Shown: one piece after another, positions 1-64,000 of the stretch
Layout: each line of letters opens with the position of its first letter
Numbering within the stretch: the first letter of the stretch is position 1
Assembly: GCF_006345805.1 (NCBI RefSeq)
Contig: NW_021834786.1
Location: forward strand, 1-64,000
From: Octopus sinensis
Lineage: Eukaryota
Length of the DNA stretch: 64,000 nt
Direction of reading: 5' to 3'
Program-made: the position numbers and the translations under genes
The notes under the pieces: generated by a model
What the model saw: the letters and a program-made list of their open reading frames with translations, nothing else
Told to the model about the DNA's origin: nothing
The model's database searches: none

Positions 1-699
1 TCAGTGGACACAACAGGGTCAAACTAGCCAAAGATGGTTGTAATCTGAAACGAGATCATTCCTAAAGTGTCTCTCAAACAGTGAGGATATCAATATCGCT
101 ACACAGGTACCAAAAGTTGTCATGTTCATACTTTGGAGGTCAATGAAGACAATAATCTCAGCCATAGAGCACTTCAACAAGAGAAACATCCATGCTGAAG
201 ACTAGAGAATCACAATTACTCTTGCCTATACAATACCTTCTGTGTACCTGAAGCTGTGGAAACCACAATATTTCATTGTTGCACATGTGTGACACCTTCA
301 CTGCTTTAATGAAAGGCTCCAGGAAGTTTCACACATCAATCAATGAAGTCCATGAATGATTACACAACATTTCAACAAGGAGAGGGCAGAAAACTGCGCC
401 TGTTTCTGCTTATAATGCACTTTCCATGCACCTGAAACTAAGTATTTCATTAAGTGTCTTATATAGGCACAAAGCCAAAGATTTTCGGTCAAGGGTTAGT
501 CGATCAAATACACTCCAGTACTTGATTGATATTGCATTGTGTCAAACTACTGAAGTGATGAAAATGTAAGTTAGTGCCGGCAAGATAGTAAAGAACCGGA
601 AGAAATACAGCAAAATATCTCGTCCGATACTAAAAGTTTTGCACACCCACTTCCTTGAACAAATTATTAATAATATTTTTTTCTTCCTCTTTAGATAAG

Positions 700-830
700 A
701 AAGCAGAAAGAATGTCTTCAGTGTCAGGATTCACTTATTCTTGGAGATCTTCAACAACGTTCTTCTTCTTGTAGTTCTTACACTACCATTCACATTTCAA
801 GAAGCTTTCCTTTGGTTTCATCTTAAAGAT
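700..830 (+). CDS. SLC18B1-like gene 1, first in-window exon
   Basis: Open frame SRKNVFSVRIHLFLEIFNNVLLLVVLTLPFTFQEAFLWFHLKD ends at a GTAAGT donor (831). The end resembles SLC18B1 'GFLDPTLSLFVLEK' and phase 0 joins exon 8048. Start assumes the AG at 698-699; the AG at 693-694 leads to a stop. Confidence 0.6.
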
Positions 831-852
831 GTAAGTATTATTCTTCGTGTAA

Positions 853-978
853 GAGGGCTAGTCGATTAGATCGACTCCAGTACGCGACTGGTATTTAATT
901 TATAGACCTCGAAAGGATGAAAGTCAAAGTTAACCTAGGCGGAATTTGAACTAAGAACGTAATGGCAGATGAAATACC
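853..978 (-). mobile_element. 3' part of the tRNA-derived SINE that hosts the Tx1 insertion
   Basis: On the - strand it begins at GGTATTTCATCTGCC, then box-B-like TAGTTCAAATTCC and the SINE body. The box-A half of the head is absent here. Confidence 0.75.
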
Positions 979-1399
979 AATTTTTTTATTGCCCACCGGG
1001 GGCCAAACATAGAAATGGACAGAACAATTGATGGGATCAGTAAAACGGTATGATTTTACATATAATGTGACTATAAAAATTGAAATAGAATATTAAAAAA
1101 ATCGAATGGAATTAACAATACAAAGACAATACAAATGAAGCGATGATCAGGCCACGCTCCGATCCCACAAGCCCCGATCTACCGCTTGTCCCTTTTTTTT
1201 TCTTTTTTTTTCGTCTATTCACATGGTTCCTTGCACGCACAATACTCGTGCAACATGCTTCCATGTCTTTTCGAATGTACACTCCGACAGACATCTCTTC
1301 ACCAGCCAGAGTTTCCTTTTCAAATGAAAAGAAAAAAAAATGATCGTAAATTGTGGCCAGAGATAAAGTTGTCTGTCCTAATTCCTTTTATCCTAGTCT

Positions 1400-2083
1400 T
1401 CCATACTGCCTCTTTCGCTTCGTTAAAACTCTCGGTGATTCAATTTTTATAATTAACTCAGTCGTCAGCTGTACTCTTCCTTCGCCAGACATCAGGTGTT
1501 CAGCATGAGCCCACATTTCAGTTATCTCCGGACACTGAACAATAGCGTGAGGGACGGTTTCCCTGTCCCCCGCATCTTGGACAGGTCGGCGACTGACGCT
1601 TACCGTGTCTTGTGAGCTTATCCCAAACGGGCAAGGCACCTCTGTAGCATTGCCAGGTTAAGGACTTTTGGAAGTTGTCCAACGTTCTAAACCCGAATGT
1701 ACGGTGAAACAGGTTGTCCAGTTGAATAAACCCGAGACCTAGAGTCGCCCCCAGGCCATCGTCGCATTCAGATTCTAGCAACCCACTATATAAAATCCGT
1801 GTGGAACCCCCACCGTTCGCGTTGCCCGAGCGCCGGATTAGCAAGAGGGCCTTACGGCAGTCTTTATGCCACTCGCTCGACCTCGATCTACGAGAACACC
1901 AGGCTTCCTGTTCGCAAAAACTTTTGAACTCAGGAACATTTGTCTGGCCAGCGGAGACCACATCCGTTCACTATCCAGGAGAATCCAGAGGTGCCTCAAC
2001 CTCAACGCATGTCTGCGCATCATTATAAAAGGCATCCCTAAACCTCCCTTTAAAGGCTTTTGACAGCAGACAGAGCCTTCCAT
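1400..2083 (-). pseudogene. Tx1 ORF2 C-terminal remnant (post-RT and zf-RVT region)
   Basis: KPLKGGLGMP..ALRLRHLW, then LTWQCYRGALPVWDKL..SPTCPRCG / ETVPHAIVQCPEITEMW across frameshifts. Confidence 0.8.
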
Positions 2084-2097
2084 TTTCCTTTTGTTGT

Positions 2098-3024
2098 TTA
2101 TTTTTTCTTCTGTTTCTCCCTCTCTCTTTCTTCCTCCTCGCCGTCTGATTCTTCTACACCTTCTTTATAATATTTTTTAATGTGACCCAGTTGGCCATGC
2201 TGGAAACATCGGGGCTTACGCCCATCAACAAAAATATTTAGAACTTCCTCTTCTACTTCCACGATTTCTGGGAGCTGTTCTAAAATCTTTTGGCCAGCCT
2301 GCAGTATGAGGTAAGTGTTTGACCAGTCCAATAGGTATTCTCTGTGACGGTAGCCTGCAGGAGGTTCATATTATCTTCCCTGTTTGCTAGGACTGCCGCC
2401 ATCGAGCACATAGGGTTTACTCCGGGTGGAATTCTTGGTATTCTCACTTTTGATGTTCTCATTCCCATGTAAATTGGGATTAACATTGTGTCTTCCGACT
2501 CTAAAGATTTTACCGAGTATTTTTGTGACGTTTCTGCGTTCTTGAATCTCACCACGATGGTTCCAAACTTCTTCCCTCTGGCTAGATATGTAATGTCCTG
2601 CCAGATGGGTTTTAGATATTTTTCATTTTTTTGCTCACATATCTTATCAATTTTACGAGCTTTTAAGCAGAATGTCTTAAAAATAATAATTTTCTTTTTT
2701 TCCTCCGTAAATTCTTCTTCTGGTATTTCCAATTTTACTACTCCATCTCGTTCTGTTATCATATCTTTGTATTTTAGTAATTCTTTTTTGTCAGTTGACA
2801 GCTGTCGCGTTCCACTACCAGCTGCTGACGCAAAACTTTTCCTTTCTTCATTTTGGATGATCCTTTCTTCTGTCTTCCTTTTGGTGTTCGTAACTTTTAG
2901 TAATGCCAGGAATTCGCTTTCCGACACATCAGAAACGTTATCAAAAAATTAAACTTTCTATTTTCTTTACTTCTCGCTCAATCGATGATTCATCACCCGA
3001 CGAAGAAGACAAACTTTTCGGCAT
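2098..3024 (-). pseudogene. Tx1 ORF1 (gag-like) remnant
   Basis: ATG at 3024 (MPKSLSSSSGDES), frameshifts near 2945 and 2320, degenerate zinc knuckle GRKPRCFQHGQLGHIKKY. Homologous to the ORF at 63616. Confidence 0.75.
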
Positions 3025-3191
3025 CTTGCCGGCAATTAATGTTTACCCTCACAGGAGAAAACCACAGATAGCTTTCGAAAGAAAACTATACTACAATTTT
3101 TTCAACAATAAGCACAAGAAATATAACAATTAATAGAAACTTACGAACACACTCCAACAATAAATTTTCAATAACAGACGTACGAAATACC

Positions 3192-3423
3192 TATTTCTTT
3201 ACTACCCACAAGTGGCTAAACACAGAGAGGACAAACAAGGACAGACAAACGGATTAAGTCGATTATATCGACCCAGTGCGTAACTGGTACTTATTTAGTC
3301 GAGCCCGAAAAGATGAAAGGCAAAGTCGACCTCGGCGGAGTTTGAACTCAAAACGTAGCGGCAGACGAAATACCGCAAAGCATTTCGCCGGGCGTGCTAA
3401 CGTTTCTGCCAGCTCGCCGCCTT
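3192..3423 (-). mobile_element. tRNA-derived SINE with Tx1-derived tail (tail B)
   Basis: Head GGCGGCGAGCTGGCAGAAACGTTAGC..GAGTTCAAACTCC (box A/B-like), shared body, tail ..GTTTAGCCACTTGTGGGTAGTAAAGAAATA. Confidence 0.85.
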
Positions 3424-3449
3424 GATGTAAGTATTATTTACAATAATAT

Positions 3450-5297
3450 AAGGCGGCGAGCTAGCAAAATCGTTAGCACGCCCGGCGAAATGCTTAGCGG
3501 TATTTCATCTGCCACTACGTTTTGCGTTCAAATTCCGTCGAGATTGACTTTACCTTTCATCATTTAGGGGTTGATAAATTATGTACCAGTGAAACACTGG
3601 GGTCGATGTAATCGACTAGTCCTATCCCACAAAATTGCTGCCCTTGTGGCAAAACTTGAAGCTATTTTTTATAGTAATTATAATTGTTTTAAATTTTGGC
3701 ACACAGTAAAAAAATTAGTGTGTGGGGAGGGTGGAGTTAGTCGATTACATCGATCCAGTACTTCACTGGTATTATAGTTTATCGGCTCCGAAAGGAAGAA
3801 AGTCAAAGTTGACCTTGGCGGTATTTAAACTCAGAACGTAAAGGGCCGGAAGAAATACCGCTAAGCATTTAGTCCGACGCACTAATGATTCAGCCTGTAC
3901 ACCACCTTAGTAATGATTTCTGATATAGGCATAAAACCAACAACTATCGACGTAGTACTTGACCTACTTTTATTTATCCTGTAAGAATGAAAGGTAAAGT
4001 TCACTTCAATGGGATACGAGTTCATAACGTAAAGAGTCGGAACAAATGTCGCAAAGCATTTTTTCCGGTGATTAACGATTCTACCAGCTCGCCGCCATTT
4101 TAATATTTTCTAATTTTGATATAAGGTTAGCAATTTTGAGAGAAGGATTAAGCCGATGTCATTGACCCCTATTCTTGACGAGTACTTTATTTCATCGATC
4201 CCAGGATTTGAACTCAGAACAGTATTAGAACAAAAACCGTAAAGTATTTTATTCTACACTGAAAAGATCTGTCAATGCACTGCCGATATAGCCAGAAATT
4301 TTTAAAGAGGGGTTAATTGACCCCCATCACTTGATCGGTACTTCGAAATCAGATGGGTGAAGGCAAAACTGATCTCGGCGAGATTTGAACATTCAACTTA
4401 AAAAGCTGTAGTTAAATACTTTTGTCAAACACTTTAACGATTCCGCCAATTCAATAATAAAAATTTCTTTTAATGGCCACAAGGGCCGAAAGAGTTTGGT
4501 GACAATGTAAGAACGAAATACACACACTGCAAATTTAGGTTGAATAAAAAGAAAGTATATATTTAGACAAGCGTGCTAAATATTTTGCCGGCACGCCGTC
4601 TTGATAATAGTAATAATTATTTCAGCTTTTAGCACAAGGTCCGCAAGTTCACAGGAGGACTATATATTAATTACATCGACCCAGTGCTCATTTAGTACTT
4701 ATTTTATCAACACCGAAAGGGTGAAAGGAAACGTTCACCCCGGCGGAATTTGTACTCAAAACGTAGCGACAGGCAAAATACCACAAAGCATTTCATCCAG
4801 CGTGCTAACGATTCTGCCAGCTCACCGCCTTAAGGATATTGGGCTTGTGCATAATTATTGCGGCTTTTTTTTCAACAAATTTCATTCAACAAAAACAATA
4901 ACAATATTTAACAAAAACATCTTTAAATAACGGTCTGACCGTCTGCCAAGCAAATGGGAGGCAGTAATTGAAGTAGATGGTGAATATGCTCTGGAATAAT
5001 CATTTAAAGATGGTTTGTTACTTATTGTTATTGCTCTTGTTGAATAAAATTTGTTGAAAAAAGTCGCAATTATTATGTACCAACCCAATAATAATAACCC
5101 TTTCTACAAAAGGCACAAGGCCTGAAATTTGTGGGGAGGAGACTAGTAGATTACATCGCCCCCAGTGTTTCACTGGTGTTTATTTTAATGACCCCGAAAA
5201 GATGAAGGGCAAAGTCAACCTCGGCTGAATTTGTACTCAGAACGTAGTGACAGGCGAAATACCGTCAGCGCGCTAACGATTCTGCCAGGTCGCCGCC

Positions 5298-5367
<70 letters not shown>

Positions 5368-5578
5368 CCTTTCTACTATAGGCACAAGGGCTAAAATTTG
5401 GGGGGAGGGGTAAGTTGAATACATCGAACCCAGCGCTCAACTGGTACTTATTTTAATGACCCTGAAAGGATGAAAGGCAAAGTCGTCCTCGGCGGAATTT
5501 GAACTTAGAACGTCGGGACAGCCGAAATGCCGCTAAGTATTTTGCCCGGCGTCCTAACGATTCTGCCAGTTCACCGCC

Positions 5579-5581
<3 letters not shown>
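3450..5581. mobile_element. Cluster of about 9 variously decayed copies of the same SINE family (tail A where visible)
   Basis: Repeated GAATTTGAACTCAGAACG and GTCGACCTCGGCG cores at about 3450(+), 3700, 3950, 4130, 4300, 4630, 5100 and 5370. Tail A reads CCTTGTGCCTATAGTAGAAAGG(ATT)n. Confidence 0.8.
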
Positions 5582-5674
<93 letters not shown>

Positions 5675-5717
5675 TAATAATAATAATGATGATAATAATA
5701 ATGATAATAATAATAAC

Positions 5718-5799
<82 letters not shown>
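5580..5799. repeat. (TAA)n microsatellite
   Basis: Direct reading. Further arrays at 5299-5367, 6356-6387, 6825-6905, 28047-28230, 29534-29730 and 31041-31070. Confidence 0.95.
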
Positions 5800-5801
5800 T
5801 T

Positions 5802-6355
5802 GCCCTGATGCAGTACCAGGCAGTGGCTCTCATGGTTTCTGATCTTAACTGATTGGAAGTGTTATCATGTACATTGTTTTGTCTTGGTATAAAAGATGGG
5901 CTACAGCAAATATTCTGCTCAATACCACAGATTTGCTTGTCAGTTATTTGACCTTAACCAGTTGAGCATGTCCCTTAGTGGCTGACGATATGTGCATCTC
6001 TGATTACGAGCAGAAGTAGTGGGGGAGCATCATAGCCATGTGTTGAGAGGGATTCTTTGGGGTTTGAATAGTTCACCTCTGGAAACATGGGTGGTTCTTT
6101 CAACATCCTTAAACAACTCTTATTCAGGGACCTTTTGAGCGGGATGGGCTACTCAACCTGAAGAAATTTCTAACTGGGACCCACTTGCAAGGTCATGTGC
6201 TGTTTATCTTGATATGAGATCACCATGTCGCGCACATATGGTTGTGATGCATGTGCCTGGTGTACCCTTATCAGACGGGTAGTCATGATGGGTATATTGG
6301 GCTTCGTATATTTTACCCCAGTGTCACTTTGATGGCATGAACTGCTCTTTCACTC
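5802..6355 (+). mobile_element. ~555-bp non-coding interspersed element in a (TAA)n array
   Basis: Closely similar reverse-complement copy at 31072-31600; both end ..CTCTCAC followed by (TAA)n. Confidence 0.85.
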
Positions 6356-6387
<32 letters not shown>

Positions 6388-6389
<2 letters not shown>

Positions 6390-6825
6390 TCGATATAAAC
6401 ATATCTGTCAAGACCTACCAGAAACTGAGCAAATATAAAGATCTGGAAATAGAAATCAGCAAAATGTGGAACCTGAAGACTAAAACAATACCTGTTGTCA
6501 TAGGTGCCCTGGGAATGATAGCCAAAGGGGCTGATTGCTACCTAACTCAGATACCAGGAAACCCCAAAATGGCAGAAATTCAAAAGATAGTGCTCATGGG
6601 AACTGCTCATATCCTACGCAAAATACCTTCTTTGTAATCTCAAGTTTTAAAACAAACATAATTTTCGTATGGTTTTTTAGGCATTCACTAAAACAACATT
6701 AAGTACAAAACCAAATATATGGCACCCTAGGCATAACACCAACATGAACTTCCAACTCGTTGTCTCTTGAGGTGAGACTTGGAGCCAGCTTGTGCAAATG
6801 TAAAGCAAAAGTGAAACATAGAATA
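6388..6825 (+). mobile_element. R4/Dong-clade non-LTR 3' fragment
   Basis: KLSKYKDLEIEISKMWNLKTKTIPVVIGALGMI..IQKIVLMGTAHILRK (restriction-like endonuclease C-terminus), 3'UTR, (TAA)n tail. Confidence 0.8.
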
Positions 6826-6833
6826 ATAATAAT

Positions 6834-6907
<74 letters not shown>

Positions 6908-6908
<1 letters not shown>

Positions 6909-7311
6909 GCTTTCTACTATAGGCACAAGGCCTGAAACTTGGCAGGAGACGGGAAATACTCGATTATGTCGACTCCAGTGTTTCACTGGTATTTAAGTTA
7001 TCGACCCCAAAGGGATAAAAGGCAGAGTCGACCTCAACGAAATTCGAACTCAAAAAGTAGCGACGGGCGAAGTACCTATTTCTTTACTACCCACAAGGGG
7101 CTAAACATAGAGAGGACAAACAAGGACAGACAACGGATTAAGTCGATTATGTCGACCCCAGTGCGTAACTGGTACTTAATTTATCGACCCCGAAAGGATG
7201 AAAGGCAAAGTCGACCTCGGTGGAATTTGAACTCAGAAGAACGTAATGGCAGACGAAATACGGCTACGCATTTCACCCGGCGTGCTAACGTTTCTGCTAG
7301 TTCGCTGCTTT
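6908..7311 (-). mobile_element. Nested SINE: tail-B unit inside a tail-A SINE at the GGTAYTTC site
   Basis: The - strand reads [head 5' half][body + tail B ..GTAGTAAAGAAATA][GGTACTTCGCCCGTCGC.. body + tail A]; junction at 7077/7078. Confidence 0.8.
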
Positions 7312-7342
7312 AACAACAACAACAATAATAATAATAATAATA

Positions 7343-7448
7343 ATTGTTTGTTCCTTCTCGAACCATGCCTGGCTCATCAGGGCCGGTGTCCCGGTTTCCT
7401 TGGCGTATAGGTTCCCCACCTGGACGGGACGCCGTTCCGTCGCAGGTT
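7343..7448 (-). mobile_element. Meta/V-domain SINE 3' fragment
   Basis: AACCTGCGACGGAACGGCGTCCCGTCCAGG..GAAACCGGG resembles the recalled V/Meta-SINE core. A related copy with a tRNA head lies at 26725-26950 (-). Confidence 0.6.
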
Positions 7449-8047
7449 AATAAAAATAATAATAGTTTCCAATTTTGGTACAAAGCCAGCAATTTCGGGG
7501 AAGCAGGGAAGTCGATTACATCGAACCCCAATAATAAGCTTTTGTACGTTTCAGAAAAATGCATCATTTCCAAAAACGTATCTAATTCTTTTTTATGATG
7601 AACGAAAAAGAAAATTTCGATGTATTTTGCAAATCATAAAGAAGGACTTTTTTACATAAGCAAAAGGTCACATCATTCGACGGACTCGTACTGGCGATCG
7701 TATTGGTTCCTTGAATTACTTTCCAAATGAAAAATAAAGTCAATATCGTCAAGACACAACTTTCAAAGGGAAAAGTAGATCTAAATAAATGTCACAAAAC
7801 ATCCTGTCTCTTTTACAATAAGCTAATATTCTTGTGTGAAAGTTTTAGTTGTTCTACGGAGCAAAGTATTGCAGCAAAATGGGAATACATCTAGTGCTTA
7901 AATTACTATTAGTACCTGTCCAGAAATAGGTTGAGGGAAAGGTGTCTGTCAAAGGTTGAGCTAAGTCAATAAAGGTAACAAACGTTTTTCCATTTGAAAA
8001 TATTAAACGTCAGACTAACGAAGCGAATTCTTTTTTGTCTTTTTAAG

Positions 8048-8146
8048 TTTTCTTTCTCTCAGACGGAGATAGGAGCGATGTACTGCCTGCTCTGTATCAA
8101 TTATAGCTTCGCATCCTTATTGAACGTCCGGATAGCGTATAAAGTA
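8048..8146 (+). CDS. SLC18B1-like gene 1 exon (99 nt)
   Basis: ttttaag|...|gtgagt. FSFSQTEIGAMYCLLCINYSFASLLNVRIAYKV aligns with recalled SLC18B1 FNLPAGYVGLVFLGMALSYAISSPLFGLLSDKR; phase 0/0. Confidence 0.75.
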
Positions 8147-9449
8147 GTGAGTATTCCTTTGTTCCATTGATGTTTCAAGATTTACTTCTGGATATACTTA
8201 AAACTTCTAGATATACTTAAAACTTGAAGATACTTCTTGAAAGTTAAGTAGGTCGGTCGGGGCTACTATAAGTCACTGGTTCATATTTTGTCAGTGTCAT
8301 GCTATGACTGTCTCCCTAGACATGACATTCAGGATACCCTAGTGTAATTCATATATCTATAAAAAGGGTCTATAGAAGGGCTTTTAGCACAGATATATGC
8401 TGCCCTAGCCCTAATGTATCAGCACTGGACAGTGTTACGTGCTGTCCATAACAAAGCACTGAACGTTAGCTTATGCAGTCTGCTTTGTTGTACATAGTTA
8501 AGATAGGAAGATTATGCTTCACCTTGAGCCCTCTTGATGGAGTTGTAGGGGTGTCGTTGTGGCACACCGGATATCTTTAACAATTTTAGTCTTGGTGAAG
8601 TCAATATTCTCCATGTCTGATCACAGATGATTCTTTCCAGAAAGGAGAACCACAGACAGAAAGTGCGAGGAAAAAAGCGATATCACTAATAGAATGATAT
8701 TTTATTTATGGATTCTGAAAGAACTAAAGACAAAGTGGGTCTTGTTGAGATTTGTTGTTGCTGCTTAACACCAGATCAGTCTTGACCGAACTGGTCTATG
8801 GGGAAAAGTGCTTCAATCATGACCGTCCCGACTTTCTGTAGATCATGAATTACGTTGTTCGATATAACATTTATTTTTTAAAAATTGGGTGTGATTTGAG
8901 GTAAATATGACTAGGATTTTCAACTTGAAAAAGTTCCTTAGTGACACCAAGACCATCTGACATACATTGACATCACTTTACATATGGGGGAAATGTTATA
9001 GGCAGGGATACAGAAGGCAAACCAAACTGTAACCTCTCTTGCACTTGCACTTTCTATTTCAATCCTACAGAGATGGTTAGTTTAGGAGATGGTGTAAGGT
9101 ATTAACTACTTCCATTTCGTTACTTCACAGAAGAGATTGATGTAAGAGGTGTAAGGTTTGAGTTACTCAAGGAAGGTGTGGTGTCATGAAAGGAATGGCT
9201 AGTAATGTTTCGGTTACATATGTAATTATTGAATATAAGTTCCTTTAAAATAAGGATTGTAATTAGCTAGATAACCCAGGAGGATTGGCGAACGTTATGC
9301 CAAAATTGATGGTTGTTAACGATCCAAAAGTCAGTTGCTTGAATACCTATACCTAAGAATTGTACCACAGCTAGACCATGTATAATCTTGATATATTAAT
9401 ATATTTCAGAATATTGAATAGTTAATTAATATGTTTATTTTCCTTTCAG

Positions 9450-9544
9450 TCAGATTCGAAAAGTCTGCTCATTGTGTCAAATATTTTACTTGCTAGCGCA
9501 TTATTGCTCTGCGGTCCATCGCCTTTCTTGGGAATAGAACATAA
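9450..9544 (+). CDS. SLC18B1-like gene 1 exon (95 nt)
   Basis: tttcctttcag|...|gtaagt. SDSKSLLIVSNILLASALLLCGPSPFLGIEH(K) resembles KWLLVFGNLITAGCYMLLGPVPILHIK; phase 0/2. Confidence 0.85.
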
Positions 9545-9751
9545 GTAAGTTGTCGATACTATTTTTTATGAAATTCTGATAATAAAAACATTAATGACTC
9601 GCAGAGGTACTGCTTCAAAATCTATCTCTCTGTAGTGTATCTATGTTTATTAGCTTGGCAATGTACATCTTCCTCTGTAATATGTGATCAAGAGGAATTC
9701 AACGAGCTATATCTATATGCATTGGTCTGTGTTCGTACTCATGTGCGGGCA

Positions 9752-10127
9752 GGATGGCGAATGCAATTTTGCCGAAGGACAAAAAGCCGAAACCAAGAAG
9801 CCGAACGGATACAATGTCGAACAAACATAAAGCCGAACGGGCACAATGCCGAAGGGACGTAAGGCTGAACGGACACAATGCCGAAAGGGCATAAAGCCGA
9901 ACGGACACAGTACCGAACGGACATGAAGCCGAACGAATACAAAAAAAACAAACAAAACATTCCTACCTACATAGTTTAATGACCAATTTATCAATTTGGG
10001 ACTTAATATTTAACGAGGTTAAATTTTAATTTTTGTGTCTTTTTGGCATCTTGTCTGCTCGACATTATATCCGTTCGGCTTCTTGGCTTCGACTTCTTGT
10101 GCCTCAGCAAATGTGCATTCGGCATCC
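9752..10127. mobile_element. Foldback/MULE-type MITE with subterminal ~15-bp repeats
   Basis: Ends GGATGGCGAATGC and GCATTCGGCATCC. Internal (AAGCCGAACGGACAC)-like tandem repeats occur in inverted orientation at both ends. No TSD found. Confidence 0.65.
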
Positions 10128-10147
10128 CATCCTTGTATCATTTGTGC

Positions 10148-10335
10148 GTACATACGTACATACATACATAAATACACATATATATATATATATATATATA
10201 CACATACATATATATATATGTATGTATGTATGTATGCATGCATGCATGCATGCATGCATGCATGCATGCATGCATGCATGCATGCATGCATGCATGCATG
10301 CGTGTATGTATGTATGCATGTATGCTTGCATATAT
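10148..10335. repeat. Compound (TACA)/(TA)/(TGCA)n microsatellite
   Basis: Direct reading; explains ORFs 10019-10437. Confidence 0.95.
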
Positions 10336-10809
10336 GTATCTGACTGTGTAGCTACCTGCGCATCTCTCTCCTCTCTCTCTCTCTCTCTCTCTTGGAATGA
10401 TGTCATTAAAATTTACCTTAAACAATTAGTAATATAACAAAATACATCAATGATACCACGTATAAATACGAAACAGAGTAAAGAAGTTGTCTTTAAAGTA
10501 GTTGTCCATAATTATTCACTTACTCTTTGAAATATTCGTGTCTCCTGTGTAGTTGATTTCCACAAACGGTTCATGATATTTGTATTCTGTCCTCGACAAC
10601 TATGTGCTAGGGTCGAATATATAAACCACATTCTATTTCCACAAACATTTTTTTTTCACTGTCTGCCCATGTTAGTAACCATTACCGTTGTTGTTGTTGT
10701 TGTTGTTCTTCTTCTTCTTCTTCTTCTTCTTCTTCTTCTTTTTCTTCTTCAGGTCATGAATGTCGTGTAATGATCTAATGAATACGATCACGAATACAAG
10801 TGGTCGAAA

Positions 10810-11185
10810 TGGGACTCCTCCTGGGGATCTCTGGAGTAACGTTACTCGACAGGGTGCATAGCCTCGAGATCAGGAAACCTCTCCAGATCGAGTTACTCGT
10901 GTTCCACACTGAGAAGTCACAGGCTCGGTTCTACGGACATGTGATTAGAATGTTGCAGGAAAGATTTGTATGACGGATTCTTCAAGCCGAGCCAACCAGC
11001 AGGAGGCTTGGGGTAGGCCGAGAGCGAGATGGTTGTATAATATCCATACTTTCAGTTGATCACGCTTGGGGATCCAGCCGCTAAGTCTAATGACGATTGC
11101 TTCTGATAAGACCTTATGGAGAAGGTGCGTGGGGACTTTAACCCCATGATCTTCTCAGAAAAAAAGGGAGCCGAGAAGGGATGAA
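10810..11185 (+). mobile_element. RTE-clade LINE 3' fragment
   Basis: LRRILGISG..DRVHS.EIR..LRFYGHVIRM..R..GRPRARW-like decayed motifs. Confidence 0.65.
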
Positions 11186-12561
11186 TTAATGTTTTTATTA
11201 TACAATGCGACGTATGTAAGCGTTTTTTTAGAAAAAGAAAAAATTATTTTAACACTTGAAATAGAGTTTTTACCCCAAAATACTCGCATTGAGATAAATT
11301 CCTAATGTTTGGACTTTCAAAAGAAAAGAAATAAGGTTTTTGTTTATTTTTCAACAAGATTTCTTTTTTCTCGCGCTACTGACAGAAAAGAGTAAAAGGA
11401 AAATAGTCTTGAAAATTTTACACCATGTCTCCAAAAACAAAACTGAAAATGTACAAAACAATACATTGCACATACAGAATAGAAACCCTTCAGAATGCTG
11501 AATTAATTGAAGCGCAAAGTAGTAATTGTAGACACGAACTAAAAGAAAACAGATATGTTGACTCCACCGATTAGAATTTTTGCCAACAGCAACAAATACG
11601 TGCACTTAGGATGTAAACACGAATAAGTAAAACATGTCTTTTGCTTGTGTTCTTTTGAAGAGGAAACTTTTAGTATAGAACATTTTGTTGAAAGATTGAA
11701 AGCCTTCTAGTATTTTGTTCACCGAACTGTGGCAAGCCTTCCGCAAATCCATGTCAGTGAGGTAGAAAGCAATGTATCTCTTACCAAAAATATAGTTGAT
11801 TTTCTTGTCCTATTCAACTATGATTTGGAGGTAGCCTTGGCATATATTTCATGTGAGCTAATATTCATTTTTAAAACAGAAGGGGTGATAGTACAAAACC
11901 AAATACAAAGCGACGCACCTGCCTATAAGCTGGAGAAACAAGAGTAGATTCAGTGTCAGGGTTATCGGTGAAATGTCACATCTGATTTAATAATCTGCTC
12001 AAATTGTGTCACATTCGCGGTACAATAAGAGCAGGTAGTCAGTGCAGATATGACATTCTGCGGTATGTGGTCAGGTTCCATCGCTGCGGAAATTCAACTC
12101 ATTATGATCCAGCAAAACCACAAAACAATTTCAGAGCTGTGAAATGTACAAAGTGCTATGAAAACCTTAAAGCTCCGCATTCAAGGTAGATGACTTTGTG
12201 TTACAGGTATGGAAGCAAGACCCATTTGTCTGCACAGCAATCCAAAAGAACTGAAGTAAGAAGAACAACAAAACATGGAGATTGTTGGCCGAATGGATTC
12301 TCCGAATTTTCGGAATGAAGGAATAGGAAACCATGATGGTCTTCTGGATAAGCCCTCGGCCACTTAGACTACTGCCCCCAAGTATAAAATTATATACAAA
12401 GAAAATAACCTCAATGTAACCTGTCAGCTACTGAAAAAGGCTGAAAAAGTGAAGATTCTACTCCCTAGAACGAAAGCGGGAAGATATGCAGTGATATACA
12501 TCTGAAAAATCCTGGAAGGACTTTTACCAAACTTTGGCATAGAAAATTGCGCAAACACCAC

Positions 12562-12903
12562 CGCTCATATCTCTCTGAGACATTTAGAAATTCAATATTT
12601 CTAATTTCGGTGACCAGTGAATAGATTTCACTGAAAATATATATATTTGCGAAGCCTTGGCAGGCATCTCAACTAGCAGGACTGGCTACCCTGGACTGAT
12701 GACGAGCAAAGACTCAGAAACATGCATGTCTCTAGGTGCTAGCTCTAGCTGGTGATGGTGCTTGCCTCCCCTTCGCAAATATAAGGACACAGGAAACGTG
12801 TCCCTGTAATTCCCTTTACGGGACTGTCACGTTATGTTGACAGTATACAACCACTCTATCGCTCATGTCTCTTTCAGACATTTAGAAATTCAATATTTCT
12901 AAT
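12562..12903 (+). mobile_element. Retrozyme-like unit (298-nt period) containing a hammerhead ribozyme
   Basis: 44-nt direct repeats at 12562-12605 and 12860-12903 (41/44 identical). The interior folds into nested helices with a hammerhead at the apex. A partial second copy lies at 63342-63428. Confidence 0.7.
12690..12736 (+). ncRNA. Type I hammerhead ribozyme motif
   Basis: CCUGGA-CUGAUGA-C-GAG-CAAAGA-CUC-A-GAAAC-AUGCAU-GUC-UCUAGG. Stem I is 6 bp, the core is intact, stem III is palindromic and the cleavage triplet is GUC. There is a C/A mismatch at the base of stem II. Confidence 0.75.
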
Positions 12904-12918
12904 ATATATATACATACA

Positions 12919-12958
<40 letters not shown>

Positions 12959-13659
12959 TTAAATAAAATGAGACAACAAAGCCAAGGCTGTGTGGAATTT
13001 TGTACAGCTGTATCTGGGATATTAGGGATATCCCTTCATCAGAGAAGATGTGAAAGGGCTAAATAGAGGCAAACAGTAGAGTTCAATATAAGGAGTTATT
13101 TTGAAAAAGGATAGAAATAAGAAGTATAAAAAGAAATAAGAGAATAACAGTAAAAATAAAAATATATGTAGGATGCTATAGTTGCAGTTCCATTATCCAA
13201 AGAAAGCAGTGTGTAGAAATGGTAGAAATGCTTCTTGTTCGTGGTATGTAAATTCCGATAAGAGTTCATATTTTGTTATTACAAATGGAAAGTGTAGAGA
13301 CGAAGATTCCATGTGCTGCTCATTCAAAGGGGTCATGTGGTGTGAATGAAATTTTGAGAAAGTAGTGATAGTATTCAGTAGATAGAGAGAAGAGAATATA
13401 CATGTATGTTAAAATGAGGAGAATGGTCAAAAGGAATAGGTGAGGAAAGAAGAAAGAAAGAAAAGAAGAAAGAAGAAGATAAAATGAAAAAGGAATGTTT
13501 GATGGTGGTCAAGATATTATGAGGAGGTTGGAAGGGGAGTCGAAGAGGGATAGGAAGATATAAGAATGTAAGGATTGAATATGTGTGAGGAGTGGGAGGT
13601 GGGGTGATATGTTTGAAAGGCACTGAGATGGAGGGATGGGTACAGAAAACGGTACTGAA

Positions 13660-14740
13660 TATATAGAGCCGGGCGTAAGTCTGTTAATCTGTTAATCGTT
13701 AATTAACGAAGTTAACATTTTCGTCAACGACTTAAATTTAAAGGTAACTTTGAAAATCGTTATTGGACTAATTAACTTCCGTTACATTTAGCTTCTGTTA
13801 AGTCCGTTAACGCAAAAATTTTATAAAAACCGGTGAACATTTAAAAGTTTCTATTATTTTCAGATTTTCATAGCACATTTAATATTGTACGCGTCATTCT
13901 TTCAACCCCAATATAATGCCACTTATTATTATAAATAACTCGTTTGGCCCTGCCTTGCTTTGAAACCAAATCCACCCGCTTGTTGCTTGCAAAGAGAGCG
14001 GAAAGTTTCTTTGTCCTGTCATGAGGGAAGAGTGATTGATGTGCTTCCACTTGATCCAGGACCTCGCTGAGGTGGATGTCAACAGAAAAAATATTGATTC
14101 CATAAAGTGGAAAAAATAAATGGAAGGAAAACTTTGGTAAATATTTTAGTATGAACGCAAACAGCTGTTACGTGGTAGCAGGGCATGCTAGAAATTGCAG
14201 CCAAACCTTTCCTTTCTTGGAAAAAGGAGCCGTTTACGCGTGATTTCGATGTCATATTCGTTGAAAGCATGCAAAATAACCTGAAAAATAAAAAAGACCC
14301 GCGAAACAAAACTCACTTGGTGGGAAACTTTGAGATCTTCGCCACCCCTCCCACCTTTTCCGGAAAAAAGTGACTTGCGACATGTTTGGAAGTCAGATAC
14401 GTTGAATGCACCTGAAAAAACTGTGGAAAGAAATTATTCCACACATAGGTACGAAATGTTTACCGAAAGAATAAAATCTTGTACTGATTATACCTATATT
14501 TAATTAAGTTCATCGTGAAAAGTGGCAAAATTCTTGCCGGATGCCATCTGAGATAATTTTAGAAACAAATCAAACAAGTAAGATGCATTAAGAATTTCAA
14601 TGTTATTGCTTTTACACCTGTTAATTAAAATTACCTGCGCATGAAAGTCAAATTTACGTAGTAATATCAGCTAAAATTACATAAATATAAACCAGTGGTA
14701 TATAAAGCACCCACTGGAAAAATTTCAAATCTGTATGTAA
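13660..14740. mobile_element. Possible decayed hAT-like DNA transposon
   Basis: TAGAGCCGGG terminus with GTTAAC-rich subterminal repeats and a weak BED-like remnant on the - strand. Confidence 0.35.
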
Positions 14741-14868
14741 AAAATTTACTGTTACAAGCAAATATTGTGGACACCCCTCTTGAACCTGAATAATTCAAAA
14801 TAACGTGAATAAGCATTACATTTGACAGATTAATATAAGCACTAAAGATGCATTTTTTTCTTACACAT

Positions 14869-15272
14869 AGGCGCAGGAGTGGCTGTGTGGTAGTAGCTTG
14901 CTAACCAACCGCATGGTTCCGGGTTCAGTCCCACTGCGTGGCATCTTGAGCAAGTGTCTTCTACTATAGCCTCAGGCCAACCAAAGCCTTGTGAGTGGAT
15001 TTGGTAGACGGAAACTGAAAGAATCCCGTCGTATATATGTATATATATATATATGTGTGTGTTTGTGTGTCTGTGTTTGACCCCCTAGCATTGTTTGACA
15101 ACCGATGCTGGTGTGTTTACGTCCCCGTCACTTAGCGGTTCAGCAAAAGAGACCGATAGAATAAGTACTGGGCTTAGAAAGAATAAGTCCCGGGGTCGAT
15201 TTGCTCGACTAAAGGCGGTGCGCCAGCATGGCCGCAGTCAAATGACTGAAACAAGTAAAAGAGTAAAAAGAG
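14869..15272 (+). mobile_element. CORE-like tRNA-derived SINE (second family)
   Basis: GGCTGTGTGG..GGGTTCAGTCCC head, GGCATCTTGAGCAAGTG core, internal (TA)/(TG), tail ..GACTGAAACAAGTAAAAGAGT. Other copies at 17385-17845(-), 44080-44720(-), 61815-62200(-) and 63100-63298(-). Confidence 0.85.
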
Positions 15273-15751
15273 TATACGCATAACATGGTCTCACTCGGTT
15301 GGGACTACACATGTGTTACTTTGACATCTTTCCATAAATTTTGTTTATAGGGAGAAAAATATTGAAAATATCAATAGATGCGTGAGTGAGAAAGAAACGA
15401 GGAGGAAGGTTGTTCAGGAAGATATTGATCTTTTCCAGAGTACTTAGAGATTCTGTCCAGATTAAAAGCAGTCGTCATGTTATCTCTTTCATGCCTTTTC
15501 AATATACTTTCTAAATGCAGTGCTATAGCTTTCCTCTACATCGACTTCCTGTCCTATCTTTCCCAAACCTCAGAAACGAATTCATTTTTACTTCGTTTTG
15601 ATGTAGTAAGCCTCTACAGAAATATTCCATATGATTTTGGAATAAAGACGATTATATACGGGCAGATAGAGAAGTAGTATATATATGCGCGCGCACACAA
15701 CACACACATGTTCTAGTCTGTGTTAACATCCCCCTTTTTGCTTCATTGCAG

Positions 15752-15847
15752 ATATATTTGGTTGGATATCGTTGGTATTATACTATTTGGGTATTTCTAT
15801 AATCTGTCATCCGTGATAATATATAAGTTGCTTTGTGAGTATGTTTG
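15752..15847 (+). CDS. SLC18B1-like gene 1 exon (96 nt)
   Basis: cattgcag|...|gtaagt. YIWLDIVGIILFGYFYNLSSVIIYKLLCEYV resembles QLWLLVLILVVSGLSAGMSIIPTFPEILSCA; phase 2/2 fits both neighbours. Confidence 0.8.
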
Positions 15848-15911
15848 GTAAGTAAAATTATCTCCCTCCTCTTGCTTCTTTCTTTTTCTTTCCTTTTCTT
15901 TCTCCTTGTCA

Positions 15912-15978
<67 letters not shown>

Positions 15979-16071
15979 TATATATATACACGCACACATA
16001 TATATATTTATACACACACATACACACACACACATATATATTTATACACACACATGGAAGAAATACAAGCA

Positions 16072-16778
16072 AGCAAAATAATATTCTTAAGATTATAAAA
16101 CTGGAAAAGTACAGGACAAGATATTACATCTGGTAAAGTACATAACAAGAAAACTTTTACTTAAAATATTGCAGCTAAGGATAAAATTTGTATACTAAAG
16201 ACTATTTAATTTTCATTTACAAAGTAACATTATAATTAAAAAAGGTATCATCATTTTGTTAAAATATTGACACACTTGAATACTTAAAAGATAAGAGCCA
16301 AAAGTACAATTATAGCTAAAGTTTTATGCAAAGTAGAATAGTATATATGGTAGACAAATTCATTGAGTCAAGACTAAACATGGGAAGACGTGGTAATAAC
16401 TTAGGCAACAACTCAAGCAAATTTTATTGTTATAGGTAGATTTTACTGTAATATATAACCAATTTTTGTATTATTCTATTTATTGCGCTAATTATGTACT
16501 ACTATATTTTATGGCCTATTTTCAAGTTTCTAATTATTAATTAATAAGTGCAAAAAATATTTTAAGTTATTTTTTTAATTTTTAATAGAAGTAGCAAGTA
16601 ATTACAAATAGAGGTAGTGACTTGTAATAAAATTTTTAGTTTTAATAAAAGCTAATATTTTCTAAATCTAAATATTTTATTTGAAATTTTATTATCAGCT
16701 GCAACATTTTCCGAGTGTAATAACTTGTCCTGTACTTTTCCAGTTTTATAATCTTAAGAATATTATTTCTCTTGCTCC
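16072..16778. mobile_element. AT-rich MITE with ~60-bp TIRs
   Basis: AAATAATATTCTTAAGATTATAAAACTGGAAAAGTACAGGACAAG near 16075 is inverted near 16720-16772. Confidence 0.7.
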
Positions 16779-17242
16779 ATGTAATCCATGTTTTTCCCAG
16801 TCTATGCTATTATGCTAATTAATAATGTGTCAACTAATAATATAAGATTTTACCTTATTGAAAAGTGTCTATCATTTAAGTTTAATTAGAATTAGTTTAT
16901 TTTTTGAAATAAAATTTTAATTATACTTAAATTCATTTTCTTTTTACTTATATTTTTTCATGATATTTTACCTCACAACTTTTTTATACTAATTTTTGTT
17001 GCATGGGATCAAAACTATAACATTCCACATGCTTTCTTCTATCATTCAAGCTAAGATAAATGTATTTTGCTTTTAAAATAAAAAAAGTTATTTAGATCTA
17101 AACTTGATTAGAGGTGTTACATACAGGGACCAGTCCTCTTCAAAAATGTTAACAGTTTTTAATTTGGTTTAGAACTGAATTAGCGACAAAGCTCTGAAAG
17201 ATGGTGCGTGTGAATAAATTGCGGTCTTAAGCCGTAGTTGAA

Positions 17243-17367
<125 letters not shown>

Positions 17368-17595
17368 TGGATATATTGTATTTTGGAACACTCTTTTACT
17401 TGTTTCAGTCATTTGACTGTGGCCATCCAGGAGCATCGCCTTTAGTCGAGCAAGTCACCCCCAAGACTTATTCTTGTAAGCCTAGTACTTATTCTATCGG
17501 TCTCTTTTGCCGAACCGCTAAGTTACGGGAACGTAAACACACAAGCATCGGTTGTCAAGCGATGTTGAGGGGACAAACACAGACACACAACATAT

Positions 17596-17668
<73 letters not shown>

Positions 17669-18351
17669 ATATACATATATACGACGGGCTTCTTTCAGTT
17701 TCCGTCTGCCAAATCCACTCATAAGGCTTTGGTTGGCCCGAGGCTATAGTAGAAGACACTTGCCCAAAGTGCTACGTAGTGGTACTGAACCCGGAACCAT
17801 GTGGCTGGTAAGCAAGCTACTTATCACACAGCCACTCCTGCGCCTTGGTAATTTTTGTTTTGCAAAATAAACACATGCACTATATTCGTCCTTCACTCGT
17901 TTATTGCTGTTCTTTTTCCATTGTCCGGAAATCTTTCGTCATACATCTGTGACCACTTCAGCGACACTTTCCGTTTTCGTGTGTGCTCTTGCTCTACTTA
18001 TTTCAGTCTCTTGTTCTATGATGTGTATCTTTATATGCACATGCGGTTGCTTCTGTGTTTGTGTATGTGTGTGTATGTGTGTGTATGTGTGTGTGCATGT
18101 GTATGTGCAAGTGCGTATGTGTATACAAGTGTGTCATTGTTCTTAGTGGAACAATGACCTTCCCCTCAACCCCTCTCCCCCGTTGTCACCCCTACAACTA
18201 CTATCATTGTTAGTCGTGTTGCTGTTACTGCTATGGCCGTCTGTGAAGTTACTGTGTGTGTTTGTGTGTATATGGGTTCGTTTCCTATGTAGTTTGTATC
18301 CATGACCTTTAAAAAGATTTTTTTTATTTATCTCTGTTTCTTATATTTATC

Positions 18352-18930
18352 ACAGGTATGTGATAAATATATTTATTTATTTCTATTTTTATTTATCTAT
18401 CTCTATTTCTTATATGCATCATAGGTATGTGCATATATGTCTGCTGTGTGTTTATTATGTTGTTTGAATCTGTTTTATTTTTTATTAATTTATTTTTCTC
18501 TCTCTCTTTTCCTTCCTTCTGTCTTTAGTCGTTATATTGTGTGGTATAGTGGTGGGTGTCCGTGCTCTACCAACATGCTCGAGCAGAACATAGAGGTTCG
18601 ATTAATAGCATAGAGGTTAAGGAATTATCGATGCATAGAACTGACACGACACTTAGACAGATCACAGAGGCTACTCACATAACAATAGACAGAAAGAGCC
18701 TCAACAGAAGACACGAATAGAAAAATAACATCCACCACAACACCACACAACATGACGACTAAAGACAGAAGGAAGGAGAAATGAGAGGGAAAAATAAATA
18801 AGCAAAAATAAAACAGATACAAACGGGGTAACACACACACAATAGACATATTTGCACATACCTATGATACACATAAGAAATAGAGATAGATAAATAAAAA
18901 TGAAAATAAATATATTTATCACATACCTAT
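18352..18930. repeat. Inverted repeat, ~210-bp arms and ~165-bp spacer (foldback/MITE)
   Basis: 18352-18560 is a diverged reverse complement of 18725-18930. Confidence 0.7.
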
Positions 18931-19169
18931 GTTAGTATAGGGTATTTCAATGAAAGAGGTATGTTCATAAGAGCTTTTTACAGTTGGAGAACCAAAACTT
19001 TCCCGAATTACTAGCATCCATTGGGCAGATACTTAACCCGTGTTTCAAAAGTGTAAAACAGATAAGTGATAAATGTCCTCCAGATAGAATACTGATTTAT
19101 AGCTAATATTGTGCCATGCTAGGAACCGATCACAGAATCACAAATCAACAAATATTTTATCAATTCTGA

Positions 19170-22100
19170 TGTAGGGTACTGCCCAAAGATCTATGAAAGA
19201 TGAAATGTAGACAGGAACTTCGCTGCGGGCTAGCTGGCGAAGTTGACTTCCGGTTATGCAGGCTTTCTACTAAGCAGGAGTTGACTGGCGGCTATCGCTC
19301 TCCTCATGTATTTAACTCAATAAATCTTTCCTTATTACATTGTGGGTCTTATCTAATTTTTTTTGTGTATAGCTTAAATAAAGCTATAACTGGTGACCCC
19401 TCGAAAGAACAACAGCTTTTGCTTCGCACATCGAAGTCAATAGAAAATCAAAGAAACATAGCAAGAGATCACACAACTGTACTGAAGCTACCACAGTTCT
19501 GGTTGAAGAGATCTGAGCTATGGTTTGTGCAGGCTGAAGTGCAACTTAACGTACGCAATAAAACTCCAAACCTAACAAAATATTCGTGTGTAGTAGCGGC
19601 ACTAGGTGAAGACACGGCCACGAAGGTGCTGGACATTTTAACACAACCCCCAGCAACGCACAAATACACTACGTTAAAAGACAGCCTGATGGATACATTC
19701 CGTTGGAGCGAACGGGAAGCGGCATCAAGATACTAAAGGAAGAATTAGGCGATTCCATACCTTCGGAGTTGATAGACATGATGTTGGCATTAGTTCCCCC
19801 TGATGAATCACTTTCCTTTTTATTTTGGGAAATATTCCTAGGCAAGTTACCACTCTAGATCCAGACCCTCATAACTCAGACCGAGATCAAGGACTTGCGG
19901 CAGTTTGTGAAAGCAGCCAACAAACATTTTTTTATCTAGTAGTGTTATAGTCAACGCAATTGGGTCTGTCCTGAGACATGGTAGAGTTAAACAAGACGAC
20001 CTGTGCTTCCACCACACAAAGTTCGGCAAAAAGTCTACGAAATGCAAACAACCATGTTGCTTCAGGACTCCTTGGCCATCGGCCCCAGGAAAATCCAGGG
20101 CCGACCGCCACTGAATACCCTGGTGGCCGGCAGACATGATCACCTGCTCCTCTATGTCTGAGATCGGACCTTCGGACGTAGGTTCTTAATCGACACAGGA
20201 GCAGAAGTCAGCTTGATCCCTTCGTCGGCAAGAGACCTCCGTTACTGAAAGCAACAGTCAACCTTTAACGGCCGTCAGTGGCCCCACAATCGAGGCGTTC
20301 GGTTGCCGCATCAATTCTCTCAACATCGACTCACAAAATACACATGGGCATTCACCATCGCCGATGTCCATCAGCCCATTATCGGGGCAGACTTTCTTCG
20401 AGCATACTTGCAACTGGTTGATTTGCAGGGGAGACGACTCATCAACAACAACACATATGCCTCCGTGTCTCTGGCAACATCTGCACATGCTGCCTCCCGC
20501 ATAGCAACGGTCTCTCAGACCTAGAATGAATTCTCGAGTCTCCTTTCGAGTCGCCCCACGCCGACATTCTCCAAACTTACAACCTGCTATGGAGTAACAC
20601 ACCACATCCCCATCACTGGCCCTCCAGTATACAGCCATGAACGTCCTCTACCACTAGACGAATTGCTATTGCAAAGGCTGAGTTTGGTAATATAGAGGCG
20701 TTGGGCATAGTTCGTCGATCAAGCAGTCCCTGGTCGTCACCCCTTCATGTGGCACCAAAACCCAATCGAGGTTTGCAACCTTGCGGAGATTACTGGTATC
20801 TCAATGCAAATCCTTTTTAGCACGTACAGGACTTCTCAGCCCAGTTAGCCAGGTGCTCGGTTTTCTCGAAGGCCGATTTATTCCGTGGTTACCAGTACAA
20901 GACGATGATGTACCGTAAGTCGCAGTAACCACTCGTTACGGGCAGTATGATTTTCTACGTACACCCTTTGCTCTGAAAAACGTGGTACAATCCTTCCAAC
21001 GCTTTATGGACACCACGTGCAGGGTCTTGACTTTGACTTTGCATATTTAGATGATATCCTTATCGCAAGCCAAAATGCGAAGCTACACAAGAAGCGCCGA
21101 GTTACTGTTTTTGATAGACTTTGACAGTATGGTCTAGTAATCAACCCCGCCAAGTGAGTTTTTGGTGTTACAGAAATTGACTTCCTGGAACACTGAATCA
21201 CAGGCGCTGGTTCTACGTCCTTGCCAGAAAAAGGAAAGCTATCATATCCATTTCACGCTCCTCCACAAGCAAAGCTGTACACCAATTTCTGGCCATGGTA
21301 AACTTTTACCATGCCTCATCCCTTCTGCAGCAAGAGGAATGAGATCCTATACAAGGCACTGTCAAAAGATGGTTCGAAAAGATAGGTGGAGTGGGATGGT
21401 GCAATGACCCCAGCCTTCAAATTCACTAAACAAGCTCTGGCTAAAGCAATCATGCTGTCCCATCCACATATGTCATGTTTGACTACACTCACAGTCAATA
21501 CCTCCGACACATCCACTGGGGGCATTTTGGTCAGTGGCGACCACTTGCCTTCTTCAGTCAACAACTACGACCTGCTGGCTGTCTATCTAGGTGTCTGCCA
21601 CTTTTGCTATTTTCTTGAAGACCGTAGGTTTGCAGTGTTCACGTTGCAACCCGACAGATGACGATAGTAGGACCTACCGCACTGCTATCGCGTCACTTTC
21701 CTTGCAGGATGTGCATTTGGCTCCAGTGGCATAATCCTGCTGTGTCATGTAACCACTGGGAAGCTACGATTGATCGTCCCATCAGCCTGGCGCAAGAAAG
21801 TTTTCGACGTCATTCATGGACTGTACCATCCGGGTAATAGAGCCACACGGCACCTGCTGTCGAGCAAATTTATCTGGCACGGTATGGCCAAACAAACTGG
21901 GGAGTGGACCAAGACCTGCATCCACTGTCGATAAGCCAATGTTCATTAGCACACTAAAGCACCTCTCGGTAACTATGAATCACCAAAGACCCGATTTAGC
22001 TACGTTAGCATTGACCTTGTCGGCCGCAACATGGAAACACAAGAAGTCAGCCGAGCCTTCATCACAAACTGAGTTGCCCCTTTCGGTGTCCCAGACAGCA

Positions 22101-23044
22101 TTTTATCCGATCGGGGTCCACAATTCACCCCAAAGCTGTTGAATGACATGTGCGATCTTTTTGGAATCACAATGAAGCGTATAACAGCCTACCATCCACA
22201 GGCCAACGGGTTAGTGGAGAGATTTCATTGCCGCCTGAAGGAATCCCTGACAACCAGACTTAACGGGTCCATTTGGCTTGATCAACTTCCATGGGTGATG
22301 CTGGGAAATCGCACCGCCCCAAAGGAAAATCTCAACACTTCTTCCGCGGAAATGGTGTATAGTGCCCCTCTTACAGTGTTAGGAGAGTTCCTTCCGAACC
22401 TGAAATCAGACCCGGATGTCAAAAGATACCTCGCGCAACAGAGAGAGTGTGGGCCAGTTGCGCCCTATTCTCATGTTGCACCTAGATCATCCGTATCAAA
22501 CGACCTCTGCACAGATAACTTCGTGTTCGTTCGACGTGAAAACCTCTCCAGTCACCTTACGATGACCCATTGAAAATCATATGTTCAGGAGACAGATCAT
22601 TCCAAATCTTAGTTGGCGGACAACAAGGCGCAGCTTCGATCGAAATGTTGAAGACGGCCCATCTTGATAATGATAGCTCCGTCCAAGTAGCTCGACCACC
22701 AAACAGGAGCCGCCCCAAGCAAATCACACCAACCCTCGACAAGGAACAATCACCAAAGAGCCGTGTAACCACACACATGGGCAGGGCAGTTAAAACGCCT
22801 TCTCGGTTCCAATGACAGACAACAGTTCTGGAGAGCGGGGAGCTATATGTAGGCCCAAGAATTTAACACATGGAATGTAGACAGGAACTTCGCTGCGGGC
22901 TAGCTAGGGAGATGGTCTGCGGCTAATTTGACATCCGGTTAAGCGGACTTTCTGCTAAGCAGGAGTTGACTGGCGGCTATCGCTCTCATGTATTTAACTG
23001 AATAAATCTGGGTCTCCGTTAATATTTTTGCGTATGGCTATACA
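19170..23044 (+). mobile_element. Decayed Ty3/Gypsy LTR retrotransposon, CsRn1-type
   Basis: LTRs at 19170-19390 and 22848-23044. PBS TGGTGACCCC at 19391 (tRNA-Trp-like) and PPT GGAGAGCGGGG. Gag KLPQFW..WFVQAEVQL and Cx2Hx9Cx3C motif (CFHHTKFGKKSTKCKQPC). Protease FLIDTGA, RT AYLDDIL, integrase YHPQANGLVERFH. Many stops and frameshifts; no TSD recognised. Confidence 0.9.
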
Positions 23045-23850
23045 CAAACTAAACTGCTGTACTTTCACAGCCAACACTGGAGAATGTTGTACTAAACAGT
23101 GATAGCTATTTACCCAACTGAATTAGAGATGAGTGTATTGACAAGAGTCAACACCTCTAGTAATCAAATACTAACCTATGACCTCTTGGCAGATAATCCA
23201 ATATCCTTCTGCCGAGATAATCTACATCTCTCACTTGGCATATAAACCAAAACCTATTGGAGACTGGCATCCTGATCAGGAGGAGTTATGTTCAGTAAGA
23301 TGATCTGCAGAATACTATGTTTTATTCTGGAAACAAAAGAACGGATCAAAGGAAGACGAAAAATGAAGTTAATTAGAATAGGCTGTCGAAAATCCTAGAA
23401 ATACAGTTCGTCTATTTTTTATGTTTTTTAGTCGGGAGGGAAGGTTTTTCCCATGACTCATTACAGGGCCTCCGAGAGACTTGTAAGAGGGAGGAAGTTA
23501 TTCTCTGAGTGGAAATCTGTTCCTACTGCTTGCAGCTGAGTGAACTATGCTAAAGCCGCTAAAGGAAACTCAAGGTACCACGTTGTGGTGTTAACCTGGG
23601 TCAGCCATCTGTGTAAGCCATGATATTTGAACTTAGGACATAACTAGCCGGAACAAATGAAACTACAGATTTATAAGGTTAAGGTGGTCAGATAATTTTG
23701 TAGGGATACAGCAAGGAGATGAAAACTAGCGATTGCGGGCTCTAATTTTAGTCACTTTAAGACAACATTGTATTTAAAAGGTATTTATCAGACATTGCAT
23801 TACAGTTCAGTTTACATCTTTGACAAATTGTATTTGTGTTTGATTTTTAG

Positions 23851-23925
23851 TGGCGATAAAACGGAGCAAACTTTACATGAATCCAGTACAATAAGCAGCA
23901 CTTTCAACACGAGTGTATATTTTGG
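23851..23925 (+). CDS. SLC18B1-like gene 1 exon (75 nt)
   Basis: atttttag|...|gtaagt. GDKTEQTLHESSTISSTFNTSVYFG resembles NGFEEGLSTLGLVSGLFSAMWSIG; phase 2/2. Confidence 0.8.
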
Positions 23926-24456
23926 GTAAGTATTAAAATATTTATATTTACTGCGCAAAAAACCTCTTGGACACTGTTCTTGATCGTCCCTTATATTAGA
24001 TGATGTTGTCGATGATTGTGTTAACAGCACTAACACCATAAAGAAATAGGTATGAGATAAGGATATGCCTCACCACATGTCTGGGAATTGACAATATGAA
24101 CAGCATATGATGGAACTTTAGTTTACAGATTGACAAGCAGATACAAAAACATCTTGTAATAATTTTGCTTGTCATTACGTTACTTAACCCGTCGGCAACG
24201 CTTTTATGTGATTAGAGAAAAAATGGAGAAAGAAAAGAGCAAGAGAAGAAAAGAGGATAAGGTGAAGAGTGAGGCAGAAAGAGAAAGAAAGAAAAGAGGG
24301 AGAGAGAAAAGATGGTGAGATAAGCGTTCATGTCATGAGGTAGGGTGAATGTAATATTTATTACGTGGTTAAAAATGTTGAAGGTAGTGATGATATAGAG
24401 CAGAGTTAAAAATACAGTTTTAGCAATGGGATGAGGTTCTGATGGTGAGATTAAAG

Positions 24457-24512
<56 letters not shown>

Positions 24513-24706
24513 GAAGGAGAAAGAGAGAGAGAGAGGAAGGAGAAAGAGAGAGAAAGACAGTCAGACAGAGACAGAGAGAAACAGAGAGAGAGAGAGAGGC
24601 AGACAGAGACAGAGAGCAGGGGAGAAAGAGAAAAAATAGCAAATGAGCTACTTTTGATACAGACACAATTAGTCTACGCTTTCAGTTTTTCAGGTGAGAT
24701 TAAAGA

Positions 24707-24742
<36 letters not shown>

Positions 24743-26259
24743 CAGACAAAGACAGAAACAGAGATAGAGAGGAGAAAGAGAAAGAACACCTTAAGCAAAT
24801 GTTTTCTACTATAACTCTGGGCCGATTAAACTAGAGACATAAGTTTTGAAATATGTGTGTCATTAATTTTTAAGTAATACAATCGGAATTATACGTAAAC
24901 TTTTCTATAAAAACATAAATAGATATCTATGAAGAAAGAAGATATGAGTATTTGGATTTTCAATGTCTTGAAAGAATTCTGAGTCTGAAATCATATCTTG
25001 AAACCAATATTGTTATATTTGAGAAGGGTTAAAGTTAAGACTATAAACACGATCACCGACTCTTAGTCGCCTGCATTACACCTGATTAATTATGTTTTTC
25101 CCAGTAATGACAATAGACAGAGATGCTCAAGATACGCAAGATACGCAAGATTATCCACCACTTTTCCAACAACTCTGGCCACCTTTTTGAATTGAATATC
25201 TTTATTACCCATGGACATCCTTATTTAATATAAAACAGCGCAGCATCTATGATGTTCGGAAAGATTTTTTTCACATTCAGAATTGTTGAAGCATAGCATT
25301 AACATCCGTGGCAGTTGTTATTTGTCAGCACACTTTCAAAACTTTCATCTTCCCAAAACTTGCCAGCACTATACTTAATGTAGATATACACTCTTTCTCA
25401 TTTATGTTTCTTTTAATTTTCTGTCTTGTGCTTTGTTCTCTATAATGTTCATGCACTTAATGCTATGTTCTAGCCAGATTCGAACCACCTTGCTTGGATT
25501 TCTACCAAAATACTACAGTTTACACATATAGCCATAAAAGGCACAACCAAACCCTTGAGAGAATAGAATCCCCATGTGAACGTTTACCGGTCAATCAGCA
25601 TTGTTGGCATGTATCGACTAACGGCGGCAAACATCAACGGATTATGAAAATTTCGTCCATTTGCAATTCGAAGTTTCTGGAATGTTGTGCTTAGGGTTAT
25701 ATAAAGTGACGATTTAAATTTTACGCCAGAATCTTTGTTCCACGAGATGAGCACTAACTTCCTGCGTATTCTTATGTAATACTTTGAAACGATATGTATT
25801 TTAATATCGACATTTAGCCATCTATCCAATTAATTAGTTTATTATCTTCTATTTCTATAATAATGATGAATACATACAACATAACAAATTTAAGAACGTT
25901 CTCTATATTTTTCATGTAATTGTTTTACATATAGAAATGCAGAAATATTCTATTATTTGTTTCAGTCATTTGACTGTAGCCATACTGGAGCATCGCCATT
26001 AATCGAACAATTTGACCCCGGGATTTGCTTGGGGCGGCTCCTGTTTGGTGCAAGTTAGCAAAGATCGTCACCACGCTAGACAAAATACTTAGCGGTATTT
26101 TGTGTGCCTTTACGTTATGAGTTCAAATTCTGCCGAGGTCGACTTTGCCTTTCACCCTTTCGGGGGTCGATAAATTAAGTACCAGTCAGATATTGGGGTG
26201 GATGTAATCGACTAATCCCTTCCCCCATGATTTCAGGCATTGTGCCTTTAGTAGACAGG

Positions 26260-26326
<67 letters not shown>

Positions 26327-26339
26327 CATTATTATTATT

Positions 26340-26374
<35 letters not shown>

Positions 26375-26463
26375 TTGTTAATAATGCTAATTTCATAATG
26401 CTTGTTACAAACAAAATAGCATAACTTTGTAATATTTCTTTTTTATGATTTTGTTTTTCGCAG

Positions 26464-26557
26464 ACATCTCACTGGATTTATAATTGCTGGACCTATTTTA
26501 GATATATTTGGCTATAGATGGAGTCTTACCCACATAGCATTTCTTATATTATTAACT
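26464..26557 (+). CDS. SLC18B1-like gene 1 exon (94 nt)
   Basis: tttttcgcag|...|gtaagt. HLTGFIIAGPILDIFGYRWSLTHIAFLILLT resembles AFMGPTLGGFLYEKIGFEWAAAIQGLWALIS; phase 2/0. Confidence 0.85.
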
Positions 26558-26614
26558 GTAAGTAGCTCTGTTGCTTCATTGGTATTTCATTCTTTCCTTG
26601 TCAAAAATGAAGGA

Positions 26615-26700
<86 letters not shown>

Positions 26701-27203
26701 GTATATATATATATTTTTTTTTTCTTCTTTGCGCCCTTTTAAAGCCTACCCAGGCGTATGTGTTCCCCAGCTGGACGGGAGGCCAGTCCATCGCAGCGTT
26801 TTCTCATTTTTGCTAACTGAGTGGACTGGAACAACGTGAAATGAAGTGTTTTGCTCAAGAATACAACGCGTCGCCCGGTCCAGGAATCGAAACCACAATC
26901 TTACGATCGTGATACTGACACACCCAAACTACTAAGCCACGCGCCTCCACGTATATATATATATATATAAATAGTACAAAGTAAGATAGGGGTTATGAAA
27001 GTAACCCACTATAGGATATCAGTTATCAGCTGTAAGGAGCAGTTTATTTGTATTATTTTAATTTTTATTATTATATTACATATTGATGTATATTGGTTTG
27101 TTCGATTTTGATGTTCCCATTTGTATAATTAATAAATAATGTGAAATTGTAATATCCGTAAGTTGATGATCGAAATGAATTTGTTTCACCATTTTCTTAT
27201 TTG

Positions 27204-27254
<51 letters not shown>

Positions 27255-27271
27255 GATAGATAGGTAGATAT

Positions 27272-27358
<87 letters not shown>

Positions 27359-27639
27359 TTACGGAGATGTACTTGCATAGCGAGTGACTTGATCTGAGAT
27401 CGTGTGCTGGAACGAAAACAATTGCAGCGTGGAAGGTGTTTATAAGCCATTTAAGAAACACACAAATGTTGAAGTGAATCTAACGGTTTTATGTGTTTCT
27501 TAAATGGCTTATAACACCTTCCACGCCGCAGTTGTATATATATACACACACAAATATATGTATATATGGTTCCAGTACAGTTCCCTGAGGGATTCGGTTG
27601 AGAATTGATGTCTTCTCATTTGCTCTGACTTCTACTTCC

Positions 27640-28045
27640 TAAAACGTTATGCAGTCAATCACCTAGTTTTTCAGTGATACCAAGGTCACACAGTTTGTGA
27701 TATATCCCATGATCATCTTTGTCGGAGGCCTTAGCAAAGTTGAGATATATCATTTCTACGTTTGAACGGCTGAGCTGTTTCTTCATTACCCAGTCGAAAT
27801 GCTGTAGTAGCTGTGTGAGGCAGCTCCTTCCCGAATGGAAGCCATGTTCCGTGTTTGTGAGCAAGATATGTTCCTCTAGGAACACAATAAGCCTCCTTCT
27901 GACAATGAGTTCCATGACTTTACTAACATATGAAGTTAGAGAGGATAAGCCTGTAATTTTTAGTATCTGCTCTTCTTCCTCCTTTGTGAACAAGGCATAT
28001 ATATCTTCTTTTAACATTTTGGGAGGCCCGCTCCAGCAAGGAAGC
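27640..28045 (-). mobile_element. CR1-clade LINE RT fragment
   Basis: LTSYVSKVMELIV..HGFHSGRSCLTQLL..IYLNFAKASDKDDHG. A CR1-like 3' fragment also lies at ~53920-54135 (-). Confidence 0.85.
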
Positions 28046-28065
28046 CATTATTATTATTATTATTA

Positions 28066-28150
<85 letters not shown>

Positions 28151-28428
28151 TATATATTTATTATTATTATTTATTATTATTATATTATTATTATTTATAT
28201 ATTTATTATTATTATTATTATTATTTATATATTTATTCATTTATTTTTGCGTTCAGAGTTCCATTTTGCAGAAACTAACTTTGCGTTTCACACTTCAGGA
28301 GAAATATAATTTGTAAAAATTTTATCCACTGAGACGGTCGTGCGATACGCCTCGAAGTGTTTACAAGATATCAAAAATATAAACAGAAGACACATATACA
28401 ATCTAACTCGGATATTTGTACCTTGTAA

Positions 28429-28479
<51 letters not shown>

Positions 28480-28879
28480 GAAAAATGACAATTTCACATA
28501 CACATACATTTGTAAACACAGACGTTTGTGACTGGCAAAACTTTCACAATACAGAGGATTAAATAACACGATGGCTACAAAAAGTGTGCTGTTCGTGATG
28601 ATACAAACATGAACTCATTGTGATCTGTACAGCATAGTATGAGCATAAAGTGAGTCCTGAATTTAGTTTTCTGGCATATTCTATCCAGGATTAGTTTATC
28701 CAAAATATTTACGATAGGTTATTATTTGAAGATTTAGTTACTGGTTATATTAGGTCAACGATTGCATAGAGGCATCCTCCTCCTCCTTTTTCATTTATGT
28801 TGCTACTGATTTAACAATGTTATGATCATGAAAATGATGTCTCTGATGATGATGTCGCTGTGATTTGTTTCTTTTACAG

Positions 28880-29014
28880 ACTTTACTTTTGACATGTCAG
28901 ATATTGTCAAAATATTTACCAAAGATTGAAGATTTTAGAAAACTATGGAACAACAAAGACGAAGGAAAACATCTTCTGAATTCCAATAAACACCAACTTC
29001 ATGACCGTCCCTGA
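28880..29014 (+). CDS. SLC18B1-like gene 1 terminal coding exon (copy 1)
   Basis: cttttacag| TLLLTCQILSKYLPKIEDFRKLWNNKDEGKHLLNSNKHQLHDRP* in phase 0; the tail EGKHLL resembles the EERTTLL tail of SLC18B1. Confidence 0.75.
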   Translation, partial: TLLLTCQILSKYLPKIEDFRKLWNNKDEGKHLLNSNKHQLHDRP

Positions 29015-29532
29015 ACGTCAAAAACTAAACAATTTTCCATTGACGTCGTAGTGGAAATCTACAGCTGCCCACGCAAATTCTTATTGCTTTTATTATTATT
29101 AGTTAAAAGGTTGCTGGGCTGGTAAAAGCTGTAAAGCGTTGGGAAAAATGCCTTGCGTTAATTGTTCCGTTTCTATATATTTTGAGATCAAACACTTCCG
29201 AGGTTAACTTTGGCTTTCATTCCTCCGAAGCAAATAAGATAATGTACAAATCAAGCTCTGGGTTAGATTAAATTGACAGATCTCTTCCTGTAAATCTTCA
29301 GGTTCTTTGCCTATATTAGAAACAATTATTGTTATTGGTTGAAAGGCAAAGCACAGGACACTAACTTGTGGAATTTGTTCTGTTACTTTACATTCTCATT
29401 TCAAATCCTCTCATGGGCAACTTTGCCTTTCATCTCTCTAGGATTAATAAAATAAAGTACCAATCAACTGTGTGGTCAATTTAGTAGATTAAACTTTTTT
29501 TCCAGAGTTTTGGCTTTGTACCTAATTAAAAA

Positions 29533-29626
<94 letters not shown>

Positions 29627-29929
29627 TATTATTATTATTATTATTATATTATTATATTATTATTATTATTATATATTTATTATTATTATTATATATTTAT
29701 TATTATTATATTATTATTATTTATATATTTATTCATTTATTTTTGCGTTCAGAGTTCCATTTTGCAGAAACTAACTTTGCGTTTCACACTTCAGGAGAAA
29801 TATAATTTGTAAAAATTTTATCCACTGAGACGGTCGTGCAATACGCCTCGAAGTGTTTACAAGATATCAAAAATATAAACAGAAGACACATATACAATCT
29901 AACTCGGATATTTGTACCTTGTAAATATG

Positions 29930-29986
<57 letters not shown>

Positions 29987-30386
29987 GAAAAATGACAATT
30001 TCACATACACATACATTTGTAAACACAGACGTTTGTGACTGGCAAAACTTTCACAATACAGAGGATTAAATAACACGATGGCTACAAAAAGTGTGCTGTT
30101 CGTGATGATACAAACATGAACTCATTGTGATCTGTACAGCATAGTATGAGCATAAAGTGAGTCCTGAAGTTAGTTTTCTGGCATATTCTATCCAGGATTA
30201 GTTTATCCAAAATATTTACGATAGGTTATTATTTGAAGATTTAGTTACTGGTTATATTAGGTCAACGATTGCATAGAGGCATCCTCCTCCTCCTTTTTCA
30301 TTTATGTTGCTACTGATTTAACAATGTTATGATCATGAAAATGATGTCTCTGATGATGATGTCGCTGTGATTTGTTTCTTTTACAG

Positions 30387-30521
30387 ACTTTACTTTTGAC
30401 ATGTCAGATATTGTCAAAATATTTACCAAAGATTGAAGATTTTAGAAAACTATGGAACAACAAAGACGAAGGAAAACATCTTCTGAATTCCAATAAACAC
30501 CAACTTCATGACCGTCCCTGA
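30387..30521 (+). CDS. Duplicate of gene 1 terminal coding exon (copy 2)
   Basis: Same acceptor and coding sequence as 28880-29014, offset 1507 nt, inside the tandem duplication. Confidence 0.6.
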   Translation, partial: TLLLTCQILSKYLPKIEDFRKLWNNKDEGKHLLNSNKHQLHDRP

Positions 30522-31039
30522 ACGTCAAAAACTAAACAATTTTCCATTGACGTCGTAGTGGAAATCTACAGCTGCCCACGCAAATTCTTATTGCTTTTAT
30601 TATTATTAGTTAAAAGGTTGCTGGGCTGGTAAAAGCTGTAAAGCGTTGGGAAAAATGCCTTGCGTTAATTGTTCCGTTTCTATATATTTTGAGATCAAAC
30701 ACTTCCGAGGTTAACTTTGGCTTTCATTCCTCCGAAGCAAATAAGATAATGTACAAATCAAGCTCTGGGTTAGATTAAATTGACAGATCTCTTCCTGTAA
30801 ATCTTCAGGTTCTTTGCCTATATTAGAAACAATTATTGTTATTGGTTGAAAGGCAAAGCACAGGACACTAACTTGTGGAATTTGTTCTGTTACTTTACAT
30901 TCTCATTTCAAATCCTCTCATGGGCAACTTTGCCTTTCATCTCTCTAGGATTAATAAAATAAAGTACCAATCAACTGTGTGGTCAATTTAGTAGATTAAA
31001 CTTTTTTTCCAGAGTTTTGGCTTTGTACCTAATTAAAAA

Positions 31040-31071
<32 letters not shown>

Positions 31072-31600
31072 GTGAGAGAGCAGTGCATGCCATCAAAGTG
31101 ACACTGGGGTAAAATATACGAAGCCCAATATACCCATCATGACTACCCGTCTGATAAAGGTACACCAGGCACATGCATCACAACCATATGTGCGCGACAT
31201 GGTGATCTCATATCAAGATAAACAGCACATGACCTTGCAGGTGGGGCTCAGTTAGAATTTTCTTCAGGTTGAGTAGCCCATCCCGCTCAAAGGTCCCTGA
31301 ATAAGGGTTGTTTAAGGATGTTGAAAGAACCACCCATGTTTCCAGAGGTGAATTATTCAAACCCCAAAGAATCCCTCTCAACACATGGCTATGATGCTCC
31401 CCCACTACTTCTGCTCGTGATCAGAGATGCACATATCGTCAGCCACTAAGGGACATGCTCAACTGGTTAAGGTCAAATAACTGACCAGCAAATCTGTGGT
31501 ATTGAGCAGAATATTTGCTGTAGCCCATCTTTTATACCAAGACAAAACAATGTACATGATAACACTTCTAATCAGTTAAGATCAGAAGCCATGAGAGCCA
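31072..31600 (-). mobile_element. Second copy of the ~555-bp (TAA)n-embedded element, slightly 5'-truncated
   Basis: Reverse complement of ~5825-6353. Confidence 0.85.
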
Positions 31601-31639
31601 TTATTATTATTATTATTATTATTATCATTATTATTATAT

Positions 31640-33105
31640 GGAAACTCACAGCTTATTTCGATGAGTATGATTGAAAGTGTCTTTTGTCTACAGCCAGCAG
31701 ACTAAGGTGACACTTGTTTATTGGTCATGCTTCAAGAATCCTACGAGGAATTCTTGCAGTTCCAAACAATGCTGATTTTTGTAGGTATTCTACCTTCACA
31801 CTTACATCAGTCTTTTTCATCCATGTTGGTAGTTGAGAGCTGATACTTCCAAGTGCACCAATTACAACTGGCATCATGCCTACTCTCTTCATTGACCACA
31901 AACTTCGTATTTCCCACTTCAATTCGTCATAGTTTTTTTATTTTCTCTTCATCATCCACATTGGTCATGTTGTCACCGGGGCATGCTATGTTGATTATCA
32001 TACATGTTCTTTCTGTTTTATTCACCACAACAATGTCCGGTTTCCGATGTCTGGCCGGCTGATCTCACTGGATTATTGCATCCGACAAGATTTTGCAATT
32101 CTCATTTTTGGTGACTCCTTCTGGAGTTTGCTCATACTGTGTCTTTGCTCTCTGAAAACCGTGATTGCTACAGGGCTCCCAATGGATCATTCTTATCACA
32201 TTGTCATGGCGTCTTTTGTATTCACGTTGTGCCAATTTCTGCATTCGCTAACAATGTGCTATACTATTTCACCTCTCTCACCATACATTCTGCATTTTTC
32301 GCTACTGGTAGTGTTGTCTATTCTGCACTTCATATAATTGGACCTTAACGCTTGTTCCTCAGCTGCGCATATGAGTGCTTCTGTCTCTATCTTCAGGTTA
32401 CTCTTCCACATCCATAGCCACTGGTTCTCTGTATCTGTCTTGGCGTTCACATATCTTGAAAATTGACCGTACATTTTCTCCGCATTCCCTGCTCTTTCTT
32501 TTTTTCATTTCTTGTTTAAATTTTTCTTTAGTTGCACAATTTTCAGTTTTGATGATGCCGACCTTCTCCGTGTGTTTCAACAGTGGCTCCACGGCATTTT
32601 TTATACCACCTTAAGCTGTTTTCCTCTGCTTCGATAAGTCCTGTTAACTGATCAAACATCTCCCAACTTTTCTTCTGGACAAGTACAGCCTATCGGTGTC
32701 ACTCTTAGCATGGAAGGCTCCGTTTACTGTTAACATTTTTCTAGTCATGGTATCCATTTTCTTCACTTGTCTCTTTTCCCATTTTATAACTCCCACTCCT
32801 TACCGCAGTAATGCCATCGCCCACGTATTAACTGTTTGGATTTTATTCCAACCAGTCAATTCTGAGCGCCACACCAACCTCAGTCTTCGGAAGTATTCCT
32901 TCCTCAGTTGCCCTTTCATTCACTTTCCCATTATCTCGTTGAAATCTAGTACACCAAGGTATTTGTATCCTTCCGTTTCAATTTGTTTAATCAAGTCTCT
33001 ATTCGGTAATTCTATCCCTGATAGGGACTATACCTTGCCACGTTTCAGGTAGATTATTGCGCACATCTTGAATCCAAATTCCATTCTAGTATCAGTACTA
33101 AAGTA
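31640..33105 (-). mobile_element. R4/Dong-clade non-LTR retrotransposon, 5'-truncated and decayed
   Basis: FSTDTRMEFGFKMCA, YKYLGV, TEALICAAEEQAL..KCRM, PVVIGALGSI..LQKSALFGTARI; 3'UTR and (TAA)n tail. Confidence 0.85.
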
Positions 33106-33109
33106 CTAA

Positions 33110-34640
33110 AACAGTAGACCGTGCTCACCGAGGAACTCGCTTATGTCTTATTTGTGCCATACAGATTCAAATTGTGACGGACGCCTCCAGGTGAGAAGTG
33201 GGCTGGTCCACTACTAAAAAATTGTGGGCAGGCTCAATAGGTAATGTCAGACAGCGAAGGTACGCGAATAGTGTCGTACGAGCGGCAAGTTCATTTGAAC
33301 GAGAAGTCATGTTTTCTTAGTTTTCCTTTTCAAAGGTATTGTTGAAGTGTTGTTGTTTGAATTGTTTGCCTTGTTAAACTGTTGCTTGCTTGGCAGATGT
33401 TGTTTTCGAACTTGTGTTCTTTCCCCCTACGCGGGGAAGATTCTAATATTTACTATAATTGTGAATTATGGTCTGTTAGCATCTATGCCAACTAGCACAG
33501 AATGGGAGAATTCTCAAAGCTGCAAGTCGAGATGCTGATCAGAAAGGGGGAATATTGTAAGTGACTTTAGAAAGGGGAATATCGTAAGTAAATTTAGGCC
33601 CATAACTCTGCTAAACTCAAACTTAAAGATTTTGGCCACGGTGCTAGCAAAGACGTTGGCGCGGATCGTGGAAGGCCTTGTTGGGGAAGCTCAGACTTGC
33701 GCTAACTCAGGCAGGTCGATACCTGACAATCTTCACCTCATACGCTACTCCTTAGAGAGGGTGGGTAAAATCTCTGGCAAAGGTGGGGCACTGGTACATT
33801 TAGACCAGTCTAAAGCATTTGATAGGATCGACCATCGGTACCTGGCCGCGGTTCTCGGGGCTGCCGGGCTAGGCCTGACTTTCTGTGGCTGAATCGCTGC
33901 TTTGTACAGTAACGTCGAGTCTATCGTTCAATACTGAGCGCCCAGTTCGCCAGCGAGGTATGTCCCCTGATTCCACTTTTGTATATGCTGGTCCTTGAGC
34001 AATTACTGCAAAGGATGGAGGCGGTAGGGTGCGTTTCGCATGATCTATGGGGCGGAAGAGCAGCTACCGCGTACGCGGATGACACACCATCATCGTGTAC
34101 GATGAAGGGCAGCTACCTAGTGTAGAAAATGCTATCAAAAGATACGAAACGGTGGCAGAAGCAGTAATTAAGCAGGTCAAGTCAGTCGAACTGAAACTCA
34201 GCACCTGCAGGGGAAAGTCGATGCTGCCCAATTACGTCGTGGGATGTTAGACGGAAGGTCCGATTAAGGGTTGTGGTTCGGTCCAGAACTACAGATAGAG
34301 AAGAATTGGAGCGAGGTTACAGGCAGGGTAACTGTACCGACCTGGACTTGGTCTAGAAGGGCGTTATCTCTGCTAGGAAAGGTGGAGGTGGCGCAGATGC
34401 TTATAGCTTCTGTTATCACCTACCTCCTGACTCTTGTGCCTTGTCCCGATTTGTGACTGAAGAGGCAGGAACGACTCCTATTCCACTTTTTGTGGAAGAG
34501 AAGAGGAGCACTTGTAAGGCGTTCTGTCTGCTACTAAAACCTTTAAAGGGTGGCCTAGAGATGTCGTGGTTGAGGATGCGCATGTTCGCGCTAAGGCTTA
34601 AGCACCTCTGGCTCTACCTGGATGGTGAGCAGGTGTGGGT
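33110..34640 (+). mobile_element. Decayed Tx1/L1-clade RT fragment with upstream UTR-like segment
   Basis: FRPITLLNSNLKILA..QTC..GRSIPDNLHLIR..LDQSKAFDRIDH, AYADD, then KPLKGGLEM..FALRLKHLW, the same family as 1838-2083. RT starts at ~33520. Confidence 0.85.
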
Positions 34641-35419
34641 CACCGCACGTGAGGTTGGTATAGTTACAAGATATTATTTTATTCTTTTACTGACTTCAGT
34701 AATTAGATTGTGACAAGGCTGAGGTACAAATTTGAAGGATTTTAGTCGATATCATGGACATAGGTATTTATTTTAGTCTGAGGTGTACCATTGATATAAA
34801 TTTGTTGAATCATTCACTAAGTTACACTTTTCTTTATACAACTCTGGTTCTGATAACTGGTGCTGTGACAAACACTCACTTGAACACAAATACACAAGAT
34901 ACACGTATACACGCATGGTGAGCTTGATGAGATGTCTAATTGACCAAATTACTCTCACAAAGCATTTGAGGTTAAAATTTATCAAAAGTTCTGTGCAGTG
35001 GAATTGAACCTGAAACTACTTGAGAATGAAGCAATCTTTTTTACCATATAGTCATGCCTGGTAATGGAGGTCTGTTATTGTTTCACTTGTATCAATAGTG
35101 AAAATCATTATTATAACTACTTTGTTCAATTCATTCATTCAATTTAAAACATGAATTACACTGGCTGAATTGGAAGCCTTTTCACATTAAATTTTTTTAA
35201 TATCATATATTTAAAAGTTAAATGTGGAAAGAAAAATGTTGTACATAAACATTATCACACTCGCATGCACAAAATATAAAAAGAGAAAATTGCTGGGTAT
35301 AATGTATTTGAGCATGATGTTTTTACCTTGGAGAAGGATGACATTCCCCATTTGTGTATAATAAATCCATCTGCCCAGCTTTAATCACTTGATAATTTGC
35401 AACTTACTTCTAGAAACCA

Positions 35420-35830
35420 ACTAAAATCATTTGATTTTCTACAAACAAGTGAACACACAGGATTTCATACTCATGGGGAAATGGAAGAGGCTGATAGTTG
35501 TAAATGCTAAATCTTTCTCTGGAGATGGCTTAGTAACTAGTGACTTCAGAGTAAGAGCTGTGTCAACTCAGAGACACAAGACAAGTTGGAGACGAAAGAT
35601 ATTGAAACCTGAAGAACTGTTGAATAAGCAAAAATTCAGAGAAACTCAAGTTGGAAAATTTCACAAAAAATGAGGATGTGATGGAGACATAACATAGAGG
35701 AAAACTGGAAGTTCTTATAGAACAACATGTTGCAAGCCATAGACAAGACAAAATTCCACCCAGACAAAAGGTGACATGGAGGTGGAAGATTCTGGGTATT
35801 ACTGCTGTTGAGGGGGGCACTACAGGCTTG
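35420..35830 (+). mobile_element. Decayed RTE-like endonuclease/linker fragment
   Basis: AKSFSGD..TQRHKTSWRRKILKPEELLNKQKFRE resembles the RTE APE C-terminal region. Confidence 0.45.
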
Positions 35831-36489
35831 ATCAGAGTATGATAGTTGCTGTTTCTCACTGTATGTACGCAAACATCTTTACATACACAGATCTTGAAAG
35901 AAAAGGTTCAAATCCTTTTTGATATAAAGAGTTTAAGTTAAAATAAACTGTAGGTTTTCAAGGCTTATAGTAAATAGTGTTGTTTAAATTCTGCTGTGAG
36001 GTGTTCAATATTTTTAGTTAGTAGATTGTAAATCTATTTATGTGTTACTTTCTCAAAGTTTTGTATATACATAGACATTTCTAAAGTAAATAGACACTAT
36101 CATATTTGAAAGATTTATTTCTCAAAACAAACTAATGTCATTTGATGCTTTTAAATAATTAATCAAATATTTGGTAGACATGATTTATGCAGTTTTTTAA
36201 AATTATTTAACGATTTGGGGGATTGTACTTATGAGTAATATCCACACTGTTAAAATGTTATAATGTGTGTAGTCTAATTACTTCTGAGATGTCTGTGCAT
36301 ATTTTTTTTGCTTGGACTGAGCAAGAGGAGATAGTATTTATAGGATGATGTAGTTAGGCCATACATCATGTAACTCCCCCCCCTTTGCCCATGGGTTGGG
36401 AACCCTTCCAGTAAAGAAAATTGAACGCCCAAAAGGGCCCCCGACCCTCTGTGTGAGAAGCGGTTATGTTCAGATCACAACTAAGTATA

Positions 36490-36588
36490 TATGGGCAACA
36501 CACACAAACATATACGTACATACACCTATTTTCGAAACATTGTTTACAAAATAATAGCTGATCGTTTGCGAAGAAGCTTGTTTCGGGC

Positions 36589-36639
<51 letters not shown>

Positions 36640-36662
36640 ACACACACAGAGACACACACACA

Positions 36663-36722
<60 letters not shown>

Positions 36723-36832
36723 ATCATATACGTACACACACCTATTTTCGAAACATTGTTTACAAAATGCAAGTTTCGAAACATTGTTTACAAAATAATA
36801 GCTGATCGTTTGTGGAGGAGCGTGTATCGGGC

Positions 36833-36880
<48 letters not shown>

Positions 36881-37000
36881 TATACGTACATACACCTATT
36901 TTCGAAACATTGTTTACAAGATGCAAGTTTCGAAATATTGTTTACAAAATAATAGCTGATCGTTTGCGAAAGAGCGTGTCTCGGGCAACACACACACACT
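36490..37000. repeat. Minisatellite with embedded (CA)n
   Basis: CATATACGTACATACACCTATTTTCGAAACATTGTTTACAAAATAATAGCTGATCGTTTG..CGGGCAA(CA)n repeated 3-4 times. Confidence 0.85.
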
Positions 37001-37199
37001 CACACACATTGCATACATGTGTTTTGTACGCATACATGTTCGTGTGTGTGTGTGTGTGACAGAAGCCATTCACACATACATACATAACAACCCCTATATG
37101 TCTGTTTTTGCCTCTCAGCCACTCATTAAAAGGACGAAATTTTAAAAATCTGTTTTCTCTCTCTCTTTAAAATCAACACTCAATCTTTCAAAAGCTTGA

Positions 37200-40100
37200 G
37201 TAGATTTAATTACTGACGAAACAGAGGTTTTATAAAGCGAGGCTTCACCTCACAACATATTACACAATTTTTAGTTATACGCTTTACATCATCTACAGAG
37301 TAAGATAGATTCTTAACTTTAATATAATGAAACAATCGTATGATTCCAGGATGACACAGCGCTTCATGAATACAATACAGTTCATTATCAGTCGTAGCTG
37401 TGCAATAAGTACGCGATAAAGTATCAGATGCAACATTAAACTTGCCTTGGCGGTAAATGATATCAAATTTATACTGGGCTAATTCGATTCGCCAACGCAT
37501 AATTTTTTCGTTTTTAGGTTTACTGCGCTTTTGACAATCTATATATATAAAACTGTAGTTGTGTGAGTGTCTGTCCCCTTCGATTTAGATTCCTAACTCC
37601 TCCCACATTTTGCGGTGCAGTTTAACCAAATTCGGGTATCTTATAGTCGTGATTAATATCGAGCCCGTCTGGCTATTAGCGCGCGTCTACGATGAGTCTA
37701 CGATTTTAAAAATAATTTAACATCATTTTTTATTCCATTTTAATGCATAATTTTTCGTGTGTCGATGGCGGCGGAGTTGGCGTCCACGCTCAAACACCTG
37801 CCCTGTGTTTGCTTCTCCCCCTTCTTCCCTCCCTCGTGAAGCTGTGGGGAAGGGAGTGTATGGAAATCAACGTCGTAAAGCGTTGTCAAGGAGACCAGCG
37901 TTCTTTTAGAACAACGACTTCATGGCTTGAAGACACCAAAACAGAAATGGCTAAGAAAGCCCGAATTGGCATCTATAAGGGAAGTAACTCTCTAAAAATG
38001 CTTATATAGTTATTTCCCTTACAAACCCGAGCAACGCCGGGCGATACTGCTAGTCTATATATATAAAAGTGAAGTTGTGTGAGTGTCTGTCTCCTACGAT
38101 TTAGATTCCTAACTACTCCCACATTTTGCGGTGCAGTTTAACCAAATTCGGGTATCTTATAGTCGTGATTCATATCGAGCCCGTCTGGGTATTAGCGCGC
38201 GTCTACGATGAGTCTACGATTTTAAAAATAATTTAACATCATTTTTTTCTATTTCTTCCAATTTTTTCGTGTGTCGATGGCGGCGGAGTTGGCGTCCATG
38301 CTCACACCTGCACCTGTGTTGTTTCTCCCCCTTCCACCCTCTCGTAAAGTGTGACTGCGCATGCGCGAACGTGTCGCGCATGCACAGTCACACGTTCGCG
38401 CATGCGCAGTCACACTTTCGCGCATGCGCAGTCACGTTCGCGCATGCGCAAGCAAAATTTCGAACAATCGCAGTCACACTTTCGCGCATGCGCAGTCAAA
38501 CTTTCACGCATGCGCAGTCACACTTTCACGACCGAATGTTTTAGTTGTTGCACAAATCTTTATATATAAAAGTGAAGTTGTGTGTCTGTCTCCTACGATT
38601 TAGATTCCTAACTACTCCCACATTTTGCGGTGCAGTTTAACCAAAACCGGGTATCTTATAGTCGTGATTCATATCGAGCCCTTCTGGGTATTAGCGCGCG
38701 TCTACGATGAGTCTACGATTTTAAAAATAATTTACCATCATTTTTTTCCATTTTAATGCATTTTTTTGCTATTATATAAGGGAAGTAACTCTCTAAAAAT
38801 GTCTACGATGAGTCAACGATTTAAAAAAATTTACTATAATTTTTTTTCCATTTTAATGCATTTTTTTCCTATTTTTTGGCTATAACTCTCTAAAAATGCT
38901 TTTTAGTTATTTCCCTTACAAACCCGAGCAACGCCGGGCGATACTGCCAGTTAAACATAAAGCCACACTGTTTTGATCAGTTATTAGTGTGAAGTTACGT
39001 CCAAGAAGAAAATGAGACCATTTTCTCACAGATTCTACAATCGCTGTCGCCTCTTTTTCAATACAAGAATAACGACACTCATTTGGGTTGTGGGTTCTTG
39101 AAAAACATGCATCTGGCTTTCCGTTTGGGTGTAAAATGCCAGATATAGCTACCTCCGATGCATCTGTTTCTATTGAGAAAGGAAGGCTTTCATCAATCAC
39201 TTTTAAAGTAGCGTTTGCTAAATCATCTCGTAAAGTTTTTAAACTTGACTAGGCTAGTTCACTCAAAGGAAAATATTTAGTATCAACCAACAGTTTTTAT
39301 CATGTCAGAGAATTTGGGAATCCATTTAGAATAATACGCAAATAGACCAACAATTCGACTCAATGCTTTGTGGGTACTAGGAATAGGTAGTTCTAGTAAG
39401 GATTTTACCCGGTCAGGGTCAGGTTTTAAGTTACCATTTTGAATTTCATAGCCAAGCAATCGAATCCGCGTAGTGCTGTAAATGCATTTGGTATCATTAA
39501 AAGTTAAATTACAGTCCTTAGCAACTTGAAGAAAATGTTTTAACTTTCGATCATGTTCTTCCTTCGATTACCACACACAGTTATGTTGTCGATATATGCA
39601 AAAGTAGCTCTACAATTATGGCTTTCGATTATATTATCGATCACTCTACATTTGTAAGTCCGAAAGCAATACGTTTGCGTTGATATAATTTTCCCTGCGC
39701 TTTGAAAGCCGTATAATGTCAATCTTCAACTGGAATCTCAACTTGATGATACGCATTTGAGATCTAGTGTGCTAAAATAATTTACCTGAGCTATTTTTGT
39801 GACCATGTCATGCATATTTGGCAGTGGATATCCATCTAATTGCGTAAACTTATTTATAGTCTCACTATAATCAATACACAGTCTCTTGCGATGATTTTCT
39901 CTCGATATTACCAATACCTGGGCTCGCCAGGGAGAAACACTCGGTTCAATTACCTCTTCTACCAGATCTCGGCTTAAAGTATCAGCAATAATTTTTTCAT
40001 TATTGGCGGACTGTCTTCTCGATTTCGTAACTATGGGTTTACAGTCAGTGTTTAAATTTTCAAACAACCTACGTGTAATGTTACTTTTAATGCTCTTTAA

Positions 40101-41575
40101 AGCTCCCAAATGTAACGGGGGCATATCGCCGTCTATGATATTTGTACATGTTGATGCTGTTTTAAGAAATGTTGTCTTAAAATTATATCTACAAACAAAT
40201 TACTAAGTACCACTAGATTTACTTGCTCGTAAATTCTTCCGTGAAGTTCAATTGAACTCATACAATAACCGTTGCTTTGGGAACGATTTCCATTGACAGC
40301 CATGTTAATTTCATTCCTTTCAGACTTCACCACCAATTTGTTTTTCTTTGCAAAGTCTTTGCTAATATGATTCATAGTAGAGCCGGTATCAATCAAAGCA
40401 AATGCTTTCACGCCATCGACTGTTATTGTATAATTAACTTTAGTAGTAACTCCAACTTGACATAAAGCCACGGCGAAGTTGCCATCATCAAGAGCTGCTG
40501 ATGTCTTATCGAAATTTTTACGGTTACTTGACCGGCATTCTTTAGCAAAATGACAAAAAATCTACATTTGTAACACTTGCTCCGCCTAGCAGGACATTTA
40601 AACCTCGGATGAAATTCATTAGATCCGCAAAAGGTACAGGATTTTTGAGTTCGTTTTGTCGCTGTACAAGGTGTGTTTCCGTCAGGAATTGAGATTTTGT
40701 CTTCTTCACGTGGAATAAACGTTGACAAACAGCTTCCCTGGCTGTTTATAGCAGACTGACTGCTATTATACACTTCGGAATTCCTTTGAGCAACTTCCAG
40801 CGGACGGGCTTGGTTAAATATCGCTTCTAAAGTTATCGCCGCATCTTGAATATTTTCTAAAAGTCTAAGGCGAGTTAAAGATGACGTTAATCCCGAGATA
40901 AATGCGTCACGAACAGCTTCATTTTTGTGAGTCTCAGCGTCTACAGCTCTGTACCCGCAATCTTTAGCTAGTCGTTTCAATTTCTGTAAATAGTCGTCAA
41001 CTGATTGACCTGGTTCTTGTTTGCATGTCATTAAAAGGTATCTCGCAAAAATAATGTTCAATGGTTTCACGTACATTCTCTCCAGAGTTTCAATTGCTTC
41101 TGAGTAATTCTCACATTCACATATGAGTTCGTAAGTGTCTTTATCTATGTGCGCTATTAAACACTTAAGTTTGCTTTCATCCGTGATAGGCGGTTCAGCA
41201 GGGCATGATACTAAAAATGTTTTTTAAGTTGTGAACCAATATTTCCATTCTTTCGAAGCTTGACTCGAACTTGGATTAGCGGTGAACAAATTTGGTTTTA
41301 TAAATTTGCTGTACATTTTCTCTCGCTCTCTCTCTCTAGCTATATATAGTCGCTTAAATTGCTATAAACCCAAACTCGAATATCGAAATACAATAAAAAC
41401 TCGAATAATAATATACAATACAAACAAAGATTGCTAAATTGTAAGCAAAACCAAACTTCAACGCAATAACATTTTTATGCAGCGAGTTGCTACATTCTAG
41501 ACTAAAATCAACGCAGAACACGTCGTGCTGCAAACAGAACAGAACTCCGCGCAGTCGCACTGCAGGCATATAACA
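37200..41575 (-). mobile_element. Decayed Ty3/Gypsy retrotransposon interrupted by Helitrons
   Basis: Putative LTR ~41345-41575. Gag (WKYWF..ARYLLMTCKQ..QSVDDYL), protease ALIDTGST, RT SPWRAQV..RLCIDYS..FSTLDL and YIDN, RNase H TDASEVA..YSCIEKEA. Resumes at 37537 with RWRIEL..NVASDTLSR and the integrase zinc finger, then is truncated. Confidence 0.9.
37538..38950 (+). mobile_element. Tandem array of three non-autonomous Helitrons
   Basis: Units start TCTATATATATAAAA (37538, 38054) or TCTTTATATATAAAA (38557). 3' hairpin CCCGAGCAACGCCGGG plus CTAG (38053) or CCAG (38950). Inserted between A and T without TSD; removal restores the Gypsy frame (FMFN|CQKRSKPKNEK). Confidence 0.9.
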
Positions 41576-41754
41576 GCAATCGAGACAATCAAAATCACGT
41601 GATCAAAACTAAAATCACAAGTATTGACTTGCTCTTAAATAAAATTCAATTTATACTGACAACATTAAACACGATTAACTATAGGCTGTTTCTAAATTCC
41701 AGATCTTGTGCTTCTATTATTATTATTATTATTGATGTTGTTGTTGTTATTTAT

Positions 41755-41985
41755 AGCAGCGAGCTGGCAGAAACATTAGCACGCCGGGCGAAATGCTCAG
41801 CAGTATTTCGTCTGTCGCTACATTCTGAGTTCAAATTCCGCCGGGGTCGACTTTGCCTTTCATCCTTTCAGGGTCGATTAAATAAGTACCAGTTACGCAG
41901 TGTGGTCGATATAATCGACTTAATCCGTTTGTCTGTCCTTGTTTGTCCCCTCTGTGTTTAGCCCCTTGTGGGTAGTAAAGAAATA
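41755..41985 (+). mobile_element. Third tail-B SINE copy
   Basis: Full head, body and tail ..GTTTAGCCCCTTGTGGGTAGTAAAGAAATAGG, followed shortly by a decayed SINE head fragment. Confidence 0.85.
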
Positions 41986-42964
41986 GGATATATAAAAAAA
42001 AAATGGTTAGCAGCATTTCTCCTGGCTTTTTTACCTTCTGAGTACAAATTCTTCCAAGTTCGGCTTTGCCTACATTTTTTCAGGGGCGATAATATTAGAT
42101 ATTAATCAAGTACTGGAACTAACCCCTATCTTGAAAATTGCCGACCTTGCGTCATCGTTTGAAACCATTATTAATAATGTGGTGATCAGGTAGAATTGTT
42201 GGAGCGTCGGAGAAAAAAAAAAGGATTTGTGGTATTGGTTCTGACTCTTTACGTTCTGAGTTCAAATCCCATCGAGGTTAATTTTGACTTTCATGCTTTC
42301 GATGTCGATAAAATAAAGAAACAATCAAATACTGGGGTTGATCTAAATGATTGACTCAATTCCCCTAAATTTCAGACTTAGTTTGATGACGGTGGTTGGT
42401 AGAATTAGTAAAGTGTTGGACGCAAAAATTCTTCACGAGTTTTTAAGTAAATTCTTTAACATTGAGTTTGCATCATATTCAGGTAGATTAAACATGTCTA
42501 ATAATGGAGATTAGTTTATTCGACTGTTCCTTTCCTTAAATTTGTGAACTTGTGGCTAAGTTATAAATTGTGATTATTAACCAAAACAAATGAGCGTTTC
42601 GTTTATCCTATCTATCCTAGAGTGTTTCACACCTCTATGGTCTATGATCAAATCCTACAACAGTTAAATTTCCCTTTCGTCACTCTACGGTTAATAAAGT
42701 TGAGTGCCAGTTATGTACTTAAGGGCCTTGTTTCAGCGGGCTACCAGGAGACAAGTCTTCTCCACTTTACAGGAACAGGGGACAAACCATCTTTTGTCTT
42801 CCCTACTTTTTCTCAATTAAAAACAAAGAAAATCCCACTAACAAGTCATACATGTATAATACACATTTTTACATGTTTATAAATGTATGTATATTTATAT
42901 TAATATATATAGACCCTAAGTTGCAATCGCTATTGAATTTTGTTCGTTCGATAGTTACACCCAT

Positions 42965-43760
42965 TTGCTAAAAATTAAAAACAGAACAACTCATCAATAA
43001 TTGGTGTAAGAATTGTATAACATTTATATGTATTTGTCGGGATCCGGACAAAACCCCCTCAGACAAAAACCCTTCGGACAAAACCCCCTTAAAGTGCGAA
43101 AGCAAACAAAACCTCCTCAGTTATCTTTTTTGGTTATGTTTCGTTTTTTTTATGTTCTCTAAAAAAAATTTTTGCCTGCTTCAGTCATTGGACTGTGGCC
43201 ATGCTGTGGCATCGCCTTGAGGAATTTTTAGCCGAATATATCGCCCCCACCACACCCAATTTCTTTGTTTTACTTGTCTGTCATCACACTGCGGAATTTT
43301 TAGTCGACTGTTTTGGATATTTTTAATTTTCTTACTTGTTTCAGCCATTAGACTGCGGCCATGCTGGGGCACCACCTTAAAGAATATTTGCTAAAAATTA
43401 AAAAAAGATCAACTCATGAATAATTTGCTTGAGAATTGTATAACATTTATATTTATTTGTCAGGATCCAGACAAAAGCCCTGTAGGACAAAACCTCACTA
43501 GGACAAAGCCCCTTAGTTAAAGTGCAAAAGCAGACAAAACCCCCAGTTATATTTTTGGTTATTTTTCGTTTTTTTTTTATATTCTAAAAATGCTTTTAGT
43601 TGTTTCAGTCATTGGGCTACTGCCATGCTGGGGCACAGCTTTGAGGAATTTTTAGTCGACTGTATCGATCCCAGAATTTTTTTATTTTCATACTTGTTTC
43701 AGTCATTAGACTGTGGCTATGCTGGGGTACTGTCCCGAAGAATTTTTAGTCGCTGAAAAA
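42965..43760. repeat. ~420-bp diverged tandem duplication (MULE-like end plus SINE tails)
   Basis: TTTGCTAAAAATTAAAAA..GGATCC(G/A)GACAAAA.CCC blocks at ~42965 and ~43386. Confidence 0.75.
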
Positions 43761-43960
43761 TCAGTATTTTAAAATTTAAAATTGCAGTCTTTTGTTTTCT
43801 TCTCTCTGCCATTAGAGATTAATGAGAGTGAGCTGACCTTCTGAATGGCCGTTGAATGTCTAACAGAATTATGGCGCCGAAAGCTAGTTATTCAAACGTC
43901 ATTCTTATCGTTTCTATGTTTCTACACATTTTTTGAAGTAAATTCTTTCCCATTTGTTAG

Positions 43961-44004
<44 letters not shown>

Positions 44005-44014
44005 GTGTGTGTAT

Positions 44015-44072
<58 letters not shown>

Positions 44073-44329
44073 AAGATAAATTGATAGATACAACTGAGTG
44101 GGCAAACAAAAATATGAGACACAGCGTAGTGCTTTTTTATGTTGATAAGCCTGGTACTTATTCTATTAGTTTCTTCTTGTGAAATCAGTAAGTTATGGGG
44201 ATGTAAATAAACGAACAGCAGCTGTGAAGCAGTGATGAGGGTGAAACACAGAAAGTCACAAACATACACTTAAATATATACATACATATATATACGATTG
44301 ATTTCTTTAAGTTTCTGTCTACGAAATCC

Positions 44330-44360
<31 letters not shown>

Positions 44361-45418
44361 AAGATAAATTGTGTGGGCAAACAAAAATATGAGATACTGC
44401 CTAGTGGTTGTTTTTCATTTTTATAAGCTTGGTACTTATTCTATAAGTAAGTTATGGGGATGTAAATAAACGAACACCAGTTGTGAGGCGGTGATGAGGG
44501 AGAAACACAAAGACACACACACAGACTTACATATATACATACATATATATACGATTGATTTCTTTCAGTTTCTTTCTACAAAATCCACTGAGAAGGCTTT
44601 GGTTGGTATGAGGCTATAGCAGAAGACACATGCCAAGTCACCACACAGTGGGACTGAACCCAGGACCATGTGTTTTGGAACGAAATTTGTTACCACACAT
44701 CCACATCTGCACCTATGTATGTGTGTGTGTATGTGTGTATATATGTATGCATGTATATTTGTGAATATATATGTGTACATGTTACATGTACATCTATATA
44801 TATATACATCTACACATATACATGTATACATATACATCTATATGTATAGAAATAAATGTATACATATACAGCTATACACACATACACACACACACACATA
44901 CATAGGTGCAGGTGTGGCTGTGTGGTAACAAACGTCGTTCCAAAACATATGGTCCTGGGCTTAAATTTAAATTTAAAATAATAAGGGTGAGAAATTGAAT
45001 ATTAATTTGATTAACATGAATTGAAAACCAGTGGTGTAGCATATAAGACCATAGCGGATCTTCTTCTAGCAACATGGATGTCCACTGTTAATGGTTCATC
45101 CCTCTTATATAATAGTTTGACTTCAATAGTTTCAGTATTAAAGTGAAAGTATCTGACATTACAATAGAGAGATGTTTTTCTTTCACTTTTAACACGTAAT
45201 ACTGGAATAGTGGAGAAGATATGATATTGCTGTGGGCTCGCCCTAGGCAAGAAGTTAAAAATGTTTTTACCCATGACACTACATGGACCCTAAGTAAGGC
45301 ATGTGTAAAATTTGAATGAAATTGGTTGTATAGTTCTCAAGTTTTAGGGATTCATACAGACAGACAGACAGACACACATTCTCAGTTTTATATATATATA
45401 GAGAGATATATGTATATA

Positions 45419-45534
<116 letters not shown>

Positions 45535-45901
45535 AATTTATAAGTAAGGGCAAAAGAATAAATTTCTAATGCCAAAATATGCCGAAAATTGACACAACGT
45601 CAATAACCATGTAATTTATCACTACAAGCACGCGTCTCGAAGAAAGACGACAGAAATTTCTAAAAAATCCCGTTATTACTATATCGGACCGATTTCAGAG
45701 TTATTTCATAAGAACCTTCCCTTCATCAGTGATAAATGCGGCAAAGAAATAAGTGAAATACTTACTTATACCCATGGAAGAAGTGAACACAATCATGAGC
45801 ACAATTAAGTACCCCAAATATATCCAAAATAGAAACTCTCTAGCCCATCTCGAGACACGTGCGATTCGAACTGAAAATCAAAATTGCCTGACGTCATACT
45901 C

Positions 45902-47152
45902 TACGAGGTGGGCAAAAAGAGTTCATTGGCTGATTATAAAGGCGTGATGCTAGCGTTGTGAAATCTTGCATGCATTGATTTAAATTCTTCTTAATAACTG
46001 CATTATTTTCCCCCAGATAAACTGGCACCTCACAGCACAAGACATTTGACTGCTTCAAAAGTAACTAGTTGCAACCTCTTTTGAAAATGGACACAATTTG
46101 GCATTGTGGTGTTATCAAATACCTGCAGAAAAAGGATTTTGTCCCTAACAGCATCCATGCTGACATAGTTGCTATATTAGGGGATGATACTCCAGCTGTA
46201 TCAACTGTGTAAAAGTGAGCAGCCGAATTTAAGAGGAGAAGAGACATTCTTGAAGATGAACCAAGGTCTGGATGTCTAGCAATTGCCTCCACTGAGGAAA
46301 ACATTGATAGTGCTCCCCACACGGTGATGGATGACAGGTAATTGACTATGAATCAAATAATCAATGCTATTAACATATGCTGTGAGAGAGTTGAGAATAT
46401 TCTGCAAAACTTGGTATGACTTGATAGGACGAAGTGTCTTCTGACACATGATCAAAAGTGCACCAGGCTGATCACATCACGGGAAAATTTGACATTGTTT
46501 GAGCCAGATCCAGCTGGTTTTCTTAAACGTTTCCTAACCCAGGATGAGTGTTGGCTTTATTACCTTGAACCAGAGACAGAGACATAATCTGTGCAGTGAA
46601 AACATCAATCCTCACCTGCACCAAAGAAGGCCAAGGGTGTTTCATCTGCAGGGAAGATGATGGCATCAGATTTTGAGGATGCAAAAGACATTGTGTTTAT
46701 TAACTGTCTTCTAAAGAGCCACACCATCAAAGAAAAGTACTATGCCAACTTGCTGAAGCAGTTACGAAAAGCTATCAAGACCTAATAGCCAGAAAAACTG
46801 AAGAAAGAGGTCTGGCTTCCCCAAGTCAATACTCTAGCACACAAGTACATGGTTTCAATGGATGCTGTACGCGACTGTGGCTTTGACCTGGTTGATTGGC
46901 TTCCTTATTCTTCTGATTTGGCCTTATCTGACTTATCATCTGTTCCCTAATATGAAAAAAATAAACCGGTTGGAAACCAATACTGCAGTAATGATGACGT
47001 CATACCTGTTGCTGCTCACTTTTTTGACTAACAGATGAAAGGTTTTTCCCCAATGGCATCCAAGCACTGCAACACTGATAGAAAAAATCTCATTTGGTCA
47101 CATTCTATGGGAGCATCTTGGTCAGCCTATGAACTTTTCAGCTGACCCTCAT
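45902..47152 (+). mobile_element. Full-length decayed mariner
   Basis: Degenerate TIRs TACGAGGTGGGCAAAAAGAGTTCATTGGCTGA and TCAGCCTATGAACTTTTCAGCTGACCCTCATA. Transposase motifs VIKYL, LEDEPRSG, TQDECW, PYSSDLALSD. Confidence 0.85.
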
Positions 47153-48642
47153 ATTATCTTGAGAAAAAAAGATGTAAATATATATTGGATATCCTTACAT
47201 CTTTTATTCAGACAGAAAAGCCATGTCTTAATAAACGCTGTGATGGCTACAGTTAGAACAGTTTTGATCTACTGCGTCAAAGAATTAACCGGGGTTAAAC
47301 AACAGCAAAAACAATTACAACGTCAAGAAAGGCTGTTTTGGATAATGTAGTTCTTGACTCACTGTCTGGAAAAAAGGTGTGTTGGAAATGGTTGAAAGAT
47401 TTTCGGTCATTGATCTGTTGAAGCTGAGCTGAACTGGGATTAAATAAGAACAATAGCCAGTGAAGAAGTGAGTTATTCACGCTCTATCACCAGCACTGAG
47501 TTGTTGCTGCCGTTATTAAGCTCCAAGTCAATCCTGATTCAGCAGACCTATGATGAAAATTGTTTCAGTTGCAATAATCTATGATCACATGACCTTCTAC
47601 AAATTACTCCAAAATTCTCTGAAACCACAACGATAGCCGTATTCCCCCGCCTAGCGGAAGCTCCAGCGATTCCGTCCGCTTGCCGGCGAGCTGCATGTCG
47701 GTCGACAATTCCAGCGCAGGTATGAGTGTTTGTGTGTTATACGTTTGTCGCCAGCTACCGGGCGTTCGGCGTTGTGATCGTGGCCGTCTTAGTGGTCGTC
47801 TTCATGTCCGTCTTCGAGACGTATTCGTGGCCATGCTTATGGCCGTGCTCGTGCTCGTGTTCGTGGTGGTGCCCGAGCTTGGTTCTCAGCTCGCATTCGT
47901 GTTCGTAGTCGAGGTCGTACCCGCTGTACGGCCAACCCGTTGTCAGCTACAAAGGAACAACTACGCTCATGTTGGTCGTTGCACTTTGAAGTATTCTGTG
48001 ACAACTATGGAGGAGGAGAGAGCGTACAACAGTTGGCTGAATCGATCGCCATATTCCGTTGCCGAGCCGAAGCTTCACCGATTCCGTCCGACTTTAAAAA
48101 GGCGCATGCACATTAGAGATTGCTGTTCTGAATGTAGCTCCATCATTGCTTAGATCAACACTGTTGGGTTTCTTGGACAATATATTTTATTCTCACCAAA
48201 TATCATATCAGACAATAATTTTCAACGTTCATTCACAGAAGCAGTTGGTCAGTGTTGTGAAATCACTTAACACTGATAAAAAATCTATTTTCACCATAGA
48301 CCGCGGCTTTATTAAGTCTAATATTTGCAACTGATACTTATGAACCGACCGGATACTTGTGAACTTGTGAACTTGTGAAACTGTTCAAACACAATGAGAC
48401 TTTGTAGATTGATAATTGTGATTTTGAAGAGGTCAGGAGTATGTTTATTTTTCAGGAAGTTGAGAATAGTTATGAAGAATAGGAGCAACTTTATGCTGTT
48501 TAGAATCAGTAGCAGCACTATTAGTTTTGACAAGTGTTTCTTTCCACAACTTATAGTAATGAGTTCAACTCCTGCTTTGGAGGAATTGATGCGAAAATGA
48601 AAAGTAAAAACAAAAAAGTAAAAGAAAACAATATTAAATTTT

Positions 48643-49079
48643 GGGTGCTACTTTGTTATGCGATCTACGTAACCAACGTGTTCTACAAGAGTCAATTTCT
48701 ACTTTAGTATGCGATCTACATGTTTCATTTGTTTATTATGGCTTAAATAAAACATTCTCACATTTTTATACATTTATTTTTAAAAATTTAAATGAAGTAG
48801 ATGTAGATTTGAAATAAGTTTACTAATTTTATAGCAGAATCGAACGAACATCAGCTAGAAAAGTAAAAAAAAGACAGATAATTAAAATTTTTATACATCC
48901 TATACATTTATTTTGACACTTATGCTTCATACTCTCTAACCAGACATTTTATCGAAACCGATACAGGTGATTTCTTTGTTCTCAATCAGCATAACTTTAC
49001 TTGTAGATCACGATATAAAGTGTAGGTCGCATACCAAAGCAGTTTCATGATACGTAGATCGTATACCAAAGTAGCACCA
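48643..49079. mobile_element. Small MITE
   Basis: GGTGCTACTTTGTTATGCGATCTAC inverted as GTAGATCGTATACCAAAGTAGCACC, with internal repeats of the motif. Confidence 0.65.
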
Positions 49080-50074
49080 AGTTTTGTTCCACAATTAGAA
49101 ACATTTCCTTGGGTGTAAATTCTTTAAAACTATTGAAATTTGTTTTGTTAAACAATAAAACTATGACATTTAATTTACCGAACAAATATAAAACAGTGTT
49201 ATTTATGTCCTTCTCTTGGACATTAACGATGTTGGAGAAGTAAAGTGAAATAAGTGCAATTAGGAATTGAACCTAAATCTCAGGAGCGCGCTGATAGGAA
49301 CCGAAAACATTTCATACAGTGCTGATGACCATATTTAAAAGAAAGGAAATATTGATTTCATACGAAACACAAATTGTAGTGATTAAACTTGAAGGGAAAC
49401 TTATTTGGGTGTGCCTGTTGACCTCAGTATATAACTAGTATAACTATTGTATAGACACCCTGGATGGATAGAAAAGCTGTGCCAATTACAAGTGAGCTTT
49501 GAACGCAGAACCTAAAGAGACATAACTAAATATTGAGTATTGTCTGACAACTCCACCGTTCAAGGCACTGCGACTAAAATCTAGAATGATCTTTTGATTT
49601 TGGATTTGTAGCTTTCCACCTGTGATTAATGGCGAAAGTATTTTATTTTTGATTTGAGAGAATGATCGTCAATTTACTAAAAAAAATTAGATTATGTAAC
49701 TTCTAAGCCTTTCTCAAAGTCATTTATTGGTATAAGCGAAATATATCAACTAAGAGTGGAAACCGTGTCACGAACTCGGTTTACCGTCGCTTAATCTGTT
49801 GCTCAGTTGCAGTTGTTATTGGGATTAAGAATAGAGTGGTGTATGTTTAAATGACAGACAGATTGACTGTATTTAGTTGTTGTAACGGAGTGGAGAGGAA
49901 TTTGTCTTTCATTCTATGGATATAAGTAAAATCAGTTCTAGTCAAGCACTAGGGTTTAAGTTAAACGACTGTATTCTTCCTACAAAATACGTGGACTTGT
50001 CCCTACAATAATGCACCATTACACCTCTATAACTGATCAGATTTAACGAACCAAATGGATATTTTTTCCTTCAG

Positions 50075-50170
50075 GCTAAACTTCGTGGAATAAACAATAC
50101 TTTAATGAGCTTGCTGTTTGGTGTTTATCCATTCATGAATGTATTGGCTCCACAAATGGTCAAAAGAATG
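50075..50170 (+). CDS. SLC18B1-like gene 2 exon (96 nt)
   Basis: ttttccttcag|...|gtaagc. AKLRGINNTLMSLLFGVYPFMNVLAPQMVKRM resembles AEKKGASNTIIGMIFGCFALFELLASLVFGNY; phase 0/0. Confidence 0.8.
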
Positions 50171-50599
50171 GTAAGCCAACTGAATTTTCCTTTATACATA
50201 CATACATACACACACACGCACACACAACACATCTTTGGATCTTACAATTACGTATTACTATAGATATATAATTTTTTTTTCTGATGAAGTCCGGTTTATG
50301 GGGTTACTCTGTGTTTCCCGTCCATAAATGGTTTAAACTTATGGCGTTTTGTCAGAACCCAAAACCTGAAGAGAAGTTTCAGTAGAAAGGCAGATGTAAA
50401 CAAGGTGGAGGTTGTATCCCTTTGCTAATGGCTATCGACTTCCGCCCGTACCGACATCATTCAGCTATAGGGTAAACAATAAGGGATTATCTCTCTCTCT
50501 CCCGTTAACTACCAACTTCCGGCTGTGCCGCAACCTTGCGGTTCCCAAAATGCCAGCAGAAATGTCCTAAAATGCAAACATGGCCCGAAAATCTCAGTT

Positions 50600-51290
50600 C
50601 TGCAGTTTAGTATAGTGCCTGGTTCTCTTTAGTGAATTTTAGGATTCTCGTGCGTTCGGCTATGCATAGATTCATAGATCGCAGCGTTTTGTACAGTTGA
50701 TGTAGGGCCCACCAACCTTTTCTTGTAACGTCAGCAAGGGTAGAGGCAAGGCATGTTTCACCCGATTTGATATATTCAACTTTTATTCGTCTATATCAAA
50801 AGCGCTACTGACCAAAACGCTTTCTTTCGCTAGGGACTTCACTAGCTTTAGTGATAGCGATGTAGAAATTATTATGCATGCCTGGAAGGCAGTACTATTT
50901 AACAAAAGTTCAGCATGGGTCAAGTAATCCGACCCCACAGGCTCCTTTGACGTAGCGATGGGTTGTACATCCTTATGAAAAGTTCCCCTCTGTCCCCTTT
51001 GGCCTCTACAGAGATGATGCCCTGACCATCTCTAAGGGAGCAAGCGGCCATACACTAATTAGATAGGCTTATGAAGGACTTAATCAGCACGCTTGCCGCT
51101 ATGGGATTGAAGATCACCATAGAAACCAATCTCACCACAGCGTATTTCTTAGACATCACGCTGGACTTGGGCTCCGGTACTCACAGGCCTTACCGCTAAC
51201 TAAACGAGAGGCTAACATACATCAACACAGCCTCCTGTCACCCACATATCGTGTTTAGGAACCTGGTAAAGGGTTCCTGAACACGTTTGA
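50600..51290 (+). mobile_element. Penelope-like element RT fragment
   Basis: RFDIFNFYSSISKALL, IIMHAWKAVLF..AWVK, FDVAMG, GLYRDDAL, FLDITLDL..PYR, SCHP. Confidence 0.8.
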
Positions 51291-52259
51291 GTACGAAGGT
51301 TGATATTTGTCAAGGTTTAGTAATACTGTAATACTTTACTATCATAAAGCAGTGGAATTTGGCTCATGAGACTGACTTAAACGATAGCAGCAATTGACTT
51401 TTACTGTATACCACTTATGTGACCAAAAAAGAAAAAAAAGTCTAAATTATCAAACAACAAATCTGTTGCCAAATACTGAATGTATTCATCTTAAGCTGTA
51501 CTTTTGCAGAAAGCTGGCTGAGATGGCCAGGAGGAAAACTGAAGCATATTGAAATCAGCTCTCTTTAGTGGATTTCTGTGAGTACCGAAAAGCAAGAACA
51601 ATGTCCTCCAGGAAATGGCAAAATTATCACCGAGTGAGACAAAAGTTATTTATTAACTTCTAAATACTCACACTAACAATAGTCGTCTAATACTAAGTAA
51701 AGAGAATCTCGGTTAAGAAAGAGCTAACTCTCATTTTAACTAATACAGCTAATACAGTGCTCTTTGTTAAACTAGGAATCAAAAATATACATTGATGGTA
51801 AAAGTAGGCCTTGAATTGTTTTCAGTCAATCAATATTTTAAAAGAGATTTTGTTTATTTTTGCGCTTAGAACTTGCTTCTACTAGAATCGTAGTTAACAA
51901 TGTCATGAACGAACAGCTCCATTTGTGTGTGGATGTGTAAGCCGAATGTGAGTGTATGTGTGTTTGTGTGTGTGTACGAGAAGAAAAAAAGAGAGTGTGC
52001 AAATTTGTTGTGTCAATGTGCACGAGGCGAGAAACAAACAGAAAGCAGATATGGTGGGCAGTAACATCGGAATACGTTCCAGATATTTCTGAGCCTTAAA
52101 GTCCAATCAGAGAATGGTATAACGTTGGAGAGAAAGTCCTGTCGTATTTTCCCCATGATCACTCTGAGAGTACTTTGTTTTCAGTGCTTAGTATAAAACC
52201 CTAATTTATATATTCTAATAGTCTTTTTCTTTCTTTGAATGTTACTTTATATCAGAGAT

Positions 52260-53555
52260 TAAATGCGTAATGATATCGATTTTACTTTTTTAAAATAGAT
52301 CAGACCCATATCAGACACTGTGTGCCGTATGAATTCAAGAGGGGTTTCTTAAGCAATAGGAGAGGCCAGAAATATTTGTTCTGTCTATGGAAATGAAACT
52401 TTAAAATGCATGAACATGCTAACAGTGGTCCGACCAGTTTTGTTCGGAAAAATGTTTCCTCGTAGATTACTTTCGATCCAAGTGATGAAATGTGGGTTCT
52501 CTATAATAATATCCAACGAAAACGACATTGGTTAGCACCCAATGAAAAAGAAGAGTTTATCCCAGAGTTGCACCTGGAAATGTGCTCTGTGTTTCGAGGG
52601 ATATGAAGAGCATTGTCTACTATGAAGTGTTAAATCTAAATTAAAGAGTTAATACTGAGAAGTTTTGTCAATTGGAATCATTGCACAAATATTTTCAGAA
52701 AAGTGCCCATCTTTGTCAGTCGTAAAGGGGTATCGTTATTATACTACAATGAAAGACCTCATATTATCCAAACCAATCAGGAAAAATTATGACACTAAAT
52801 ATGGAAGTTTTGACTCATACTTCTCACTCTCCTGACATTGCTCCATCTGACTATCATCTTTTCAGATCATTGGAATATTATGTAGAGGGAAAACTGTTTA
52901 TCAATTGAATAATCAAGACTTGCAACGTGTACAGCGAGATCTGAAACGATTATTCGCATATTTATTCTTAATACGTCTTGGCAGATTCAGCGGCAGAATA
53001 TGCCGGTCGCTGTACGTCATAAGAGAATAAATATGATCAGCATATTTTGTGTCTGGATCTTCCCATATTAGTTAAGAATAGGCAAATAATCGTTCCAGAT
53101 CTTGCTGTATATGGTGCAAATAACGATTTTTTTATCGGTTAGCAATCAACACCAATCAGAAAACAATTTGTTCGCTGGAAGTTTAAATGACGCCAGTAGC
53201 TTGTAGGCTCAGAATTCTACTTCTGGCTGACGAGACATAACATGTCGAAACATCAGTGTCCAAGCGCCAAGCGTCGAGTGTATTGAACACACAATTCTCG
53301 TAAAAAGGAGTTATTCTATGATGTCCACTTCAGTGACCAACATATTTTGCGTCTGGATCTTCCTAGATATGTTAAGAATAAATAAGCGAATAATTGTTTA
53401 TTAATTGCGAAGAAGATAAAAATTATATTGAGTGCTTCTTTGCATTGAAGCCTGAAGAATTTTACGCCCAAGGGATGAGCAATTTGTCAAATAGATAAGA
53501 TTATGTAACCAATTCCGAGGGGAAATATTTATTCTCATTAAATATATGAATTAAG
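52260..53555 (+). mobile_element. Decayed mariner interrupted by a ~490-bp insertion
   Basis: DEMWVLYNN..RKRHW, IVYYEVL, HTSHSPDIAPSDYHLFRSL, resuming after ~53405 with FFALKPEEFYAQG. A third mariner remnant lies on - at ~62270-63080. Confidence 0.75.
53221..53264 (+). ncRNA. Second type I hammerhead motif (weak stem I)
   Basis: CUGACGA-GACA-UAACA-UGUC-GAAAC-A(UCAG)U-GUC with canonical G10.1-C11.1; stem I has 3 of 4 pairs. Confidence 0.55.
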
Positions 53556-54170
53556 ACCAAAGAAGCAGTTGTTTCTTTCCCATCTTGAAATCGAACTTAG
53601 TATCTATTGCTCTAGTTTCTGATAAAAGTGTCGATATGCGTTGGATGTATGATACCATGTAAAAAAAGCCTTGTCCTGTTAACTATCATATGTTGTTGGA
53701 TAATGTCACTGAATACCATATCTTAATGTGTCATAGCAAATTTGATAATATATTACATTACACTGAATATCCTGTCATAACAAAATATCACAATCGGCTG
53801 AGTGCTAAACCGTACTTGATATCAAAGTTTCGGCTGTTTCACAGCTATTTGAATATTTCATCACTTCTTCTTCAATATACATATATATGCATATAACTTA
53901 GATGACTTAGATATGGTTCGGCCAAAGATTGGCCCAAGCCATGTCTAACTTAGTAGCACCACCTGATAGGATTTGTTAGTCATTTTTAAAATCAAGTTAA
54001 GAGTTGCTGTTGACTGACAAGTATTCAAGCGTAGGCAGATTATCTGGTATTCATTGAGAAATTTGTTCAAGTTTCCTCTGAAGGTGATGGGATCTTTTTT
54101 AAAATATGTTAACAAATCAACAGGACTCATTCGGAATTGAAACTAAGTGTTGTCTGTTTATCTCTTACAG

Positions 54171-54244
54171 GTCTATCATTTTGAATTAAAACGTATCATA
54201 TATGTTGCAATCGGGTTTTCTGCCATTAACACAATTTTTTTTGG
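54171..54244 (+). CDS. SLC18B1-like gene 2 exon (74 nt)
   Basis: ctcttacag|...|gtaagt. VYHFELKRIIYVAIGFSAINTIFF(G) resembles LVHIGAKFMFVAGMFVSGGVTILFG; phase 0/2. Confidence 0.8.
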
Positions 54245-55723
54245 GTAAGTGAGATTTGTTCAGAATTTTTCATATTGTCGTATTGTATGTTATTTTTTCG
54301 TACTTTGTAAAGTTACTTATGAGATTGATACTGAATGAAATAAAATACTGGCAAATCCTGTATGAATGCTTTATTGGGTCAAGTTTGGTGTATGATTTGC
54401 ATCATGATTTCATCTGTCATATCTATAATATTGTTTTAAAGGCTCATTTTCAGGTTCATATACTTGGCTAACTTATGAATCTACTCTGAAAAGCCATTGT
54501 GTCTAAGAAGCTGCTGATTGTGTTTCTTTGTAGACATACTATCATTACAATTATTAAGATTTCAGAGTTAGCTGAGCTGTATCTAATTAATCTCTTTATG
54601 TTCTAAGTTCAAGTCCAACCAAGATCAACGACTGCCATTGATCTTTTACAGCTTGATGACATAGATACCAGTTAAGCAAGTTGATTAAGTAAATATGTGG
54701 CCTTGTGTCAATGTTATATGTTATAATTATTATTAGTATCATTATTACGAAGAACAGTGGATTGATAGGATCAGTGGTGTATCAGACAGCATCTTATGTG
54801 GTATTTGGCTATCTATCTTTTACATTGAGCTCAGATCTACCAAGAATCTGAAGAATCTGTTGGGGGGGGGGGGGGCACATCGACAAGTAATCAAAATAAG
54901 TAAAAAAAAAAAAATAACGCAATGCATCTATTACAAGGAAAAGCGAAATTTCTAACGTTTTGGCCACAGGCTCTTTATCAAGCCAAAAAGAAGAGAAAAG
55001 GCAAGGAGTCTTGATAATAATGGACGATGGAAGGAAGATATGTATTTAGTTTTTTAGGATGGTGGGCAGAAATTTCGGACAGGTGCTAAAGGTTTAGTAA
55101 ACAGCGACAGAGTCAGTGCATGTCTTAGCATGAGTGAGTAAGTATGGGTAGGACGGTCAAGTACTATGAATGCATGTATGCTTGTATGCACCAGGAGTGA
55201 TTAAATGATTGTGATGAAAGGAGACGAGGAAAAATTAGAGAAAATATAAACAGTTATTGACACTAAAAGATGTACGCAATCAAAAATAATGTCAATGTTC
55301 CTGAAGCTGCAAAGCAGAAAGGGAGTCCAGGACCGGATTTAAACTGGGGTGGGGAGCACTTCAAGTTCAGTGGGTCACTTATACCCAAGACTTATAATCT
55401 CAGAAAATTACTAAATTTAAATCTCAAAACCCATCTATTTCCAATAATTAAATTTGATGAGTTACCAGAGAAAGTTTAAATAAATGACTGAAAATGTCCC
55501 TTTATAGATATACTTTTTCAAAATTCAAATTTCGTTTTTCACGCATCCACTTGCGGTATTTGATTTTTCCTTCATTGTGAAAAGTACAATGAAGGCGAGA
55601 AGAGTGAGGTAAGAGTTTTTTTTTCTTTTGATGTGAGTTACATATATTTCAGAATGTAAAATAAGATAAAATTACAGATTATGAAGAAAAAAATCATTTT
55701 TGTGGTTGTTGCTGTTCCAAAGG

Positions 55724-55764
<41 letters not shown>

Positions 55765-56618
55765 CAAATACGGGGAAGTTCAAACAGCTATTTCTGAAAG
55801 TCAACTTTTCCACTTTCCAGAGTAAGTGGGGCACAATGAGTAATATTTAGCATACAGCCATTTTTAGATATTGGAAATGCGACAAAATCTAAAATCTCAA
55901 CGATAAATGTTTTTTATAGCTACTTCACCATAGCTTTTTGCCAGAAAGTATTCAGATATTTTATTAGCTACCTCAATTACAATTGGGTCAAATTTGAGGA
56001 AAAATTTCTTTTTTCTGACGCAAACATACATACATTTTCAGGATTGTTCTGTTTCCCTTTTCTCAGCTGTCCCCAAAGCAGCTACAATTTCCCTGGGAAT
56101 CATGCTTTGGGACTGGCAATAAATTGTTTTTTAATTGAATTATTTGGTATCTCTAAAGGACCAAAAATCTATGGGTATTTATCATAAAAGAGAATTCATT
56201 ACATTTAAGAAATCAAGATACCTTTGTATAACGAGTGTGACTCAGCAAGCCTGATTGCTGGAAGGTGGTGGTGAGGGGCTTCCTGTATTGAGTGCCACAT
56301 ACCTTTCCTAGCAGGGGTCCCCAATATCTAGATACCCGGAGCAATTGCCTCACCATACCCCGAAAAATCTGGCCCTAGGGTGCCACTGGGTAAACTAAAA
56401 AGCAGAAAGAGCTTAAATCCAAAACAATTTTTCTTTTCCTCATGACAAAAATATAATCATTTTTATTTTTATTACTATTTCATTTGCTTTTATTGTTTTC
56501 TTACTGACAAAATATATATTTGAGTTTCCTGTTATCGACTGTTCTCACTATGAAAATGGGCAACCTTGCACTGTTGGTAGAAACCATTATTAATATTTGT
56601 ATATTTCTCTCTCATCAG

Positions 56619-56778
56619 ATTTCTTGAATACATCCCTAAGCAGGGTTCTTATAATATGGTGTTCCTCATACTAAGTTTCATTGTGAGAGCTTTCGAATCT
56701 TTGAGTTGTGGTACAATCAATACAGCAGTTATGATATTTTATACCACTGAATTTCCAGATGATTTCAGTTGTTTATTT
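56619..56778 (+). CDS. SLC18B1-like gene 2 exon (160 nt)
   Basis: ctctcatcag|...|gtgagt. FLEYIPKQGSYNMVFLILSFIVRAFESLSCGTINTAVMIFYTTEFPDDFSCLF resembles VLDRVPDG..VFIAMCFLVRVMDAV..TASSSILAKAFPNNVATVL; phase 2/0. Confidence 0.85.
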
Positions 56779-58918
56779 GTGAGTATAACTAAACGCATAC
56801 TTCTTTATCTTCGTCTCATTCCAGTCTAATAGCTTCACAGTGATTACAGAGAATATTCATGTCACCAACGTTGTATCTTTCGACCATACGTTTTCGGTTT
56901 TTTTGACGTTCTCGTTCATTTTTATTTTATATTCTATCTTGAACTCGTTCCCTTATTTCTTGTAAATACTCACTCAATACTCTTTGATTCATATTTTCCC
57001 TTCAACACACTGATGCTCCCGTGCTTGTTTTAGTGATTCGAACCTCTGTTTCTCTTTATATACCGTTTTAATCTTTCTGTTGTCATCCATATTTTATAAA
57101 CAAATACATATTTTCAAGCAAGCAGACAGTAAATATATGAGGAGAGGCGATATAAAAAAATAAAAAAAGACTGCACATTTCGCTAACCACTCACCACCAT
57201 CATCATCATCACCACAATGATCATCACCATCACCTCCACCACCATCATTATAGCTTTCAATAACAAAGCTCAATCTAAGTTGTTTGCCATCCACGATAGT
57301 TTCATTTTATTTCAGTTCTTTGTTTATATCTACTCCTCTTTAAAGAACAAAAAGCGACAAAAGAAAAGAAACGAAAAATAACATCTACGCTTATTTTGCT
57401 AAGTTATTTCACTTTCATTGAAAAAATCTATTTTTCTATGATAAGGTTATTATTATTATTCCTTTTTCAGTCCACCCAACGATGTAATAAGTCACAATAA
57501 TATATGATGTTTAAAATTTTCCTTTTAACATTTTATCTCTCTCTCTCTCTCTCTCTCTCCAGCTCTCTTTTTTTTCTCCCTCTACCTCAAATTTTAACAA
57601 ACATTCTAACCATGTTATTCCCCTCTTCACGTCTTTATGATTTCTCTCATTCTCTTTCTCTTAATTTTCATCTCTCATTTGCACTGACCACCTGACAGCT
57701 TAATGCATCGGCTGGCAAAACACCTCTACTCTTTCTCCCTTACACTCTCCACTTTCTCTCTCCCTCTTTGTCTTTCTTTAACTGCACCACTAGAACCTCA
57801 TTCTGCTAAAATTTGTGTTACTAACTCTCTTTCTCTACATCACTACCTTCAGAAAGCATTTTAACCCCGCAATAAATGTTACGTTTCTCCTACTTCGCAT
57901 CATGAACACTTCTTTCTCCCCCTTTTTCTTTCTCGCTCTACTCCTTTTTCTTCAACTAATCACGTGACAGCGTAACGCATTTTGTCCTTAGCGTATTAAT
58001 ATATAGATATTTCAAATTACGGCCCCATACAGAAAAAAGCGAATTGGTTGCATTTCGGGAGCTGATTTACATATCTATCACTTGCCAGGCTATTATGTTA
58101 TTCATTACATCAAATAGATTAGGCCATCATAAAGATTATGTCAAAATGACCAATTAGCACTTTATAATATCTCTTCATAACATATGTAAATCATAGACAA
58201 TTTTATAACCACTCAAACACCATCGGATATATACGAGCGCAGACACACACTCGCTTATAAAGTTTGAGTTGGGATGTAGTATGTGTTTCATATTCCAGAA
58301 ATTATGTGTAGATATAGGTTTGTGTATAAATAAACGACGATAATAGTGACTTGAACGTTACAGTAAGTTAGGAAACAGCCAGAAATATTTTATTGGCAAT
58401 GCAAGCTCCAAGCAAATGGGGTCCAGTCTGGAATAGAAGTAATGGAACACTAGCTTGAAAATTTACAAGCCAATGATCCGTTACCTAAGTGGATCAATGC
58501 TTAAGAGAATAAAAGATGCTAGTCTGAATCACAATGGAACGCCAGCCATGGATTTGGTCCTATGATCCTTGTGCAGGTTGTCAAATACATTATGTTCTAT
58601 ACATATTATTGTAAGACTAAATATCTTTCCCCTATATAAAATTTATTCATTGTTTTGTCAATTTACCGCCATTTTAAAGAACTGAAATTTTAAGGAATAT
58701 CGCAATTATAGTACAGATACATTTTAGGGAATAATGCATTTGAGATTATATCATTCTTTACGGAATGAGACAATTGAGAGATTGTGTAAGTTTTGAGAAT
58801 GTTACATGTAAGTAAAGATATTTACTTTTAAGAAAATATTTCAAAACATAATTTTCTTACAAAAACAGATTAGTATCTTCTGAAGTTCCACAGCTATTGT
58901 GTTTAAACGTTATTTCAG

Positions 58919-58987
58919 GGTTTGTTTATGGCTGTAACTGGGCTTGGTTACTCAACTAGCCCCCTATTTGGAGGAATACTTTATGAT
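58919..58987 (+). CDS. SLC18B1-like gene 2 exon (69 nt)
   Basis: tatttcag|...|gtaagt. GLFMAVTGLGYSTSPLFGGILYD resembles GSLETFSGLGLILGPPVGGFLYQ; phase 0/0. Confidence 0.85.
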
Positions 58988-61690
58988 GTAAGTATGATTA
59001 CATAATTATCTCTATTGAATTTTTGCTGCGAGAGAATGAAAACATATGAGATGTGTCGGGTAACTAGCTGACGTTTAGCTGCAGTTAAACAAATGTATGG
59101 TCAACGATGTTCCAGAGAGAACCGTTTTCAGATTTAGCGTACGCAGGACAGTATTACCCAACGTATATTTTGTTTTTATGAAAGCAGGGTAAAATTTGAG
59201 GGAGAAGGCAGCTATTTCTTGCATGCCGACAGACCATGTAGAAGTCGCCTCACTTATGTTCTGTCACAAGCATTGCACTGAGTTTGTGATCAAGTTACTT
59301 CAATTTCAACATCTGAGCCATCTGAATTCATTTAAGAGGCTCTTCAAGAAACATAGTTCACAGCTGTAAACATTATCATTATTTTAATGAGGCTTGCAGT
59401 TGAGGTTAATTCTTCACGTGAGAATAGTTACCTGAAATAATCTAGTCGTATCCAGTAATTCTTTTTTTACTTTTTATCTCTTTATCACTAAAGTAAGTGG
59501 AATTAAAGATCGTAATTATTGACCTTTGTGTCAGGGAAAGATTATACACTGTGTGAAAAATATAGACTCCACCCCAAAACTGGATTTATACACCATAAAG
59601 ATGGCTACATACAATAATAAACATGGAATAGGAATATATATTCTTTAATTGCCAATAAATTAAATTATGACACATCTAATCGGCAAAATGTAAAGTCTAT
59701 GATACAAATGGTGTTTCAATTTCACAGTCAAGTAATATTACTTGAAATTAAGTGAAATTTTCAGAAATATAAATGGATATAACTATTTACAAGAAGCGTT
59801 GATGGAGTGTATATACAGTTTTGTGTGTGTACATGCAAATGAATCATCAAATGTAAACGAAAGCGCGTTCATGTATGTGTGTATACCAATAAATGTATGG
59901 CTATAGAAATTTTTAGTACACGTATATAAAGAGTATATACATGTGTTACAATCCAGTTAATAGGTACTTTCAATGGATTCAAGGTGAAAAAATAATCTTC
60001 TCTATTAAAACTTTGAGGTGGGGGTAAGTCAATTACATCGACCCCAGTTCTCAGCTGGTACTTATTTTATCCACTCCGAAAGGATGGAAAACAAAGTTGA
60101 ACTCGGCAAAAATTGAACTCAGAACATAAAGACGAAGGAAATGCTGCAAAGCATTTTGCCCTGTCTGCTAACGATTCAGCCAGCCCGCCACCTGAAGGTG
60201 GAAAAATAATGAAATTTAAGTTCCCGGATCATAGATTGTCTGTACAGTTCGTTTCAAGCAACAGATCTTGAAAACGTAGTGAATCTGTAAAAGATGTTGG
60301 TTTATAATTTGTTGCGCTACTGACTGTCATTGCACAGTTGATACAAGCCGTTGTATCACAGCTGAACTGTGTCTGCTGCTACAATGGCTGTGGGATATTG
60401 TTTGCTGAATGGCTGCTGACACCACTATCAAGGATTAGGTAAGCCACTTGATATACCTGACTGAGAGGAATTAATTCAATAATTCGGACATCTACTAAGT
60501 CCATGGGCGTGAGTTTACATCAGTAATGCAAATATCTATCACCTTCTGTTTCCTATATGTATAAATATCCCCTAAATCTGGGCTTAGTGGTTTAACGTTT
60601 TTCATGCCTGTTCCTTGACTATGGGTACAAAAGATGACAGATAACTTTTCTTTGAAAAGGAAGCCGATCTATCTAAGATAATATTTACTATTGATTTCGT
60701 AGTATCTAACACATTCGAACGACTAGGTGAACCGAGGCAATAGCGATATTTGATCAAGTTATTTTTATTGTTTGCACTCCGGTAAAGATGACTGTCCATC
60801 CATAAACATTGCAAGTCGTTTAGAAATGTGCTCTTTCGAAACACTAGTGTGTTTGATGCAGTTCATGTGAAACTTAAATTTTCTGTTAAATAGTTTGTTG
60901 TTTCATAGATTAGACTGTTGCAGAAATAATAGAAGAAACAAAGGGATGACACACAGACTAACTTATAGTCTAACTTATCTGAAAATTTGTAATAGAATAT
61001 TTTTCTTTAGATATGTTAGCTTTTCTCAAAGATTGGGCGCTCAACAATTGTACATAATGTTATAACTGTTCAGGTGTGAATTAGTGTCTAGTTCTCAAGA
61101 TGAAGATGTGAGTCTATTATAGATTTATAGAGTTTATGTGTCGTTTATTTCTAGGTGACACATAAGCTCAATAATTTGAACATATGATACATGGGAAGAT
61201 AACCCAATGCTTATACCTTCGGCCATCTCGTCTGTACCTTGAAAAATTAATTTCAGTCTCCCCTTTAGACACAAGACAATTGTTTAAGTACGAAACTGAC
61301 CATAGTAAATCAAAGAATATTTATTGAAGAGTTGTAATAAGATCAGATAATGCAAGATAGATAAAATTGGATAGAATAGGATCTGAGATGGTATGATAAA
61401 ATACTATACTACGTAATATGTATATTATAAATAAAATAAAAGATAGGCTATGAAAGAACAAAAACCAAGCATTTACTTAGGCTACTTCAAAAGTCTGTTC
61501 CGTTCCATGAATTTATGTTTCTCTGCATATGCAAAAAAAAAATAATAATAATAAATCAGATATTTTCGAATATAACGTGTTAAAGAGGAGTCCAAGGACC
61601 AAGTTTTTGGAACAATACATAGCTAATAGCAATAAACAATATTAAATCGCCACAACAGAGTCAACCATAATTGTATTAAATCTTTTTCAG

Positions 61691-61778
61691 CTTGGCGGAT
61701 TCGATTTACCTTATCTGATATATGGTACACAGCTTGCCATTTGTTTACCATGCGATATATACCTTCTAAGGAGCTCGA
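61691..61778 (+). CDS. SLC18B1-like gene 2 exon (88 nt)
   Basis: tctttttcag|...|gtaagt. LGGFDLPYLIYGTQLAICLPCDIYLLRSS resembles SFGYEVPFIVLGCVVLLMVPLNMYILPNY; phase 0/1. The gene continues beyond the window. Confidence 0.85.
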
Positions 61779-63428
61779 GTAAGTGTTTTATAATATAATA
61801 TAATTTAACAAGATACTCTTTTACTTGTTTCAGTCATTTGACTGCGGCCATGCTGGAGCACCGCCTTTAGTCGAGCAAATCGACCCCGGGACTTATTCTT
61901 TGTAAGCCCAGTACTTATTCTATCGGTCTCTTTTGCCGAACCGCTAAGTCACGGGGACATAAACACACCAGCATCGGTTGTCAAGCAATGCTAGGGGGAC
62001 AAACACAGACACACACACATACACATACATATATATATACATATATACGATGGGCTTCTTTCAGTTTCCGTCTACCAAATCCACTCACAAGGCTTTGGTC
62101 AGCCCGAGGTTATAGTAGAAGACACTTGGCCAAGGTGCCACGCGGTGGGACTGAACCCGGAACCATGTGGTTGGTAAACAAGCTACTTACCACACAGCTA
62201 TTCCATTATAATTTTAATATAATATACTGTCTTCATTCGAAAAATAAAACGTAAAGTTTTTGGAAAGTAAATTTATTTTACTTGCAATTCAATGAAACTT
62301 GACTTCTACAAAATAGTTCCATATATTGTGGATGCAAGGAGCCTAGCATTTTTCCAATTTTGCAGTGCATTTTTAGAGGTGGTGAGAAGTTCTTGCATTG
62401 AATACTTTTCGATAGCTTTTATAATGACTGAAATTGGCAACCGTTCAGAATAAATTTTAAATTGTGAAGATAAAAAATCCTAAGTGACCAAATCTGTAAA
62501 ATACGGTAGTAGGGAAATAAACGTCGTCCAATGTTTTACCAAAACGTTAGGGATAAAAAGTGACGTATGAGCTGGGGCCATTTTGTGCAGCATCAAGATT
62601 TTATGCTACAGGCCTCTCCTTTTACACTGTCTTTCTGAAATGTCTCAAGATATCCAAGTAAACACTCTGGTCGTTTGAACACAAGAAACAAACTCATGAT
62701 GAATGAGATTCTTCCAACCAAAACTGACGATCAACATCCCCTTCGCATTTGAGTATCTCTGAGGCACTTTTCTGGTCGAAACAGCACTGGTTCCACTCTA
62801 TTGTGACAACTATCTTTTTGCTTCTGCATCGCAATCGCACACCTGTTATGGCATTTTCAGAATGTTTTCATCAGCGTTCTAACTACCAAACAGCACCAGT
62901 TCTCTTTTCCTTCATCCCACAACAGATGCAACACTAACTTTGCGACTTCACGATGCATCTTTAATATATTATCACGTAGCACGAATTTTTACGCACGTCT
63001 ACTTTAGAAACTTTACGGATAATTAAATGAGGGTTTTCATGGATATACAACTCACACATTCAAAATATGATCACGATTAGATGCTGTAGGAAGTTACAGG
63101 GACGTAAACACACCAACATCAGTTGTCAAGTGATGGTGAGGGGTAAACACAGCCACACAAATCCACTCACAAGGCTATGATCAGCCCGAGGCTATAGTAA
63201 AAGATATTTTCATATCATAAGGTCCCACGCATGAGTACTGAACCCCAATCCATGTGGTTAGGAAGCAGGCTTCTTACCACACAGCCACTTCTGCGCCTAA
63301 TACGATATATGATATGAAATATGATATGATATGATACAAGTAATATTTCTAATTTTGGTGATCAGTGAATAGATTTCACTGAAAATATATATGTTTGCGG
63401 AGGCTTGGCAAACATCTCAACTAGCAGG

Positions 63429-64000
63429 TCTTGTGTCGTTCAGACGTTTTTTTTTAAAGTTCGTGCGGTGAAAACGTTATGCTGTTGTAAAAACGGCGTT
63501 ACACGTTCGGTTCTCTTGGGAAGTCGGAAAAGTCGCTTTGAGTCATAAGGATTACTTGTCTTTATTGTTTTTCACTGGAGAATTTAGTCTGTCTGTGTGA
63601 GACAGACGAGGGAAAATGAGTTTTTCCGCATTAAGAGGAAGAATGGAGGAAACAAGAATGTTCAGCGAGTCGGACATGTCGTCTTCCGAAGAAGAATTGG
63701 TGGAAGCGGTAGAAATAATGGACATGATACAACAGAAAAGGACATACGCAGGTGCAGCGAAGCCGGTGGAAAAAGAAATAAATCTGGCAAAATTACCGGA
63801 ATGCCAGGACATATTAAAAAGAGTGAATGGAGAGGTGGAGTTGTTGCTGCCCAACAGGAAAAAAAGTAAAATGGAAAAAAAGAAAATAATATACAGAGTA
63901 TTAGCAAACGACAAGAACAGCACAGATATAATAAACATGGAAATGATAGAGGAGGCCTTAAGAACAACAGAGGAAGAAATAGTATTCCTCGCAAGAGGAA
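63429..64000 (+). mobile_element. 5' end of a second Tx1-clade LINE; ORF1 from ATG 63616 runs off the window
   Basis: MSFSALRGRMEETRMFSESD..KRTYAGAA..DILKRVNGEVELLLP..EKKKIIYRVL..EIVFLARG aligns with ORF1 at 2280-2927 (RKSFASAA, DMITERDGVVKLEIP, EKKKIIIF, DITYLARGK). Open for 128 codons. Confidence 0.85.

What the first reader, a model, noticed from the sequence alone, without database searches (positions are those of the whole stretch)
969..3255. A Tx1 LINE that appears to target a SINE head, and a SINE subfamily carrying that LINE's 3' tail
Seen: the Tx1 element sits inside the tRNA-derived SINE at GGTATTTC, between box A and box B. This sequence is duplicated at both ends (971-978 and 3184-3191; about 10 bp allowing one CpG change). 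The LINE 3' end (..TTCTATGTTTGGCCCCCGGTGGGCAATAAAAAAATT) aligns with the whole ~65-nt tail of the adjacent SINE (..TCTGTGTTTAGCCACTTGTGGGTAGTAAAGAAATA), with 27-28 of the last 37 nt identical. Both ends are followed by GGTATTTC. Established: SINEs borrow LINE 3' tails, and Tx1-clade elements are often sequence-specific (U2, 5S, tRNA spacers, other transposons). Inference: this LINE family uses the genome's most abundant SINE as its integration site and also mobilises a tail-swapped version of it. I do not know of a description, but could not search.
Basis: partly seen in the sequence, partly recalled or inferred. Interest (0 to 1): 0.85.

Follow-up and report, generated by a model that had tools for sequence, protein, structure and literature searches.

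The report
LINE and SINE that insert into SINEs
In this octopus genome, an L1/Tx1-type LINE and a SINE subfamily carrying a closely related 3' tail both insert at one fixed spot (GGTATTTC) inside copies of the abundant SINE, so the genome's commonest repeat is their landing site; this is a new target for a known kind of site-specific retrotransposon.

Summary

- **Window structure.** One old SINE, bounded by a perfect 15-bp target duplication (828-842 and 3424-3438), has two nested insertions on the minus strand. Both sit at the same internal site, GGTATTTC(G), about SINE position 49-57. One is a 175-bp SINE body plus 'tail B' unit (3192-3366). The other is a dead, internally deleted 2.2-kb LINE (979-3182) with ORF1 and only the zf-RVT end of ORF2.
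- **Tail similarity.** The LINE 3' end and tail B match at 28 of their last 37 nt (z about 12; 0 of 2000 shuffles).
- **Census.** I examined 130 kb: the window plus three Octopus vulgaris loci.
  - 9 of 11 complete tail-B ends abut GGTAYTTC followed by a headless SINE.
  - 2 of 2 LINE 3' ends abut GGTATT.
  - 3 of 3 LINE 5' ends of this family follow GGTATWTCG, as does one sister-family 5' end.
- **Independent events.** Downstream SINEs differ between loci, and some 5' junctions carry locus-private variants. These are separate insertions, not a dimer family copied as a unit.
- **Not shown.** No copy has an RT, so Tx1 clade membership is untested. ARAGORN and Rfam do not recognise the head as tRNA.
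- **Closest precedent.** Crocodilian Tx1-Mar plus SINEU, which share a Mariner target.

Verdict: a new variant of a known kind.

The parts
828..842 (.). Outer target-site duplication, copy 1 (GATGTAAGTATTATT on the + strand). It flanks the 3' end of the original target SINE.
   Evidence: Exact 15-mer found only at 828-842 and 3424-3438. It is the longest repeat shared by the two flanks.
843..970 (-). 3' part of the original target SINE: a body without a head, starting right after the site.
   Evidence: Aligns to SINE positions 49-166 at 80.7% identity. It is 16% diverged from the tail-B SINE consensus.
971..978 (-). GGTATTTC, target-site copy 3, directly downstream of the LINE 3' end.
979..3182 (-). 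L1/Tx1-type LINE, a non-autonomous copy with an internal deletion (2,204 bp).
   Evidence: 90-93% identical over its first 1,111 nt to LINE copies in O. vulgaris loci L013 and L014. It has ORF1 and an ORF2 C-terminus only.
979..1043 (-). LINE 3' tail that aligns with SINE tail B. It includes the small hairpin GCCC-CCGGT-GGGC.
   Evidence: 28/37 ungapped identity, z about 12. Hairpin covariation across relatives.
1388..2083 (-). Remnant of the ORF2 C-terminus, spread over three reading frames.
   Evidence: zf-RVT PF13966, E = 1.6e-8. 47-52% identical to relatives whose full ORF2 has APE + RVT_1 + zf-RVT.
2098..3024 (-). ORF1 (ATG at 3024-3022), broken by frameshifts. Its CCHC knuckle is degenerate (CFQHGQLGHIKKYY). 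The internal deletion junction lies just downstream, at about 2073/2072.
   Evidence: 82% aa identity to the intact 371-aa O. vulgaris ORF1 P0004, which has CFQCGHLSHIKKYC. Junction GGCTC|TGTCTGCTG compared with L013 and L014.
3183..3191 (-). GGTATTTCG, target-site copy 2, between tail B and the LINE 5' end.
3192..3258 (-). Tail B, the LINE-like 3' tail of the inserted SINE unit.
   Evidence: Three exact copies of its last 19 nt in the window, against 0.03 expected. Alignment to the LINE tail.
3259..3366 (-). SINE body of the inserted tail-B unit.
3367..3374 (-). GGTATTTC, target-site copy 1.
3375..3423 (-). SINE head, the only head in the composite.
3424..3438 (.). Outer target-site duplication, copy 2.
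7077..7310 (-). Second tail-B SINE in the window.
6907..7076 (-). Headless target SINE behind the second tail-B copy. It starts with GGTACTTC and ends in the ordinary tail A plus (ATT)n.
41755..41985 (+). Third tail-B SINE, an exception. It is followed by GGATATATA(10)T and then an old SINE from about position 36.

Best explanation
An APE-endonuclease LINE lineage of the L1 superfamily, probably Tx1-like, integrates sequence-specifically into the abundant octopus SINE. A SINE subfamily ('tail B') that has exchanged the ordinary SINE tail for this lineage's 3' tail goes to the same site.

Shown:
- Elements join the target exactly at ...GCTTAGC|GGTATTTCG..., about SINE position 49.
- GGTATTTC(G), 8-9 nt and possibly up to 13, is duplicated on both sides of the insert.
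- The same site is hit repeatedly, giving head-body-tailB-body-tailB-body trimers and LINE-LINE tandems.

Inferred from established target-primed reverse transcription:
- The endonuclease nicks the antisense strand at 5'-..CGAAATACC^GCTAAGC..-3'.
- The RT recognises the shared 3' tail through a small covarying hairpin plus an A-rich end, and primes from the nick.
- For the SINE, the cDNA is homologous to the target, so the 5' junction is resolved by annealing within that homology. This is why composites have a single head and why the junction position differs between loci.

The window shows the end product. An old SINE, marked by its 15-bp duplication, was hit twice at this site: once by a tail-B unit and once by a LINE that is now a deleted, frameshifted relic.
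For: 1. Window anatomy. Three direct copies of GGTATTTC delimit the two inserts, and a perfect 15-bp outer duplication shows one original SINE.
2. Tail homology. 28/37 identical, z about 12; none with the ordinary tail. Tail B also matches the 3' ends of relatives (Argonauta z = 11.5; L017 z = 7.9).
3. Census in 130,453 bp. 9 of 11 complete tail-B 3' ends are followed by GGTAYTTC and a headless SINE, and 2 of 2 LINE 3' ends by GGTATT. 3 of 3 LINE 5' ends of this family, plus one of a 66-70% identical sister family, follow GGTATWKCG. In L013 and L014 that sequence is the end of a SINE head. With about 23 recognisable sites in 130 kb, a random insertion lands there in the right orientation about 1 time in 10,000.
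4. Source of headless SINEs. Of 10 SINE fragments that start exactly at position 49, 8 follow tail B and 1 follows the LINE.
5. Independent events. Downstream bodies range from 7% to 22% divergence and end differently. In L013 the first 46 nt or more of the inserted unit share 9 private variants with the downstream target. In L014 the shared stretch is 20-43 nt, and under 13 nt in the neighbouring unit.
6. Endonuclease type. The L014 paralogue continues into an Exo_endo_phos domain (E = 2e-10). Relatives have APE + RVT_1 + zf-RVT and align collinearly with human L1 ORF2p (E = 2e-53).
7. Hairpin. In the 4-bp 3' hairpin, 87.5-90.6% of cells are paired against 65% in shuffles, 3 of 4 pairs change on both sides, and slid controls give 22-50%.
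Against: - The sample is small. It covers 130 kb and about 7 independent tail-B loci, and three of the four loci were found through LINE ORF1 hits.
- There are two exceptions. In L015 tail B is followed by (CATA)n. Window copy 3 is followed by GGATATATA(10)T.
- One headless SINE (L013 1090) has no recognisable element upstream.
- No copy of the family with an RT or a complete ORF2 was found, so both the Tx1 assignment and the claim that the endonuclease sets the specificity are inferences.
- Single-sequence folding of the tails is no better than shuffles (z from -0.3 to +0.5), and I chose the hairpin register by eye.
- Heads of the composites are about as close to the tail-B consensus as the inserted units are (about 6%, against about 13% for downstream bodies). 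That consensus was built from these same heads, so whether a head comes from the target or from the incoming copy is unresolved.
Confidence: 0.85

Rival explanations
1. The site preference comes mainly from RNA-DNA homology rather than from endonuclease sequence recognition. Source copies sit in SINEs, so read-through transcripts would carry GGUAUUUCG... after the tail. That stretch would anneal to any nick or break in a SINE and fix the start of reverse transcription. This rival concerns mechanism only and does not dispute site-specific insertion.
For: - Tail B has no T4 run, and neither does the target sequence just after it, so Pol III read-through is plausible (sequence).
- Junctions are exact without poly(A).
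- The 5' junctions clearly use homology.
- Window copy 3 carries GG after the tail at a non-canonical site.
Against: - The LINE shares no homology with the SINE beyond the duplicated 9-13 nt, yet it lands at the same base.
- Two LINE families with only 66-70% identical 5' regions use the same site.
- For APE-type target-specific LINEs, the literature attributes target choice mainly to the endonuclease (introduction of PMC4494074).
Confidence: 0.2
2. There is no site specificity. 'Tail B + GGTATTTC + SINE body' would be the internal junction of a dimeric or trimeric SINE family copied as a unit, and the LINE landed there by chance.
For: Composites recur with the same junction, and some neighbouring units share variants, such as GAGTTAAAATTCC in all three units of the L013 trimer.
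Against: - Downstream bodies belong to different subfamilies and ages (7-22% divergence) and have different 3' ends.
- Shared variants are private to each locus and confined to the 5' part of the inserted unit.
- Four LINE 5' ends and two LINE 3' ends use the identical base position, in SINEs with unrelated flanks.
- Tail-B SINEs also occur without a downstream SINE body (L015).
Confidence: 0.04
3. The arrays arise from unequal crossing-over or replication slippage between neighbouring SINEs, not from retrotransposition.
For: The trimers in L013 and L014 contain nearly identical adjacent units. In L014, units 2 and 3 share TCTACCGTTAAG. In L013, units 1 and 2 share private tail variants.
Against: - This cannot create the tail-B/GGTATTTC junction in the first place.
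- It cannot place LINEs at the same base.
- It cannot account for the old, diverged downstream bodies behind young units.

It may add copies secondarily.
Confidence: 0.05

Closest known systems
Tx1-Mar LINEs and SINEU SINEs of crocodilians (Kojima 2015, PMC4494074)
   Same: A target-specific L1/Tx1-type LINE group and a SINE share one preferred insertion site inside another transposon. Tandem SINE insertions sandwich a target duplication. Co-mobilisation is inferred from the shared target.
   Different: - There the target is a Mariner DNA transposon and the SINE heads derive from snRNA genes.
- Here the target is a SINE, and the partner SINE is a tail-swapped member of the target family itself. 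It therefore targets its own relatives, and its 5' junction is resolved by homology.
- Here the tail homology is explicit (28/37).
Tx1L in Xenopus (target Tx1D); Keno (U2 snRNA genes); Kibi and Koshi ((TC)n and (TTC)n microsatellites)
   Same: APE-type LINEs with sequence-specific integration into multicopy, harmless targets (as summarised in PMC4494074).
   Different: No SINE target is listed there or in the papers I searched. Clade membership of the octopus family is untested. The Argonauta and L017 relatives end in (ATT)n and sit in tandem arrays, more like the microsatellite-targeting branch.
Stringent-type LINE/SINE pairs that share a 3' tail (Kajikawa and Okada 2002, cited in PMC4494074; PMC4176376)
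   Same: The SINE carries the partner LINE's 3' tail, and a small conserved 3' hairpin is the likely recognition element.
   Different: Those pairs integrate without sequence specificity. Here recognition of the tail is inferred from sequence alone.
R1/R2-type rDNA-specific LINEs (my own knowledge, not checked here)
   Same: One fixed target base, tandem occupancy, and 5' junctions helped by homology between co-transcribed target sequence and the target.
   Different: R2 uses a restriction-like endonuclease. The targets are rRNA genes rather than a SINE.

Membership tests
L1 superfamily / Tx1 clade LINE | ORF2 with an N-terminal APE-type endonuclease | tested here: met
   Absent from the window copy. 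The L014 paralogue, 93% identical over the shared 1.1 kb, continues into Exo_endo_phos (E = 2e-10).
L1 superfamily / Tx1 clade LINE | Reverse transcriptase domain whose phylogeny places it in the Tx1 clade | not testable with these tools
   None of the four octopus copies retains an RT. The protein searches returned no ORF2 of this family and no named Tx1 reference. Relatives at 47-52% identity have RVT_1 and match human L1 ORF2p at E = 2e-53. This supports the L1 superfamily only.
L1 superfamily / Tx1 clade LINE | C-terminal zinc-binding domain of ORF2 | tested here: met
   zf-RVT PF13966, E = 1.6e-8, in the window copy.
L1 superfamily / Tx1 clade LINE | ORF1 with a CCHC zinc knuckle | tested here: met
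   CFQCGHLSHIKKYC in the intact O. vulgaris ORF1 P0004. The motif is degenerate in the window copy. Pfam finds no domain.
L1 superfamily / Tx1 clade LINE | Target-sequence-specific integration, frequent in the clade but not universal | tested here: met
   2/2 LINE 3' ends and 4/4 LINE 5' ends lie at GGTATT(T/G)CG.
SINE mobilised by a partner LINE through a shared 3' tail | 3' tail homologous to the LINE 3' end | tested here: met
   28/37 identical, z about 12, 0 of 2000 shuffles. Also matches relatives' tails.
SINE mobilised by a partner LINE through a shared 3' tail | Same insertion signature (target site and duplication) as the LINE | tested here: met
   9 of 11 tail-B ends lie at the same base as the LINE ends.
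SINE mobilised by a partner LINE through a shared 3' tail | Actual trans-mobilisation by the LINE proteins | not testable with these tools
   This needs a retrotransposition assay.
tRNA-derived SINE (SINE2) | Head recognisable as tRNA, with A and B boxes | tested here: not met
   ARAGORN finds no tRNA. Rfam gives no tRNA match even at E <= 10 on the head alone. A box-B-like GAGTTCAAATTCC is visible about 20 nt downstream of the site. Published annotations label octopus SINEs tRNA-Core or tRNA-Deu (PMC8967140).

The most novel reading that the evidence does not exclude
The tail-B SINE is a self-homing SINE. It integrates between the promoter-bearing head and the body of resident SINEs, and its 5' end is resolved by homology. 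Even a 5'-truncated cDNA would therefore regenerate a complete head-body-tail-B source gene using the victim's own head. Each hit would convert an ordinary SINE into a new tail-B master and split the old copy. The LINE would likewise use about a million SINE copies as a safe landing pad. This would be a retroelement parasitising its own family by a conversion-like route that escapes the usual cost of 5' truncation.
Probability: 0.3. Interest if true: 0.8.

Novelty: new variant of a known kind. Interest (0 to 1): 0.62.

Why it matters
- **New target class.** It adds a SINE to the known targets of sequence-specific APE-type LINEs. It is also a natural case in which a SINE targets its own family.
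- **Annotation.** It explains how SINE 'dimers' and 'trimers' and nested LINE/SINE composites arise in octopus genomes, where SINEs and LINEs are each annotated at roughly 12% of the DNA (PMC13282606). Repeat annotators would otherwise split such composites into spurious families.
- **Experimental use.** A compact APE endonuclease that recognises a defined site of about 20 bp or less is a tractable system for studying how L1-type endonucleases acquire specificity. The variable homology-assisted 5' junctions record how the second half of target-primed integration is completed.

Tried and rejected
- **Metagenome scan for tail B.** It gave 9 hits, all chance matches in bacterial genes.
- **Protein searches.**
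  - The ORF2 C-terminus gave only 3 hits, none from the same family.
  - The APE fragment gave none.
  - ORF1 was the productive query and yielded the O. vulgaris loci.
- **Exact look-ups.** A window ORF and P0005 were not on record, so the species of the window was not identified.
- **Logan contigs of more distant relatives (L002, L019-L022).** Their 3' flanks are not SINE-like. They show only that the tail motif is conserved.
- **tRNA and Rfam scans of the head.** Negative.
- **Energy-based folding of the tails.** No better than shuffles. Only the comparative hairpin test was informative.
- **Ordinary tail A from the same LINE lineage?** With the (ATT)n removed, similarity to the Argonauta LINE is weak (z = 3.4; 52 of 5000 shuffles) and absent for L017. 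I kept this only as a side note.
- **Origin of the composite's head.** I tried to decide it from divergence, but the consensus was built from these same heads, so the test is circular and inconclusive.
- **Dimer-family and unequal-crossover explanations.** Considered and rejected as primary causes (see rival explanations).
Full report
**What is in the window**

Everything relevant lies on the minus strand. Reading 5' to 3' on that strand:

| + strand coordinates | Feature |
|---|---|
| 3438-3424 | 15-bp repeat AATAATACTTACATC |
| 3423-3375 | SINE head |
| 3374-3366 | GGTATTTCG |
| 3365-3259 | SINE body |
| 3258-3192 | 67-nt 'tail B', ending ..GTAGTAAAGAAATA |
| 3191-3183 | GGTATTTCG again |
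| 3182-979 | 2,204-bp LINE, ending ..GGGCAATAAAAAAATT |
| 978-971 | GGTATTTC a third time |
| 970-843 | SINE body with no head |
| 842-828 | the same 15-bp repeat |

- The 15-mer is the longest sequence shared by the two flanks and occurs nowhere else in the window.
- It marks a single original SINE insertion.
- That SINE was later split at one internal position by two inserts, each bounded by copies of GGTATTTC(G).

**The LINE copy**

- ORF1 starts at the ATG at 3024. It is 82% identical to an intact 371-aa O. vulgaris protein but is frameshifted here.
- Compared with the L013 and L014 copies, everything between the end of ORF1 and the ORF2 C-terminus is missing. The junction GGCTC|TGTCTGCTG lies at about 2073/2072.
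- What remains of ORF2 is the C-terminal zf-RVT region, spread over three frames (PF13966, E = 1.6e-8). This copy has no endonuclease and no RT.
- The L014 paralogue, 93% identical over the shared 1.1 kb, runs on into an Exo_endo_phos (APE) domain (E = 2e-10).
- An exhaustive HMMER search with the closest relative's C-terminus found 616 relatives.
- The full-length relatives have APE + RVT_1 + zf-RVT. One of them, from Argonauta hians, aligns collinearly with human L1 ORF2p (E = 1.9e-53).
- The lineage therefore belongs to the L1 superfamily. None of the four octopus copies has an RT and I had no named Tx1 reference, so I could not test the Tx1 clade.
- L1-Tx1 families are annotated as recently active in O. 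vulgaris (PMC13282606).

- The coordinates of the two GGTATTTC copies are right.
- The last 37 nt of the LINE and of tail B are 28/37 identical without gaps (z = 12.4; 0 of 2000 shuffles).
- Over about 65 nt the score is 21 against a shuffle mean of 3.7.
- The ordinary SINE tail does not resemble the LINE (z = -0.2).
- A second LINE copy (L015) ends ..GGGCAATAAAGAAATT, closer still to tail B's final 16 nt.

**Is the site preference real?**

The window holds three tail-B SINEs, against 0.03 expected by chance for the 19-mer.
- Copy 2 (7310-7077) is again followed by GGTACTTC and a headless SINE body. That body ends in the ordinary tail A plus (ATT)n.
- Copy 3 is an exception.
- The only two SINE fragments in the window that start exactly at position 49 are those behind tail B and behind the LINE.

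The ORF1 search led to three O. vulgaris chromosomal loci, L013-L015, totalling 66 kb. Across these plus the window (130,453 bp):
- 11 complete tail-B 3' ends were found. Nine are followed by GGTAYTTC and a headless SINE.
- Both LINE 3' ends are followed by GGTATT.
- All three LINE 5' ends of this family follow GGTATWTCG.
- In L013 and L014 that sequence is the end of a SINE head with unrelated upstream flanks.
- In L015 a LINE 3' end, GGTATTGCG and the 5' end of a 66-70% identical sister LINE follow one another. This is tandem occupancy of one site.
- Trimers of the form head-body-tailB-body-tailB-body-tailA occur in L013 and L014.

About 23 recognisable sites exist in the 130 kb: 13 with head and body contiguous and about 10 occupied. 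A random insertion would hit this base in this orientation about once in 10,000 events. The observed count is 11 of 13.

**Independent insertions, not a dimer family**

- Downstream bodies range from 7% to 22% divergence from the tail-B consensus, and their 3' ends differ between loci.
- In L013 (9436-9722), the first 46 nt or more of the inserted unit share nine private variants with the downstream target and then revert to the tail-B consensus.
- In L014 the shared stretch is 20-43 nt. In the neighbouring unit it is under 13 nt.
- The 5' junction therefore lies at a variable point inside the homology between the incoming SINE cDNA and the resident SINE. This also explains why each composite has only one head.
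- Whether that head comes from the target or from the incoming copy could not be settled.

**The shared 3' tail**

Relatives from Argonauta (L016), a JGI contig (L017), an ENA contig (L018) and a Logan contig (L002) all end in a recognisably related tail.
- Tail B scores higher against the Argonauta 3' end (25, z = 11.5) than against the window LINE (21).
- A 4-bp stem with a CTTGT-type loop covaries.
  - 87.5-90.6% of cells are paired, against 65% in shuffles (0 of 500 shuffles reach this).
  - Three of four pairs change on both sides.
  - Slid controls give 22-50%.
- Caveats: there are only 6-8 sequences, I chose the register by eye, and single-sequence folding energies are not significant.

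**Most likely mechanism**

What is shown:
- a fixed junction base
- an 8-9 nt (possibly 13 nt) duplication
- repeated hits at the same site
- a shared tail
- homology-dependent 5' junctions.

What I infer from target-primed reverse transcription, and from the literature's attribution of target choice to the endonuclease (PMC4494074):
- The APE endonuclease nicks the antisense strand at ..CGAAATACC^GCTAAGC...
- The RT binds the tail and primes from that nick.
- Second-strand cleavage falls about 9 nt or more downstream.
- For SINE cDNAs, the 5' end is completed by annealing to the resident SINE.

A mechanistic rival is that read-through GGUAUUUCG in the RNA guides priming at the site. It is not excluded, and I give it about 0.2.

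**Comparison with what is known**

- The nearest precedent is crocodilian Tx1-Mar plus SINEU. There a Tx1 group and SINEs share a preferred site in a Mariner transposon, and tandem SINE insertions sandwich a target duplication (PMC4494074).
- Other Tx1-clade targets listed there are a piggyBac-type DNA transposon, U2 snRNA genes, microsatellites, LTR elements and Harbinger transposons.
- I found no report of a SINE as the target, nor of a SINE that targets its own family, in four full-text searches. The library is incomplete and Repbase Reports are not covered.
- This is best filed as a new variant of a known kind.

**Limits**

- The sample is small and partly selected through LINE ORF1 hits.
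- There are two tail-B exceptions and one unexplained headless SINE (L013 1090).
- No intact ORF2 of the family was found.
- The tRNA origin of the head is not confirmed.
- The species of the window was not identified. The LINE is 90-93% identical to the O. vulgaris copies.

Noticed in passing
L016 (Argonauta hians BAAFZT010000048.1), matches at 2501, 8519 and 14518; L018 390-3855 and 8001-11462: Full-length relatives of the LINE lie in head-to-tail tandem arrays, with a period of about 6.0 kb in Argonauta and about 7.6 kb in L018. The Argonauta and L017 elements end in (ATT)n, which suggests that other branches of the lineage target a microsatellite or each other.
   Followed up: partly
window 5145-5579, 6835-6907, 7311-7340, 41715-41750: Ordinary SINEs end in ..TTTCAGGCCTTGTGCCTATAGTAGAAAGG(ATT)n, and new SINE heads often sit directly on another SINE's (ATT)n. 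Tail A contains the hairpin AGGC-CTTGT-GCCT, which resembles the LINE lineage's 3' hairpin. Overall similarity to the Argonauta LINE tail is weak once the ATT repeats are removed (z = 3.4).
   Followed up: partly
window 3389-3484: Two SINE heads lie head to head, one at 3423-3375 on the minus strand and one from 3451 on the plus strand. They form a long near-perfect inverted repeat that draws sub-threshold Rfam miRNA-precursor hits (44 bits against a gathering score of 91). Both heads share the CCCGG variant.
   Followed up: no
window 5230-5298 (-): A SINE has a deletion of about 14-17 nt that removes the head sequence immediately upstream of GGTATTTC (..GCGCGCTGAC|GGTATTTCG). This may be a scar at the target site or may be coincidence.
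   Followed up: no
L013 1090-1208: A headless SINE starts exactly at GGTATTTC but is preceded by CA-rich low-complexity sequence, with no recognisable LINE or tail B.
   Followed up: partly
L015 13716-14136 and 14137-15350: Two more internally deleted LINE copies. One is an RT fragment joined directly to the 3' UTR. The other is a sister-family ORF1 fused in frame to the ORF2 C-terminus at a breakpoint different from the window copy's. Internal deletion that keeps both ends seems to recur in this lineage.
   Followed up: partly
window 29118-29502 and 30625-31009: The same pair of old SINE fragments gives identical alignment statistics 1,507 bp apart. This indicates a local tandem or segmental duplication.
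   Followed up: no
window 19200-19736 (+), 22139-22573 (+), 40423-41076 (-): Other transposon-derived ORFs: DUF7041 (E = 2e-16), an integrase-core fragment (rve_3, E = 5e-5, below the Pfam cut-off) and a weak Retrotrans_gag match (E = 0.0045). These are probably LTR-retrotransposon remnants. The 20-24 kb region is relatively GC-rich (0.43-0.49).
   Followed up: partly
L014 12859-13350: A Tc1/mariner-like transposase fragment, judged by eye from the translation, lies about 1.1 kb downstream of where the LINE's APE reading frame ends in L014 (about 11731).
   Followed up: no
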